This document shows positions 1-64,000 of a stretch of 64,000 bases of DNA, in pieces. Origin of the DNA: Lachnospiraceae bacterium Phil5. GTDB taxonomy: Bacteria; Bacillota; Clostridia; TANB77; CAG-508. The stretch lies in NCBI GenBank assembly GCA_002633185.1, contig NWBM01000002.1:209640-273639 (forward strand), given 5' to 3'. Under the pieces are notes generated by a model, which was not told the origin of the DNA, ran no database searches, and worked only from the letters and a program-made list of their open reading frames with translations. Position 1 is the first letter of the stretch, and every line of letters begins with the position of its first letter. The position numbers were made by a program, and so were the translations under genes.

Positions 1-122
1 CTGAGAATATAGAAGAACTAGTAGTTGAAAGTATTCAAGAGCCAGAAGTATCAACAGAAGCAGAACCAGAAACAGAACAACAACCTGAAACAGATTCAAC
101 AGAAAATACAGAAAATGAATAA
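1..122 (+). CDS. 3' end of a CDS entering from upstream (acidic E/T/P-rich tail), partial
   Basis: The frame is open from the window edge to TAA at 120-122, and a hairpin terminator follows. Forty residues are too few for a family call. Confidence 0.4.
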   Translation, partial: ENIEELVVESIQEPEVSTEAEPETEQQPETDSTENTENE

Positions 123-143
123 TTTAATGTAAAAATGTAAAAA

Positions 144-170
144 CCAGCATATTTTGTATGCTGGTTTTTT
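144..170. terminator. bidirectional intrinsic terminator
   Basis: A CCAGCATA-loop-TATGCTGG hairpin flanked by an A-run and a T-run, between convergent CDSs. Confidence 0.6.
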
Positions 171-453
171 AGTAAGGGAATCTCTCAAACAAATAGCGTA
201 TTAATTCATCGCTGTTATCAGTAGTAACTTTAATAAAAACGCCGCTATCGATACTAATCCACATACTTAGATTATAGTCATCAATGTTTTCAACATAAAC
301 ACTAATTATATCTACAATTTCAATAGGGTTAGGATATTCCTTTTGCCATTGTTTAGTATTTTTAGGAACAACAAAATCGTTTCCATAAAAATGAATTAAA
401 AATCTTTCAATCTCATTAGGAAAAACACTATATAATCTTACCAGTACTTGCAT
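169..453 (-). CDS. hypothetical protein (94 aa)
   Basis: ORF with a GAGGGA Shine-Dalgarno upstream of the ATG. No recognisable motif. Confidence 0.5.
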   Translation of the reverse strand: MQVLVRLYSVFPNEIERFLIHFYGNDFVVPKNTKQWQKEYPNPIEIVDIISVYVENIDDYNLSMWISIDSGVFIKVTTDNSDELIRYLFERFPY

Positions 454-557
454 ATAAATCCCTCTTTATAATAATTATTAATATTATTATTTTCAAATCA
501 ATTAATTCTATACATTAGAATAAAAGGTAATATTTAGGGTAATATAAAGTATATAAC

Positions 558-1484
558 ATGTTTAGAGGTGATATGGTGAAAAAAATATTAAATATATGTT
601 TAAGTGTTTTTACAATTATTTTTGTTTTACTATCATTTTGTGGATGTAAAAAAAATAAAAATAGTGAGAAAGAGCAATTGAAAGAAAAATTAAATTCAGA
701 ACTGTTTTATGTTGAAAATGAACTAGTTATTATAGCAAATTCAATTAATAATATTGATTATGCTAACTATAAAATTGCTACAGAGCATAAAGAAAATACA
801 TCGAATCAATCAAGCAAATCAGATAAAAATCAACAAAATTCAAAAGAAAAAGATGAAAAGGAAAAACAAGGCGATTCAAAGAACAGTGAATCATCTTCCC
901 AAAATGAAAATGGAGGAGATGTACAAAAAACATTTTCTATGGCTCCCAATGACATTTTAAATAGAAGTAAAGAAATTGATTGGATAAATTTGCAGAACAA
1001 AATTGAAACAATCTATACAGCTCTAACAGTAATTGGGGTAGATTTAAAAGAGGCGGGGGTGCCTGAAGAAGAAATAAACAACTTTATAGGAGAAATTGAT
1101 AAATTAACTATATCAATAAAAGATAAACAAAAAGAAGAAGTGATAACTAACATTGTTAATGTATACAAATATTTACCAGAATTTATAAAAAAATATGATG
1201 AATCCAGTGAGAAGCATAATATATTAGCGTTAAAATACAATTTGCTTATTTGTTATAATGATGTAAGCTTAAATAAATGGGATAATTATGAAAATGAGGT
1301 AACTAATATAAAATTAAGTTATTCAAATATTGAAAGCAGAAATGAAGAATTTAATGGCAAAGATATAAATTTGAAAAAAGTAAAATCAATTATTGAAGAA
1401 TTAAAAAAATGTAATGAAACAAGAAATCAAGATGTATTTTTCATAAAGTATAAGAACTTAATACAAGAAATTAATATACTATAG
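558..1484 (+). CDS. putative secreted protein or lipoprotein, K/E/N-rich
   Basis: N-terminal hydrophobic segment ending LLSFCGCKKN (signal/lipobox-like). The true start may be ATG 573 or GTG 576, after AGAGGTG. Confidence 0.6.
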   Translation: MFRGDMVKKILNICLSVFTIIFVLLSFCGCKKNKNSEKEQLKEKLNSELFYVENELVIIANSINNIDYANYKIATEHKENTSNQSSKSDKNQQNSKEKDEKEKQGDSKNSESSSQNENGGDVQKTFSMAPNDILNRSKEIDWINLQNKIETIYTALTVIGVDLKEAGVPEEEINNFIGEIDKLTISIKDKQKEEVITNIVNVYKYLPEFIKKYDESSEKHNILALKYNLLICYNDVSLNKWDNYENEVTNIKLSYSNIESRNEEFNGKDINLKKVKSIIEELKKCNETRNQDVFFIKYKNLIQEINIL

Positions 1485-1492
1485 AGTTTTTA

Positions 1493-1525
1493 GGATGTTT
1501 TTTGGAGGTGCCCCAAAAAACATCC
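1493..1525. repeat. REP-like palindromic hairpin element (GATGTTTTTTGGAGGTGCCCCAAAAAACATC), likely bidirectional terminator
   Basis: Self-complementary GGATGTTTTTTGG / CCAAAAAACATCC arms. The same element family occurs at 2035-2131 and 40592-40676. Confidence 0.6.
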
Positions 1526-1529
1526 AACG

Positions 1530-1973
1530 TTAATTCTTCATTGCTTGAAGCATTCTTCTTTCAGCATCTTTTTTAGCTATATCTTCACGCTTGTCATATA
1601 ATTTTTTACCTTTTCCAACACCTAATTCAAGTTTAACTAAGTTATCTTGAAAATATAAGCAAACAGGAACAAGAGTATATCCCTTTGTTTGAATTCTGCC
1701 AATTAATTTATTTATTTCTTTTTTAGTTAACAGCAATTTTCTAGTACGTAAAGGATCTTTATTGAAAATATTGCCTTGTTCGTATGGACTAATATGCATA
1801 GAATAAATAAAAACTTCACCATTTTTTATTCCAGCATAAGATTCTTTTAAATTAACTTTACCTTGTCTTATAGATTTTATTTCTGTACCTGTAAGTACAA
1901 TTCCGGTTTCTACAGTTTCCTCTATACTATAATTATGATGTGCTACAGGGTTTTTTGCAATTATTTTTTTCAT
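1530..1973 (-). CDS. smpB: SsrA-binding protein SmpB
   Basis: 147 aa with the typical SmpB pattern [24 protein letters not shown] and a basic C-terminal tail. Confidence 0.95.
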
Positions 1974-2034
1974 ATAACTACCATTCCTTAATTAATTTTA
2001 CCTAATTATAACACTAAAAATTAAAATTGCAAGA

Positions 2035-2131
2035 TTTTTTGGGACACCTCCAAAAAACATCTTCAATCGGAAAAGAAAAATAAACTTTTTCGCCACTTTA
2101 TTAAGATGTTTTTTGGAGGTGTCCCAAAAAA
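2035..2131. repeat. REP-like element, two inverted copies about 40 bp apart
   Basis: TTTTTTGGGACACCTCCAAAAAACATCTT at 2035-2063 and its reverse complement at 2103-2131. Confidence 0.6.
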
Positions 2132-2157
2132 TCTACCAAAAATCTATTTACACTTCA

Positions 2158-2562
2158 TTAATGATTGTTTTGACTAACGTAGTACCAAATAAGTGCAATT
2201 ATCACTATTGCAATAATTCCAACTATAACCCATGTCCAAATATTGTTAAAACCTGTTGTTGCTGATTCCATATTGTTTTCTGTTGCTGTTCTTGTTGCTG
2301 TATAATCTGAATTCATATCATTACCAGCGTTATTAACATCATTTGTCATTTGCTGTGTTGCATTACTTATGCCATTTATTCCGTTTTTTACAACTCCGGC
2401 AGCACCTGAAGCAGTGTCTTGAACAACATTTCCAGCGTTATTTACAGTATCTACCATATTATTTTTTACGTTATTCATATTATCTTCTGCGGCAAAAACA
2501 CAGGAAAATGAAAAAAATAAGGCTATTACAATAAGTGAAAATGTAAAAATACTCTTTTTCAT
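2158..2562 (-). CDS. N-rich secreted/membrane-anchored protein (signal peptide plus C-terminal TM)
   Basis: Strong SD AAAGGAGG. N-terminal signal-like segment and C-terminal hydrophobic helix. Confidence 0.55.
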   Translation of the reverse strand: MKKSIFTFSLIVIALFFSFSCVFAAEDNMNNVKNNMVDTVNNAGNVVQDTASGAAGVVKNGINGISNATQQMTNDVNNAGNDMNSDYTATRTATENNMESATTGFNNIWTWVIVGIIAIVIIALIWYYVSQNNH

Positions 2563-2718
2563 TTTAGTCCTCCTTTATTATTTATAAATTTGCATAATAC
2601 AAAATAGTATGTTTGTATTTAATAATAGTATTTATAAATAAATTGAAAAATATTCATAATAATTTTAATGAAAAAGTAAAAAATAAAAACGTCTGAAGAA
2701 TAGACGTTTTTTAAAAAT

Positions 2719-3087
2719 TTATTTTAATCTAATTAAAATAGCGATTCCTAATAATACTAAAATTACACATACAGCAATTAAAAAGATATTTATAATATCA
2801 GATGTATTTAAATCTTTTTCATTAACTGAAGGTATAGATGAAACTTGTGTTGATTGCTTAGTTTCTCCTGTTGATTCTATTGAAGTTGATTCATTTGCGG
2901 CTGTTTTATTTACAGCAGTATTATTAGTTGCATTTGAAGTACTTGTTAAACTAGTATTTGCTGCACTTGTTATATTTGAGACAGTATTTGCAATATTATT
3001 TGTTTCATTAACTGCAAATACACTAAAGTTCAAACAGAATAAAGCAGTTATAATAAATATTATTGATAATTTTACTATTTTTTTCAT
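2719..3087 (-). CDS. N/T/S-rich secreted/membrane-anchored protein with the same architecture as 2158-2562
   Basis: SD GGGGG, signal-like N-terminus, low-complexity middle region, C-terminal TM helix. Confidence 0.55.
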   Translation of the reverse strand: MKKIVKLSIIFIITALFCLNFSVFAVNETNNIANTVSNITSAANTSLTSTSNATNNTAVNKTAANESTSIESTGETKQSTQVSSIPSVNEKDLNTSDIINIFLIAVCVILVLLGIAILIRLK

Positions 3088-3285
3088 AAAAAATAACCCC
3101 CTAAAAATAAAATTAGTTTTATCTTTTTGTATAGGTATATAATATCAAAAAAAAATATATAAGTCCAGTGTTTTTTAAGAAATATTTTTTAGTAACAAAA
3201 TTCTATAGATAAATCAAAGAAAACCTTGATTTTATTTACATAATCTGATATAATGTAATGCATATGTTAGGAGGATGTTGAATTT

Positions 3286-4236
3286 ATGAGAGAAGTATCA
3301 AGAAGAAATAAAATTAATAAAAAACCAATAATATCAGATGAAGAAATAATAGAATTAAGAGAAGAAGGCTGGTCATATTCACTTATGGCAAAACATTTTG
3401 AAGAAACAGGTAGAAAAATTACAGCATCAGCATTACATCAAAGATGTACTAGAATATATGATATAATTGGCCAAAAAATACCAAGAACAACTAAAACTAA
3501 ATGTACAAGAGACGAGAGCAAGGTAAAAGATAGAAAAATTTTTGAATTAAAAGAAAAAGGATATTCATATGCTCAAATAAAAGACTATTATGAAAAAAGA
3601 GGAATAGAGATAAGTGTAAATCGATTAGTAAAAAGATGTCAAGCAATTTATGAAAAAAAAGAATTAGGAAAACCAAAGAAAGGTATTTCGAAAATTGCTA
3701 GGAAATATGATGAAGAAGAGATATTCAAATTAAGACAAAGAAAATGGTCATATGAAAAAATCGCAAGTTATATAGGTTCAAAGGAAGGTAGCTTATCCTA
3801 TATAACAATAAGGAAGCTATGTAAAAGAATATATAAAGAAAAAGGATTGGAAGAGCCTAAGCTATTTAGAGGGTTAAAAACAGGTGAGCAAACAGGCGTA
3901 AGTGATGAAGAAATAACACAACTTAAAATGCAAGGTTATACATATGGCCAAATGGTAAAACACTTTAAAAATATAGGAAAAAGTGTAAGTAGAAACAATA
4001 TTGCATATAGAAGTAGAGTAATGTTTGGTTCTTTGGAAAATGGAAAGCGTACTGCTATTGATATTAGAACAGTAGATGAATCATTAATGGAAAAAGCTTT
4101 GATTAATTTAAAACAAACTAAAGGAGCCACAGATAAACAATTGGAAATATTAGCTAATACATATGGAAAAGAATATATTTCACAAAAAGAAAAATTAAAT
4201 CCATATAAAATTAGTAAATATGATATTGAAAGATAA
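3286..4236 (+). CDS. protein of four tandem ~60-aa HTH-like modules plus a conserved C-terminal domain
   Basis: Internal repeats of the form [IV]SDEEI..L...G.SY..I......G..IS...L..RC..IY. The C-terminus LNLK..KGATD.QL....YG..Y...KE.LNPYK is shared with the next gene. Confidence 0.7.
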   Translation: MREVSRRNKINKKPIISDEEIIELREEGWSYSLMAKHFEETGRKITASALHQRCTRIYDIIGQKIPRTTKTKCTRDESKVKDRKIFELKEKGYSYAQIKDYYEKRGIEISVNRLVKRCQAIYEKKELGKPKKGISKIARKYDEEEIFKLRQRKWSYEKIASYIGSKEGSLSYITIRKLCKRIYKEKGLEEPKLFRGLKTGEQTGVSDEEITQLKMQGYTYGQMVKHFKNIGKSVSRNNIAYRSRVMFGSLENGKRTAIDIRTVDESLMEKALINLKQTKGATDKQLEILANTYGKEYISQKEKLNPYKISKYDIER

Positions 4237-4260
4237 GATGTAAAATAAGGAGTGTTAAAA

Positions 4261-5697
4261 ATGGAAATTCCTGAAGAAATAAAAAGTAAAATAATAAATC
4301 TTACCTTAGGTACAAAACTTCCTACATCAAAAATATTAAAACTATTTGAGCAAGAAATAAAGATTGATTGTAAAGATTATTATGCTATTATAGAAGAATA
4401 TCAGCAAAAAACAGGAGTACAAATTGTTAAAGGAATGAATTGCAAAGAAGCACCTAAAAAGATATCAGATAAAGAAATAATAGACCTATGCGAGAGAAAA
4501 ATTCCTTTTAGAGAAATTTATATGGAATTACTAAAAAATGGCAAAGCAATTAATGAATGTGAACTTAGACAAAGAATAAATAAATTATATCCATCAAAAG
4601 ATGGCAAAAGAAGCAGATATGTTAAAAGGAAATCTCCTAAGTCAACAATAGCTTTTAGTGATAAAGAAATAAAAGATATGTACGAAAGTGGGATGAGTAT
4701 AGATAATATAATAGAGGCTTATAAGATGAGAGGAGTGACAATTTCTAAACGTACACTGAGACAAGGAATTAGAAGATGTTATATTAGAATGGGCGAAAAA
4801 ATGCCTACTAGAGCAGAGATACAAGATAGATTAATTACATATGAAGACTTAATTAGATTTAGAGATAAAGGTTTCTCATATAAAGAAATATCCAATTATT
4901 ATAAAGAACTTGGAATCAAAACTACATTTACATATATAGAAAAAAGATGTAAACAAGCATTTGAAAATGCTAAGAAAAGAGATCCTAATGCGAACTGGAA
5001 GAATAATATTGCTGACAAGCAAAGAATTTTTGAGTTAAGTTTGGCTGGTTATTCAGAGAGAAAAATTACACAAATGTTCAATGATGAAGGAATAAATATA
5101 TCAATGAATACAGTTGCAAAAATATGCAAGCAATGTTATAAAGAAAAAGGAATTAAAAATTCTCTCAAAAAAAGAAGAAGTAAGACAGTTATTAGTGACC
5201 AGGAAATCTTTGAACTATGTGAACAAGGATATACCTATAAACAGATGAAACAATATACTTCAAATAAAGGTGGAGTAATAAGCACAGCGACAATAACTAA
5301 AAGATGCAAAGAGATATATAAATCTAGGGGATTAGATGTTCCTAAAGAATCTAATATTGAAAAAAGTAAAATATTAAAAAGTAAAGTGTCAGATGGTGAA
5401 TTATTGAAATTAAGGAAAAAAATGACATATTCTCAAATTCAAAAATATTTTGCTCAAAAGGGAATTATTGCAAGTGCTGCGTATTTTGAAAATAGATTAT
5501 TAAAATTAGCAAAAAAAATTGATATAAGATGCATGGATGAAAATAAAATGAAAAATGCGCTATTAAATTTGAAGGCTTCAAAAGGTGCAACAGATGAGCA
5601 ATTAAAAACAATAGGCCAATTATATGGTATAGATTATGCTCCTGTGAAAGAAAGATTAAATCCGTATAAGGTAGATAAAAGAATAGATGAAAGATAA
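4261..5697 (+). CDS. paralog of 3286-4236 with about 6-7 HTH-like modules
   Basis: Same module periodicity and the same C-terminal domain. ATG 4261 follows AAGGAG (the ORF-track start at 4252 is less likely). Confidence 0.7.
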   Translation: MEIPEEIKSKIINLTLGTKLPTSKILKLFEQEIKIDCKDYYAIIEEYQQKTGVQIVKGMNCKEAPKKISDKEIIDLCERKIPFREIYMELLKNGKAINECELRQRINKLYPSKDGKRSRYVKRKSPKSTIAFSDKEIKDMYESGMSIDNIIEAYKMRGVTISKRTLRQGIRRCYIRMGEKMPTRAEIQDRLITYEDLIRFRDKGFSYKEISNYYKELGIKTTFTYIEKRCKQAFENAKKRDPNANWKNNIADKQRIFELSLAGYSERKITQMFNDEGINISMNTVAKICKQCYKEKGIKNSLKKRRSKTVISDQEIFELCEQGYTYKQMKQYTSNKGGVISTATITKRCKEIYKSRGLDVPKESNIEKSKILKSKVSDGELLKLRKKMTYSQIQKYFAQKGIIASAAYFENRLLKLAKKIDIRCMDENKMKNALLNLKASKGATDEQLKTIGQLYGIDYAPVKERLNPYKVDKRIDER

Positions 5698-5705
5698 AAT
5701 ATTAT

Positions 5706-5737
5706 TAACAAGGTGGATTACGCACCTTGTTTTTTTA
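5706..5737 (+). terminator. intrinsic terminator
   Basis: AACAAGGTG-loop-CACCTTGTT hairpin followed by a T-run. Confidence 0.6.
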
Positions 5738-5782
5738 TGTAAAATATGATATAAATAATACAGTAAATTAGGGGGATAAAAA

Positions 5783-7738
5783 ATGTTTAAATTAGTATCT
5801 AACTACAAGCCAACAGGAGACCAACCACAAGCAATTGAATACCTATCGAACGGGATTAAAGAAGGCAAGAAATTCCAGACACTTCTAGGGGTTACAGGCT
5901 CTGGAAAAACCTTCACAATGGCAAATATAATTGAAAAAGTACAGAAGCCAACATTAGTACTTGCCCATAATAAGACTTTAGCTGGTCAGCTATACTCCGA
6001 ATTCAAAGAGTTCTTCCCAGAGAACAACGTAGAGTATTTTGTATCATACTACGACTACTACCAACCAGAAAGTTACATTCCACAATCAGACACATACATA
6101 GAAAAAGACGCATCAATAAATGACGAAATAGACAAACTACGCCACTCAGCAACAGCATCACTATTCGAAACAAGAGACGTAATAATAGTAGCATCAGTAT
6201 CGTGCATATATGGTTTAGGAGACCCAATAGACTACGAAAACTTAATAATATCACTTCGTCCAGGAATGAAAAAAGACAGAGACGAAGTTCTAAAAAAACT
6301 AATAAACATGCAATATACACGTAACGAATTAGACTTCAAAAGAGGAACATTCAGAGCAAAAGGAGACATAGTAGAAATATATCCATCAGACCAAAGTGAA
6401 AGCGCAATAAGAATAGAATTCTGGGATGATGAAGTAGAAAAAATTTCAGAAATAAACCCATTAACAGGGAAAACAATTGGAGTACGTAACCATGTTATGA
6501 TATTCCCAAACTCGCACTATGCAACAACAAAAGATAAGATGGAAAAAGCAATAACAACAATTGAAAAAGAGTTAGAAGAACGAATTCAATATTTCAAAAA
6601 TACAAATAAATTAATAGAAGCTCAACGTATAGAAGAAAGAACAAACTTCGATATAGAAATGATGCGCGAAACAGGCTTCTGCCAAGGGATAGAAAACTAT
6701 TCAAGACATATAAGTGGAAGACCAGCAGGTTCACCACCATACACATTATTCGACTACTTGCCAGATGATTTCTTGTTATTAATAGATGAATCACATGCTA
6801 CAATACCACAAGTAAGAGCAATGTATAATGGAGACAGAGCACGTAAAGAGTCGTTAGTAAACTATGGTTTCAGACTTCCATCAGCATTTGATAACAGACC
6901 ATTAAAATTCGAAGAATTTGAAGAAAGAATTAATCAAGTAATATTTGTAAGTGCAACACCTGCAGATTATGAAAAAGAACATTCAAAAGAAAATGTTGTT
7001 GAACAAATTATTCGTCCAACAGGATTACTAGATCCTAAAATAGAAGTTAAACCTGTAACAAATCAAATAGACGATTTAATCGCACAAATCAATTTAACGG
7101 TCGAAAAAAGGGAAAGGGTATTAGTTACCACCTTGACTAAAAAAATGGCTGAAGATTTAACCTCATACCTTTCAAGCCTAAATATTAAAGTGAAGTATAT
7201 GCACTCAGATATTAAGGCATTAGAAAGAATGGAAATTATTAGAGATTTACGTTTGGGCGAATTTGATGTTCTTGTTGGAATTAACTTATTAAGAGAAGGA
7301 CTAGACATTCCAGAAGTTTCTTTAGTAGCAATACTAGATGCAGATAAAGAGGGGTTCTTGCGTTCTGAAAGAAGCTTAATTCAAACAATAGGACGTGCCG
7401 CAAGAAATACAGAAGGACGTGTTATAATGTATGCTGATGAATTAACAGATAGCATGGAAAAAGCAATTTCAGAGACAAATAGAAGACGCAAAATTCAAAT
7501 GGCATATAATGAGGAACACGGAATTACTCCTCAAACTATTAAGAAATCTATTAGAGATACAATTAAGGCTAGTATAGTAGAAGAAGTTCAAGAAGAATAT
7601 AAATTAGATGAAAATACAACAATTGAAGAATTAGTAGCAAAATTAACAGATGAAATGCTACAACATGCAGCTGCAATGGAATTTGAAAAAGCTGCAGAAT
7701 TAAGAGATAAAATTAAAGAACTTACAAATGATTTATAA
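5783..7738 (+). CDS. uvrB: excinuclease ABC subunit B
   Basis: 651 aa with Walker [10 protein letters not shown], helicase motifs and a C-terminal UVR motif [15 protein letters not shown]. Confidence 0.97.
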
Positions 7739-7753
7739 TAAAGAGGTAAATAA

Positions 7754-10495
7754 ATGGATATAAGAGAAGTATTAGATGAAAGAGGAAATAGAATAAAAGT
7801 TTTATATAGCATTAACGATAGTGATTTAACAAATGGTACTTTTGAAATACCAGCTGATGTAGAAGCTATTGGAAATAGTGCTTTCAAATCATGTCAAAAA
7901 TTAACTGACATAATAATTCCATCTAATATTACTAGAATTGAAGATAAGGCTTTTTATGGATGCACATTTTTAAAAAGTATAATAATTCCAAATTCGGTAA
8001 AAGAAATTGGAAAATCTGCATTTGAGAAATGTAAAAGTCTTACGACAGTTAAGTTGCCAGAAGAATTAAAAGAAATTGATGATAGAACTTTTTCGGGATG
8101 TGTTTCACTTTCAAGCATACAAATAACAAGTGACTTAGAAAGAATTGGAGAAGAAGTATTTTACAATTGTACTTCAATAAAGAAAATAAGAATGCCAGAT
8201 TCAGTAAAAGAAATAGGAGAATCTGTATTTGAAAAATGTAAAAGTCTTATTTCAATTAAGCTGTCTAGCAATCTAGAAGAAATATCAGACTCCGCTTTTT
8301 CAGGATGTAAAAATTTGAGTTCAATTGAATTACCTAAAAATATTCGAACAATAGGCTATGATTGTTTTGAAGAATGTGAAAGTTTAAAGTCAATTACTAT
8401 ACCTGCAAATGTTTCTGAAATAAAGAATATGGCATTTATAGATTGCAAAAAAATGCGTGAAATAAATGTTGAATCCGGAAATACTAGTTACAAGTCTATT
8501 GATGGTGTTTTATATGATATTACAGGTGCAGAACTAATTTCATATCCATCAGGAAAAGTTGATCAAAAATTTGTTATTCCAGAAGGTGTAAAAAGAATAA
8601 AAGAAAGAGCTTTTGATGGTGCGACAAAATTAAGAAATATAGAAATTCCAGATGGTGTTACTGAAATTGGTGAAGGTGTATTTAGAAAGTGCGAAAATCT
8701 AAAACAAATTAGAATACCTGAAACAGTTAGAAGTTTGGGTGAAGAAGCGTTTTCTGAGTGTTTGAATTTGGAAGATGTAGAATTAGCTGGAAACATTTCA
8801 AGTATAGAGTGGAATACTTTTTTTAGATGTATAAAATTAAAAGAAATTAAAATTCCAGATAGTGTAATTAGCGTAGGAGAAAGTGCATTTGCTGGATGTA
8901 AAAACTTAAAAAGAATCACAGTACCATCAAATTTAACTCATATTGAATACAATGCATTTAATACAAATTCTTTTGTAGGTGGTAGAAGTGAGCCTTTATA
9001 TTATGATAAAGGACAATTGATTTTAGATAATCCTCAAGGCAAAAATGTAGTAGTATATCCTGCTAATTTCTTATCTTGTTTTGGTAGTATAAAAGAATTA
9101 GAAGAATTCTATAATAACAGTGATTTTAAAGCATTTTTAAGTAATTTCCAAAACCTAGATGAAATACGAAATAAAAAGAAGGAATCAGATTTTATTTGTT
9201 TCCTTAAGTTTGCGAAGGTATTAGGATGTTTTAGCAAAGAAAAAATTCGCGACAGTGCAGGTAATGAAACCCAAGTAACAGTTGGACAAAGAGCTTCATC
9301 AATTCTTGCTAGGCTTGTTAAAATAAGTCCTTTTGATTCAGATGTTTATTATAGATTATTTGGTGAACTATCATTTTATGCTAAAGCAAATCAGGGGTTT
9401 CTAGACTTTATTTCTGTAAAAGAACAATCTGGTTATGGTAATTTAAGAACGTTATTTATACTTGAAAAGAAGTATCCAGGAATCTTTGCAAAAGTAATGT
9501 CAAATTTTGATAAGGCAAGTTTATATAGAAATACAATAGGAGATAATGGGAAAACAGAAATAGTTCCATGGGATATAGCACTTTCAAGATTTTATGAAGG
9601 TGTAAAATATGTTGGAGTGGATAAAAAAGATGAAGATATTGCAGATATATACAGCGAAAAAGGATTAAAACAATCAACATTTGATAAAGCAGTAAGATTA
9701 AGAGAGGTTGCAAATCAAACTAAAATTCCAACTCATATTTTAGGAGAACCTTTAAAAGAAGATAAACCAGAAGCTACTATTCCTACTGGAGATAGTATAA
9801 AAGATAATATAAAAAGAATAAAAATGCAAACAGCATTAAGCCTTAAACATTCAAATGAATTACTAGAAGAGATGTTTGATAAAAAATTCTTTTATGAGTG
9901 GCTTGACAAACGTGATGCACATAATTCAATAATAGGATTATATTGCGATTGTTGTGCTACAATAGAAAGTAATGACTATGGTAGAGATATATCTAGGGCA
10001 ACTATTATATCTCCAAATGTGCAAAATTTAGTAGTAAGAAACTTAAAAGATGAAATAATTGCAAAATGTGCTGTGTATGTTAATTCAGAATTGGGCTATG
10101 CAGTTGTTAACAATTTTGAAATTAATAAAAGATATAGAAGGACTCAAACTAAGGAGCCACTTGGTGGAAGGTATACAGGTGATTACAAAAAATGGAAAGA
10201 TAAAACTCCAGCAGAAAGAAAAGAAGATGAAAACAGGGATTTAATTTTTAAAACATTTGTAAAAGGTATAAATGATTTTGTAAAAAGATATAATGAATTA
10301 CACCCTGATAAGCCTTTACATCAAGTAAATGTTGGTACTGGATATACAAAATTAAAAAAGCAAGTTGAACAATTAGAAAGAGCTAATAAAAAACTTTCAG
10401 TACCTGCAATTTATAGCTTTTTTGATGCAATGAGATATGATCAATATATAATTTATAAAGATAAAAAAGAGGAAAAGAAAGAAAAGGAAAGATAA
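7754..10495 (+). CDS. BspA-type leucine-rich-repeat protein with an unassigned ~500-aa C-terminal region
   Basis: About 15 repeats of I.IP..V..IG..AF..C..L over the first ~400 aa. No obvious signal peptide. Confidence 0.75.
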   Translation: MDIREVLDERGNRIKVLYSINDSDLTNGTFEIPADVEAIGNSAFKSCQKLTDIIIPSNITRIEDKAFYGCTFLKSIIIPNSVKEIGKSAFEKCKSLTTVKLPEELKEIDDRTFSGCVSLSSIQITSDLERIGEEVFYNCTSIKKIRMPDSVKEIGESVFEKCKSLISIKLSSNLEEISDSAFSGCKNLSSIELPKNIRTIGYDCFEECESLKSITIPANVSEIKNMAFIDCKKMREINVESGNTSYKSIDGVLYDITGAELISYPSGKVDQKFVIPEGVKRIKERAFDGATKLRNIEIPDGVTEIGEGVFRKCENLKQIRIPETVRSLGEEAFSECLNLEDVELAGNISSIEWNTFFRCIKLKEIKIPDSVISVGESAFAGCKNLKRITVPSNLTHIEYNAFNTNSFVGGRSEPLYYDKGQLILDNPQGKNVVVYPANFLSCFGSIKELEEFYNNSDFKAFLSNFQNLDEIRNKKKESDFICFLKFAKVLGCFSKEKIRDSAGNETQVTVGQRASSILARLVKISPFDSDVYYRLFGELSFYAKANQGFLDFISVKEQSGYGNLRTLFILEKKYPGIFAKVMSNFDKASLYRNTIGDNGKTEIVPWDIALSRFYEGVKYVGVDKKDEDIADIYSEKGLKQSTFDKAVRLREVANQTKIPTHILGEPLKEDKPEATIPTGDSIKDNIKRIKMQTALSLKHSNELLEEMFDKKFFYEWLDKRDAHNSIIGLYCDCCATIESNDYGRDISRATIISPNVQNLVVRNLKDEIIAKCAVYVNSELGYAVVNNFEINKRYRRTQTKEPLGGRYTGDYKKWKDKTPAERKEDENRDLIFKTFVKGINDFVKRYNELHPDKPLHQVNVGTGYTKLKKQVEQLERANKKLSVPAIYSFFDAMRYDQYIIYKDKKEEKKEKER

Positions 10496-10723
10496 ATGGT
10501 GGGGAAGATGGATTTATTAGAAGCACAATTATCAGAAATGTTAATGAGATTAAATTTGAAAGCAAAAGAATATCAGCTTCTTTGTAAAGAGTTTGAAAAA
10601 TTACAAGATGAAGATATAAAAGATAATGATTCAAAACTTGTACAATTAAAAGATAAGTTTGAGAATAATCAAAAAGAGATAGAGGAAATAAATAAAAAGA
10701 TAGAAGAATTAATAAGAAAATAA
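10496..10723 (+). CDS. small coiled-coil protein (start uncertain, 10496 or 10508)
   Basis: ATG overlaps the stop of the LRR gene. Heptad-like, E/K/L-rich sequence. Confidence 0.45.
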   Translation: MVGKMDLLEAQLSEMLMRLNLKAKEYQLLCKEFEKLQDEDIKDNDSKLVQLKDKFENNQKEIEEINKKIEELIRK

Positions 10724-10914
10724 GAGAAGATGCACTCAACAATTAAGTTGGGTGTATTTTTTTTGAAGCAATAAAGATGTACATAACAAGTTGACGCGTC
10801 GAAGATTATTTTAAATTTATGTAAAGAAAACACTTGTTTTACTTTTATCACTATGGTATAATAACAGAGTATTAAACAAATAATAAAAATAATTCCATAG
10901 AAAGGATGTTATAC

Positions 10915-13824
10915 ATGAATAACTCTATAAAAATAAAAGGAGCAAAAGAACATAACTTAAAAAATATAGATTTGGAAATTCCAAGAGACAAATTAGTTGT
11001 TGTAACAGGGTTATCAGGTTCTGGTAAATCTTCACTTGCATTTGATACTTTATATGCAGAAGGACAAAGAAGATATGTAGAAAGTTTATCATCATATGCA
11101 AGACAATTCTTAGGTTTAATGGAAAAGCCAAATGTTGAATCTATAGAAGGACTTTCTCCTGCAATATCAATAGATCAAAAAACAACATCAAGAAATCCTC
11201 GTTCAACAGTAGGAACAGTAACAGAAATATATGATTATATTCGTCTTCTTTATGCAAGAATAGGTGTTCCACATTGTCCAAATTGCGGTAAGAAGATTGA
11301 AAAACAATCTATAGATCAAATAATAGATACAGTAATGGCATTGCCTGAAGGAGCTAAAATTCAAGTATTAGCACCAATTGTAAGAGCACGTAAAGGCGAA
11401 TTTGTAAAACAATTAGAAGAGGCTCAAAAGCAAGGTTTTGTACGTGCTAGAATTGATGGAGAAGTAGTAGAAATTTCTGAAGATATTTCATTAGACAAGA
11501 AAAAGAAACACAATATTGAATTAATAGTAGATAGATTAGTTGTAAAGCCAGATATTAGAGCTAGATTAACTGAATCTGTTGAAGTTGCTTTAAAAAACGC
11601 AGATAATTTAGTTTTAATAACATCAAACAACATAGGAGAAGATAAAGATTTTATTTCAAAATTAAACCTAATAAAAACAGGCAAAATTTCAGAAATAAAA
11701 GATAATTCTCAAAAAGAATATGAAATATTATTTAGTCAAAATTATGCATGCCCAGATTGCGGATTTAGCTTTCCAGAGTTAACACCAGGACTATTTTCAT
11801 TCAACAATCCATTTGGTGCATGTCCAAAATGTACTGGTATAGGATATTTACTAAGAATGGATGAAGATTTAATTATACCAGATAAATCAAAAACTTTATA
11901 TGATGGTGTAAAAGCCTTTGGTGCAAGCACAATGAAAAAAGGCGACACTATGGCTAAAATGTATTTTGAAAGTATTGGAAAATACTATGGTGTAGATATA
12001 AAACAACCAATTAAAAAACTACCACGAGAGTTTTTAGATAAAATTCTATATGGTACTGGTGATGAAGCAATTGATTTTAGATATGAATCCATTGCAGGAG
12101 TTCGAAAATTTAAAGCACCATTTGAAGGAGTTATTCCAACACTTGAAAGACGTCATAATGAAACTAAATCTCAAGGTATGAGAGATTTTTATGAAATGTA
12201 TATGAGTGAAAGCCATTGTGATGTATGTAATGGAGCAAGACTTAAAAACGAAGTATTAGCCGTAACTATAGGAACAAAGAATATAAATCAATTAACAGAA
12301 ATGCCTATAAACAAAATAAAAGACTATTTAAACAGTTTAAAACTATCTAAAAAAGATGCAATGATAGCTGATGCAATTCTTAAAGAAATGAATAAAAGAC
12401 TTCAATTCTTAATTGATGTAGGATTAGAATATTTAACATTATCAAGAAGCGCTGGAACTCTATCTGGTGGAGAAGCACAAAGAATTCGTTTAGCAACACA
12501 AATTGGTTCAGGGCTAACAGGTGTATTATATATTTTAGATGAACCAAGTATAGGATTACATCAACGTGATAACGAAAAATTAATTGCTACTCTAAAGAAA
12601 TTAAGAGATTTAGGAAATACTTTATTGGTAGTAGAACATGATGAAGATACAATGTATGCTGCAGACCAAATAATAGATATTGGTCCAGGAGCAGGTGTTC
12701 ATGGTGGAAACGTTATGGCACAAGGAACTGCTGAAGAAATTAAAAAGGTAGAAGATTCAATTACTGGACAGTATTTGAGTGGTAAAAAGAAAATAGAAGT
12801 TCCTAAAAAACGTAGAAAACCAACAAAAGGTAAATGTATAGAAATAATTGGCGCATCAGAAAATAACTTGAAAAATATTAATGTTAAGTTCCCATTAGGA
12901 TTATTTAACTGTATTACAGGAGTTTCAGGTTCTGGTAAAAGTACTTTAATAAATGAAGTTCTATATAAATCAATTACAAAGGAACTAAACGACTCACATG
13001 TAAAACCTGGAAAATGCAAGGAAATAAAGGGAATAGAGAACATAGATAAAATAATAAATATAGATCAATCTCCAATAGGACGTTCACCACGTTCAAATCC
13101 TGCAACATATACAGGAGTATTTGATTTAATAAGAGATATATTTGCCGGTACAAATGAAGCTAAAATGCGTGGATATCAAAAGGGAAGATTTAGCTTTAAT
13201 GTAGCAGGTGGAAGATGTGAAAGCTGTTCAGGAGATGGATTAATAAAAATAGAAATGCACTTTTTACCAGATATATATGTGCCTTGCGAAGTATGTAAAG
13301 GAAAACGTTACAACCATGAGACACTAGAAGTAAAATACAAAGGTAAAACAATTGCAGATGTTTTAGATATGACAGTTGAAGATGCTTTAGAATTCTTTAA
13401 AAACATTCCTAAAATAAAGAGTAAAATTCAAACATTATATGATGTAGGATTAGGATATATTAAGCTAGGACAACCATCTACAACATTGTCTGGAGGAGAA
13501 GCTCAACGTGTTAAACTTGCAACAGAACTTTCAAGAAAAGCAACAGGTAAAACACTATATATATTAGATGAACCAACAACAGGACTTCATATAGCTGATG
13601 TTCATCGTTTAGTAGATATTTTACAAAGATTAGTAGATACAGGAAATACAATAATTGTAATAGAACACAATTTAGACTTAATAAAAACATGTGACAACAT
13701 TATAGACCTAGGACCAGAAGGTGGAGAAGCAGGAGGAGAAGTAGTTACAACAGGAACACCTGAACAAGTAGCAAAAGTTAAAGAAAGCTACACAGGCCAA
13801 TTTTTAAAGAAAATACTAAAATAA
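10915..13824 (+). CDS. uvrA: excinuclease ABC subunit A
   Basis: Two ABC modules ([18 protein letters not shown]), LSGGE signatures and CxxC zinc-finger pairs. ATG 10915 has the better SD spacing. Confidence 0.97.
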
Positions 13825-13835
13825 AAGAACAAATC

Positions 13836-13895
13836 AAATGTCGATGATGGTTGGCTTGATTAATATATTAGTCAAGCCGACCATCATCGACATTT
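13836..13895. terminator. long hairpin (about 25-bp arms), bidirectional terminator
   Basis: AAATGTCGATGATGGTTGGCTTGAT and its near-perfect reverse complement, between uvrA and a convergent small ORF. Confidence 0.7.
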
Positions 13896-13920
13896 GGCCT
13901 TAGCTTATTTTTCTACCTAA

Positions 13921-14037
13921 TTAATCACAATTTCTATTATTATTTGGACAATTACTATCATTTTGATTATTTCTATTATTATTTTGATTGTTTTTATTTT
14001 TGTTTTGATTATTCTTGTTATTATTTTTATCTGACAT
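13921..14037 (-). CDS. 38-aa Asn/Lys/Gln-rich small protein (MSDKNNNKNNQNKNKNNQ...)
   Basis: GGAGGTG SD 6 nt upstream of the ATG and a terminator downstream. Below the ORF-track length cut-off. Confidence 0.35.
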   Translation of the reverse strand: MSDKNNNKNNQNKNKNNQNNNRNNQNDSNCPNNNRNCD

Positions 14038-14215
14038 AAGAAACACCTCCAATCGTTTTCTCAAAATTATTATGTGAAAAAATTAAAAAATTATACAAAA
14101 ATAAAAAATTTGAAAAAAAGAATTTATAAAATTCTATTGACTAAAATAAAATATTATATTTTAATAATAAATGAAGAAAATAACAAGAAAATTAAATGAA
14201 AGAAGAGGAAAATTA

Positions 14216-14857
14216 ATGGAAGATAGCCAAATTAATCTTTTAGACTTAATAGCCTGTAACAGCCTAGAAAATATAATATATGACGCGCAAACAAATGAAA
14301 TAGACATACACAATTATTTATTTAAAGGCTGCTATGAAGCACATATAGATACAGCAAATATAGAATTTAATAAATGTAAATTTTTGGATTCAATATGTTT
14401 AAATGCAAGATTTAATAGAGTTGCATTTACAGATACAATATTTGAGGGATGTGATTTTTCAAACACAGATTTTAGTGAATGTACATTTATTAGAGTAACA
14501 TTTAGAAACTGCAAATTAGTTGGATGCAATTTTACAAGAACATATATGCATAATGCAAACTTTGATAATTGCAATATATCTTATTCAAATATGTCACTTA
14601 CAAATTTAAAAGAAACAAATTTTGTAAATTGTAAATTATCCAACTCAAGCATACAAGAAGCAGTATTAAAAAATGTATTTTTTCAATATTCAAACTTAAT
14701 AGGAGCACAACTATTTAGAACAAGTCTAAGTGGAATAGATTTTAGAACATGCGATATAACAGGATTAGTAATAGCACCACAGGATTTACAAGGAATGATA
14801 GTAGATGAATATCAAGCAATTGAACTTTCGAAATTATTAGGAATTGTAGTAAAATAA
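14216..14857 (+). CDS. pentapeptide-repeat protein
   Basis: Continuous pentapeptide periodicity, e.g. CDFSNTDFSECTFIRVTFRNCKLVGCNFTRT. ATG 14216 follows AGAGGAAA. Confidence 0.8.
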   Translation: MEDSQINLLDLIACNSLENIIYDAQTNEIDIHNYLFKGCYEAHIDTANIEFNKCKFLDSICLNARFNRVAFTDTIFEGCDFSNTDFSECTFIRVTFRNCKLVGCNFTRTYMHNANFDNCNISYSNMSLTNLKETNFVNCKLSNSSIQEAVLKNVFFQYSNLIGAQLFRTSLSGIDFRTCDITGLVIAPQDLQGMIVDEYQAIELSKLLGIVVK

Positions 14858-14869
14858 GGAGGTTTATTT

Positions 14870-15871
14870 ATGAATTTTATTGAATCAATTAAAGAAAAAG
14901 CAAAAAATGAAATCAAAAACATTATTCTACCAGAGGGAAATGACATACGTACATTAAAAGCCGCTTCTATAGCATTAAAAGAAGCATATGCAAACATAAC
15001 AATACTAGGAAACAAAAATGAAATAGAAAAAATGGCAAAAGAAAACAATTTAGACATATCAAAAGCAACAATAATAAACCCATTAGAAAGCGAAAAATAC
15101 AATGAATATGTAAACGCCTTCTATGAATTAAGAAAAGCAAAAGGAATGACATTAGAACAAGCAGAAGACATAATAAGAGACGAAACATACTTTGGAATGA
15201 TGATGGTAAAACAAGGAGATGGAGATGGTCTAGTATCAGGAGCATGCCACTCAACATCAGACACACTAAGACCAGCACTACAAATATTAAAAACAGCACC
15301 AGGAACAAAACTAGTATCAGCATTCTTCATAATGGTAGTACCAAACTGCGAATATGGAGAAAACGGAATATTTATTTTTTCAGACAGCGGACTAAACGAA
15401 TATCCAGATGCAGATGCATTATCAGAAATAGCAATATCATCAGCAAAAAGCTTTGAACAATTAGTAGGAAAAGAACCTAAAGTAGCAATGCTATCATATT
15501 CAACATATGGAAGTGCACACTCACCATTAGCAGATAAAGTAATAGAAGCAACAAAACTATTAAAACAAAAAGCACCAGACTTAATATGTGATGGAGAGCT
15601 ACAACTAGATGCAGCAATAATACCAGAAATAGCACAATCTAAAGCACCAGGAAGCCCTGTAGCAGGACAAGCAAACACATTAATATTCCCAGACTTAGAT
15701 GCAGGAAATATAGGATATAAATTAGTACAAAGACTAGCAAAAGCAGAAGCATATGGACCACTATGTCAAGGAATAGCAAAACCTGTAAATGACTTATCAA
15801 GAGGATGCTCAGCAGAAGACATAGCTGGCGTAATAGCAATAACAGCTGTGCAAGCACAAAATCAAAATTAA
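14870..15871 (+). CDS. pta: phosphate acetyltransferase
   Basis: 333 aa of PTA type, sitting directly upstream of ackA. Confidence 0.95.
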   Translation: MNFIESIKEKAKNEIKNIILPEGNDIRTLKAASIALKEAYANITILGNKNEIEKMAKENNLDISKATIINPLESEKYNEYVNAFYELRKAKGMTLEQAEDIIRDETYFGMMMVKQGDGDGLVSGACHSTSDTLRPALQILKTAPGTKLVSAFFIMVVPNCEYGENGIFIFSDSGLNEYPDADALSEIAISSAKSFEQLVGKEPKVAMLSYSTYGSAHSPLADKVIEATKLLKQKAPDLICDGELQLDAAIIPEIAQSKAPGSPVAGQANTLIFPDLDAGNIGYKLVQRLAKAEAYGPLCQGIAKPVNDLSRGCSAEDIAGVIAITAVQAQNQN

Positions 15872-15891
15872 GGATAAAGGGAAGATTTTAA

Positions 15892-17082
15892 ATGAAGATA
15901 TTAGTATTAAATAGTGGTAGTTCATCACTTAAATATCAATTAATAGAAATGGAAACCGAAACAGTTCTTGCAAAAGGAAATTTTGAAAGAATCGGACAAA
16001 ATAACTCATTCTTAACACATAAAGTAGGTGACTGTAAACACAAGTTTGAGCGTCCAGTTTCTAATCATGAAAAAGCAATTAAATTTGTTTTAGCAAGATT
16101 ATTAAGCAATCAATATGGTGTTATCAAATCTGTAGATGAAATAGATGCTATTGGACATAGAGTAGTTCATGGAGGAGAGAAATACACAGACCCTGTTATT
16201 ATTACACCAGAAGTATTAGAAGGACTAAAATCTATAATAGATTTAGCACCATTACATAATCCAGCAGCCATATCTGGAATGGAGGCATGTATAAACTTAA
16301 TGCCAGGTAAACTAAATGTAGCAGTATTTGATACAGGATTCCATAAAACAATACCAGAAGAAAGTTATATATATCCAATACCATATAGATATTATGAAAA
16401 ATACAAAATTCGTAGATATGGTTTCCATGGAATATCACATGAATATGTATCAAGAAGAGTTGCAGAACTTGCAAATAAACCTCTTGAAGATCTTAAAATA
16501 ATTAACTGCCATCTTGGTCAAGGTGCAAGTATATGTGCAATAAAAGATGGTAAATCTGTAGATACCAGTATGGGCTTCACACCACTTGGCGGAATACCTA
16601 TGGGAACTAGAAGTGGAGATATAGATCCATCTGTTGTTACGTATATAGCAAAATACAGAAAACATACTCCAGATGAAATGGATGAAATATTAAATAAGAA
16701 ATCTGGTGTATACGGTATTTCTGAAATATCTGTAGATTTTAGAGATATTGAAGCAGAAGCAGCTGATGGTGATAGAAATGCATTAATGGCTCTTGATAGA
16801 TTTGCATATAATGTAGCTCAATATATAGCAAAATACATGGTATCTATGGGCGGAGTTGATATAATTTCATTCACAGCAGGTATTGGAGAAAAAGATGCAA
16901 AAGAAAGAAAGAAAATTTGCGATTATTTAGCATTCTTAGGAGTAAAATTAGATGATGAAAGAAATACTACATTTGTAAATTGTGAAGGAAAAATTTCTGC
17001 AGATGATTCAAAAATCGAACTATATGTTGTTCCTACTAATGAAGAATTATTAATTGCAAGAGATGTAAAAAGTAAAATGTAA
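15892..17082 (+). CDS. ackA: acetate kinase
   Basis: N-terminus MKILVLNSGSSSLKYQL, plus HRVVHGG and GFHGISH motifs. Confidence 0.95.
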   Translation: MKILVLNSGSSSLKYQLIEMETETVLAKGNFERIGQNNSFLTHKVGDCKHKFERPVSNHEKAIKFVLARLLSNQYGVIKSVDEIDAIGHRVVHGGEKYTDPVIITPEVLEGLKSIIDLAPLHNPAAISGMEACINLMPGKLNVAVFDTGFHKTIPEESYIYPIPYRYYEKYKIRRYGFHGISHEYVSRRVAELANKPLEDLKIINCHLGQGASICAIKDGKSVDTSMGFTPLGGIPMGTRSGDIDPSVVTYIAKYRKHTPDEMDEILNKKSGVYGISEISVDFRDIEAEAADGDRNALMALDRFAYNVAQYIAKYMVSMGGVDIISFTAGIGEKDAKERKKICDYLAFLGVKLDDERNTTFVNCEGKISADDSKIELYVVPTNEELLIARDVKSKM

Positions 17083-17104
17083 TATATTAATCATAATAAA
17101 AAAT

Positions 17105-17136
17105 GCAGCAGACTATATAAAGCCTGCTGCGTTTTT
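17105..17136 (+). terminator. intrinsic terminator after ackA
   Basis: GCAGCAG-loop-CTGCTGC hairpin followed by a T-run. Confidence 0.65.
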
Positions 17137-17170
17137 GCATTTGCAAAAATTTTTTTTGATAACACAAGGA

Positions 17171-17938
17171 TTAATCTGAAGGATTTACAGAAGTAACGTT
17201 TTCATCATCAGCAGAAACTAATCCGAGATTTTCAGGAATTTCTCTATCAATAATAGTAACAACTCCGTACTGCCAAACCTTGTCCATTTTGGCAAGTTGT
17301 TCATCTAGTTCCTTCTTATTATTGATTTTTGTTGATGCCGCTTCTTCTTTGTTTTGGAAAAGCATAACATTTATATCTCTGCTTTTCAACTCATCAAGAT
17401 TTAGATCTGCCTGAATAATGTAATCGACTGTAGATTCATTTTTCATGAATTCGCACTGCTTTTGAATAAACATATTACAAATTTTATCTGCAATTATTGC
17501 AGCAGGGAAATATTGCAAACATGTTTTAAATGCAACTACACTATAGCCTTGTTTTGTTTGGAACATTGCAAATGACCGACTGGTTAAATAAGGATTCAAC
17601 ATTCGAAGCTCTTCAGGAACTTTAATCATTTTAACAATTTTTTCCTGAATTTGAAAATACTCCGGAATACATGAATCTTTGGTAAAAGTATGATCACCTA
17701 GATTTTGCATAAAGTCCATAACCCAGTAAATCACCTGAAATCCGACCCAGATGGCATAGAATAAGGGTGGTGCAATAAACATTTTGATTAGAGCAATAAT
17801 AGTCATAATCCAGAACGCAGATTTTGTCAGAAGCTTAACGGTTTTAAAAATGTGAGCCTTTGCAAATGATGATCTGTACTCTACAGCAATCGCTGCTAAA
17901 GTTTGTTGCCAGTCATCTGTTTCAAAAAAGCTTTGCAT
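17171..17938 (-). CDS. hypothetical membrane protein
   Basis: Hydrophobic helices in the N-terminal half. ATG 17938 follows GAAGGGAG. Confidence 0.55.
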   Translation of the reverse strand: MQSFFETDDWQQTLAAIAVEYRSSFAKAHIFKTVKLLTKSAFWIMTIIALIKMFIAPPLFYAIWVGFQVIYWVMDFMQNLGDHTFTKDSCIPEYFQIQEKIVKMIKVPEELRMLNPYLTSRSFAMFQTKQGYSVVAFKTCLQYFPAAIIADKICNMFIQKQCEFMKNESTVDYIIQADLNLDELKSRDINVMLFQNKEEAASTKINNKKELDEQLAKMDKVWQYGVVTIIDREIPENLGLVSADDENVTSVNPSD

Positions 17939-18233
17939 AAAATCCAATCTCCCTTCAATATATTAATAAATTGAGGAATTGCTAATTCATACATGAATAC
18001 TCTTATATGAATTATCTTTGCTATGCTCCTTGTGTTATAAACATACAAAGATTAGTGGTATTATATAATAATTAACATAAAAAGTCAATGAAAGATGCAT
18101 TATTAAGAGGATTTTTTAGTTTTAAACAAATTAATTTGCTAAATTTAATATTATATGTTATAAATAGTATGTAAAAAATAAAGTGGAATGATTTATGACG
18201 CGTCCCAAATTGTTCCAGAAAGGAAGTTATTAA

Positions 18234-19430
18234 ATGAAAATTTTAGTTTTAAACTGTGGTAGTTCTTCATTAAAATATCAATTAATAGATATGGAAAATG
18301 AAGAAGTAATTGCAAAAGGTAATTATGAAAGGATAGGGGAGGAAAAAGCTTTTGTAACACATAAGGTTAATGGAGAAAAATATGTTATAGAAAATTATGC
18401 TCCTACACATAAAGAAGCTTTGGAATTTATTATAAAACAATTAACTGAAACAGAATATGCTGTTGTAAGTAATTTAGATGAAATAAATGCTGTTGGACAT
18501 AGAGTTGTTCAAGGTGCTGAAAAATATGCAGATCCTATATTAATTGATGATAGTGTTATAGCAGGAATTAAAGAAATTGCAGATTTAGCTCCAGTTCACA
18601 ATATGGCAGCAGCTATGGGAATGGAAGCTTGTAAAGCATTAATGCCAAATACACCTTGTGTAGCTGTTTTTGATAATGGTTTCCACAAGACTATTCCTGA
18701 AGAAAGATATTTGTTCCCAATACCATATCACTATTATAGAGATTATAAAATTCGTAAATATGGTTTCCATGGAACATCTCATTTTTATGTTTCAAGAAGA
18801 GTTGCTGAACTTGAAAATAAACCAGTAGAAGAACTTAAAACTATAGTGTGTCACTTAGGACAAGGTGCAAGCTTATGTGCTGTTCAAGGTGGTAAATCAG
18901 TTGATACAAGTATGGGATTAACTCCACTTGGTGGAATTATGATGTGTGCTAGAAGCGGTGATTTAGACCCTTCAATTGTAACATTCATAATGAAAAAAGA
19001 TGGTACAAGTCCAGAAGAAATGGATAGAATTTTAAATAAAGAATCTGGTTTAGCTGGAATTTCTGGTGAAGCTCCAGATGTTAGAGATATTGAAGCCGCT
19101 TCTAATAACGGAAGTCATCAAGCAGCACTTGCTTTAAAAGCTTATGATTTAAACATTGCTCAATTTATAGCAAAATATGCTGTATCTATGGGTGGAGTTG
19201 ATAATATAGTATTCACAGCAGGTGTTGGTGAAAATCAATTTAACAGAAGAAGCGGTATCTGTAAGAATCTTGAATTCTTAGGTGTTAAATTAGATGAAGA
19301 TAAGAATCATACTAAAGCTGATGAAATTGAAATATCAAGTGAAGATTCAAAAATTAAAGTTTGGGTTATTGCTACTAATGAAGAGTTAGTTATAGCTAGA
19401 GAAACAATGAAAATTGCTCAAAATATGTAA
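18234..19430 (+). CDS. ackA: acetate kinase, second paralog
   Basis: Collinear with the 15892-17082 product along its full length (same MKILVLNCGSSSLKYQL, HRVV.G, GFHGTSH motifs). Confidence 0.93.
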   Translation: MKILVLNCGSSSLKYQLIDMENEEVIAKGNYERIGEEKAFVTHKVNGEKYVIENYAPTHKEALEFIIKQLTETEYAVVSNLDEINAVGHRVVQGAEKYADPILIDDSVIAGIKEIADLAPVHNMAAAMGMEACKALMPNTPCVAVFDNGFHKTIPEERYLFPIPYHYYRDYKIRKYGFHGTSHFYVSRRVAELENKPVEELKTIVCHLGQGASLCAVQGGKSVDTSMGLTPLGGIMMCARSGDLDPSIVTFIMKKDGTSPEEMDRILNKESGLAGISGEAPDVRDIEAASNNGSHQAALALKAYDLNIAQFIAKYAVSMGGVDNIVFTAGVGENQFNRRSGICKNLEFLGVKLDEDKNHTKADEIEISSEDSKIKVWVIATNEELVIARETMKIAQNM

Positions 19431-19446
19431 TCTAAATACTTTATAT

Positions 19447-19488
19447 ATCCCCTTAACTCAATATAAGAGTTACAGGGGATTCTTTTTT
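19447..19488 (+). terminator. intrinsic terminator
   Basis: ATCCCCT-loop-AGGGGAT hairpin followed by a T-run. Confidence 0.6.
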
Positions 19489-19584
19489 ACGCTAGACAAA
19501 TATAATAATTTGTAGTATAATATATTTTATGTGTTATATACACAAACATTTTATAGCCATAACTATGGCAGAAAGGAAGAACAA

Positions 19585-20292
19585 ATGAAAAAAGATGCGT
19601 GGAGAACTGAAAGCACAAGGAGACTTAGCGAGAGCGAAAAAATTGAACAACGGTTGAAGAAAAGAGTTTCAACAATTATAATTGCAATTATAGGTTTTTT
19701 GATTAGTCTTACTTTTGCAATTATAATCTCGAATCTATTTACGGCTTCAGCAAACATCTTAACTTGTGATTCTCAGGAAGATAGTTCTATTCAGCAATAT
19801 GAAATGGTGAATAACAACTGTTATGCTAAAACACAAAAAGAAACAACCACCACAACCACATCAACTACAACGTTAACTACTACCACCACAACAGATACTT
19901 CTACAACAACCACTACAAGTATAACTACAGCTCAAACAACTACAACATATGCACCCAAACAGGTTACGAATAGCAAGTGGAATGGACAAGTACTTACATC
20001 TCAAAATGGAAGAATTCAAGGCCCCTCAGGTCAAGAAACATATTATAACCTTCCAATGGAAGGAATTGTTTCTAGAATGAGAAGAATGGGTTTTGACGAA
20101 GAAAATTATCCATATTGGGTACGAGATGACGGAGTCAAAATGCTTGGTCCATATGTTATGTGTGCAGCGAATCTTGAATTAAGACCGAGAGGAAGCACTG
20201 TAGAGTCTTCACTTGGTACTGCTCTTGTATGTGATACAGGTGGTTTTGCAAAGAAGAATCCAAAACAGCTTGATATTGCAGTTGCATGGTAA
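19585..20292 (+). CDS. membrane-anchored protein with poly-Thr linker and 3D-domain-like (YuiC/MltA-type) C-terminus
   Basis: TM helix, a T-rich linker (TTTTTSTTTLTTTTT...) and a C-terminal LVCDTGGF....LDIAV resembling the 3D domain. The family assignment is from memory only. Confidence 0.55.
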   Translation: MKKDAWRTESTRRLSESEKIEQRLKKRVSTIIIAIIGFLISLTFAIIISNLFTASANILTCDSQEDSSIQQYEMVNNNCYAKTQKETTTTTTSTTTLTTTTTTDTSTTTTTSITTAQTTTTYAPKQVTNSKWNGQVLTSQNGRIQGPSGQETYYNLPMEGIVSRMRRMGFDEENYPYWVRDDGVKMLGPYVMCAANLELRPRGSTVESSLGTALVCDTGGFAKKNPKQLDIAVAW

Positions 20293-20408
20293 CAATTTAA
20301 TTCATTTGTTAAAACTCTCAGTTATTCTGAGAGTTTTTCTTTTTTTAAACACTCTTATTTACATAATTACATAATATATACTAAATATCTATGTAAAGGA
20401 GGGTTTAA

Positions 20409-20987
20409 ATGAGTTTAAAAAATGTAAAAATAGGATTTGCTCTTACAGGTTCTTTTTGTACTTTTGAAAAAACAATAGAGCAAATTGAAAACTTAGTAAA
20501 ATTAGGTTCTGATGTGATTCCAATAATGTCATATAACAGCTACAATTTAGATAGTAAATTTGGAAAAGCTTCAGATCATATAGATAGAATAAAACTACTA
20601 ACAGGCAAAGAAATTATACATTCAATACAAGATGCTGAGCCTATTGGTCCTAAGCAGATGACAGATATAATGATTATTTGCCCTTGTTCTGGAAATACAA
20701 TTGCAAAGCTTGCTAATGGTATAACAGATACTCCAGTTACAATGGCTGCTAAATCTCATTTACGTAATCAAAGGCCTTTAGTTGTTGCAATTTCTACAAA
20801 TGATGCTTTATCAGGTAGTGCAGAGAATATAGGAAAGTTGTTAAATAGAAGGAATTATTATTTTGTGCCATTTAGGCAGGATAATCCGATTACTAAACCC
20901 AATTCTTTGGTGTTTGATGCTAAAATGATTAAAGATACATTAGAAAAAGCTTTGGAGAGGGAGCAGATACAACCTATAATCTTGTGA
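20409..20987 (+). CDS. dpaB: dipicolinate synthase subunit B
   Basis: Collinear with B. subtilis SpoVFB: IGFALTGSFCT, GPK, SGNT.AKLANG.TD.PV.MAAK, STNDAL, F.PF.QD.P..KPNS. Confidence 0.85.
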   Translation: MSLKNVKIGFALTGSFCTFEKTIEQIENLVKLGSDVIPIMSYNSYNLDSKFGKASDHIDRIKLLTGKEIIHSIQDAEPIGPKQMTDIMIICPCSGNTIAKLANGITDTPVTMAAKSHLRNQRPLVVAISTNDALSGSAENIGKLLNRRNYYFVPFRQDNPITKPNSLVFDAKMIKDTLEKALEREQIQPIIL

Positions 20988-21023
20988 ATATAATTTATTG
21001 AAGCTAATAATTTAAGTGCATAG

Positions 21024-21145
21024 TAACGTTGGATGAATATATTAATACGCAGTAAGTGCGCAGTTTGGCGCCTCTAAAAGCCGTCTTTCTCCCAAATCCA
21101 ATCGCCAGCAAACGAACGAAGTATTAATATATTCATCCAACGTTA
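21024..21145. repeat. 122-bp hairpin element: perfect 25-bp AT-rich inverted repeats flanking a 72-bp GC-richer core
   Basis: TAACGTTGGATGAATATATTAATAC at 21024-21048 and its exact reverse complement at 21121-21145. The core continues the pairing (GTTTGGCG / CGCCAGCAAAC). Confidence 0.8.
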
Positions 21146-21201
21146 TGGTGTTGCATATTATAAATAGCGAACAATTATTTGAAATATTTTTTGAAAAAGT
21201 A

Positions 21202-21230
21202 TTGACAGCGAACAGGAGTTCTTGTATAAT
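21202..21230 (+). promoter_or_regulatory. sigma-A promoter with embedded LexA (Cheo) box
   Basis: TTGACA, 17 bp, TATAAT. The spacer contains CGAACAGGAGTTCT, which matches GAAC-N4-GTTC. Confidence 0.65.
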
Positions 21231-21268
21231 ATGTCTATACAAAAAGATGTTCGCAAGGAGGAATGTAT

Positions 21269-21568
21269 ATGAAGAGAATAGTGAATTTTAGAAGATTTTT
21301 AATTAGTAATGTAGTTTTATTTGTAGGTGTATTTGTTTTAATTAGCGCAATTGTTAATAATACGTATTCATATACAGAACCGAAGTATAAAACTATATAT
21401 ACAGAAGATGGAGATACTTTATGGAATATAGCTAATATAGAACAGAGTCAAAATGAATATTATAGAAATAAGGATATTAGATATATAGTAAGTAGTATTA
21501 AAGAAGTAAATGATCTAAAAGTTAGCGATTTGAATGTTGGACAGAAATTATTGATTCCTATTAATTAA
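21269..21568 (+). CDS. LysM-domain membrane protein, YneA-like SOS cell-division inhibitor candidate
   Basis: N-terminal TM plus a C-terminal LysM motif (GDTLWNIA...VGQKLLIP), behind an SOS-box promoter. Confidence 0.6.
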   Translation: MKRIVNFRRFLISNVVLFVGVFVLISAIVNNTYSYTEPKYKTIYTEDGDTLWNIANIEQSQNEYYRNKDIRYIVSSIKEVNDLKVSDLNVGQKLLIPIN

Positions 21569-21660
21569 TTGTAATAATAAAAGAAAAATAGAAGCGGTAT
21601 TAAATGTAAAAATTAATTCCACTTCTATTTTTATAACTCAATATTTTACAATTTCATATA

Positions 21661-22636
21661 TTACATATCTGCCAAAGGATTGCTTTCAACAGCATTACGT
21701 ACTTGTTCATTTGCAACGTGTGTATATATTTCAGTAGTAGAAATACTTTCATGTCCTAATAATTCTTGTAAAGCTCTAATATCTACGTTACCATATTGAT
21801 ACATAAGAGTAGCAGCTGTATGTCTTAATTTATGTACAGAATATTTATTTGAGTCTAATCCAGCACGACGTAGTTCTTGTTTAACTATGTATTGAACAGT
21901 TCTATTACTAATACGTTCTTTACGTTCACTTAAAAATAAAGCATCACGAGAATCGTTTTTAACGGCATCATGTGGCCTAATAGTTAAATAACTATTAATA
22001 GCATTCATACAAGCTTTATTTAAGTATATAGTGCGTTCTTTGTTACCTTTACCAATAACTGTCATTTTACAATCATTAAAATTTATATCTTTCATATTAA
22101 TGCCAACTAATTCAGAAAGACGCATACCACAATTTAGGAATAATGTAATAATAGCAAAATCTCTCTCTTTGTTCCTGTCATCTATATTAGTAGCCGCTTC
22201 TAGGAGTTTTTTGCTATCATCTAAAGATAAGTATTTAGGAACACGTTTATCTTGTTTTGGAGTCTCTAAGTTCTGCGCTGGATTCTTTTCTATTAAACCG
22301 TGCCTTGCTACACATATAGTTAAAGAACACACGAATACTTGCCGTTTTTCTAGCACGAGTAGCGGCTTTACTTTGAAAATTATTCTTTAAATAGAACAAA
22401 TATGCATGTATATCTTCAAGCTTTATTTTAGCAACCGTATCTATACTCATATCATGAATATCAATTTCTTTTATATCTTTCTTATCTGTCATTCTAAAAT
22501 GCATGAGAATGAATTTTAAGAAGTTATTTAAGTCATAGTTGTATTCCTTGATAGTGTTAGGTGATTTATTTAAAATAGTAGCTGTATAATCTAAAAATGA
22601 ATTTAAAAAATATGGATTTCCTTCTGTATTTATCAT
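21661..22636 (-). pseudogene. XerC/XerD-type tyrosine recombinase, split by a frameshift
   Basis: The N-terminal ORF (22247-22636) ends ...IRVFFNYM. The C-terminal ORF (21661-22356) continues GLIEKNP... in another frame and carries R (GMRLSEL), K, HKLRHT and LGHESISTTEIYTHV. Confidence 0.8.
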
Positions 22637-22782
22637 AAAAAAATCAGTCCTTTCTTTTGTAAAAATAGTATTATCTTAAGCAAATTTTATAATTAGTTTT
22701 AAAAAAAGTCAATATATGTAGTAAAGAAAGAAGCCTTCACTATTGGTTAGTGAAAGCTCCCTCTTTTTAAATTTGAGTATTC

Positions 22783-22932
22783 TTACTGGTCTTCATCACG
22801 ATCGTCATACGCTGCCTTATAATCAGCCGCTACTTCGTTTCCGCAGATAGGACATACAATGAAAGTAGCACCATCTGATGCTCTTCCACTAATTTCTTCT
22901 CCGCATGCAGGACAATTCATGTTGTATTCCAT
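22783..22932 (-). CDS. 49-aa zinc-ribbon protein (CPAC...CPIC)
   Basis: AGGAGGTA SD, ATG at 22932, two CxxC pairs and a hairpin downstream. Below the ORF-track cut-off. Confidence 0.5.
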   Translation of the reverse strand: MEYNMNCPACGEEISGRASDGATFIVCPICGNEVAADYKAAYDDRDEDQ

Positions 22933-23146
22933 AATAGAATACCTCCTTTTTAATGTTGCGCAAGCAGTAATACCACTTACATAGACCTAGTTAGTAGTAT
23001 AATATGGAAGAACCACAATACACTCTAACGCTTAATATGTTACTTAATGACTTTGTCATCTTATAACGTTAAATATTATATCACATATTTAAATTAATTG
23101 CAATATTACACATAATTGAACGAACAATAACAATATAAAAAAATTG

Positions 23147-23212
23147 CAAAAATAACGACGCACGAGAATCGATTTTAAGGCGTTTTTAAAAATTAGGCAT
23201 ATAGTTTGTTGT
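23147..23212 (-). repeat. inverted partial copy (box iii) of the island's AT-rich repeat, copy r1
   Basis: About 65 bp, near-identical to 24714-24778. Its reverse complement aligns with AAAACAACAA..TATATG.CT..TTTT.TAAAAA.G.CTTAAAA of copies c1-c5. Confidence 0.7.
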
Positions 23213-23340
23213 CTGCAAAAAGCTACCATTTATTGAAATATAAGCATTTTCAAGATTTTCAAAAAATTATATTTCAAGTTGAAAAAAATTTTTTAGTATG
23301 TTATTATTTTTTTGATATTATATAAAAAGGAGAAAATGTT

Positions 23341-24159
23341 ATGGGATTATTTAGTAAAAAGTATTGTTGCCTATGTGGCGAAAAAGTTGGATTATTAGGT
23401 GGACTAAAATTAAAAGATGGAGACCTATGTAAAGAATGTAAGAAAAAATTATCTCCATTTTTCGATGATGGAAAAGAATCAACAGTTGAAGATATAAAGA
23501 AACAAATTGCTGCTAGAGAAGAAAATTATAAACAATTAGATAATTTACAAATCAATAAAATATATGGAGAGTTTGGAGTTATATTAATTGATGAAACAAA
23601 TAAAAAGTTTGTTGCAGTAGCAGATACAAGTGATGGTTTGTTTAAATCTCCTAAAGTAGTTAAAAGCATTGAAGACATTAAAGATAAAAATCCTGATATA
23701 ATAGATTTCAAGGATATTGAAGATGTTGATATAAAAATAATTGAAACAACAAGAGAAGAAAAACAAACTATAGATGGACAGCAAGTTAGCTATGATCCAA
23801 AGCATTATACTTATATGATTGGTTTTGATGTAATTATTAAAGTAAATCATCCATATATTAAAACAATAAGAATAAGTCTAAAGAATGGAACTGTACAAAT
23901 TTATAATGAAGGAAGAAGATTAAAAGATGACTATGTAACTGGATTTATAAGAGATAGATTTGGAATAACAAGAGTTGAAGACAGAGCTGTTCACTACGAC
24001 AATTTAACAATACAAAATATTGTATCTAATGCTATGAAAGAAATGCCTGAATATTCATTTGGTTTTAAATGTACATTAAAGAATTATGACAGTATTAGAG
24101 AATATGCTTATTATTTAGCTTTATGTGATGATATAAAAACAACATTATTAAATAAATAA
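23341..24159 (+). CDS. DUF4428-like protein with N-terminal zinc ribbon
   Basis: N-terminus MGLFSKKYCCLCGEKVGLLGGLKLKDGDLCKECKKKLSPFF, which fits my recollection of the DUF4428 pattern. Good SD. Confidence 0.5.
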   Translation: MGLFSKKYCCLCGEKVGLLGGLKLKDGDLCKECKKKLSPFFDDGKESTVEDIKKQIAAREENYKQLDNLQINKIYGEFGVILIDETNKKFVAVADTSDGLFKSPKVVKSIEDIKDKNPDIIDFKDIEDVDIKIIETTREEKQTIDGQQVSYDPKHYTYMIGFDVIIKVNHPYIKTIRISLKNGTVQIYNEGRRLKDDYVTGFIRDRFGITRVEDRAVHYDNLTIQNIVSNAMKEMPEYSFGFKCTLKNYDSIREYAYYLALCDDIKTTLLNK

Positions 24160-24164
24160 TAATT

Positions 24165-24197
24165 TAAATTTCCACTTTTTATAGTGGAAATTTTTTT
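24165..24197 (+). terminator. intrinsic terminator
   Basis: AAATTTCCAC-loop-GTGGAAATTT hairpin followed by a T-run. Confidence 0.65.
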
Positions 24198-24199
24198 GT

Positions 24200-24640
24200 T
24201 TTTGTGCAAAGAAGCGGAAGAGTAGGGGAGGTAGAGGCATTTTGAAAGATAATAAAATAAATTTTAAATAATTTTAATAAATTGATTAAATAAAATTTTT
24301 TCAAAAAAGAAATAGGGAGAATAGACAGAATAAAATTTATACAAATAAAAAAATTTATAAAATAATTAAAATCAAAAAATTAATTTTAAAATTTAAAATT
24401 TAAAATTTTTACAAATTTATTTTTAAAATTTTTATGCGAACATTTGTGTTAAAAATATTTTTTTACAAAATTCTAAAATCTGATTTAAAAATTTTATTTT
24501 TGGATTTTTTTTAAATAAAATTTTATAGTATAAGTTTATAATTAAAATTATATTCAGACGTCTCAAAATCGTTTTTAAGACATTTATATTATTTAGACAT
24601 CAAATTATATATATAAATAATTTCGGATACTATTTTTTTA
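24200..24640. repeat. scrambled AT-rich repeat-derived segment
   Basis: Contains box i TTTTGTGCAAA (24200-24210), inverted box ii GTAGGGGAG (24222-24230) and an inverted box iii-like segment near 24573-24588. Confidence 0.4.
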
Positions 24641-24713
24641 AATAATTAAAACTGGTTATTTCTATGAAAAAAACTGATATAACTTGGGTTTCTAAGGAAC
24701 TCCTAAAAAGTGC

Positions 24714-24886
24714 CAAAATAACAACGCACGAGAATCGATTTTAAGGCGTTTTTAAAAATTAGACATATAGTTTGTTGTTATTAAGATAAACTTAATATAG
24801 CAAAAAGCGTGATATAGCAGTAATTATAAGGTATTAGTTGATATAGGCCTATATATAATTTTTGTCCTACCCCTATTTGCACAAAA
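24714..24886 (-). repeat. short inverted copy of the AT-rich repeat (r2)
   Basis: Inverted box iii at 24714-24778 and inverted box i TTGCACAAAA at 24877-24886, abutting copy c1 head-to-head. Confidence 0.6.
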
Positions 24887-24887
24887 C

Positions 24888-25255
24888 TTTCATTTTGTGC
24901 AATGTTATATTTCGGTTTTTGGTACCCTATATAGAGATAATTTTAAAAATTTTCCTACCTCTCTTCTATCACTTTTTAGCTTCTAACATGTAATTACCAA
25001 AATTAAATTTTATTCATTTTATATTTATTATTTTATTATTCTGATTATATTTTCTTTTCCAAACTCATTTTTTACTTTTTGAAAAATATTTTTATAAATT
25101 TAATTTTTATTTTTAATTTGTAAAAAATTAATCATTATACTAAAAATTACTATTTTTCTCCCCTACTTCTCAAATTCGTTAAAATTCAAGAAATTATAAA
25201 ACAACAAGTTTATATATCTTTTTTATAAAAATGTCTTAAAACTCATCCTTGTTCT
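24888..25255 (+). repeat. AT-rich cassette repeat, copy c1
   Basis: Boxes CTTTCATTTTGTGCAATGTT ... TTATACTAAAAATT.CTATTTT.CTCCCCTACTTCTCAAA ... AAAACAACAAGTTTATAT..CTTTTTTATAAAAATGTCTTAAAA. Confidence 0.8.
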
Positions 25256-25332
25256 TATTAAAATGTATTATAAATAATAAACAAGACTCTCAATTTTGGA
25301 TTGAAAGTCTTGTTTATTTGGTCAGTAATTTT

Positions 25333-25563
25333 TTACTTAATGATATACTTGGCAAGTTCTTTAGCTGCCTTTGCAGATTCCAGTTTGCCACGTTCAATGT
25401 TTCGACGCACGATTGGTAAGTTTCGCATATATTTTGCATTTACCATGCTGCGTATGGCTTTGGGTTTAGACTGCATTGGCTCATCTAAACAAGAATCCCA
25501 TACAAATTCTCTAGGTTCATCTAGACATGGATTCCGAACCATTTTTTGGGGCTTGTTGCTCAT
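25333..25563 (-). CDS. small basic protein (76 aa), third gene of cassette A
   Basis: GAGGTG SD before ATG 25563. No family recognised. Confidence 0.5.
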   Translation of the reverse strand: MSNKPQKMVRNPCLDEPREFVWDSCLDEPMQSKPKAIRSMVNAKYMRNLPIVRRNIERGKLESAKAAKELAKYIIK

Positions 25564-25573
25564 GTCAAACACC

Positions 25574-25759
25574 TCACTTAAATTTATGACGTTTGCTCCT
25601 CATTGTTACAGAACTATCTTGCTTTAACCTGTTAGCTTCATCAAGCTCTTTTTGCAGTCTTGGCAAAGCTCTTTTCTCTGAAGCAATCAGTTCGCCATAC
25701 CGAGGAACATGTACTGTAGCAATTGTAAAGCTGATTTTGGGCTTTTCACTAGTTTCCAT
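25574..25759 (-). CDS. 61-aa basic protein (METSEKPKI...YGELIASEKRALPRLQKEL), paralog of 28729-28914
   Basis: GGAAGG SD before ATG 25759. About 70 percent identical by eye to the cassette B copy. Confidence 0.6.
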   Translation of the reverse strand: METSEKPKISFTIATVHVPRYGELIASEKRALPRLQKELDEANRLKQDSSVTMRSKRHKFK

Positions 25760-25782
25760 AGAATTTACCTTCCATTCATATT

Positions 25783-25995
25783 TTAGCAACAACCATGGGT
25801 TTTAGCCCAAACTGATGCATCTGCATCGTTTTCACGTTGCTTTTTGCATTTTTCAGCTAGTTGTCTGTTCGTTTTTGCAATCTTTTCAGGATCAGCAGGA
25901 ACAACCTTTGCACGTTTTAGTGGAACTCCTGGACATAAATCACGCATTTTTCCATTAGGTAAGTGTATATACCTCTTTTGACGAATTATTTTCAT
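25783..25995 (-). CDS. 70-aa basic protein ending KTHGCC, paralog of 29137-29349
   Basis: GGAGGA SD. MKIIR.KRYIHLPNGKMR.LCPGV is conserved in both copies. Confidence 0.65.
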   Translation of the reverse strand: MKIIRQKRYIHLPNGKMRDLCPGVPLKRAKVVPADPEKIAKTNRQLAEKCKKQRENDADASVWAKTHGCC

Positions 25996-26179
25996 TTACG
26001 TTTCCTCCGAATTTAGGTTGTAAGCAAGTAAGCTGACCTTCTTACTAACTTATGGCTTTGTTAGTGCTGAACACGAATATATGCAAATTCTGCATTATTC
26101 CACTAACCTGGACTATATAAACAGGCTAAGTGCCTGGAATTTATGGATTTATATTATCATCTTTTATGTAAAATGTCAA
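25996..26179 (-). promoter_or_regulatory. island promoter plus conserved structured leader, copy A
   Basis: TTGACA (26174-26179), 17 bp, TAATAT (26151-26156), then a leader of about 150 nt shared with copies B, C and D. Confidence 0.7.
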
Positions 26180-26190
26180 TTTTTTAATTA

Positions 26191-27306
26191 TTATCTTTCT
26201 TCTTCTCGTTCACACAATTCTTTATTATAAACATCTCTTGCACTTTCATATGGTATAAAATTAAAATCAAAATAAGTGTAATACCCTCCTTTAGGTAAAC
26301 TTAAATATGTATTAATTTCATTATTTGCTTTTTCAGAAATTTCATTAATTCTAACTGTTCCATCTTCAGTTAATACTAATGGCACAACATATCTTGTTTT
26401 TGCCTTAACATTTACACAGTATTTATCTTGTATCTTGCTATTACTTTGATACACCGTATTAGCATTTTGGAATTTTTTGAAACTTTCTGATAAATAACTA
26501 TCTTCGCAATTCAAAAACTTATTAATTATTTCACTTTCAGATAAACTATATAAGTCATCAATGGTTAAATATCCCGCATTGTTCATAGATTTACACATAT
26601 CTGCTAAAAATTGCATAACTGTTCTATCTTTATCGCTTACCCATTCAGGCCATAGCTTTGATATAATACTAATATATTCTTCACATACTTCCTTATCTTT
26701 AAATACTAGTTCATCTATTCCATATTCATTTTTTGCAATTGTTATATTATTATATATCTTTCTTATTTTGTCTAATTCCCAAACTCTAAAGAATGTTAAT
26801 CCACTTGCAAATGTATATTCAAATCTATCTGCAGATAATTTTGGTGTATCATTATCTGCTATTGGATATTTTTTATAATCATCTACATCTTGTAATTTTA
26901 TACCATCTCTTTCAAGTAACCACATTATTCTTTTTGAATTTTTAATGATATCTGTTGTTCTTTCTTCAGTAGATTCTTGTGTTTCAGAGTCTCCATTCAT
27001 AAAGTCAATACAGTGTTTGAATACTGGTGTTGCAATATCGTGAAACAATCCTGCTAAAGTTTGTTTTTTATCATGCGTGAAATTCCATATAATAAGTGCA
27101 ACACCTACACTGTGATCTAAATTAGAATACCAGTATTTAACGTTGAAACATTTAGAATAATCTGTTCCACAACTCATACTAATTTTACCTATTCTTTCCA
27201 TTTCTGGAGTATTAATATATTCCAAGAGCCATTCTGGAAATTCTGGCGATAATATACTAAAATATTCTTTTACTTCGTCATTTAAATTATTATAATAGTT
27301 GTTCAT
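26191..27306 (-). CDS. HD-domain phosphohydrolase-family protein (371 aa)
   Basis: The HD signature GLFHDIATPVFKH and an upstream His in the N-terminal half. Own promoter TTGATA, 17 bp, TATAAT near 27340-27370. Confidence 0.7.
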   Translation of the reverse strand: MNNYYNNLNDEVKEYFSILSPEFPEWLLEYINTPEMERIGKISMSCGTDYSKCFNVKYWYSNLDHSVGVALIIWNFTHDKKQTLAGLFHDIATPVFKHCIDFMNGDSETQESTEERTTDIIKNSKRIMWLLERDGIKLQDVDDYKKYPIADNDTPKLSADRFEYTFASGLTFFRVWELDKIRKIYNNITIAKNEYGIDELVFKDKEVCEEYISIISKLWPEWVSDKDRTVMQFLADMCKSMNNAGYLTIDDLYSLSESEIINKFLNCEDSYLSESFKKFQNANTVYQSNSKIQDKYCVNVKAKTRYVVPLVLTEDGTVRINEISEKANNEINTYLSLPKGGYYTYFDFNFIPYESARDVYNKELCEREEER

Positions 27307-27424
27307 TTAAATTACCTCCATCTTTTTTGTATTATATCATAAATATTTTAATATATCAAGAAGCGGATTTAAATGCTGCATAAAAAAAATTTGACATATA
27401 ATATAATGGTGTTATAATAATATT

Positions 27425-27488
27425 AGCATTGTAATGTAACCGATTCATGCTGACAATTGATATGTGTGTGATGACACATATCTTTTTT
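27425..27488 (+). ncRNA. predicted small RNA 1 (module 1)
   Basis: TTGACA (27391-27396), 16 bp, TATAAT (27413-27418). Internal hairpin UAGCAU/AUGCUG and terminator GATATGTGT-loop-ACACATATC plus a T-run. The 5' half is conserved at 31824-31890. Confidence 0.5.
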
Positions 27489-27571
27489 ATATAAAAAAAA
27501 GGTAACAGAATATAAATGATGTATGAAAAATTTTATTTGACATATAATAAGAATGATGCTATAATAATTAT

Positions 27572-27647
27572 AGCTTAAGCAAATGTTGTTTTGTATAACC
27601 ATATAACAACACACTAGATATGTGAGGAGAACACATATCTTTTTTTT
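27572..27647 (+). ncRNA. predicted small RNA 2 (module 1), antisense to the neighbouring small-ORF initiation region
   Basis: TTGACA (27537-27542), 17 bp, TATAAT (27560-27565), and terminator GATATGTG-loop-CACATATC plus T8. 27592-27614 repeats 27780-27804 on the same strand, so it is complementary to the convergent mRNA. Confidence 0.55.
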
Positions 27648-27701
27648 GCTCAAAAAAAGAAACAGAGCAGGGAGAAACTGCTCTGAACTACTATGTAGTT
27701 T

Positions 27702-27800
27702 TTAGTTGTCATTGTTGTTCTGATACTTTTTCAATTCTTCATTTAATCTTGCGATTTCTTGAAGAAGAATCCATATCAATGTATAACCATTTATAACAAT
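27702..27800 (-). CDS. candidate small toxin-like peptide (module 1), start codon unclear (TTG 27779 or ATT 27800)
   Basis: Promoter TTGTAT (27870-27875), 17 bp, TATAAT (27847-27852); SD AAAGGGGG; terminator hairpin 27664-27686. ...GYTLIWILLQEI...NNNDN resembles the module 2 peptide. No canonical ATG in frame. Confidence 0.3.
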   Translation of the reverse strand: MVINGYTLIWILLQEIARLNEELKKYQNNNDN

Positions 27801-27950
27801 ACACCCCCTTTCTTTCAAGGGATTGTCCAAATACATGGACCTTTTAATTATATCGTAAAATCGACTCAAATACAATGACTATTCTGTGAGTTTTGTAATT
27901 TATTTTTCGACATATTTTTTATTAAATAGTAAAAATTTTGTTTCGATATT

Positions 27951-28432
27951 AAAGTGCGACATTTTTCGAAAAACGCATATTTTATTGATACATGTAAAAT
28001 ACATTGTTTGTTTATTTCAATACCGTTTTGGGATTTTTACACTCTTTAATTTTTCTAAACTTATATATAAAATTTACCTCATAGAAAATAGTCTTATTAC
28101 TTTCATTTTGTGCAATGTTTCATATCGGATTTTGATACCCTGTATCATGTAATTTACAAAATTTAATTTTATTCATTTTATATTTATTATTTAATATTTT
28201 ATTATATTTTCTAGGTTAGATTTTGTTTTCCAAACTTATTTTTACTTTTTTACTTTAAAAAATTATTTTATATAATTTCTTTTTATTTTTTAATTTATAA
28301 AAATTTAATCATTATACTAAAAATTGCTATTTTACTCCCCTACTTCTCAAACTCATTAAAATTTAAGAAATTATAAAACAACAAAGTTATATGTCTTTTT
28401 TATAAAAATCTCTTAAAATCCATCCTCGTTTC
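27951..28432 (+). repeat. AT-rich cassette repeat, copy c2 (with ~150-bp 5' extension shared with c5)
   Basis: Same three boxes. The extension AAAGTGCGACATTTTT...TTCTAAACTTATATATAAAATTTACCTCATAGAAAATAGTCTTATTAC is near-identical to 34239-34388. Confidence 0.8.
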
Positions 28433-28524
28433 TATAATATAGGAAACTATTTAACGTTTAACCATATAACAAAATAGAGTATTTACTGTAAAGTAAGTAC
28501 TCTATTTATAGGTCAGTTGTTAAA

Positions 28525-28719
28525 TTAGTCTGAATATGTTTCATCGGCAATTTTCATTGCTGTTTGTGATTCTGTTCGGTGTTGCTTAGCTGAACGTGAT
28601 ACTCTCTCGTTTATACGCTCTGCAGTTTGAACATCTAAGCTTTCAATTCTAATAGTTCTGCCTTTGCAAGATTTCTTTTTAAGAAGAGAGCCAGAGCTAT
28701 ATTTGTTTTTATCTTCCAT
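28525..28719 (-). CDS. 64-aa hypothetical protein (cassette B, last gene)
   Basis: AGGAGGGA SD. Unrelated to the cassette A third gene. Confidence 0.55.
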   Translation of the reverse strand: MEDKNKYSSGSLLKKKSCKGRTIRIESLDVQTAERINERVSRSAKQHRTESQTAMKIADETYSD

Positions 28720-28728
28720 ATGTCCCTC

Positions 28729-28914
28729 CTATTTCCTTTTACGATGTCGACTCATCATGGTTCTATGGCTTTCCACCTTTAACCGATTAGCGTCGTTAAG
28801 TTCTTTTTGCAATCTTGGTAAAGCTCTTTTTTCACTAGCAATAAGCTCACCATAACGATGACAAGGAATTACAGCTTTCATTGATTCAATCTTGGGTTTC
28901 TCACTAGTTTCCAT
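28729..28914 (-). CDS. 61-aa basic protein, paralog of 25574-25759
   Basis: GGAGGG SD and conserved YGELIASEKRALPRLQKEL. Confidence 0.6.
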   Translation of the reverse strand: METSEKPKIESMKAVIPCHRYGELIASEKRALPRLQKELNDANRLKVESHRTMMSRHRKRK

Positions 28915-28920
28915 CAGAAT

Positions 28921-29118
28921 TTACCCTCCATTAACAAAATGTTTGAATTGCTTTTTTACTGCCGCATTATTTGCTTCTGTCTGAATTGATATTTGGTTTT
29001 CAAGAAAATAAGCTGCTTTTGATGATATCTGTCCTTTAGGTGGTTCAATAATTTTTCTTGTGCTGCTGGATTGCAGAAGTTCTTTAGGTATAAACCGTTT
29101 TATATTAGAGTCTTTCAT
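28921..29118 (-). CDS. 65-aa hypothetical protein (present only in cassette B)
   Basis: AGGAGG SD. No family recognised. Confidence 0.5.
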   Translation of the reverse strand: MKDSNIKRFIPKELLQSSSTRKIIEPPKGQISSKAAYFLENQISIQTEANNAAVKKQFKHFVNGG

Positions 29119-29136
29119 ATAGATACCTCCTAAGCA

Positions 29137-29349
29137 TCAACAGCAACCATGAGTTTTAGTCCAAACTTTTGCTTCAGCATCATTCTCACGTTGCTTTTTG
29201 CATTTTTTAGCTAGTTTTTTGTTCGTTTTGGCTATCTTTTCAGGATCAGCAGGAATAACTTTTGCGCCTTTTATTAGAACTCCTGGACATAACTCCCGCA
29301 TTTTTCCATTAGGTAAGTGAATATACCTTTTGGGGCGTATAATTTTCAT
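29137..29349 (-). CDS. 70-aa basic protein ending KTHGCC, paralog of 25783-25995
   Basis: AGGAGG SD. More than 80 percent identical by eye to the cassette A copy. Confidence 0.65.
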   Translation of the reverse strand: MKIIRPKRYIHLPNGKMRELCPGVLIKGAKVIPADPEKIAKTNKKLAKKCKKQRENDAEAKVWTKTHGCC

Positions 29350-29536
29350 TAATGTATCCTCCTAATTTAAGGTTGTAAGCAAAGTAAGCTGACCTTCTTA
29401 CTTGCTATGGCTTTGTTAGTGCTGAACACGAATATCTGCAAATTCTGCATTATTCCACTAACGCTTACTATATGTAAACAGGCTGTTTGCCTGGAATTTA
29501 TGGGATTATATTATCATCTTTTATGTAAAAAGTCAA
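29350..29536 (-). promoter_or_regulatory. island promoter plus conserved structured leader, copy B
   Basis: TTGACT (29531-29536), 17 bp, TAATAT (29508-29513), then the conserved leader. Confidence 0.7.
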
Positions 29537-29630
29537 TTTTTCTATTGTGCTCTTACCAACAAGAATCTTTTGTATTTCGCTTTTTTGACTTTTATCGGAA
29601 TTTCCGACAAAAGATTAATGATTTTATTAA

Positions 29631-29670
29631 TAAAATAAAAAAGCCTAAAATTTTATATATTTCAGGCTTC
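29631..29670 (-). terminator. intrinsic terminator downstream of the Abi remnant
   Basis: AAGCCT-loop-AGGCTT hairpin with a T-run on the minus strand. Confidence 0.55.
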
Positions 29671-29673
29671 AGA

Positions 29674-29712
29674 ATGACTTAGAGCTTCTAGAGTTTTCTA
29701 AGTACCGTTCAT
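29674..29712 (-). repeat. structured direct repeat X1 flanking the Abi remnant
   Basis: ATGAACGGTAC-TTAG-AAAACTCTAGAAGCT-CTAA-GTCAT on the minus strand. The partner copy at 30360-30398 has compensatory stem changes. Confidence 0.55.
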
Positions 29713-29731
29713 TATTATTATATTCTAGTTT

Positions 29732-30321
29732 TTAATTATTATTCAAAGGAAAGCCCATTACAGATAAAATTGCATCTATTTTTATAGAATGTAAATTTTC
29801 TTTAAGTTTATCTATTTCATCATTTATAGAATTGCATAAATCTTTATATTGATCCTTTGTTAGTAGCTTTTCCATACATCTAATTACCATATATAAGTTA
29901 GTTATATTATCTGATTTTTCATAGTCCTTATCAATAAGTTTAAATGAAAGATAAAATTTACTAGTATAACTATATAATCTATCAGAGTGGGCTGCAATAT
30001 TTCTTACAGTAGATAAGTTTTTTAGTATTTGTTTTAATAACTTATCTGATATTCTAAAATACTTTGCAACTGCTTGTCTATCACTTTGCTTTAAAAGTCC
30101 ATAATAACTACTTGCTACTCCAAATGTAAGAACCTTTGTTAGAACAAATGGTGGTACAAATCCATATTTGTTTATGTAATGTGTTACTGCAGTATGAGTA
30201 TTATAATCCTTTTCGATTTCTGCATTTATTTTATTAAGCAAATTTTCTTTTATATTATTATTCTTACGCCTTTTGACTCCAAATAATCTATTAATTCTTC
30301 GTTAGTTCTATATTCTTTCAT
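29732..30321 (-). pseudogene. Abi_2 (AbiD/AbiF-like) abortive-infection gene remnant
   Basis: The 169-aa ORF carries FG....YY and VRNIAAHSDRLY, typical of Abi_2. A 23-aa N-terminal piece (MKEYRTNEELIDYLESKGVRIII, 30250-30321) lies in another frame, and the expected ~100 aa between the two pieces is missing. Confidence 0.6.
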
Positions 30322-30359
30322 TAAATAGTTAAACTCTCCTTGCTTTTATAGTAAAAAAA

Positions 30360-30398
30360 ATGACCCAAGGCTTCGAAAGTTTCTTGGATACCGCTCAT
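30360..30398 (-). repeat. structured direct repeat X2
   Basis: ATGAGCGGTAT-CCAAG-AAACTTTCGAAGC-CTTGG-GTCAT followed by T8, with a promoter-like TTGCTA, 17 bp, TATTAT just upstream. Confidence 0.55.
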
Positions 30399-30470
30399 AT
30401 ATATAATAGCATATTTTAAAGTAATTAGCAAGTACCTTTTATGAAAATGTTATGATTTTTGGAAACAATA

Positions 30471-30748
30471 CTTTCATTTTGTGCAATGTTATATTTCTCT
30501 TTTTGAGATGCTCCATTTCTAAATTTATATCCCTTCTCCATCATTCTTATATATAAATTTATTAAATTCTTTAAATGTTTTTTTAATTTAATTTTCATTT
30601 ATTAATTATTTTTGCTTCTCAAAATATTTTTCTCTTCAACTTAGTTTCTAATATAAAAAATTATTTTTGTAAATTTTAATTTTAAAATTTATATTAATTT
30701 AGTAATTTTAAAAAATCAACTTTTTACTCCCCTACTTCCTGAATCGCT
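30471..30748 (+). repeat. AT-rich cassette repeat, copy c3 (divergent, lacks box iii)
   Basis: CTTTCATTTTGTGCAATGTTATATTTC ... TTTTTACTCCCCTACTTCCTGAA. Confidence 0.7.
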
Positions 30749-30820
30749 AATATTTATTCATACTAAATAACGCAAAACGGAGTCTTATCCTCTAAGACTC
30801 CGTTTTGCGGCTGAAATAAA

Positions 30821-30874
30821 TTAACCGCCTGCTTCCTTATCAGCCACAATACCAGCATAAGCAATACCAGACAT
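30821..30874 (-). CDS. 17-aa ORF (MSGIAYAGIVADKEAGG) in a mini-cassette
   Basis: GAGAGGAAG SD, a perfect upstream promoter and a 16-bp-stem hairpin downstream (30772-30808). Coding status is unproven. Confidence 0.3.
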   Translation of the reverse strand: MSGIAYAGIVADKEAGG

Positions 30875-30976
30875 ATTGACTTCCTCTCAATCGTTAATTC
30901 TTTACAGCAAGTGTCTGAACACGAGCTTTTAAGCTCACACTACGATAATTATATAGCATAATATGTTCAATGTCAA
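30875..30976 (-). promoter_or_regulatory. consensus promoter plus short leader related to the island leader
   Basis: TTGACA (30971-30976), 17 bp, TATAAT (30948-30953). The leader shares CGTGTTCAG.CAC with leaders A-C. Confidence 0.5.
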
Positions 30977-30989
30977 ATAAGGACTTTTT

Positions 30990-31050
30990 TATTACATTCA
31001 TTATACTAAAAATTGCTATTTTATTCCCCTACTTCTTAAGTTTAGTGATA
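30990..31050 (+). repeat. AT-rich repeat fragment (box ii only), c3b
   Basis: CATTATACTAAAAATTGCTATTTTATTCCCCTACTTCTTAAG. Confidence 0.7.
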
Positions 31051-31112
31051 TTTTTTATAACAAATAAGAGTTTTCGGTTCAGTACGAAAACTCTTATAAA
31101 TATTTGATAATT

Positions 31113-31604
31113 CTACTTATCCCATGAACCAACAACAAAATATGGCACACCATCTATATTCCTATAGTAAACTCTGAAACCATAGGGCTCGCGAGATAAA
31201 ACCTGGACAATACCGACAATAACAATTTGAAACAAATCGTTTATCACTCTGATATCTGAGCCACAATATCCTTCGTGTGCAGTCAACAGTTCATCGAGAT
31301 TTTTTCCCCGAATTCCATTCTTGTCATCAGAAAACTTTGCTTCAAGCTTCTCAATAAGTTCTGTATCATCTTTATAACTGCTTGGAAACTTAATACTTGA
31401 GAACCGACCGTCGGCATCTTTGTCAAAAACTTCATCAAAAATATCTGCAAGTTTGAACTTACGCTCATTTCCTAAAAATCTTTCAGTTACCGGCAGATTT
31501 GCTTTTTCGAAGTGCTTAAGCACGATCTCAAGAAATGCCACTTTTTCAACAGAGCACCCTACATTATAAAGCAAGTAATCGGCTTTGAATATGCGATTAT
31601 ACAT
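31113..31604 (-). CDS. 163-aa hypothetical protein (cassette C cargo)
   Basis: GGAGGA SD and terminator hairpin at about 31055-31085. No family recognised. Confidence 0.6.
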   Translation of the reverse strand: MYNRIFKADYLLYNVGCSVEKVAFLEIVLKHFEKANLPVTERFLGNERKFKLADIFDEVFDKDADGRFSSIKFPSSYKDDTELIEKLEAKFSDDKNGIRGKNLDELLTAHEGYCGSDIRVINDLFQIVIVGIVQVLSREPYGFRVYYRNIDGVPYFVVGSWDK

Positions 31605-31779
31605 ATTTTTTCCTCCAATTATGGTTAGGCAAGTTTTTTTCTTAACTTGTATGGGCTTTGTTAGTGCTGAACACGAATATGCAAATTCTGCATTATTCCA
31701 CTAACGCTTACTATATGTAAACAGGCTGTTTGCCTGGAATTTATGGATTTATATTATCATCTTTTATGTAAAATGTCAA
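31605..31779 (-). promoter_or_regulatory. island promoter plus conserved structured leader, copy C
   Basis: TTGACA (31774-31779), 17 bp, TAATAT (31751-31756). Back-to-back with the sRNA1 promoter at 31790. Confidence 0.7.
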
Positions 31780-31823
31780 TTTATATGATTTGACATATAA
31801 TTAAATGGTGTTATAATAATATT

Positions 31824-31890
31824 AGCATTGTAGTGTAACCGATTTATAGTAATGCTTGATATGTGTGTGATGACACATATCTCTTTTTTT
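31824..31890 (+). ncRNA. predicted small RNA 1 (module 2)
   Basis: TTGACA (31790-31795), 16 bp, TATAAT (31812-31817). Same 5' sequence ATTAGCATTGTA.TGTAACCGATT and the same terminator stem as module 1. Confidence 0.5.
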
Positions 31891-31969
31891 ATAAAAATAT
31901 TAGATACACATAAATAAGGTATGAAAAATTTTATTTGACATATAATAAGAATGATGCTATAATAATTAT

Positions 31970-32037
31970 AGCTTAAGCAAATCATAGGATGTCACAAGAT
32001 TTGCATCGAGATATGTTCGTCGCATATCTCTTTTTTT
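31970..32037 (+). ncRNA. predicted small RNA 2 (module 2), antisense to the neighbouring small-ORF initiation region
   Basis: TTGACA (31935-31940), 17 bp, TATAAT (31958-31963), and terminator GAGATATG-loop-CATATCTC plus a T-run. 31982-32005 matches 32159-32182 at 19 of 24 positions on the same strand. Confidence 0.55.
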
Positions 32038-32082
32038 ATTTTAATTCAAAAGAAAAAGGCGGTCGTCGTCCGCCTTCAAAGA

Positions 32083-32172
32083 TTATTCTTTGTTTGTGCC
32101 TTGGTTTTCATTATCATTATTACTTAAAAGCAATAAGACAATTAATCGCCAGATTAGCTCATAGGATGTCAT
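32083..32172 (-). CDS. 29-aa hydrophobic peptide MTSYELIWRLIVLLLLSNNDNENQGTNKE, type I toxin candidate (Fst-like architecture)
   Basis: Promoter TTGTAT (32247-32252), 17 bp, TATAAT (32224-32229); SD GGGAGGTG; ATG 32172; terminator AAGGCGG-loop-CCGCCTT (32057-32077). Convergent with sRNA2. Confidence 0.45.
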   Translation of the reverse strand: MTSYELIWRLIVLLLLSNNDNENQGTNKE

Positions 32173-32358
32173 TCCTTTTGCACCTCCCTTCTGCAGGGAT
32201 TGTCCAAATACATGGACCTTTTAATTATATCGTAAAATTGACTCAAATACAATGACTATTCTGTGAATTTTGTAATTTGTTTTTCTAATAATATGTCGAA
32301 AAATGACATTTCGATAACTATTTTCAGCTTGTTATTTTTGTATTATAAAATGTCCGAT

Positions 32359-32725
32359 TTCTTTCATTTTGTGCAATGTTATGTTTCGGATTTTGGTATA
32401 CTCTATATCGATAAATTTAGAAATTTTTGTACCCCCTTCTATAGTTATTATATATTTATATATGATTATTAAAAATTATTTTTTATTACTATTTATATTT
32501 ATTGTTTTATTTTTTCTAATTATATTTTCTGTTTTAGATTTTCTTTTCCATAATTATTTTTAATTTTAAAAATTATTTTATAAATTTTATTTTTGTTTTT
32601 AAAAATTTATTCATTATACTAAAAATTCTTATTTTTCTCCCCTACCTCTTAAATTCATTAAAATTTAAGAAATTATAAAACAACAAGTTATATGTCTTTT
32701 TTATAAAAATGCATTAAAATGCATT
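32359..32725 (+). repeat. AT-rich cassette repeat, copy c4
   Basis: All three boxes are present. The ORF-track ORFs here are not frame-conserved between copies. Confidence 0.8.
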
Positions 32726-32770
32726 TCCATAAGTTTGTCAATAAGAAAAATATATTAATATGTAGTTTCA

Positions 32771-33088
32771 TTAAAATACTTCATACGTCGGATATTTTAA
32801 CAGTAAACTTTCATCATTTAAGTCAATTTTTTTATTATATAATAATTTGTAAAAATAGTCTTTTGAGATTAATTGTTTATATACTATATCTATTTTTTCT
32901 TCATTTATTTCTAACGCCTTCAAAAGCTGATAGGCTCTTTTTTGAGTAATCTTAAAAAAAAGAGCTTCATCTTTTAACATATTTCTTATTTCAAGATTTA
33001 TAGTGCAATCTACTCCATTATTAGTTTTAAAATCAATATTTGTTTCATTCATAATATTAATACATTCAAAAATATTTACATCATCCAT
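32771..33088 (-). CDS. 105-aa hypothetical protein, translationally coupled to the upstream gene
   Basis: AAGGAG SD before ATG 33088. The ATGGATGA overlap spans the stop of 33081-34112. Confidence 0.55.
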   Translation of the reverse strand: MDDVNIFECINIMNETNIDFKTNNGVDCTINLEIRNMLKDEALFFKITQKRAYQLLKALEINEEKIDIVYKQLISKDYFYKLLYNKKIDLNDESLLLKYPTYEVF

Positions 33089-34112
33089 AATAAACAATCT
33101 CCTTTGCAATTTCGCTTCTATTTTTATTTGGTAAATACAGTCCATCTTGAATATTATCAAAAAACTTTCTTGAACTAATTAATTCTACACCTAATGAATT
33201 TATTATTATGTAATTCATATTCCAAGCTATATATAAAGTTTGAATATATTTATCGCCAACTTTTAGCCAAATCTTTTTAGGTTCATAACCTTTAAGTTCA
33301 AGTATAGGCTTTATATATTTAAATACTCCATCATTACCAGCATTCTTTGTTTTGCTTAGCAAAATATTCATCCACTCATATTCACCATTTTTTTCAAAAT
33401 CTTCCATAATTTCTTTTTCAAACTCTTTTTTAGGCTTTCTATTTAAATTGAATTTATCAACTGCTTTCTTAACAATGTCTTTTTCATCATTAACAATTGT
33501 AATTCCTTTTATTTCTAATCCTAATTTTGCTCTATTTAAATCTTCACCTTTTACAAAATCATCACAATCAATAGTAATCATGAAATCGTCACATATAATA
33601 CCTGTAGCATAATGAGACTCATATTCATCAGATACCAAAAAAATATCGCATTCTTCATTCGTTAATTGTTTCATTCTAAAAGCAAAATATCTAGATAATT
33701 CAAAACATATTCTCCTATTATGTTTTTTTCTCTCTTCTATCCATCTGCTATTGGGATTTCTTCCATATTTTTGGTCAATAGTGCATATATTTTTCTCTCT
33801 ATCATATTTTCCTAAAAAATAACAAAATTCATCAAAAACAAAATGTTCACATACCATACAATGAACTATTAAGATTTTTTCAATTAAGCTTAGTTGATCC
33901 AAACCTTCGATTTCATGTATTTTATCTACAATTGAATCATCTTCTGTTTTCCAAGCCACATAATCATATTGTATTCTTGAATCACCTATTTCTTCTTGAT
34001 CTTCAGGATCAACTTTTATTTTACACCAGTTCATATGATTTGTAATTCTTTTTAATGCCTCTAGAAATTCTTTTCTCTTTTCTTCTTTGTTCATTAGTTT
34101 TTTATCCTCCAT
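33081..34112 (-). CDS. ~340-aa hypothetical protein, weak transglutaminase-like Cys-His-Asp pattern (start probably ATG 34094)
   Basis: RRICFELSRYF ... SHYATGI ... ITIDCD spacing recalls transglutaminase-fold cysteine proteases. This is inference only. Confidence 0.55.
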   Translation of the reverse strand: MEDKKLMNKEEKRKEFLEALKRITNHMNWCKIKVDPEDQEEIGDSRIQYDYVAWKTEDDSIVDKIHEIEGLDQLSLIEKILIVHCMVCEHFVFDEFCYFLGKYDREKNICTIDQKYGRNPNSRWIEERKKHNRRICFELSRYFAFRMKQLTNEECDIFLVSDEYESHYATGIICDDFMITIDCDDFVKGEDLNRAKLGLEIKGITIVNDEKDIVKKAVDKFNLNRKPKKEFEKEIMEDFEKNGEYEWMNILLSKTKNAGNDGVFKYIKPILELKGYEPKKIWLKVGDKYIQTLYIAWNMNYIIINSLGVELISSRKFFDNIQDGLYLPNKNRSEIAKEIVYYG

Positions 34113-34238
34113 ACAATAACTTTTATTTTAATTATATTCTAAATTAAAATAAAAAAAATGGCAATATAGCTTTTAAGTATTTTTACAATAATTTCTTCGT
34201 AACAAATTATAAGTGAGCAGTATTATAATAGTCATATT

Positions 34239-34760
34239 AAACTGCGACATTTTTGCAAATTGCATGTTTTATTCATACAGGTGAAAATGTCCTACGTGCT
34301 TATTTCAATACTATTTTGAGATTTTTACATTTCTTAAATTTTCTAAACTTATATATAAAATTTACCTCATAGAAAATAGTCTTATTACTTTCATTTTGTG
34401 CAATGTTGTATTTCGGTTTTTGGTATGCTCTGTATTGATTAATTTTAAAATTTTTGTACCTCTCTTCTATCTTTATTATATATTTATATGTAATTGTTAT
34501 AAATTATCTTTTATCTAAATTTATATTTATTGTTTTGATTTTTCTAATTACATTTTCTATATTAGATTTTCTTTTCTAAACTTATTTTTATTATTTAAAT
34601 ATTATTTTATAAATTTTATTTTTAATTTATAAAAAATAATCATTATACTAAAAATTGCTATTTTACTCCCCTATTTCTCAAATCCATTAGAATTAAAGAA
34701 ATTATAAAACAATACAAACATATATGCTTTTTCTGTATAAAAGTCTTAAATTGATTTAAA
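34239..34760 (+). repeat. AT-rich cassette repeat, copy c5 (with 5' extension shared with c2)
   Basis: All boxes plus the extension. Confidence 0.8.
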
Positions 34761-34873
34761 AGATGATGAACTTGGATTTAGTAACAATAAAAAAGACAGA
34801 ACAAAAAATATTTCACTCTGTCTTTTTTCAATTATTCAGTTTCTTAGAATTTTTAATTGTATGAAAATATTTC

Positions 34874-35554
34874 CTATATTTTAGTAACACTTGAAGAAAT
34901 CATTATATCAGTTTCTAACATATTAATGGTAAAACGCACTTCATAATCTTCTTCATAATCTTCCCTTGTGGTACTCACCACACAGCATTCATCACAAACC
35001 TCTATACCATTAATAATACAATTATCCGTATCAATGTCAACATAAGTATAGTGTTCACAATCGTTAGTTGCTAAAATATACTTCTCTGTATAGAAGATTA
35101 AAAGCCCTTCACTTGAGAGAACAAGCTTCGGTTTTTTCAGCAACATTTTGAATATATTGTAGTTAGAAATTATATTGTGTCTTCCGATGTTGTCTGTGAT
35201 GTAAGCTACAGTAGTTGGTCCTACAAATTCAAATGGCATTTCTCTTTTCTTAATTGAAAAACGTTTTCCTTCGCAGACAGTTGATATAGTAATATTTTGG
35301 ATAAATCCATTAAGTCTGCAAGGAGATTCCAGCCCTGAATCTGAATTGCAACAATATACAACAATCGGGTATTCGCTGCAATACTGATAAATGTCATTAC
35401 CATCTACCAAAACTAATGAGTTTTCCTCAAACTGCTCCCATTCTTTCTCTGAAACAATACTTTCAGCACACATGGTAACTTGAGAATTTTCAATATACAC
35501 GTCTTCAGAGAACTCAATTACTCGTTCTACAATTGGAAATTTTTTCTTTTCCAT
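34874..35554 (-). CDS. 226-aa Cys-rich hypothetical protein (cassette E cargo)
   Basis: GGAGGGA SD and terminator hairpin at about 34790-34830. No family recognised. Confidence 0.6.
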   Translation of the reverse strand: MEKKKFPIVERVIEFSEDVYIENSQVTMCAESIVSEKEWEQFEENSLVLVDGNDIYQYCSEYPIVVYCCNSDSGLESPCRLNGFIQNITISTVCEGKRFSIKKREMPFEFVGPTTVAYITDNIGRHNIISNYNIFKMLLKKPKLVLSSEGLLIFYTEKYILATNDCEHYTYVDIDTDNCIINGIEVCDECCVVSTTREDYEEDYEVRFTINMLETDIMISSSVTKI

Positions 35555-35755
35555 ACCATCCCTCCAAATTATTGGTTAGCAAGTGTAATTGTTATTTACA
35601 ACTTGCATGGGCTTTGTTAGTATGCTGAACTCACACTAACTCTTACTTATATATCACTTGTTCTGAAACGCGGACTATCCAGTTCAACAAGTGAACCACA
35701 GGCATTTGCCTGGAATTTATGGATTTATACTACCACAGTTTTATGCAAATGTCAA
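35555..35755 (-). promoter_or_regulatory. island promoter plus conserved structured leader, copy D (variant with an extra hairpin)
   Basis: TTGACA (35750-35755), 17 bp, TAGTAT (35727-35732). Shares the 5' AAATCCATAAATTCCAGGCAAATGCCTG and GTTAGTG..ACTAACAAAGCCCAT segments. Confidence 0.65.
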
Positions 35756-35767
35756 ATAAATATTAAA

Positions 35768-36373
35768 TTAGTCATCTATTACATTTATTATTTGTTCTTT
35801 TGAAATAGGACCTTCTCTTAATATTTTAAGTTCATCCAAACTGCAATCGACTATTGTACTACTTTTACCAAAAACAACATTTCCATCCATCATTCCGTTA
35901 ATCATTGGACAAGCCTTTTCTATTTCATCTAAATTTGTACATGTTGGTTCTCCGCTTCTGTTAGCACTTGTCATAAACACTGGGCTTTCTGTCTTTCTAA
36001 TTAAATCCTCTAGTGCTTTTGAAGTTGCCATTCTAACCGCAATAGTATCTTTTCCATTACTTACATAACTAGGTAATTTACTATTCTTTTTTAATATAAG
36101 TGTTATTGGTCCTGGCATAAAAGCATGTATTAACTTCTCTGCATTTTTATTAACTATTGCAATGCTTCTTATTTGTTCTTCATCAGCACACATAATTGGA
36201 AAAGATTTTATTTTAGGGCGATTCTTTACTTCCATTAATCTATCATGTGCTTTCTTTGAACTTATTCTTGCACATATACCATAAACAGTATCTGTTGGAA
36301 CGCTAATTACGCCATCATTTTTTAATATATTAGCTAAATCATCAGTTTTATTTTGTTTATATCTTTCTATCAT
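35768..36373 (-). CDS. tsaC: L-threonylcarbamoyladenylate synthase (YrdC/Sua5 family)
   Basis: 201 aa with PTDTVYG, K.RP and SAN.SG motifs of the YrdC domain. Confidence 0.85.
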   Translation of the reverse strand: MIERYKQNKTDDLANILKNDGVISVPTDTVYGICARISSKKAHDRLMEVKNRPKIKSFPIMCADEEQIRSIAIVNKNAEKLIHAFMPGPITLILKKNSKLPSYVSNGKDTIAVRMATSKALEDLIRKTESPVFMTSANRSGEPTCTNLDEIEKACPMINGMMDGNVVFGKSSTIVDCSLDELKILREGPISKEQIINVIDD

Positions 36374-36489
36374 TTTTAACTTCCTTTTTGATTCTCTATC
36401 ATATCAAGCATTCTTATATGATATTAATCCTATTATTTTATCATTATCTTCGTATAATAATATTTTACCATTACATTTTTTTATTTCAG

Positions 36490-36633
36490 TTATGGTTTTT
36501 CAAAATATTTTTCTTTATAATCTTCTCCTACTATGTTATATCCTTCTTTGTCTATATCAGTTAAATATTGTTGTAATTCTTCTAATAAATATTTTATTTG
36601 ATTATCATATTTTGGATTATACTCAATTATCAT
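36490..36633 (-). pseudogene. possible remnant of a small acetyltransferase-like gene (47-aa ORF plus out-of-frame continuation)
   Basis: SD GAAAGGA before ATG 36633. The frame stops at 36490 and a second frame continues ...CNGKILLYEDNDKIIGLISYKNA. Weak evidence. Confidence 0.25.
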
Positions 36634-36695
36634 ACTTTATCCTTTCATTTTATTTTTTTCTAATTATTTTTCCATATTTCATTTATATGACCCGT

Positions 36696-38042
36696 TTATT
36701 TGAATCTTTTCAAATATGTATCAAATTTATCTAAAAACTCATCATTAGTTTTTGTTTGAACCATTTGACTTAATAATTCTTCTGTTACATCTGCAACTGG
36801 TAAGCTATTTAATGCTTTTCTTAATGCAGATACAGTTTCTAATTCTTTTGGAGTTTGTAATAAATCTTCTCTTCTTGTACCAGATTTGTTAATGTCTATT
36901 GCAGGGAATATTCTCTTTTCAGATAGTTTTCTATCTAATACAACTTCCATATTTCCAGTACCTTTGAATTCTTCAAATATAACTTCATCCATTCTGCTTC
37001 CTGTTTCAACTAATGCTGTTGCAAGTATTGTTAGGCTTCCACCATTTTCAATATTTCTAGCTGCACCAAAGAATTTTTTAGGTTTATGTAGTGCTGCAGG
37101 ATCAAATCCTCCAGATAATGTTCTTCCTGATGAAGGTATAACTAAGTTGTAAGCACGAGCAAGTCTTGTAATACTATCTAATAAAATTACAACATCTTTC
37201 TTTTGCTCTGTTAATCTTTTTGCTCTTTCTAATACCATTTCAGCAACTTTAACATGGTGTTCTGGTAATTCGTCAAATGTTGAATATATTACATCTCCTT
37301 TAATTGAGCGAATCATGTCGGTTACTTCTTCTGGTCTTTCATCTATTAATAATACTATTAATTCTACTTCTGGATTATTAGCCGAAATGCTGTTCGCTAT
37401 TTTCTTTAATAAAGTTGTTTTACCAACTTTTGGTGGAGCAACAATCATACCTCTTTGTCCTTTTCCTATTGGAGAAACTAAATCCATTAATCTTGTTGCA
37501 TATTCTGTTGGTTTTGTTTCCAAGCGTAGTCTTTCATTTGCATATATTGGTGTTAAATCATCAAATTTAATTCTTCTATAGGCTTTTTCTGGTGCTTCAC
37601 CATTTACTTCTCCTACAAATATTAGCGCTGGGAATTTTTCTCCTTCTTTTGGTGTACGAGCTATACCTTTAATTTTGTCTCCTTTGTCTAGTCTGAATCT
37701 TTTAATTTGAACTGGTGAGATATATACGTCTTTTGGGCTTGATAGATAATTCTTTCCTCTTAAAAATCCATATCCATCTGGTAATACCTCTAAAATTCCC
37801 TCCACTATAACATCATCTTCATTTGTAATTTTATATGTACCGTTTGATTGAAGATCGTTTGTCTCGAAATCTTCAGTTTCCTTTTTTGTATTTTTTGTTT
37901 CTTCTGCCGCATTTTCTATAGTATTTTCTTCATTACTTAATAATTCTATTAATTCATCTTTCTTTAATTTTGATACATTTTTAGCACCCTTTTCCTTTGC
38001 TAATTGACGCAATTCTACTAATGTGAAATTTTCATAATCCAT
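36696..38042 (-). CDS. rho: transcription termination factor Rho
   Basis: N-terminal [15 protein letters not shown]-binding [14 protein letters not shown], and P-loop [18 protein letters not shown]. Confidence 0.96.
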
Positions 38043-38154
38043 AATTATAATACCCCTTTCGATTTTAAATATTTAATTTTAATTTTTGGAATTTTATTAA
38101 GAATAAAATGATTGAAAAAAATTTATAATAAGAGGTGGGTTAAACAACCTCTTA

Positions 38155-38457
38155 TTATTTACTAATATCTATATATACTCTTTCATTTGGTAAATACATT
38201 CCTAATTTATCTCTTGCAATTTGTTCTATGTATTCAGTTGAATCAATATTTTCTTTTTCTTGTAATAAGTCGGAATTTCTTTGTTTTTCTTCTGCTATTA
38301 AGTCTAAGTATTTCTGTTCATCTTTTTTATATGTACGAAGTACTTGATGTCTTGAAACCAGTATGTAAATTATATATAAGATTATTCCTATTATTAATAT
38401 ACGATTTAACTTTAATCTTTTTTTCATACGTTTCTCCATTTTTAAATTTTTATACAA
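38155..38457 (-). CDS. divIC: septum formation initiator (FtsB/DivIC family)
   Basis: TM plus coiled coil plus IEQIARDKLGM. Position after yabP-yabQ as in Bacillus. Confidence 0.75.
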   Translation of the reverse strand: MYKNLKMEKRMKKRLKLNRILIIGIILYIIYILVSRHQVLRTYKKDEQKYLDLIAEEKQRNSDLLQEKENIDSTEYIEQIARDKLGMYLPNERVYIDISK

Positions 38458-38504
38458 TCTATCTATTTATTTCTACATTATAACACAAAATCCTGCGTTT
38501 GCCA

Positions 38505-38858
38505 CTACTTTTTGAGAAATTTTTGGAAAAATTTGCAAATTTTTATTATTATGTTTTTAATAAATGATAGAATTTTTATATTTATAAGCATAAAGTATTT
38601 ACTTATTGTTAGAAAATAAATTGTTGTACCTATCATGAGCATGAGAATCATGTATAAGCGTATTTCACCTGTTGTAAAAACATGTATAATATATAAAACT
38701 AATAGACCGCTTAAAATCCAAAATAATGTGTCTTCAATATACGTAACTATATTTGGAGTATTAAATGATTTCCTTGTTATTCTAAATATATCAAATAGCA
38801 ATCCAACTAATATTCCTGCACAGAAAAAAGCTAATAAAGTAATCCATTCATTAGACAT
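38505..38858 (-). CDS. yabQ: spore cortex biosynthesis protein YabQ
   Basis: Membrane protein with GLLFDIFRITRK and a TGEIRLY motif, downstream of yabP. Confidence 0.75.
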   Translation of the reverse strand: MSNEWITLLAFFCAGILVGLLFDIFRITRKSFNTPNIVTYIEDTLFWILSGLLVLYIIHVFTTGEIRLYMILMLMIGTTIYFLTISKYFMLINIKILSFIKNIIIKICKFFQKFLKK

Positions 38859-38873
38859 TTTATTTCACATCCA

Positions 38874-39218
38874 TTATTTAAATATTTTCCCTAAAAAAGA
38901 GTTGTTCTTTCTTTCTGCTTCTTTTTCACTATATGAAAGATTGTTTATTTCACCTTCAACAATAACTTCTTCACTATCAAGGCTTAATTTATTTATTCTT
39001 AAATTTTCTCCTTTTACTGTTAAAAGTCCTAAACCAGTTTCTAGAATTACTATTTGGTCATCAAAGCTTAATACATCATTAACTCCAGAGATACTTAATT
39101 TTTCTCTATTTTCCAATACCAAATTTTGCATTAAACTTGAATTATTGCTATTTCTTTTATCTTCAATAATCATTACTCTTCTCCCCTTTCGTTGTTTATA
39201 TGTTTTCGGCTTGTTCAA
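38874..39218 (-). CDS. yabP: sporulation protein YabP
   Basis: LENREKLSISGV.DV.SFDD..I.LET..G.L...GE.L.I..L pattern. Confidence 0.8.
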   Translation of the reverse strand: MNKPKTYKQRKGRRVMIIEDKRNSNNSSLMQNLVLENREKLSISGVNDVLSFDDQIVILETGLGLLTVKGENLRINKLSLDSEEVIVEGEINNLSYSEKEAERKNNSFLGKIFK

Positions 39219-39386
39219 TTATATTAATATATATTCAAATTTAATATATTTATTCCTAAAATGTACAAGTTTTATAGAACTTTATGTAATTTATTTCATA
39301 TTATATACAGAAGTACTTTTTCTTTCGCAACTATTTTAGTATGGGAAAAGTATTTTTAATTTCATAAAGAAGAAGGTGCCTTAAAT

Positions 39387-40566
39387 ATGGACACAATTGT
39401 ATTAAAATTTGGAGGTAGTTCTGTAGCTGATAATATAAAATTAAATATTGTAGCTAACAAAATTATTGATTTATATGATCAAAATAATAATGTGGTTGTT
39501 GTGGTTTCAGCCCAACGGTAAAACTACAGATGCTTTATTAAAAGAAGCATATGAACTTGCAGAGGTTCCATCAGATAGAGAGCTTGACGTATTACTTAGT
39601 TCAGGTGAACAAATATCAATATCAAAATTAAGTATTTTACTTAATAAATTAGGTTATAAATCAATATCATTAACTGGATGGCAAGCAGGCATATATACAA
39701 ATAATACTAATCAAAATGCAATTATAGAAAATATTGATACGACTCGTATTTTAAAAGAATTAGAGCAAAGAAAAATTGTTATTGTGGCAGGTTTTCAAGG
39801 TTTTAATGAAAAATTAGATATTACAACTCTTGGTAGAGGTGGTTCAGATACTACTGCTGTTGCATTAGCAGCTGCATTAAATGCAAAACATTGTTATATA
39901 TTCTCAGATGTAGATGGAGTTTATACAACAGATCCTAATAAATTTGCTGAAGCTAAAAAGCTTGAAACTCTTTCTTATGTCGAAATGTTAGATATATCTA
40001 ATGAAGGCGCTAAAGTTCTTCATAATAGATGTATAGAAATTGGTGAAAAATTCAAGATTCCTATTATTACGAAATCAACATTTAATAATAAATCTGGTAG
40101 TGTAATTGATGAAAAAATTGAAGAAGCGGTTGTTAAAAGTATTGTAAAAAACGATGATTTGATTTTGGTTAATTTAAAATACGAAAATTATTCAATAAAA
40201 TTATTTAATCAAGTATATGAGCTTTTAATTAATACTGGCATTATGCCTATACAGTATGTTAATAATAGTGTTTCAGCTTTTGACGTTGATTTTATTATTA
40301 AAGCCAACGTTTTAAATAAACTTCAGGTAGCTTTAGATAAAGAATTGAATATGTTCAATATGTCTTTTAAAAATGTTACAAGAATTGCTGTCATTGGATA
40401 TGGAATTACAAATGATGAAATCGTTTTAAAAAAAGTATTTGATATTGTACAGAAATTTAATATTGATGTTTATAATATTGATATTACAAATGCTAAGATT
40501 ATTTTTACTTTTAAAGAAAAGGTTCAAAATAATTTGTTAGAATTATTGCATAATGAATTGTTTTAG
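39387..40566 (+). pseudogene. aspartate kinase, interrupted by a 1-nt frameshift (or assembly error)
   Basis: MDTIVLKFGGSSV...VVVVVSAQR stops at 39519-39521. The conserved GKTTDALL continues in the +1 frame (ORF 39466-40566), and ACT-like repeats follow at the C-terminus. Confidence 0.8.
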
Positions 40567-40591
40567 GACAGTTAATGAATTTTGAGTAGAG

Positions 40592-40676
40592 TTTTTGGGA
40601 CACCTCCAAAAAATATCTTCAAAAAAGATAAGATATTTTTTGGAGGTGTCCCAAAAAATATCCCAAAAAATATCTT
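40592..40676. repeat. REP-like element, inverted pair plus a partial third copy; bidirectional terminator
   Basis: TTTTTGGGACACCTCCAAAAAATATCTT / AAGATATTTTTTGGAGGTGTCCCAAAAAA between convergent genes. Confidence 0.65.
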
Positions 40677-40684
40677 AATTTTAT

Positions 40685-41326
40685 CTATTTTAGTTTAGTA
40701 TATCCAATTAATCCTAGAATTACTATAAAAGCAACTATTAGTGCTATTTTTCCTACTTTTTTTAGTAGTTTGAATTTTTCATACTTTACATATTTATCTT
40801 CTTCCGCTTCTTTTATTTCGAAGTTATTTAGGAACTCTACTACTTGTTCTTTATTTAAAAATGATGCATCAAAAAATAGTTCTTTTAATCTTTTAAAGTT
40901 GTCTTCATATCTAATTACAATATTATATGTTCTTATAGATAGTAAATAACTTGAGTCGTTAAATCTAGATATATATATACTTTTAATTTTGTCATATTTA
41001 AATAGTCCTTGTTGCATTCCGAACTTTATATATAATCCATCTTTAGTACATTTTAACTTATAGTAATTGAAAAAGAAGAAACTTACTCCCGCAAATAGAA
41101 AGAATCCCATTACTATTAGCGCTATTTTTAAATTGTTTCTAAATGTATATAAGATAATAGCTATTATTATTAAGCTTGCTAAACCAAACCAAAATGCTTT
41201 TTCTTTTAGTAATTTTGAAGGGTTTGATTCTATTTCAACATCCTCTTTTTTTATTCCTGTTATTTCTGAATATCTTCTATGTTTGTTATCATTATAAATA
41301 TCTTTCCATTTAATTGAACTCTTCAT
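40685..41326 (-). CDS. hypothetical membrane protein (213 aa)
   Basis: Two central TM helices and one C-terminal TM helix. The start overlaps the prfB stop. Confidence 0.55.
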   Translation of the reverse strand: MKSSIKWKDIYNDNKHRRYSEITGIKKEDVEIESNPSKLLKEKAFWFGLASLIIIAIILYTFRNNLKIALIVMGFFLFAGVSFFFFNYYKLKCTKDGLYIKFGMQQGLFKYDKIKSIYISRFNDSSYLLSIRTYNIVIRYEDNFKRLKELFFDASFLNKEQVVEFLNNFEIKEAEEDKYVKYEKFKLLKKVGKIALIVAFIVILGLIGYTKLK

Positions 41327-42435
41327 TTGTGGTACCTTCTTTCTTTAAATATTCTTTCATAAAGTCGTTTAAGTCTCCATCCATTACTGCTTGTACATTT
41401 CCAACTTCATAGTTTGTTCTATGGTCTTTTACCATTGTATATGGACAAAATACATATGAACGAATTTGACTTCCCCATGCTATGTCTTTTTGCTCTCCTT
41501 TTAGTTCGTTAATTGTTTCTTTGTGTTCTCTTTCTTTCATGTCTAATAATTTAGATTTAAGCATTCTCATTGCTGTTTCTCTATTTTGAATTTGAGATCT
41601 TTCTGTTTGACATGCTACTACTGTGTTTGTTGGTATGTGTGTTATTCTAACTGCAGAAGATGTTTTGTTTATGTGCTGTCCGCCCGCTCCTGATGCTCTA
41701 TATGTATCTACTCTTAAATCATCTGGATTGATTTCTATTTCTATATCTTCTGTTATTTCTGGTAATACTTCAACAGATGCAAATGATGTATGTCTTCTTC
41801 CTCCCGCGTCAAATGGTGAGATTCTAACTAGTCTATGAACTCCTTTTTCTGCTTTCATGTATCCATATGCATAATCACCTGATATTAAGAATGTAACACT
41901 TTTTAACCCTGCTTCATCACCTTCAAGATAATCTAGCTCTTGCATTTCATATCCATTAGCTGTTGCCCATCTTGTATACATTCTATATAACATTTCTGCC
42001 CAGTCTTGTGATTCTGTTCCTCCTGCTCCTGGGTGGATTGTTACTATTGCATTGTTTATGTCATATTTACCTGATAGAAGTGTTTCTATTTCTAAGTTTT
42101 CTATTTCTTTTTGTATTGATATAGTACCATCTATTATGTCTTTAGCTAGATTCTCATCATTTTCTTGTAATACTAACTCTGTCATTTCTAATAGATTTGA
42201 TATATTTTCTTTTATAGCATGATATTTACTGCATTTATCTTTTATTGTCTTAATTTTCTTTAAGATTATACTCGAATTTTTGGTATCGTTCCAAAATCCT
42301 TCTTGAGTTGTTTTACTTTCTAGTGATTCTAGCTCTTTTTCTTTGCTTTCTATGTCAAAGTGACTCACCTAATTCTTGTATTTTGTCTTTTAAATTATTA
42401 AGCAAACGTGTGTTTTCTTCTAATTCTATAATCAA
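41310..42435 (-). CDS. prfB: peptide chain release factor 2, with programmed +1 frameshift
   Basis: Frame 0 reads MIIELEENTRLLNNLKDKIQELGESL from TTG 42435 and ends at CTT TGA C (TGA 42355-42357), preceded by AGGTGA. The +1 frame continues DIESKE... and contains the GGQ motif (SGAGGQHINK). Confidence 0.93.
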
Positions 42436-42536
42436 CTACTTTCACTTCCTTCTTTGTTTTTAGTAAGTTTTTAATTATTGTTATTTTATCATATTAATTA
42501 TTTTTTGTATATATTTTTTTGCTATTTGATTGTAAT

Positions 42537-42565
42537 TTGACATAATTGCGTTTTCATTATATAAT
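42537..42565 (+). promoter_or_regulatory. consensus sigma-A promoter driving a ~130-nt structured 5' UTR
   Basis: TTGACA, 17 bp, TATAAT. The UTR contains the hairpin GCGTTGCAG-loop-CTGCACGC. Confidence 0.55.
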
Positions 42566-42699
42566 ATCGACATAGGCGTTATGCCGCGTTGCAGTATTTT
42601 CTGCACGCAAAGCGTTTAACATTTCAAAGGAGGGTAATATATGAACCATTAATTTGTAACATCTTTTTACTATCTTTAGTCGGAAGGAGGTTGCATTTT

Positions 42700-42873
42700 A
42701 TGGACGTAGCATTTCTGATAGTTGCATGTATTATTGTTATTATCTGTCTACCATATGCCCTTAAACAGTTCCTGCTGCATCATCCCGTTATAGTTATTAT
42801 CGCAGTACTTATTATTGGATTCAAAGTTGCATGTATGATTTATGCTATAATAGATGAAAAAAAATACAAGTAG
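42700..42873 (+). CDS. 57-aa two-TM membrane protein
   Basis: GGAAGGAGG SD before ATG 42700. A terminator hairpin follows at 42880-42913. Confidence 0.55.
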   Translation: MDVAFLIVACIIVIICLPYALKQFLLHHPVIVIIAVLIIGFKVACMIYAIIDEKKYK

Positions 42874-43020
42874 GAATCAAAAAACTACGAGAATTCTTTT
42901 CTCGTAGTTTTTTATCTATGAATCAATCTATTCAATTGCAACAACAGTGTTGTCGCAAGCTGTATTTCCATGATTACCTTTCTAATATGTACTTATAATT
43001 CAACTGTTTATTTTTAAAAT

Positions 43021-43353
43021 TTACCAAATATAATTCATAAGTAAATAACCAAGTATTACTAATAAAATTAAAGCAGAGATTATTATAGCTTTTACTTTTT
43101 TAGTTAGTTTTTTACTAAAAATTACAAATAATCCTATAATAAATAATAAAACAGGAAGTATTATTTTTCCTAATCTTAATCCCTTCTCTATAGGAGACTC
43201 CTCAATTCCATACATAGGAGCTACCTCAATTCCGTACTCAGTTTGAATACCATGACTGTTTAACTCACTAATTGATGTAGCAAATACTTTAGATGTTATT
43301 CCTGTAAAAAATACTTGAATTGAAATTAATATTTTTTTAATTTTACTTTTCAT
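43021..43353 (-). CDS. 110-aa protein with signal-like N-terminus and C-terminal TM helices
   Basis: Overlaps the 3' end of the rSAM gene by 11 nt, which suggests translational coupling. Confidence 0.55.
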   Translation of the reverse strand: MKSKIKKILISIQVFFTGITSKVFATSISELNSHGIQTEYGIEVAPMYGIEESPIEKGLRLGKIILPVLLFIIGLFVIFSKKLTKKVKAIIISALILLVILGYLLMNYIW

Positions 43354-44443
43354 AAACTTTTCCTCCTAACATCTTATTCACACATAATTTAGGTTTATTA
43401 TTATCAAAATCCCATGTATGCAAAGAATCTCCTAAACAGTATTTCCAATCTTTACATTTTTCACATTCCTGGCATTTAAATTTATTTTCATCCCTAAACC
43501 ATTTAAATTTATTTTCCCAAACATCTACAAAATCATCATATTTAATGTTTCCTTGTATTAACTCTTTCCTTCGTTCAACACTTGGGCAAACATAAATATC
43601 TCCATTATACAAAATACTGCCTGTTGTAAATCCTGCAACACAGAAAAACATATTATCTCTTACTTCTTTTTCAAATTTCATACCTAAAAAATGACCGCAG
43701 CCATACTTTACATCAAATTTTGAAGTTTTTTTCTTATCCTTTATAAAACTCAATAATCTATTAAAATCATCTTTATCCAACAATAAATCTTTATTATCAT
43801 TGGCTCTTCCTATAGGATCTATACTTAATATTCTCCAAGAATTAATATGTAAATCAGTAATAATTTTATGTAAGTCTTCTAATTCATCAATATTAGATTT
43901 ATTGATAACAGTAGTAACTTGTAACCATTGTAAAAAGCCAGCATTTTTTAACTTTTGTATATTCTCGATTATCCTTTCGTAAGAATTAGGAACACCTCTA
44001 AACTCATTGTGGGTATCTTTTAAACCATCTATGCTAATAGAAATTGTATCCATATCTGACAACTTCATTTTCTCTATAATATCTTCATTAATTAGCATTC
44101 CATTAGTTGTCATTCCCCAATGAAAGCCTAATTTTTTAGCATAAGTCATTACATCAAATAAATCTTTTCTAAGTAGCGGCTCTCCTCCTGTTACATTTAT
44201 TAATATTTTCTTTGCATCATATTTATTAGCAATACTATGTAAAGCATTTTTTATTTCTTGAGTAGTTAATTCATCATTAAAATTACATTCTTCTCCTGCC
44301 CTACTACCACAATGTTTGCACTTTGCATTGCATCTTAATGTTGTTTCCCAAAATAAATTATATAATATTGGTTCTTTAGATAATAACTGTTTGTTTTTAT
44401 ATGTAATTTCCGCTTCTCCATATTTCATTATATCTTTTATCAT
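43343..44443 (-). CDS. radical SAM enzyme with SPASM-like C-terminal Cys cluster
   Basis: CNAKCKHC (CxxxCxxC), GGEPLL, and Cys-rich C-terminal segments (CVAG..., VCPS, CQECEKCKDWKYC). Confidence 0.8.
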   Translation of the reverse strand: MIKDIMKYGEAEITYKNKQLLSKEPILYNLFWETTLRCNAKCKHCGSRAGEECNFNDELTTQEIKNALHSIANKYDAKKILINVTGGEPLLRKDLFDVMTYAKKLGFHWGMTTNGMLINEDIIEKMKLSDMDTISISIDGLKDTHNEFRGVPNSYERIIENIQKLKNAGFLQWLQVTTVINKSNIDELEDLHKIITDLHINSWRILSIDPIGRANDNKDLLLDKDDFNRLLSFIKDKKKTSKFDVKYGCGHFLGMKFEKEVRDNMFFCVAGFTTGSILYNGDIYVCPSVERRKELIQGNIKYDDFVDVWENKFKWFRDENKFKCQECEKCKDWKYCLGDSLHTWDFDNNKPKLCVNKMLGGKVYEK

Positions 44444-44506
44444 ATTTTCAAATCCTTTATAATTTTATGATTAAATATTATCACAATTATTATTCTTATT
44501 CAATAC

Positions 44507-45004
44507 CTAAAATGTTCTTGTTCTTATATAATGTCCTTCTTGTACTGCAGCAAATGATGCAATACCACAAATTATAATCTCAAATATCATTGAATTAGTA
44601 TTAACTATTATAAACGGTGCTATAAATAATATGAATCCGGTTATTTTATTTGCAACGGTATGTGGTAATACTAATTTCTTATAATAAATATAAGAGCATA
44701 GTACATTAGTAACTTTTATTAAAGCAATAATAACTATCCATATAATCATTCCTTTAGATAAGTTTAAAGACGGTAATATTTTAATCATTGCCATAATAAC
44801 AAATATCATGTCAGCAGTACTATCTAATATAGCTCCTATTTTACTTGTATTCTTACTTTTTCTTGCAACAAATCCATCTAGCATATCTGATATTCCACAA
44901 TAAATATATATTATATAAAAAGTAGCGGAAAAAGTTTCTGTAATAGCTAACATTATTGATATTATAGCTCTACTGATGGAAATATAATTTGCTATGTTTT
45001 TCAT
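44507..45004 (-). CDS. CDP-alcohol phosphatidyltransferase family protein
   Basis: Full signature D-x2-DG-x2-AR-x8-G-x3-D-x3-D in DMLDGFVARKSKNTSKIGAILDSTAD. Polytopic membrane protein. Confidence 0.8.
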   Translation of the reverse strand: MKNIANYISISRAIISIMLAITETFSATFYIIYIYCGISDMLDGFVARKSKNTSKIGAILDSTADMIFVIMAMIKILPSLNLSKGMIIWIVIIALIKVTNVLCSYIYYKKLVLPHTVANKITGFILFIAPFIIVNTNSMIFEIIICGIASFAAVQEGHYIRTRTF

Positions 45005-45861
45005 TGTTTCTCACTTTCTATTTTTTTGTTATCTTCCAAATATTTATAATTTAAGTTATTCTTTTTACTAATAATTGTTTCTCCTAGCTTTTGTTCCAAA
45101 TCATCACGTGCTGTTTTAGCAACTTCTCCTCCCTCTTTTGCTATTCTTCTATTTTCTTTTAATCCTTGTGGTTTACGTTTTTTTGCAAGTTCTCGAGTTG
45201 CTATTTCTCCTAAATCTGTTAAAGCAACTTCAACATCTGTCATATTATCTCTTAAAGATTCCTTTCTTATGTTTTTATGTGCTTTATATTCTGATGCCTT
45301 CATGCCTGACCATGTTTTATAAATATCATTAGTTAATACAGCATATTCAAAATTATCTTTAATCCCATTTTCTTTCCATATATCTGTTAATTTCTTTCTG
45401 TCTAATATTCCTTTTAATCGTGCTTCAATCCATCTGTCTGCATAACCTTTATTTCGATAATAGTCGATTGCTCTGTTAATAGCAATTTCGGGATTAAATA
45501 CTTCATCTATTCTTTCTTTTCCAAGTGATGCCAACCATAATTTAAATGGTTCTGCTTTTTTGCTTGGAACTGATTCTATTAGTCTTAATATGCCTTCTGT
45601 ATCTAAGGTGTCTGTTGTATATCTTTTTCCATCTTTGGAAGATTTCATTTTCAGTTGTCCTATTTTTTCGGACAACTGACTGCCTTCGTCTTTTAGCTTT
45701 ATTTTTAAATCATTCCAATATTTTCTTGGTCTTGGGCTATCGGTTAAAGCACTAATTACATCTACTATACTAAAATAATACTCTTCCTTTTCAGCATCCC
45801 ATACACTTCTTATTTCTTTTCCTTCAAAAAGATTTAAAATAGTTTCTAACTTATTATTCAT
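45001..45861 (-). CDS. Bro-N domain protein (DinD / phage antirepressor-like)
   Basis: N-terminal FEGKEIRSVWD...YFSIVDVISAL typical of BRO-N. The stop overlaps the next start (ATGA). Confidence 0.65.
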   Translation of the reverse strand: MNNKLETILNLFEGKEIRSVWDAEKEEYYFSIVDVISALTDSPRPRKYWNDLKIKLKDEGSQLSEKIGQLKMKSSKDGKRYTTDTLDTEGILRLIESVPSKKAEPFKLWLASLGKERIDEVFNPEIAINRAIDYYRNKGYADRWIEARLKGILDRKKLTDIWKENGIKDNFEYAVLTNDIYKTWSGMKASEYKAHKNIRKESLRDNMTDVEVALTDLGEIATRELAKKRKPQGLKENRRIAKEGGEVAKTARDDLEQKLGETIISKKNNLNYKYLEDNKKIESEKQ

Positions 45862-46112
45862 AATTGCAGTCCTCCTATTTGTTTATTTAAGTTTCTACTA
45901 CTTTTATTATTACATATTTAGTTACATTTATTGTTTCATCAAACTTGTGTTTGTATTATATCATTTTTTCAACACCAATGCAATACAATATTTGACTAAT
46001 AATTGGAATTCATCTTGCTTAGAATACCAAAATCTTGTAAACATCTTGATAAATTGTAATTTATATATTAAATAAGGAAATGATTCTATATAAAACCATT
46101 TCCTTATAAATA

Positions 46113-46538
46113 TTATTTAATTTCAATATGTTTTGCTTCTGGAAGTTCTTTTCTTTCTTCTTTTTTTGGAATACAAATTTTTAATATACCGTTTTTAAAT
46201 TCTGCATTTACCTCTTCTTCTTTAATTTGCTCTCCTACATAAAAACTTCTTGAGCAATGTCCGTAATATCTTTCCTTATGAACAAATTTGTCCTTTTCTT
46301 CATTGTCATCTTCTTTCTTAACCTCAGCTGTTACTTCCAAATATCCATCTTTCAATGAGAGGTTAATGTTTTCTTTTTCATATCCAGGAAGATCCATTTC
46401 GATAATGTATTTATCTTTTTTCTCTTTTATGTCTGTTTTCATTATTGCACTTTCTCTTCTAATTGGAAAGAAATCATCTCCTTCAAAAAAATCTCTGAAC
46501 AAATCAAATTCGTTCCTTTTTCTTGGTATCATCATCAT
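46113..46538 (-). CDS. Hsp20/alpha-crystallin small heat-shock protein
   Basis: MKTDIKE..D.Y.IE.DLPG..KE.I...L.DG.L.V.A ... F.NGIL.I.IPK. ATG 46538 follows GGAGTGG. Confidence 0.85.
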   Translation of the reverse strand: MMMIPRKRNEFDLFRDFFEGDDFFPIRRESAIMKTDIKEKKDKYIIEMDLPGYEKENINLSLKDGYLEVTAEVKKEDDNEEKDKFVHKERYYGHCSRSFYVGEQIKEEEVNAEFKNGILKICIPKKEERKELPEAKHIEIK

Positions 46539-46642
46539 AAAAACCACTCCTTTTACAAAATAATTTTTTATGTGTTGATACTCTGTTTCAAGGGTATGCA
46601 CATAAATGTAATTCTCATTACATTTATATTGTATCACTATTT

Positions 46643-46669
46643 TTAGCAATGTCAAGTGTAGAGTGCTAA
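46643..46669. promoter_or_regulatory. CIRCE-like operator overlapping the hsp20 promoter
   Basis: TTAGCAATG-N9-GAGTGCTAA versus the consensus TTAGCACTC-N9-GAGTGCTAA. Overlaps the -35 TTGACA (46650-46655). Confidence 0.6.
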
Positions 46670-47281
46670 TTTTTTGTGAATTTTTTGTGAATTTATATTT
46701 TTATTTAAACAAAAAATTACTATTTATCTTTCTTTATTCAGCTTGTTAACAATATTACTTATATTATGAACATTTAACATCCAAATAATTTTTGTTTTTC
46801 TCAAGTTCAATTATACTATAAAAACAAAAGATTATCTAGGTATCCAGATAATCTTTTAAAATCATTTATAAAAAACGTATGTAAAACGTATGTAAGTGTA
46901 CTATATTTCACTTTTTAGATTTACTCAAATCTCTGTAAGCCCTTCATTTTACTGGTTTCTACCACAACACGCCTTATACTTCTTCCCACTGCCACATGTT
47001 CTAGCACCTCGAATATTATTAGTATTTATCTTATTTATAATATTATCTGTATTCGTTGATGTTACTAGACAATGCACATTTGGTATATATCTTATTATTA
47101 GTATTTATTTTACTTATAATATTTCTCTACGGATGTCAAATCGCTATCATTGACATCTTACTAATATATTAAATATATTACTATTTTTTAAACATTTTAT
47201 ATAATTTAATCTTTTTATTTACTTTATAATTATAAACTTTCTTTATTTAAATTTCAACTATTAAATATTTTAAAAAAATAT

Positions 47282-48172
47282 CTAATTTTCATCACTAATA
47301 AGTAATTTATCATCTCTTACCTGTTTTTGCAATGTTTCTAATTCTTTTATATTTCTATTATCTTTTAGTATTTCCATCTGTCTTTTAGCCATTTTATTCA
47401 ATCTTATTAATCTTTGGTTTTGTGGTATTTTTTCTTCAATCAACTCTGCATTTGTATTTTGAAGATTATTAAGAATAACCAAATGAAGTAAATCTGTATA
47501 ATCTCTCATATTTCCTTCTTTAGCTAATTTTGGATTTTTATCTCTCCATTCTTTCGCAGTCATACCAAATAAAGCAACATTTAAAACATCTGCTTCTTCT
47601 GCATAAACATATTTCTTTTGTCCTTCTGTAAGTTCTGGAACAATATTCATTTTTATTGAATCTGTATGTACAATATAATTTAATTTAGATAACAACCTAT
47701 TTGCTTGCCAATCTATTTTTTCCTGATATGCTTCATTGCTTTTTAATCTTTCAAATTCCGTAATTAAATATAATTTAAATTCTGGAGACAGCCAACTTGC
47801 AAATTCAAAAGCAATATCTGGATGAGCATATGTTCCTATGCTATATTTACCACCTTTTGAAATAATTCCTATAGCATTCGTTCTTTTTATCCATTGTGTT
47901 GGAGACATTGCAAATGAATTTCTTCCATATTAGGTTTTAATTTGGTCGAATTCGACCAAATTAAAATTATCGTTATGAATTTGCTCCCACAAGCCTACAT
48001 AATCTATGGTTGTTACTCTTCTAAGCCAGTTCTTTACAGTAAAAGAAGGATCGCTTGAATTTTGATATTTTGCTAAATCAGTAAGAGAAATATAATTTGT
48101 ATTTCCTATTCTCATTACTCCAACTTTGGTTTCTTTAACAATTATCTCTGTTGTTACAATGTTGTTTTTCAT
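47282..48172 (-). pseudogene. KilA-N domain protein interrupted by one in-frame TAA
   Basis: ORFs 47930-48172 and 47282-47908 are in the same frame, separated by TAA (47930-47932). The joined sequence reads ...EFDQIKT*YGRNSFAMSPTQWIKRTNAIGI... Confidence 0.7.
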
Positions 48173-48346
48173 TTACCTTAGCCTCCTTTATAGTTTTGAT
48201 TTTTCATTTATTAAATAGTTCATTTGAACTTGTCAGAAAAACTGACAGGTTCGATTCGTATTTATCCGGCGAACATTTGTATTGTATCATGTTTATATTT
48301 AAAATTCAATAGTTACTCAAAAAAAATTTATTAAAAACTTTAATTA

Positions 48347-49372
48347 TTAATCCATACAACATAATTCATTTATTATCTTTTTATATTGCACAACTAATCT
48401 ATCTAAACTTTCTATTGTAATATATTCATTTGCTTCATGTGGATTTATTGGTCCCGTTCCAAGTATATATCTATTCTTAGCCTGTATAAAACTCGCTTCT
48501 GTTATAAAGTTCGTTGTTTTACACTTTTCACTTTCGGTTATAAATGGTCTTATATCGTTTATTATTTCATACTCAAATTGATATTTTTCTTTTAATCTAT
48601 TGAGCTCTTCAAATATTTTCTGCCTATGTCCATTATTCATAACTCTAAAATCTATATATGTTATACAACTATTAGGAACAATGTTAATGCTTTTACCTCC
48701 ATCTATTTTCCCAATGTTCATAGTTGTATATGGGATTTTAAATCTTTTATCAGTTTCAGATTTTAAAACATTATAAAATAATTTTAATTCATCTAAAAAA
48801 CTAATACATTTTTCTATTGCATTTATCCCTTTTTCAGGATTACTAGAATGTGCAGATTTACCTTCAAAGTCAACCTTAAATTCTAATAGTCCCTTACTTC
48901 CATTCATTATCTCATTATTAGTTGGCTCTCCTACAATTACATTTTCTGGAATTTCTACATTTAGACTGTTTATTTCTTTTATTCCATTAAAACCAATTTC
49001 TTCATCATATGTAAAAATCAACTTAATTCCATACTTTAATTTATTCCAATCTATATCTAATACAGCTTTCAAAATTGCAGCTATACCACCTTTCATGTCA
49101 CAGGTTCCAAGTCCATATAATTTATTATCAACTTCAGTTAGTTCCAAAGGATTGTATTTCCAATCGTTTCCACTTTGTACCGTATCAGTGTGTCCAATAA
49201 AACCAATTTTGCATTTTTCTTTTATACTCATAATTAGACATTTACTTCTATAATCTAATTTAAATCCTTTCTCTTCTAGGATTCCTTGTATATATTTCAT
49301 TATCTCTAGGTTTTCTTTGTCTTTAAATGTATCATATTTAATTAATTCTTTTAATATTTCTTTAGCTTGCAT
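48347..49372 (-). CDS. M20-family metallopeptidase (ArgE/DapE-like)
   Basis: GHTDTV, CDMKGG and YDEEIG metal-ligand motifs. Starts 1 nt after the hisS-like stop. Confidence 0.75.
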   Translation of the reverse strand: MQAKEILKELIKYDTFKDKENLEIMKYIQGILEEKGFKLDYRSKCLIMSIKEKCKIGFIGHTDTVQSGNDWKYNPLELTEVDNKLYGLGTCDMKGGIAAILKAVLDIDWNKLKYGIKLIFTYDEEIGFNGIKEINSLNVEIPENVIVGEPTNNEIMNGSKGLLEFKVDFEGKSAHSSNPEKGINAIEKCISFLDELKLFYNVLKSETDKRFKIPYTTMNIGKIDGGKSINIVPNSCITYIDFRVMNNGHRQKIFEELNRLKEKYQFEYEIINDIRPFITESEKCKTTNFITEASFIQAKNRYILGTGPINPHEANEYITIESLDRLVVQYKKIINELCCMD

Positions 49373-49373
49373 T

Positions 49374-51449
49374 TTAAACCTCCTCTACTATTCCAGTAAT
49401 AATTGCATTTTCTATTAATTGTTTTTTCGTATCTAATTCTATGTTAACAGTATATCCTGATGGTTGAATTACTTCCAACATTTCTTCTTTACAATTATAA
49501 TAATTATATATAGCTGTTGCTAGACTTCCACTACCACAAGCTGTTTCATAAAATACTGTGTCGATATCTTTCACCCATACTACAGGATTTATTTTTATCT
49601 TATCTAAAACATTTTCCAATAGCATTATTCCTATTGCTTTTTCAGTCGTCTGAATATTTTTATTCATAAATTCTTTCAATTCTTTTTTTGCCAGTTCTTC
49701 ATTATCTTTTAATTTTCGTATATATTCTTTAGATTTCTCCTCATCAAAAATTACTATTAGAATCCCATCTATTTTAACAAGGATAAAATCGTTTTGCACT
49801 TCTATTAACTCATCTATATTTTTGCTTATATCTATCTTTATCTCAACTTTATTATCATTTAATACTCTACCTTTTAAACTATTATTAGTCCCAGATACAG
49901 AAATTTCAATACTATCTTCATTTTCTTTAGAATATTCATAAATAGCACATCTTGTAGCATTCATACAAAATTCTCCGCCAGCCATTTCTAATCTATTTGT
50001 TTCATTACTCAAAAATCCTACTTGTTCAACTTCTAAATATTTCTCCATAATAAGTCTATTTATTAAACATTTTTGTTTATCATTAAATTTTGTACTTTTT
50101 ACCAAGGCGGTTTTGTTTCCTCCTGGATTTAATATTTTATACTCTATTTTCGGTATTGAAATTAATTCTTGTATAGTATTGATTAAATTATCAATATTTT
50201 CAGTTATTTGAAAATTATTTCTCATATCTTTAATAATTAACTTATTTTCTTTTAGCTCATCTTCTCCCAATATAATAACTAATGGAATTTCAGTTTCATT
50301 GGCACTACTTAGTGCCTTTTTTAGTTTTAAATTATTCATTTCAACTTCAACTTTTATATTTTTTTGTCTTAATTCATTTGCTAACTTTAATGCTGTTATA
50401 TTGTTATTCATTGGGATTATATATATATCTATACTATTTATATTTTTCGTTTTGTCTTTTAATATTTCAAAAATAACATCTAATCCAAAACTAACTCCAA
50501 CAGCAGGATATTTTTTTCCATCTCCTATAAATTCTCCAATCATATTGTCATATCTACCACCGCCACCAATGCTAGATTTTATACTACCATCTACTACATA
50601 TACTTCAAATATTGTTCCAGTATAATATTCTTGACCTCTTGCAAGTGTTGCTGAAAACATTACATATTCTGTTAAATCAAGTTCTCTAATATATTTATTT
50701 AATTCACAGATTTCATTTAATCCCTCTTTTAAATTTATATTTGTTGTATCTTTGAAAAGTTCATTTAAGCTATTAAATTCCATTGATAAATACTTAATCA
50801 TTTTATCTATTTGGTCATCTTTTAATTCTTGTTTCTTAAATTCTTCAATTAGTTCTTCTTTTGTTAATTTTTCCATTTTATCTATTACAGTTATTACTTG
50901 ATTAATTTTTTCGCTTTCAATATCACATATTTCAATTATTCCATTCATAAGCTTTCTATTGTTATATTTTATAACTATATCTATACCTAATTTTTTATAT
51001 CCTTCTACAAATATTGATATAAGTTCGGCTTCAATCATTTGTCCTTCAATTCCAACAGTATCTACATCACATTGTATAAATTCTCTGGTTCTACCCTTTT
51101 TTATTGGACCATCACGAAACACTTTTCCAATTTCATATCTTTTAAAAGGAAGCTTTATGTCTTTATTTGAAGCTATATATTTGGCAAACGGTACCGTTAA
51201 ATCATATCTTAAAGCTAAATTTCTATTTCCTTGATCTGATACTTTGTATATTTCTTTTAAAATATCATTATCTTCCTCATATTTTAATGCTAATAAATCA
51301 TAATAGCATAAAATTGATGTTTCTAAAGGGCTATACCCATATTTTTCAAATGTTTCTTGTAGAGTTTTTGAAATAAAACTTCTAATTTTGGCATCCTTTC
51401 CTCCATAATCGATACTTCCTCTCACGTTTTTTAATCCTTCATTTTTCAT
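49374..51449 (-). CDS. hisS: histidyl-tRNA synthetase fused to a C-terminal DapF-fold (PLP-independent racemase/epimerase-like) domain
   Basis: HisRS motifs (LRYDLTVP, FRDGPIKKGRTREF.QCDVD, GGGGRYDNM) plus an anticodon-binding domain. A ~260-aa extension follows, with NPGGNKTALV, GGEFCMNATRC and ETACGSGS resembling the two catalytic-Cys motifs of DapF. Confidence 0.8.
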   Translation of the reverse strand: MKNEGLKNVRGSIDYGGKDAKIRSFISKTLQETFEKYGYSPLETSILCYYDLLALKYEEDNDILKEIYKVSDQGNRNLALRYDLTVPFAKYIASNKDIKLPFKRYEIGKVFRDGPIKKGRTREFIQCDVDTVGIEGQMIEAELISIFVEGYKKLGIDIVIKYNNRKLMNGIIEICDIESEKINQVITVIDKMEKLTKEELIEEFKKQELKDDQIDKMIKYLSMEFNSLNELFKDTTNINLKEGLNEICELNKYIRELDLTEYVMFSATLARGQEYYTGTIFEVYVVDGSIKSSIGGGGRYDNMIGEFIGDGKKYPAVGVSFGLDVIFEILKDKTKNINSIDIYIIPMNNNITALKLANELRQKNIKVEVEMNNLKLKKALSSANETEIPLVIILGEDELKENKLIIKDMRNNFQITENIDNLINTIQELISIPKIEYKILNPGGNKTALVKSTKFNDKQKCLINRLIMEKYLEVEQVGFLSNETNRLEMAGGEFCMNATRCAIYEYSKENEDSIEISVSGTNNSLKGRVLNDNKVEIKIDISKNIDELIEVQNDFILVKIDGILIVIFDEEKSKEYIRKLKDNEELAKKELKEFMNKNIQTTEKAIGIMLLENVLDKIKINPVVWVKDIDTVFYETACGSGSLATAIYNYYNCKEEMLEVIQPSGYTVNIELDTKKQLIENAIITGIVEEV

Positions 51450-51737
51450 AAATATTTCCACCTTTCTTTTTAGAAAATAAAAATAGATATACAAAAAGAC
51501 ACTATTTATAGTTTATTTCCTACAAATAGTGTCTCTTAATATATCTATTAATTAATATATTTTTAAACTATCGTAGGCACAGCGCTTTTAGCCTGTACCT
51601 ACGCTTACTGTCAGCAGTAGTTACAAGCTCCTACGATGATGATGTAATTGGTTTAAAAATATATTTGATTTCATTTTATTTCCTTCTTTCTTTTATTTTA
51701 TATTTAAAATTATATCATGTTTTTTAATATTCGTCAA
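51450..51737 (-). promoter_or_regulatory. promoter, leader-peptide attenuator and terminator upstream of the hisS-like gene
   Basis: TTGACG (51732-51737), 17 bp, TATAAT (51709-51714). Also a leader ORF, competing helices, and the terminator AGACACTATTT-loop-AAATAGTGTCT plus a T-run (about 51493-51537). Confidence 0.6.
51621..51674 (-). CDS. 17-aa leader peptide MKSNIFLNQLHHHRRSL with three consecutive His codons
   Basis: GAAGGAAA SD 6 nt before the ATG. CAT CAT CAT at 51636-51644 overlaps helix-forming segment AUCGUAGG. Confidence 0.5.
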   Translation of the reverse strand: MKSNIFLNQLHHHRRSL

Positions 51738-51900
51738 TGTGTTTTTCTTGCTTAATGTATATACACATAATAATTAAACTAATCACAGTATTTATAAAAC
51801 TTTTTGACATCCATATTTAGTATTTTATGCTGTCAAATGGATGTCAAAATGCCTTTTTTATTATATTTAATATATTAGTTCAGGCTTGTAACCCTTGATA

Positions 51901-54681
51901 TTACTGATTTTTACCACAGCAATTTTTATACTTCTTACCACTTCCACATGGACAAGGATCATTTCTACCAACTTTAGGTTCTTTGTTAACAACAGTCTTG
52001 TTAAGTCCTCCCTCTTTTGGAGCAATGTTTCCATCTACTAAGTTAATAGCAGCACCATTTAAACTTGCATCTTGTAAGCTTGCATCTTCAATTTCAGCAG
52101 CTTCACTTCTTACAACGTTTTCGTTCTTTTCTAAGTGTAATAATATTTTAGCTACATCTTCTTTAATAGATTCAATCATTGCATCGAACATATCGAAACC
52201 TTCAATTCTGTATTGAACAACTGGGTCTTTTTGACCATAAGCACGTAATCCAATACCGTTTTTTAGTTCATCCATGTTATCAATGTGTTCCATCCATTGT
52301 TGGTCAACAATTTTTAAAACAATAACTCTTTCAATTTCTCTTAAATCTTCAGAACCAATCATTTGCTCTTTAGCTTCATATCTGTTGTGAACTGCTTCTG
52401 TTAATTCATCTATTAATTCATTAACTTTAACTTTTCTTCCTTCAGTTAAATCAATTTCATTAGTAATTCCTAATGTATTTGAAATTTCTTGTTTTATTGC
52501 TTCATCTATTGTAACATCTTCATCAATGGCAAATGCATTAACTATGTTTTCTACAGTAGATTCCATCATTCCAACAACGTTGTCTTTTAAGTTTTCACCA
52601 TCAAGAACTTCACGTCTTTGTTTGTAGATGATTTCTCTTTGTGTGTTCATAACATCGTCATATTGAAGTACGTTTTTACGAATACTAAAGTTCTTTCCTT
52701 CAACTTTCTTTTGAGCATTTTCAACTGTTTTTGAAAGCATTCCAGATTGAATTGGCATGTCTTCGTCTGCTCCTAATGTATCATATACTTTAGTAATTGC
52801 ATTACCACCGAATATTTTCATTAGGTCATCATCTAATCCGATGTAGAATTTAGAATTTCCTGGGTCTCCTTGACGTCCTGAACGTCCACGTAATTGGTTA
52901 TCAATACGTCTTGATTCGTGTCTTTCTGTACCAATTATTTTTAAACCACCGGCATCAATAACTTTTTGTTTTTCTTCTTTTATTTCTTCATCAAATTGTT
53001 TTTCTAGGTCTTTAAATTTTTGTCTAGCTTCTAATACTTCTTCATCATCTGTTTCATTGAATGCTGTTGCTTGTTCAATTAAGTCTGATGAATATCCTTC
53101 TTTTTTCATTTCTATTTTAGCTAAGTATTCGCTGTTACCACCAAGCATAATATCAGTACCACGACCAGCCATGTTTGTTGCTATTGTAACTGCACCAAAT
53201 TTACCAGCTTGAGCTACTATTTCAGCTTCTTTTTCGTGTTGTTTAGCATTTAATACTGTATGAGCAATTCCTGCATCATTTAACAATTTGCTTAATTTCT
53301 CAGATTTTTCAATTGAAACTGTACCAACTAGAACTGGTTGTCCTTTTTCATGGCTTTCTTTAATTTCATTTATAACAGCTCTGAATTTTGCAGCTTCATT
53401 TTTGTATATAACATCTGGTTCGTCAATTCTTATTAATGGTCTGTTTGTTGGAATTTCAATAACGTCTAATTTGTAGATTTCTTGGAATTCGTCTTCTTCT
53501 GTCATAGCAGTACCAGTCATACCAGATAATTTTTCATACATTCTGAAGTAGTTTTGGAATGTAATTGTAGCAAGTGTTTTAGATTCATCAGCAATTTTAA
53601 CTTTTTCTTTCGCTTCAATTGCTTGATGTAGTCCGTTATTATATCTTCTTCCATACATAATACGTCCTGTAAATTCATCTACAATTAGAACTTCTCCATC
53701 TTTAACAATGTAGTCTATATCTTTTTTCATAATACCATGTGCACGTAATGCTTGGTTAACATTATGAACTAACTCAGAGTTTTCTATATCATTGAAGTTT
53801 TCAAGTCCAAATTCTTCTTCAGCTTTTGCTATACCTTTTTGAGTTAATGTTGCAGATTTAGCTTTTAAGTCTACTATGTAATCATAGTTTTCATTATCTT
53901 CAGCTTGTTCTTCATCTTTAACATCTTCTTCAACTATAACTTTAGCTTGTAATTTTCTTACGAAAGAATCAGCTTTTTTATATAAGTCTGAAGATTTATT
54001 AGCTCTACCTGAAATAATAAGTGGTGTACGAGCCTCATCTATTAAAATACTATCAATCTCATCAACAATAGCATATGCTAATTTTCTTTGAACTAATTGA
54101 TCTTTGTATATAACCATGTTATCTCTTAAGTAATCGAAACCAAATTCATTATTTGTTCCATAAGTAATATCGCAATTATATGCATCTTGTTTTTCTGCTG
54201 GTTTCATTCCTGCAATAATTAATCCTACAGATAAACCTAAGAAACGATATATTTTTCCCATCCATTCACTATCTCTTTTTGCTAAGTAATCATTAACAGT
54301 AATTATATGAACACCTTCACCTGTTAAGGCATTTAAGTATGCTGGTAATGTAGCAACTAATGTTTTTCCTTCACCTGTTTTCATTTCGGCAATTCTACCT
54401 TGGTGTAATATAATACCACCAATTAACTGTACATCAAAGTGACGTAAACCTAAAACTCTTTTTGATGCCTCTCTTACAACAGCAAAAGCTTCTGGTAATA
54501 AATCATCTAAAGTTTCACCTTTAGTTAATCTTTCTTTAAATTCATCTGTTTTATGTCTTAATTCGCTATCAGTTAATTTAGCTATTTCATCTTCTAGGCC
54601 ATTAATTTTGTCCACTAGAGGCATAACTCTTTTAACTTCTTTTTCACTGTAACTTTTAAATATTTTGCTAATAAAACTCAT
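51901..54681 (-). CDS. secA: preprotein translocase ATPase SecA
   Basis: 926 aa with DEAD-like motor motifs and a C-terminal zinc motif [14 protein letters not shown]. Confidence 0.97.
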
Positions 54682-54814
54682 TGTTATTTCTTCCTTTCTG
54701 TCTTATGTATTTTTAAATTTACATACAATTTAAGAGTACTATATCACTAATCTTAATTTTTCGCAAGAAAAATCATAATTTTTTTATATAAATAATATAT
54801 TTTTATTAAAAGGG

Positions 54815-54870
54815 ACAATTGGGGACGTGTCCCAATTGTACCAAAAGGTACAATTCGGGACACGTCAGCC
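54815..54870. repeat. cluster of overlapping GC-rich palindromes (ACAATTGGGGACGTGTCCCAATTGT; AATTGTACC-AAAA-GGTACAATT; ACAATTCGGGACACGTC)
   Basis: Read directly from the sequence. A related ACAATTTGGGACGCGTC (reverse) lies at 18197-18213. Confidence 0.6.
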
Positions 54871-54905
54871 ATTTATTTTACATTAAGAAAGGTTGAGTGT
54901 TTGTT

Positions 54906-55430
54906 ATGTTTGTATGTAATTTTAAGTTTAACAGAAAACTGACAATTAAAATTGCTATTGCGTTTCTGGTAATTATTTTTTGTATTATTTTTGGAGTTGT
55001 TGGTAAGAAATTCTATGATAGTGTATCAACTTTTAAGGTTAAAGATGAAATAAAAACAGATTATTTAGACGTTAATAGTAATAACTACTCTGATATTTTA
55101 AAAGACAGTCACGAAAATATTGATAAATATGTTGGTAAAAAAATTAAATTTGTGGGTTTTGTTTATAGGCTCTATGATTTTAATGAAAATCAGTTTGTTT
55201 TAGCTCGTGAAATGATTATTTCATCTGATAATCAAGCTGTTGTTGTAGGCTTTTTGTGTGATTGTAATGATGTGAAAAACATGGAGAATGGTGCTTGGGT
55301 AGAAGCTGAAGGTGTTATTGAAAAAGGTAATTATCATGGTGATTTGCCAGTTGTAAAGGTTACTTGTTTGAAAAAGGTTTCCGCTCCTAATGATGAATAT
55401 GTTTATCCTCCTTCAGGTAGTTATATTTAA
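54906..55430 (+). CDS. membrane-anchored hypothetical protein (~174 aa)
   Basis: N-terminal TM. ATG 54906 follows AAAGGTTGAG. No confident family call. Confidence 0.55.
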   Translation: MFVCNFKFNRKLTIKIAIAFLVIIFCIIFGVVGKKFYDSVSTFKVKDEIKTDYLDVNSNNYSDILKDSHENIDKYVGKKIKFVGFVYRLYDFNENQFVLAREMIISSDNQAVVVGFLCDCNDVKNMENGAWVEAEGVIEKGNYHGDLPVVKVTCLKKVSAPNDEYVYPPSGSYI

Positions 55431-55481
55431 TTTTCTAAATAGTTAAAGGATGGTTTTTCACCACCCTTTCTTTATTCTTAT

Positions 55482-56577
55482 TTAGCAATCTTTCTCAAAT
55501 ATGCTCTTCACAAATCCCCTATCAATCCTAACCTCATATATATTCTTAAGCACTATTAAAATAATTGGTCCGACAAATAGTCCAATAAATCCTAAAAATC
55601 TAAACCCTGTATACATTGCTATTAATGTAAATATAGGATGTACTCCAAGTTGACCGCTTACAATTTTTGGCTCTACTACCTGTCTAACAATTGTCATTAT
55701 TATCCATAATACAAATATTGCTATTCCTAAAGTTAAATCTCCATTAAATGCCGATATTATAGCCCATGGTATCATTACAGTACCAGAACCAAATATTGGT
55801 AATGCATCTACTATGGCTATTCCTAATGCTGCTAGTAATGGATAATTTACATTAAGCCCAACCGCTGAAAATATTGCTAATCCAATTAATGATATTACAA
55901 ATGAAATTAATATTAATTTTGCCTGAGCTTTTAGATAACAACTTAGTGATTTTATTAGTGCTTTTATATGTGTAGTTAATTTTTTTACCCATTTTTCTGG
56001 TAAATGATGTTCTATTTGGTCTAGCATATAAATTTTATCTGTACACATGAAATATAATGCTACTATTGTTATTATTATATATAAAAATATTGATGGTAAA
56101 GATGTTAAAATATTTAAGAATTTTGTAATGATATCTTTTAGCCAATTAGAAGCGGTTCCGTATTAATTGTGAACTGGCATTGTTTATTATAGTTCTAACT
56201 TCATCAGATACTTGTATTTTATTGAAATCATAATTTGATATTATATTCTGACTTTTAGAAGATATTTTTTCATAATAATAATTAAAGTTCCCAAGAAAAT
56301 TTGTAGTTTCTGTAATAAGAGTTATTACTCCCCATACAATTAATCCTATTATTATTGATAATATAATGGCAAAAATTAGTATTGCACTTACTTTTCTTCT
56401 CATTTTGAGCTTCCTCATACAAAATCGTATAAGTGGTTCTATTAATTGCGATAATATAAATGCAATCAAAAATGGTATATAAAAAATACTTACTTTAAAT
56501 CCAATTATTATTAATATTGCACTTGATATAAATACTGCTGTTTTTTTAACTATATCTGTCCAATTATTATAGTTCAT
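55482..56577 (-). pseudogene. AI-2E family transporter (YtvI/PerM-like), split by a frameshift
   Basis: The N-terminal ORF 56146-56577 ends ...SSQLIRNRF*. The other frame continues TASNWLKDIITKFLNILTSLPSIFLY... into ORF 55482-56048, collinear with B. subtilis YtvI. Confidence 0.75.
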
Positions 56578-56673
56578 TTTATATTTTCCCTTTCAAAAAA
56601 TATGTATATTACTATTTTAAGCTTATTTGATGTTTTATATTCATTAAATTTAAAAAAGCAATAGAGTAATTCT

Positions 56674-57111
56674 CTATTGCCAATTCTTATCACCACATCT
56701 ACATATATTGTCTACTGTAATAATAAAATTTTCTTTATTTGTGTTTGGATTTCTGCTTATATCGCCTATTGAAAGTATTCCAACTATTTTGTTGTTTTCT
56801 ATAATAGGTAATCTTCTTATTTGATTTTCAGACATAATTTTTTCTGCAGTATTTAATGTATCATTTGTGTTACAACTGTGTACGTTTGTAGTCATTATTT
56901 GGCTTACTGGTGTTGTTTTTGCATTTAAATCGCAGCATACACTTCTTAAAAGTATATCTCTATCTGTTATCATTCCAACTACATTTTGATTTTCATTACA
57001 CACAGGTACACATCCAATTTTATATTCAGCCATTAAGTTAGCACATTCGCATATTGTGGTTTCAGGCTTAACCCACATTACATCATGACACATGCATTCA
57101 TTTACTTTCAT
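56674..57111 (-). CDS. CBS-domain pair protein
   Basis: Two CBS repeats (V.PV...N.VVGMITDRDI ; RLPIIENNKIVGILSIGDI). ATG 57111 follows GGAGGA. Confidence 0.8.
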   Translation of the reverse strand: MKVNECMCHDVMWVKPETTICECANLMAEYKIGCVPVCNENQNVVGMITDRDILLRSVCCDLNAKTTPVSQIMTTNVHSCNTNDTLNTAEKIMSENQIRRLPIIENNKIVGILSIGDISRNPNTNKENFIITVDNICRCGDKNWQ

Positions 57112-57227
57112 TTTTATATCCTCCATTTCAATTTATTGTCAATTTTTTTATGACTTATATTTATTTTTTGTTAATTTGTTTTTTTATATTCATTTTAAAT
57201 ATTGAAATTTTGGAAATTTTTTCATTT

Positions 57228-58181
57228 TTAATTTTTATATTTAATAATTGCTCTTGCCTGCATGTTTGGTTCTACAATGCCTGATGTTGCAGCTATTGCG
57301 GCACATATATTTTCATAGTTTTGCATTCCGGTTAATGATATTGCATCATCTAATGTTAGTATATGTCTTCTTACTCCATCTTCGCATTTTTTTATTGTTC
57401 CATTATCATAAACAATTCCATTATCCAATTTGTTGTTTGTGCTGAAATATCTAATTTTCCCTGGTACATCTGTAAGTAAATTTTTTCTTATTTCTGTATC
57501 ATAGTTTAATATTAGTATTCCTTTTTCGTTTTGATATTTATATATGTTTTCAATATAATTTTCATTAATAATATCTATATCATCTTTATCAATATTTGTT
57601 ATTACTGCGATGTCTGGTGATGATTGAATTTCTGCTAATTGCATATTATTTGCTTGCAAAACTATTATGCTATCTTTTGTCATGTTTTCTATTTCTGTGA
57701 ATAATGGCTCTCCAATATTTCCACCTAAATAGCATTTGTTTCCATTTTCTTTTAATATACTATATATTAGTTTTGCAGTGGTTTCTGCACCTTGGCTTCC
57801 TGTTACTCCAATTAATTTACATGGGGCCATTTCTAATAGCATTTCAATTTCAGATATTACAACTGCGCCACGTAATTGCTCTGCTTTTATTTCTGGTATG
57901 TCTGCATTATAGCTTGGACCTCTAAATATTATTTCATACCCAACTAAATTTATTAAGTGATGCTCTCCAAATGAGAATCTTATACATTTGTCCGTTATTT
58001 TGTCTAATAAGGTTCTGTCTATTTCATCTATTGTTCTTTTATCAAATACTGTTACGTTTGCTCCTTTGTTGTAGAAATAGTCTAGAAGCGGTAAATTACT
58101 TGATTCTAGCCCAATTAATGCAATTGTTTTATTCTTTATAAATTTTTCAAATTCCTGTAGTTTTTCATTTACATACTTCAT
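57228..58181 (-). CDS. MurD-like Mur-ligase homolog lacking the C-terminal domain, with a degenerate P-loop
   Basis: Rossmann-like N-terminal domain plus a central domain with LIGVTGSQGAETTAKL where MurD has GITGTNGKTTT. GGNIGEP is retained. Only 317 aa. Confidence 0.55.
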   Translation of the reverse strand: MKYVNEKLQEFEKFIKNKTIALIGLESSNLPLLDYFYNKGANVTVFDKRTIDEIDRTLLDKITDKCIRFSFGEHHLINLVGYEIIFRGPSYNADIPEIKAEQLRGAVVISEIEMLLEMAPCKLIGVTGSQGAETTAKLIYSILKENGNKCYLGGNIGEPLFTEIENMTKDSIIVLQANNMQLAEIQSSPDIAVITNIDKDDIDIINENYIENIYKYQNEKGILILNYDTEIRKNLLTDVPGKIRYFSTNNKLDNGIVYDNGTIKKCEDGVRRHILTLDDAISLTGMQNYENICAAIAATSGIVEPNMQARAIIKYKN

Positions 58182-58286
58182 TAGATTTCCTCCTTACTTT
58201 TGGAATTATATCTCATCTTTTTTGGTTACGCAATAGAAAAAAAGCAAATACATCTATTTCGTATTCGCTTTTTCGTCATTTTTCTA

Positions 58287-58862
58287 CTATTCTCGACCTG
58301 GTTTTAAGTTTTTTATAACAAATTTACTATATTCATTATACAAAGCAGCTACATCTATTTTGCCACCATCTCTATATTGATATAAAAGAGCAGAACTTGT
58401 TAGTCCAAATAGTATTGAAGATACTGCTTTTGCATCTTGTGTTACAATTTCTCCTCTTTCAATTCCATAATTTATTATATTTTCTATTATTTCAACATAT
58501 TCATATATGCATTGTCTGCATAACAAGTTACGCTCGTCTTTCCCCCACATTTGTCCAATTATTAATGTAATTAGGCTTTCATATTTTTCCATAATTCTTA
58601 ATTGCACTAGTATTGCGGCTTTTAATTTATCTATAGCATTTTCATGTTTTGCAGCTTGAATTTCTATGCTATTTTTGAAAAGGTTCATTCCTTCAACTAT
58701 TAAGAAGTTGTATATTTCTTCCTTACTCGAAAAATGATAATATAGAGTTCCTTTTGCTATACCCACTACTGATGTAATTTCGTCTACGCTTGTGCCATCA
58801 TAGCCTTGTTTTGCAAACAGTTCCATAGCTGCTTCGAATATTTTTCTTTTTGTTCTATTCAT
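58287..58862 (-). CDS. TetR/AcrR-family transcriptional regulator
   Basis: N-terminal HTH KIFEAAMELFAKQGYDGTSVDEITSVVGIAKGTLYYHF. Confidence 0.85.
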   Translation of the reverse strand: MNRTKRKIFEAAMELFAKQGYDGTSVDEITSVVGIAKGTLYYHFSSKEEIYNFLIVEGMNLFKNSIEIQAAKHENAIDKLKAAILVQLRIMEKYESLITLIIGQMWGKDERNLLCRQCIYEYVEIIENIINYGIERGEIVTQDAKAVSSILFGLTSSALLYQYRDGGKIDVAALYNEYSKFVIKNLKPGRE

Positions 58863-58937
58863 TAAATTTATCACACCTTTTTGTTTAAACTATGATTATT
58901 TTACTATATATGATTTGTAATTTCAATATGTGTGGTT

Positions 58938-59151
58938 GCAAATTGCTAAATCTTTTTGGGTAGAGGAATATATATATTACATTCAGTGGACTTGCTGACT
59001 CGGCTTTGAATTAAGGCAAAAGGATTGTTGGATAGTAAAATGTTTTATTATGGAGTCCTTTTGCTTCTTTATTCAAACCTCGTCAAACTGGCGCGTCCTG
59101 TCTTCATGTAATATATATATTCCTCTACCCAAAAAGATTTAGCAATTTTGC
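58938..59151. repeat. 214-bp palindromic element: ~41-45-bp near-perfect inverted arms around a 123-bp partly self-complementary core
   Basis: ATTGCTAAATCTTTTTGGGTAGAGGAATATATATATTACAT (ending 58982) and its exact reverse complement at 59106-59146. The core continues imperfect pairing. Confidence 0.8.
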
Positions 59152-59165
59152 TTCATATTAAATTT

Positions 59166-59200
59166 TGAAAAACAAAAAGAAGCTGATGATTAACAGCTTC
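59166..59200 (-). terminator. intrinsic terminator of rnpB
   Basis: AGAAGCTG-loop-CAGCTTCT hairpin with a T-run on the minus strand. Confidence 0.65.
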
Positions 59201-59212
59201 TTCTTGATATAT

Positions 59213-59560
59213 AATAAGTAAATCTATAAGCCGGGTTCTGTCTTGAATAGTCATTTATCTAGTACATATATTACTATATGCCTCAAGCCACCTCAGTTTG
59301 AAGATGACGAGCAGTCTTAGCCTTCAATTAGGGTGTTGCTCCAGATGGGGTTTACACTGTCCCAGTATGTCACCATACCGGCGGTGAGCTCTTACCTCGC
59401 CTTTTCATCCTTACCTACTAATGTAGGCGGTTATTTTCTGTTGCACTTTCCTTAAGGTTTCCCTCACTGGACGTTATCCAGCATCATTGCTCTGTGGAGC
59501 CCGGACTTTCCTCGTACGCTTTCTTTCGAAATTGCTATACGCGACTATTCAATTTACTCT
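59213..59560 (-). ncRNA. rnpB: RNase P RNA, bacterial type A
   Basis: The minus strand contains GAGGAAAGTCCGGGCTCCACAGAGC (P4 5' strand), GGTAAGAGCTCACCGCCGG and ACAGAACCCGGCTTAT (P4 3' strand). Terminal P1/P2 pairing: AGAGTAAATTGAATAGTC with GACTATTCAA...ATTTACTT. Ends are accurate to about 5 nt. Confidence 0.93.
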
Positions 59561-59670
59561 ATTGTTTATTGTATCTTTTTTTTTGTATTTTGTCAACTAA
59601 ATACTGATTTCATAGCTTATAATTTGCTTATTTTTTAAATTTATTATATTATTAATATTGGTGATTATAA

Positions 59671-60555
59671 ATGAATTTAAGTTATATGGTAAAAGATAAT
59701 GAACATTTTGATAATGTAAAAGAAGTTTTGAAGACAAAATTTGAAATTTCAGATAGACTTTTATTAAAACTAAAATCAAATAATAAAATTTTTTTAAATA
59801 AAACTCCTATTGGTATAAAAGCACCTGTTAATTCAAACGACGTTGTTGAAATTTTGTTAAATTATGATGAAGACAACAAGAATATCGTTCCAACAAAAAT
59901 GGAGCTTAATATTCTTTTTGAAGATGATTATTTATTAATTTTAAATAAACCTGCAGGATTTCCAATTCATCCTTCTATAAATCATTATGAAGATAGTATT
60001 TCTAATGGTGTAAGATATTATTTTGATAGTATCGGTCTTAAAAAGAAAATTAGGCCTGTTAATAGATTAGATAAGGATACTTCTGGTATAATAATTTTTG
60101 CTAAAAATGAATATGTACAAGAGTGTTTAGTTAGACAAATGAAAAGAAACGAATTTGTTAAAGAATATATTGCTATTTGTGAAGGTATTTTTGATAATAT
60201 TTCTGGAGTAGTTAATGCCCCTATTGCACGAAAAGAAAACAGTATTATTGAAAGATGTGTTGATGATTCTGGTGATAATGCTGTAACTTATTATGATGTT
60301 TTAAAATATAATGATATTTTATCTGTCGTACATTTGAAATTAGAAACTGGTCGTACTCATCAAATTCGTGTTCATATGGCTTATCTTGGACATCCTATTT
60401 TGGGCGATTCTTTATATGGCAATTATTCTAATTTAATTGATAGACAAGCATTACACAGTTATAAAATTAGTTTTATTCATCCAATTCATCACAAAAGAAT
60501 TGAATTGATAGCTCCTTTATATAGCGACATGGAGAATATAATAAATAAACTATAA
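59671..60555 (+). CDS. RluA-family pseudouridine synthase (RluD-like)
   Basis: S4-like N-terminus, catalytic NRLDKDTSG, and GRTHQIRVH. Confidence 0.85.
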   Translation: MNLSYMVKDNEHFDNVKEVLKTKFEISDRLLLKLKSNNKIFLNKTPIGIKAPVNSNDVVEILLNYDEDNKNIVPTKMELNILFEDDYLLILNKPAGFPIHPSINHYEDSISNGVRYYFDSIGLKKKIRPVNRLDKDTSGIIIFAKNEYVQECLVRQMKRNEFVKEYIAICEGIFDNISGVVNAPIARKENSIIERCVDDSGDNAVTYYDVLKYNDILSVVHLKLETGRTHQIRVHMAYLGHPILGDSLYGNYSNLIDRQALHSYKISFIHPIHHKRIELIAPLYSDMENIINKL

Positions 60556-60565
60556 TAAACAATAA

Positions 60566-60598
60566 AAAAGGCGTGTTTAATTTAATTCACGCCTTTTT
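60566..60598. terminator. bidirectional intrinsic terminator
   Basis: AAAAAGGCGTG-loop-CACGCCTTTTT. Confidence 0.65.
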
Positions 60599-60609
60599 CG
60601 TTTATCTAC

Positions 60610-60822
60610 CTAGTGAAGTATACCAAACCATATAAACCCTGCAATAGCTGAAATAGTAATAATCCAGAATACCCACGGAAAAATCCGAGATTCGTTTATT
60701 TTTGTAATTTTAGAAATAAATGCGGAAACTCCAAAAATTACTACTTCCAAAGCATCAAATGCAATACCTATAAGTTGAATAAGAAGCCATAATGTAAAAA
60801 CACCTATTAGCAATGTAATCAT
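60610..60822 (-). CDS. 70-aa two-TM membrane protein
   Basis: AAGGAGG SD. Hydrophobic throughout. Confidence 0.55.
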   Translation of the reverse strand: MITLLIGVFTLWLLIQLIGIAFDALEVVIFGVSAFISKITKINESRIFPWVFWIITISAIAGFIWFGILH

Positions 60823-60953
60823 ATGACTACCTCCTTTTTAGAAGTTGTATCACTAGGTTTTATAAACGATTTTTTGTAATAAATTATATTTAATTACAAT
60901 AAAATTTTACAATATTTTGCTCATTTTGTCAAATTATGTTAATTGATTACCTG

Positions 60954-61931
<978 letters not shown>

Positions 61932-62100
61932 TTAATATTTATATGTCTATTATTTCTAACTTTTTTTATTTTATGTTTAGGTTTTTAATTTGTCAATGAA
62001 TAGTTTACATATTTCAGAAATAACTTTCGTGGTGTCAACTTGTTATGTTTATTTGGTGACACGCTTTGGGACGGGGTAAAAAAAGTGACACATTTTTATA

Positions 62101-62131
62101 AAAAAGAGGTTCACAATGTGAACCTCTTTTA
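62101..62131 (-). terminator. intrinsic terminator
   Basis: AAGAGGTTCACA-TTGTGAACCTCTT hairpin. Confidence 0.6.
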
Positions 62132-62151
62132 ACCTTTTAAATAAAATCAAA

Positions 62152-63639
62152 TTAGAGTCTTTCTGCTGCTTCCTTGGCAAGTGCTCCTCTGACTGTCTCA
62201 TCTTCTTCAAATGTGATAACCATTGTGTTAACACTGCCCTTCATTTTTTCTGCAACATAAACAATTCCGTTGTACCTTTCGTCAAGACCGGGATGGTCAA
62301 CTTGTGTTGGGTCTCCGCAAATAATAATTTTAGAACCTTCTCCCATTCTGGTGATGATTGTCTTCATGTCTTTCGGCTCAATATTTTGAGCTTCATCAAC
62401 AATGAAAATTTCATCCATAATGGAGGCTCCTCTTAATGCGCGGAGTGCGAGAATTTTAATAATCCCCTTTTCGAAATAATAAGAGCCATCCTCTTTGATA
62501 GGTTTTGTCCAATCATGATTCGGCTTATCTTTCGAAAAGCTGAGTTTCTGCTCTTTTGAAGTATTTTTGGTTTCCTTACTAACTACTATATCATCCTGTT
62601 TTCTGTTACTAAGCAAATACTCCAAATTGTGCATAATACCGCTCAGGAAAGGACTTACTTTGTCATCGATGTCACCTGGCAGATATCCAAGCTCATCATT
62701 AAACACAGGGCTCGTGATATTAATGCGCCGGAATTCCATTTTTTCATACCCCTCTAAGCTGTTAGCAAGTGCAAGCAATGTTTTACCAGTGCCTGCAGTT
62801 CCTTTTGCAACAATCAGAGGGCAGCCACTTGTAAGTGCACACACATACGCTGCTTGACCTTCTGTTTTAGGCTTAACACCGTACATTGCAGCTTTATATG
62901 GATTTTGAAAAACAAGTTTTTTGCCTTTCACGACAGAAAATGTGGGATGACCATCGGGATTATTGAGAATTACAATACAATTTTCAACCCACTCATATTC
63001 ATCACGGTTGTAAATCTGTGCAATCTCAATCTCTCCTTTGTTTCGAAGAATCTCGACAATCTCTTTGCTAACACAAATTGTCATTTTTCCCTTATACTGC
63101 TGTGCAAGCTCAGGGAAAATTTCATCCTTGAACGGTTCTGCCTTAATACCTACAGTATACGCCTTAATTTGAAGTGCCGTGTTGTTGGTAATAAGGATAA
63201 CCCTTTCCCTCACATCTTTACTTTTTTCTCCTCCTTTGTTTTCTGTCTCAAGATTATTCTTAACCCCTTTAATCACTTGCGATGCTTGATTCTTAAGGGT
63301 CTTCTGAATTCCGAGACAGACCTGTAATGTTCGTTTTTGAAATTCTGTGATATTAGGAATATCGATAGGAATGTCCTTCTGGTTTACCTCAATCTTGAGA
63401 ATACTGCCGTTTTCCTGCACATACCCTTTATCAGTAAGTGCACCATTTTTGGCAGCTTTTCTAAGATACTTGAGGATGATCCCGCGAACCTTCGCCTTTT
63501 CAGGGTTAAGATTCTTCATAGACTGAACCTCATCGACTATGGCCAGAGGTACAACTATTACATTGTCCTCTCCAAACTTCTGCAAACTATCTTCAGAAGA
63601 CAGCAGTGCATGCGGCCGGAGTACAAAGTACTTTGTCAT
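62152..63639 (-). CDS. PIN-domain plus PhoH-like ATPase (PhoH2/YlaK type)
   Basis: N-terminal PIN-like domain and Walker A GTAGTGKT, followed by the PhoH C-terminal region (GDPTQVD). Confidence 0.85.
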   Translation of the reverse strand: MTKYFVLRPHALLSSEDSLQKFGEDNVIVVPLAIVDEVQSMKNLNPEKAKVRGIILKYLRKAAKNGALTDKGYVQENGSILKIEVNQKDIPIDIPNITEFQKRTLQVCLGIQKTLKNQASQVIKGVKNNLETENKGGEKSKDVRERVILITNNTALQIKAYTVGIKAEPFKDEIFPELAQQYKGKMTICVSKEIVEILRNKGEIEIAQIYNRDEYEWVENCIVILNNPDGHPTFSVVKGKKLVFQNPYKAAMYGVKPKTEGQAAYVCALTSGCPLIVAKGTAGTGKTLLALANSLEGYEKMEFRRINITSPVFNDELGYLPGDIDDKVSPFLSGIMHNLEYLLSNRKQDDIVVSKETKNTSKEQKLSFSKDKPNHDWTKPIKEDGSYYFEKGIIKILALRALRGASIMDEIFIVDEAQNIEPKDMKTIITRMGEGSKIIICGDPTQVDHPGLDERYNGIVYVAEKMKGSVNTMVITFEEDETVRGALAKEAAERL

Positions 63640-63793
63640 ACATAGACCCTCCTTTGAATTTATTTAAAAAACTTTAATCTCTTATACATAAGAAATTAAA
63701 AATCTTTTATGCCTATAATTATATAACATTCAACCTTTAAAAGTCAATGTTTTTCTGCTATTTTGAGGAAAAGCTACAGTTTTTTTCATTTAT

Positions 63794-63970
63794 TTATTTA
63801 AGCAATTCCTTTTCAAATTCATAGCTACTGCACATAGACTCATCTGCTTTTTTAGTATTACAATTTTCCATTGGTGTAACCATTATTTTATTTAAAGTAC
63901 ACTCTTTATTATCAGAGTTATTATACTTACAGCTTCCAACTGTACAATTTATTTTTTGTTTTCCATCCAT
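63794..63970 (-). CDS. 58-aa DUF1540-like Cys-rich protein
   Basis: GGAGG SD. CTVGSCKYN...ECTLNKI.V......C.T...ESMCSSY matches my recollection of the DUF1540 pattern. Confidence 0.55.
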   Translation of the reverse strand: MDGKQKINCTVGSCKYNNSDNKECTLNKIMVTPMENCNTKKADESMCSSYEFEKELLK

Positions 63971-64000
63971 AATTAAATTAACCTCCTTCCAATATATTTA

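Follow-up and report, generated by a model that had tools for sequence, protein, structure and literature searches.

The leader described here lies on the minus strand of the 64-kb window, by which we mean the whole stretch of Phil5 DNA that was analysed, and stands directly ahead of an operon whose first two genes code for a large fusion protein and a metallopeptidase (Table 1). An earlier note made on this DNA had called the first gene hisS-like; it does encode a histidyl-tRNA synthetase (HisRS), although not a plain one, as the protein continues into a racemase-like domain. Pfam and NCBIfam searches matched TIGR00442 in the fusion protein with 341.8 bits (cutoff 286.75) and His_racem_CntK with 4.5e-26, and in a PDB match to the histidine racemase 9cr1/9cr6 both catalytic cysteines are aligned. 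A literature search for fusions of HisRS with a histidine racemase found none, and the protein represents an unstudied enzyme architecture. The M20 peptidase is co-conserved behind the fusion or a racemase gene at most of the loci with related leaders that are described below.

All the elements that had been described in the leader were found on the minus strand where they had been placed. The promoter, TTGACG-17-TATAAT with a TG extension, deserves the name consensus-like with 11 of 12 matches, and its TGnTAnnAT element is kept at a constant distance from the leader ORF in our alignment A1. The Shine-Dalgarno (SD) preceded ORF of 17 codons with three CAT codons is present as reported, and the aligned leaders have an SD-like motif 6-10 nt 5' of the ATG in 42 of 42 cases. 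The terminator, likewise correctly reported, comprises an 18-bp stem (51537-51494) followed by a U-run, folds with -22.5 kcal/mol (z = -7.6); its end lies about 44 nt upstream of the ATG of the regulated gene (51449). A simple consensus scanner missed this terminator owing to its low GC content; its support comes from folding and covariation. Three GUAGG motifs, which contain UAG, also occur in the leader. No second copy of the leader element, partial or extra, was found in the window or at the related loci, and, Leu runs of doubtful meaning apart, no further ORF in the window resembles a leader with a run of codons.

Table 1. Features of the leader and of the operon behind it
Feature	Position	Strand	Remarks
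Sigma-70-type promoter	51709..51737	-	-35 TTGACG 51737-51732; 17-nt spacer; TG-extended -10 TGATATAAT 51717-51709
SD of leader ORF	51681..51686	-	GAAGGA
Leader ORF	51621..51674	-	17 codons + TAA, MKSNIFLNQLHHHRRSL; ATG 51674
Segment A	51651..51665	-	AAUAUAUUUUUAAAC, codons 4-8; 5' strand of long-range clamp helix A:A'
Regulatory codons	51636..51644	-	three successive CAT (His)
ORF-overlapping pairing segment of the earlier note	51630..51637	-	AUCGUAGG, complementary to CCUACGAU; probably dispensable
Segment 1	51617..51629	-	AGCUUGUAACUAC, Ser-Leu-stop + 4 nt; proposed ribosome-sensed strand, pairs with segment 2
Segment 2	51590..51603	-	CGUAGGUACAGGCU, 5' arm of hairpin P2; alternative partner segment 1
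Segment 3	51567..51582	-	CUGUGCCUACGAUAGU, 3' arm of P2; alternatively antiterminator with terminator 5' arm
Segment A'	51554..51568	-	GUUUAAAAAUAUAUU, 3' strand of clamp helix; 2-nt overlap with segment 3
Segment C	51539..51548	-	AUAGAUAUAU, 5' strand of terminator-bracketing helix
Segment 4	51520..51537	-	AAGAGACACUAUUUGUAG, terminator 5' arm; upper 12 nt are the antiterminator target
Segment 5 and first U-run	51491..51511	-	terminator 3' arm 51511-51494; U-run UCUUUUUGU 51499-51491
Segment C' and second U-run	51474..51492	-	GUAUAUCUAU 51492-51483; U-run 51483-51474
SD of regulated gene	51465-51458	-	AAAGGUGG
HisRS-racemase-like fusion	49374..51449	-	691 aa; histidine-tRNA ligase (residues ~1-430), CntK/HisR-type histidine-racemase-like domain (~433-691)
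M20 metallopeptidase	48347..49372	-	ArgE/DapE-like; operon gene 2

The leader as a whole is predicted to fold with -79.7 kcal/mol against -36.7 kcal/mol in shuffled sequences (z = -10.9), and the hairpin P2 with -21.6 kcal/mol (z = -6.4). The mutually exclusive complementarities that had been proposed around CUGUGCCUACGAU and CCUACGAUAGU exist in the sequence: AUCGUAGG and GUAGGUACAG are each able to pair with CUGUGCCUACGAU, and the pairing of CCUACGAUAGU with ACUAUUUGUAGG amounts to 11 bp with one bulged U and one G-U pair. The proposed chain had missed the long-range clamp between codons 4-8 of the ORF and positions 51568-51554 (helix A:A'), which is present in the minimum free energy (MFE) fold of the leader. 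A hairpin of segments 1 and 2 (-18.4 kcal/mol, z = -3.5) is the MFE helix of the nascent, co-transcriptional transcript.

Searching with a DNA pattern that covered only the non-coding parts of the leader and left the ORF unused, we recovered 52 related leaders, with 14 loci in genomes and 37 true loci in metagenomes, the hosts being uncultured gut Clostridia; one further candidate from the metagenome scan (L021) was left out as a chance match in GC-rich DNA. The leader family is more than chance, because the expected number of pattern matches in shuffles of the window is 0 and a conserved family was nevertheless recovered. The ORF is retained throughout, with SD, ATG, frame and stop kept in 48 of the 48 leaders that have enough upstream sequence, and it ends about 20 nt ahead of the hairpin, despite variation between leaders in the first codons and in spacing. 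These 48 leaders encode 28 distinct peptides, in which the His run is the most conserved part: it reads HHH in 46, HH in L016 and HQH in L025, and CAT is the only His codon used in A1 (124 of 124). Residues 2-4 vary, as do those after HHH (R, C, Y or S, then R, K or I). Synonymous changes that keep the peptide occur as well, at Leu TTA/CTA (31 to 8), Asn AAC/AAT, Ser AGC/AGT, Leu TTG/CTG, and Arg-Arg from CGT AGG to AGA AGA. The leader peptide is more conserved than those of classical attenuators, which hints at extra constraints.

Nearly all the related leaders stand ahead of histidine-related genes. At 15 loci the leader is followed first by a HisRS-racemase fusion, at 12 by a racemase-like gene, at seven by a HisRS and at four more by a second type of HisRS; the remaining first genes comprise ABC transporter substrate-binding proteins (three), M20 peptidases (two) and a single hisG, followed by hisIE. 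One leader type in one clade of uncultured gut Clostridia thus spans a histidine regulon of two HisRS types, the racemase-like gene, peptidase, uptake and biosynthesis, which in other Firmicutes is under the control of T-boxes or the HisR repressor.

The pattern of conservation in the ORF bears on a first alternative, namely that the ORF is translated but that its nascent peptide (IFLN.LHHHRRSL) arrests the ribosome on free histidine or another ligand, in the manner of TnaC or SpeFL, or under general translation stress. A peptide far better conserved than those of classical attenuators would suit such an arrest, as would the fixed IFLN codons, which pairing alone does not explain given that both strands of A:A' are nearly invariant. 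However, it is the run of His codons that is most conserved and the regulon is specific for histidine, whereas the residues following HHH and residues 2-4 are free to change; the invariance of third codon positions, moreover, indicates a constraint on RNA pairing rather than on the peptide. Arrest on abundant histidine would further turn on HisRS, hisG and the uptake genes in the presence of ample histidine, a response of little sense for genes of this type, and we regard this explanation as very unlikely.

We also considered that the ORF is incidental and that the leader is a riboswitch-like or a protein- or tRNA-binding RNA, such as a variant T-box, a target of a HutP-like antiterminator protein recognizing the three GUAGG repeats, or a histidine aptamer. 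Extreme nucleotide conservation that includes loops and third codon positions, the very stable fold (z = -10.9) and the three GUAGG motifs are what such an RNA might display. Against it, neither the T-box nor any other Rfam family was found in the window leader at E<=10 or at 15 family loci at the gathering threshold. This agrees with the earlier claim that the leader has no T-box; in the 64-kb window as a whole the T-box model (RF00230) gave no match at the gathering threshold. The only Rfam matches were to microRNA-like hairpins; they fell on the terminator and were rejected as implausible. The preservation of SD, ATG, frame and stop in 48 of 48 leaders and of the peptide through synonymous changes is likewise at odds with an incidental ORF; the GUAGG copy within the ORF is dispensable, and the boundary in permissive ribosome positions directly after the His codons (see below) would have to be a coincidence. 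The GUAGG copies also lie 30-70 nt apart, a spacing unlike that of HutP sites. A binding RNA of this kind is therefore very improbable.

The two folds were examined for covariation in the 42 leaders of alignment A1. The fold with an intact terminator (OFF fold) is 92.9% paired, against 37-56% in slid controls, and changes on both sides are seen in 18 pairs and 79 cells, compared with 9.3 and 27.8 in shuffles (0 of 500). This covariation backs the terminator, the long-range helix A:A' and the helix C:C' that brackets the terminator. A:A', which RNAalifold also predicts, is 95.5% paired with both-side changes in 4 of its 15 pairs, including a compensatory change shared by L030 and L033 (UUUUCAAAC with GUUUGAAAA); C:C' has such changes in 6 of 10 pairs, for instance in L024, where GCCAUAUAGA pairs with UCUAUAUGGC. 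Six pairs of the terminator have changed on both sides, and in one of them (columns 204 and 243) C:G, G:C, A:U and U:A all occur. The alternative ON fold (1:2 plus 3:4) is 99.2% paired across the 42 leaders and all its one-sided changes keep the pairing, but its helices have zero both-side changes, being nearly invariant with strands partly fixed by the search pattern, which had specified segment 2, CCUAC and segment 4. Helix 1:2 itself is 98.8% paired, tolerates the synonymous AGT and CTG without loss of pairing and is part of the RNAalifold consensus. In segment 3, L009 and L011 have CCUACAAAGUAGU, whose complementarity to the terminator arm is greater. Pairing of A' with the U-rich tract or with C' was rejected as an antiterminator, since it is weak, consists of A-U pairs only and forms too late.

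The same alignment speaks against the switch as it was first drawn in the earlier note, in which AUCGUAGG, lying over the His-Arg-Arg codons, and GUAGGUACAG are rivals for pairing with CUGUGCCUACGAU, and occupancy of AUCGUAGG by the ribosome sets the fold. In the window AUCGUAGG is perfectly complementary to CCUACGAU, 94.6% of the cells of this helix are paired in the family, the rare codons CGT AGG are retained in most leaders, and one leader (L011) is changed on both sides. Yet L011 is alone in this, and 5 of the 8 pairs depart only as unpaired cells: variation in the Arg codons abolishes the pairing with no compensating change, as in L009 (AGA AGA), L029 (TAC AAG) and L030/L033 (TAT ATA), which keep everything else. 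The AUCGUAGG helix is not conserved. Its logic also has the wrong sign, as a ribosome stalled at His would mask AUCGUAGG, let P2 form and thus cause termination under starvation; P2, moreover, is local and far more stable. A role of AUCGUAGG as sensor or ribosome link consequently has very little chance of being correct.

Equilibrium folding of the full-length leader kept P2 and the terminator under every ribosome mask, so that MFE alone is unable to reveal a switch, and we used decision-point and ensemble calculations instead, with an assumed ribosome footprint of -12 to +15 around the P site. Here the outcome does depend on the position of the ribosome. At the decision point in the window the antiterminated fold lies above the MFE by only +1.0 kcal/mol with the first His codon in the A site, as against +5.9 kcal/mol without a ribosome and +11.7 kcal/mol with the stop codon in the A site; the median ensemble cost of the antiterminator over the 42 leaders is 0.0, 2.4 and 7.9 kcal/mol, respectively, and the cost at His1 is below that at the stop codon in 42 of 42. 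A codon-by-codon scan with three footprint sizes placed the boundary between permissive and non-permissive positions directly after the His run. A ribosome whose A site has moved past the His codons thus no longer allows the antiterminator when it stalls, although in silico every stall position from codon 3 up to the His run is equally permissive. After synthesis of its 3' arm the terminator is favoured over the antiterminator by about 19 kcal/mol, and the antiterminator leaves the bottom 7 nt of the terminator 5' arm uncovered, so that read-through can only be kinetic. Firmicutes have been reported to show runaway transcription, in which RNA polymerase outpaces the ribosomes (PMC13323073), and pausing would therefore be needed to synchronise the two. 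We accordingly infer that the decision is kinetic and dependent on polymerase pausing.

Taken together, we consider it probable, at about 80%, that the leader is a ribosome-mediated, leader-peptide transcription attenuator which senses charged tRNA-His and controls the operon of the HisRS-racemase-like fusion and the M20 peptidase. The attenuation reading of the earlier note, unlike its choice of sensor, was supported by every computational test that we ran: conservation of the ORF and of HHH in 48 leaders, association with histidine genes, a covarying terminator, and a computed balance between exclusive helices that shifts with ribosome position. Most likely the leader switches on the histidyl-tRNA synthetase operon at histidine shortage; the ORF would be translated with stalling at the His codons, and expression would respond to histidine. 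The sensor is likely to be the Ser-Leu-stop segment AGCUUGUAACUAC, which pairs with the 5' arm of P2.

In the OFF state the clamp A:A', which joins codons 4-8 to the stretch behind the hairpin, would form together with P2 (2:3) and the terminator (4:5, extended by C:C'), and transcription would stop some 44 nt short of the gene. In the ON state segment 1 would pair with segment 2 and thereby free segment 3 (CCUACGAUAGU), which could then pair with the upper part of the terminator 5' arm, leaving the terminator unable to nucleate and allowing RNA polymerase to read through. A ribosome that awaits His-tRNA at the first or second CAT is predicted to cover segment A and so break the clamp, while its footprint would end just short of segment 1, letting 1:2 form. 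A ribosome that has passed the His codons would instead reach the stop codon and cover segment 1, whereupon P2 would form, and after its release the clamp would close to give the OFF state, which the clamp would also favour when no ribosome is present. In this nested design the His codons lie exactly between the clamp strand and the sensor strand, about one ribosome footprint apart, and it thus makes sharp, testable predictions. The leader would also be a useful test case of whether ribosome-mediated attenuation can operate in bacteria whose transcription and translation are believed to be uncoupled.

A more far-reaching scenario, which we offer as one tentative whole and think rather more likely to fail than to hold, is that the leader represents a two-lock variant of attenuation, in which the stalled ribosome both breaks a clamp and spares a stop-proximal sensor; that the element has replaced T-box and HisR control over the whole histidine regulon in an uncultured, small-genome clade of gut Clostridia; and that HisRS fused or adjacent to a histidine racemase forms, with the M20 peptidase, the core unit of an undescribed salvage pathway, by which D-histidine or His-containing peptides might be fed directly into tRNA charging when His-tRNA is low.

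In Firmicutes, hisS and his genes are usually controlled by a T-box with a His specifier. The Phil5 leader shares with this T-box the regulatory position and, as predicted here, the terminator/antiterminator output and the charging of tRNA-His as signal, but lacks Stem I, the specifier loop and the T-box sequence, and would sense through a translating ribosome rather than by direct binding of tRNA. With the enterobacterial his leader (RF00514) and the trp/his class in general it has in common a short ORF with cognate codons and an intrinsic terminator, and in the model also translation of the ORF, a chain of exclusive helices, termination by default without translation and a fold decided by ribosome position. 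Unlike in that class, the stalled ribosome is here modelled to break the clamp A:A' and to spare the sensor, rather than to mask the first member of the chain, whereas the ribosome at the stop codon would mask the sensor strand. The E. coli his leader has seven His codons, as against three in Phil5, and there is no match between the two in sequence or by covariance model (RF00514, no match at E<=10 in 51350-51950). The regulated genes also differ, being an aminoacyl-tRNA synthetase fusion here and salvage, transport and biosynthesis genes in relatives. Ashniev et al. (2022, PMC9413887) likewise obtained no match to RF00514 in Firmicutes.

The novelty implied by the earlier note was overstated, as His leader peptides had already been predicted in Firmicutes in 2010 and 2022. 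In bacilli a predicted His leader peptide was described as taking the place of the T-box before a hisS paralogue (hisS*), and one was also reported before hisZ (Naville and Gautheret 2010, PMC2965389). By description these leaders share with ours a His-codon ORF and a premature terminator before a HisRS-family gene in Firmicutes, the differences lying in the host, here uncultured gut Clostridia, and in the gene, here a HisRS-racemase fusion. Thus the sequence family is new, while its kind, a Firmicutes His leader-peptide attenuator, had been predicted before. The family is absent from Rfam 15, and its approximately 50 members with covariation extend what is as yet a purely computational catalogue of leader-peptide attenuators for amino acids in Firmicutes.

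Ashniev et al. (2022, PMC9413887, Additional file 6) further reported candidate His attenuators from Peptostreptococcaceae and Lutispora, the B. cereus group and Erysipelotrichales. Unlike the Phil5 leader, these candidates are placed before his biosynthesis operons. In nhmmer searches with the profile of our family, the printed Peptostreptococcaceae/Lutispora/Acetoanaerobium leaders gave scores of 6.3, 5.0 and 3.5 bits, ranking 1, 2 and 4 among 600 shuffles, but with E-values of 0.27-2 they are not significantly above these. Judged by sequence comparison, our leaders would form a distinct family or be at most a very distant relative. Inspection of the printed sequences nevertheless revealed the same order of elements, with 3-5 His codons, an ORF ending in ...x-Leu-TAA, a hairpin and a terminator. 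The 5' arm of the hairpin reads cAUAG(G/A)UACAa in those leaders and cGUAGGUACAg here, and by eye their ORF ends appear likewise able to pair with it.

The leader elements that the earlier note had read in front of the 691-codon gene, and the complementarities it had listed, were all found in the sequence (see table). The entire leader folds with -79.7 kcal/mol, compared to -36.7 +/- 4.0 in shuffled sequences (z = -10.9). As the preceding secA gene ends in a hairpin and U-run of its own, the His leader constitutes an independent transcription unit. The claim that no T-box is present was upheld, as Rfam searches recovered no T-box, His_leader or other credible family for the element in the window (gathering threshold), the leader (E<=10) or 15 related loci. 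Elsewhere the window encodes a bacterial RNase P RNA of class A, which is typical of Clostridia and not of Bacilli, and one related locus carries a c-di-GMP-I riboswitch (L025:5211-5299).

Features of the leader and its surroundings, in window coordinates
Feature	Position	Strand	Details
RNase P RNA	59211-59560	(-)	bacterial class A; 274.8 bits
Hairpin at secA end	51795-51860	(-)	long, then Us; -18.9 kcal/mol, z = -5.3
Leader	51450-51737	(-)	between secA (51901-54681) and 691-codon gene (49374-51449)
Promoter	51737-51709	(-)	TTGACG-17 nt-TATAAT, TG extension; 11/12 consensus positions
Leader SD	51686-51681	(-)	GAAGGA
Leader ORF	ATG 51674 to TAA 51621	(-)	peptide MKSNIFLNQLHHHRRSL
Helix A:A'	51665-51651 with 51568-51554	(-)	A = ORF codons 4-8
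CAT-CAT-CAT	51644-51636	(-)	in leader ORF
Segment 1	51629-51617	(-)	AGCUUGUAACUAC, Ser-Leu-stop + 4 nt; partner segment 2 (P2 5' arm)
P2	51603-51571	(-)	GC-rich hairpin; -21.6 kcal/mol, z = -6.4
Segment 3		(-)	CCUACGAUAGU; partner upper terminator arm ACUAUUUGUAGG
Helix C:C'	51548-51539 with 51492-51483	(-)	brackets terminator
Terminator	51537-51494	(-)	18-bp hairpin, then U-run; -22.5 kcal/mol, z = -7.6
Second U-run	51474-51483	(-)	next to C:C'
Start ATG of regulated gene	51449	(-)	own SD before it
M20 ArgE/DapE-like metallopeptidase gene	48347-49372	(-)	next after regulated gene

When one genome per species was scanned at the protein level, orthologues were recovered from MAGs of uncultured gut Clostridia, with 57-92% identity in HisRS and the same leader ORF in all. 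The pattern used on metagenomes (GTAGGTACAR, CCTAC and TATTTGTAGG, with gaps) was restricted to non-coding parts of the leader in order to avoid circularity; it had zero matches in window shuffles and retrieved 38 loci, including 37 true members. L021 was rejected as a chance match in GC-rich DNA. Genome loci, metagenome loci and the window together provide 52 leaders, 48 of them with enough upstream sequence. In each of these 48 an SD-preceded ORF ends ~20 nt before P2 (the hairpin of segments 2 and 3), none of the leaders having been selected by its ORF. HHH is present in 46, with HH in L016 and HQH in L025.

The 42 non-redundant full-length leaders encode 28 distinct peptides, which are nearly fixed at IFLN, L, HHH and S/G-L, and vary at residues 2-4 and at the two residues following HHH (R/C/Y/S, then R/K/I). 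Several codons have synonymous variants (Leu TTA/CTA, 31 to 8; Asn AAC/AAT; Ser AGC/AGT; Leu TTG/CTG; and, in L009, Arg-Arg as AGA AGA instead of CGT AGG), which argues for selection on the reading frame of the peptide. The rare codons CGT, AGG, AGC and TTG are almost fixed, at sites where RNA pairing requires their bases. All 124 His codons in this alignment are CAT and none CAC, the share of CAT in the window's long genes being 70%. As the peptide is unusually conserved, a role of the nascent chain itself is conceivable, though improbable.

Counted on the same 42 sequences, the OFF fold, which comprises the clamp helix A:A', P2, the terminator and C:C', is 92.9% paired, as against 37-56% when partners are shifted by 1-3 columns. 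Two-sided changes affect 18 pairs and 79 cells, compared to 9.3 and 27.8 in shuffles (0/500 as high), and one terminator pair is seen as C:G, G:C, A:U and U:A. Neither A:A' nor C:C' figured in the earlier description. The strongly covarying C:C' spans the first U-run of the terminator and is followed by the second, an arrangement that could form a two-tier terminator or, possibly, a stabilizing 5' structure for read-through mRNA. The ON helices, 1:2 and the antiterminator 3:4, are 99.2% pairable, and every one-sided change in them is compatible with pairing; two-sided changes are lacking because their strands are near-invariant and partly fixed by the search pattern. For a nascent transcript with its 3' end at 51590, RNAfold gives helix 1:2 (-18.4 kcal/mol, near the value of P2) as the MFE structure, and this helix replaces P2 in the RNAalifold consensus. 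The earlier note had assigned ribosome-mediated attenuation, which is most probably the right mechanistic class, and had linked ribosome to RNA through a helix of AUCGUAGG (the His-Arg-Arg codons) with CCUACGAU. That link needed correction because L009, L029, L030 and L033 lose this helix with no compensating change; in five of its eight pairs every departure is an unpaired cell.

In full-length equilibrium folds P2 and the terminator are kept under every ribosome mask. The computed outcome depends on ribosome position at the decision point, when the 5' arm of the terminator would be out of the polymerase and the 3' arm not yet. As the complete terminator is favored over the antiterminator by ~19 kcal/mol once its 3' arm is made, the decision must be kinetic, as in other attenuators. 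With an assumed footprint of -12 to +15 around the P site, the antiterminated fold (1:2 + 3:4) of the window at the decision point lies +1.0 kcal/mol above the MFE with the first His codon in the A site, +5.9 kcal/mol with no ribosome and +11.7 kcal/mol with the stop codon in the A site. For the 3:4 core, the ensemble cost over the 42 leaders has a median of 0.0 at the first His codon, 3.6 at the third, 7.9 at the stop codon and 2.4 kcal/mol with no ribosome; the first-His cost is below the stop cost in 42/42. Three footprint sizes were also used to move the A site codon by codon along 20 diverse leaders. The cost was 0-0.2 kcal/mol (permissive) between codon 3 and the end of the His run, and 4-8 kcal/mol (not permissive) from the following codon to the stop, making the His codons the last permissive positions. 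This boundary stems from the spacing of the RNA strands: a 6-nt gap separates segment A from the first His codon, and another of 6 nt lies between the last His codon and segment 1.

We propose that a ribosome waiting at His would cover segment A, thereby breaking the clamp, and would end short of segment 1, allowing 1:2 to form, segment 3 to be released and the terminator to be blocked. A ribosome at the stop codon would instead cover segment 1, so that P2 and then the terminator would form, and upon its release the clamp would close. The clamp and 3:4 are topologically exclusive (with a 2-nt overlap), which accounts for default termination without translation. The antiterminator covers the terminator 5' arm except its lower 7 nt. 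In this proposal we infer that the ORF is translated, that ribosomes stall at His, that the polymerase pauses and that there is a physiological response. Firmicutes are reported to have runaway transcription, with RNA polymerase moving ahead of ribosomes (PMC13323073), and pausing would then have to synchronize the two.

The "hisS-like" label for the regulated gene holds for its HisRS part (TIGR00442, 341.8 bits; cutoff 286.75), but it is not a plain hisS. Judged by sequence comparison, the 691-aa product is a genuine histidine-tRNA ligase with a C-terminal CntK/HisR-type histidine-racemase-like domain, whose alignment with the F. nucleatum enzyme of solved structure matches both catalytic cysteines. 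The two parts are separate adjacent genes in L009, L011 and L048, and some relatives have the racemase-like gene alone behind the same leader type. In most loci the M20 peptidase gene is co-conserved, immediately after either the fusion or the racemase gene, and it heads the operon in L022 and L054; its product may liberate His from peptides or from N-acyl-His. A literature search found no paper combining "histidine racemase" with "histidyl-tRNA synthetase", and none on a HisRS-histidine racemase fusion with a peptidase operon. The first gene after the leader is the fusion in 15 loci, a stand-alone racemase-like gene (the M20 peptidase usually next) in 12, HisRS alone in seven, a second HisRS type in four, a family-3 solute-binding protein of an ABC transporter in three, the M20 peptidase in two, hisG (then hisIE) in one, and unidentified in two. 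Together these genes form a histidine regulon, and so link the element to histidine by an independent route. A SLOG/LDcluster4-family gene lies downstream of the leader-controlled hisS in L025 and L026; the gene behind the leader of L035 and L041 encodes MKK.E.GIVFSNDIY... (weak PRTase-like match), and the SLOG gene is again next.

The element resembles the enterobacterial his/trp leaders in mechanism, though it has no match to RF00514 and differs in its proposed topology, combining a clamp with a stop-codon sensor where those leaders mask the first member of the chain. Its claimed unusualness is moderate in light of precedents in Firmicutes: His leader peptides before a hisS paralogue and hisZ in bacilli, with "regular" leader peptides explicitly noted in place of T-boxes (Naville and Gautheret 2010, PMC2965389), and His attenuators predicted before his operons of the B. 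cereus group, Peptostreptococcaceae and Lutispora, and Erysipelotrichales (Ashniev et al. 2022, PMC9413887). The Peptostreptococcaceae/Lutispora leaders (PMC9413887 supplement) have the same layout and a similar hairpin arm (cAUAGGUACAa versus cGUAGGUACAg here), but the profile of the window-leader family scores them at a non-significant 3.5-6.3 bits. Accordingly, the element is provisionally filed as a distinct new sequence family of a kind so far known from computational prediction alone. Of interest are the use of one leader type across the regulon of an uncultured Clostridia clade, the clean and testable two-lock geometry, and the unstudied operon of HisRS-histidine racemase fusion and peptidase.

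Some members have GC-rich palindromic (GGCGCCCAATGGGCGCC-like) or ~100-nt inserts between terminator and gene (after the terminator in L034 and L045; between terminator and hisS in L003 and L004). In L008:1-250 the same promoter is fused straight to hisS at ~codon 56, the leader and gene 5' end being absent through either a natural deletion or a MAG assembly artefact. At L017:2520-3000 a more distantly related racemase-like gene (53% identity) follows a different leader ORF, MVIKLSLVQLNLRHHVWSENHPYSIVEE, in which two His codons are adjacent. Hairpins and a terminator of its own go with this ORF, suggesting that there is another, divergent type of His leader.
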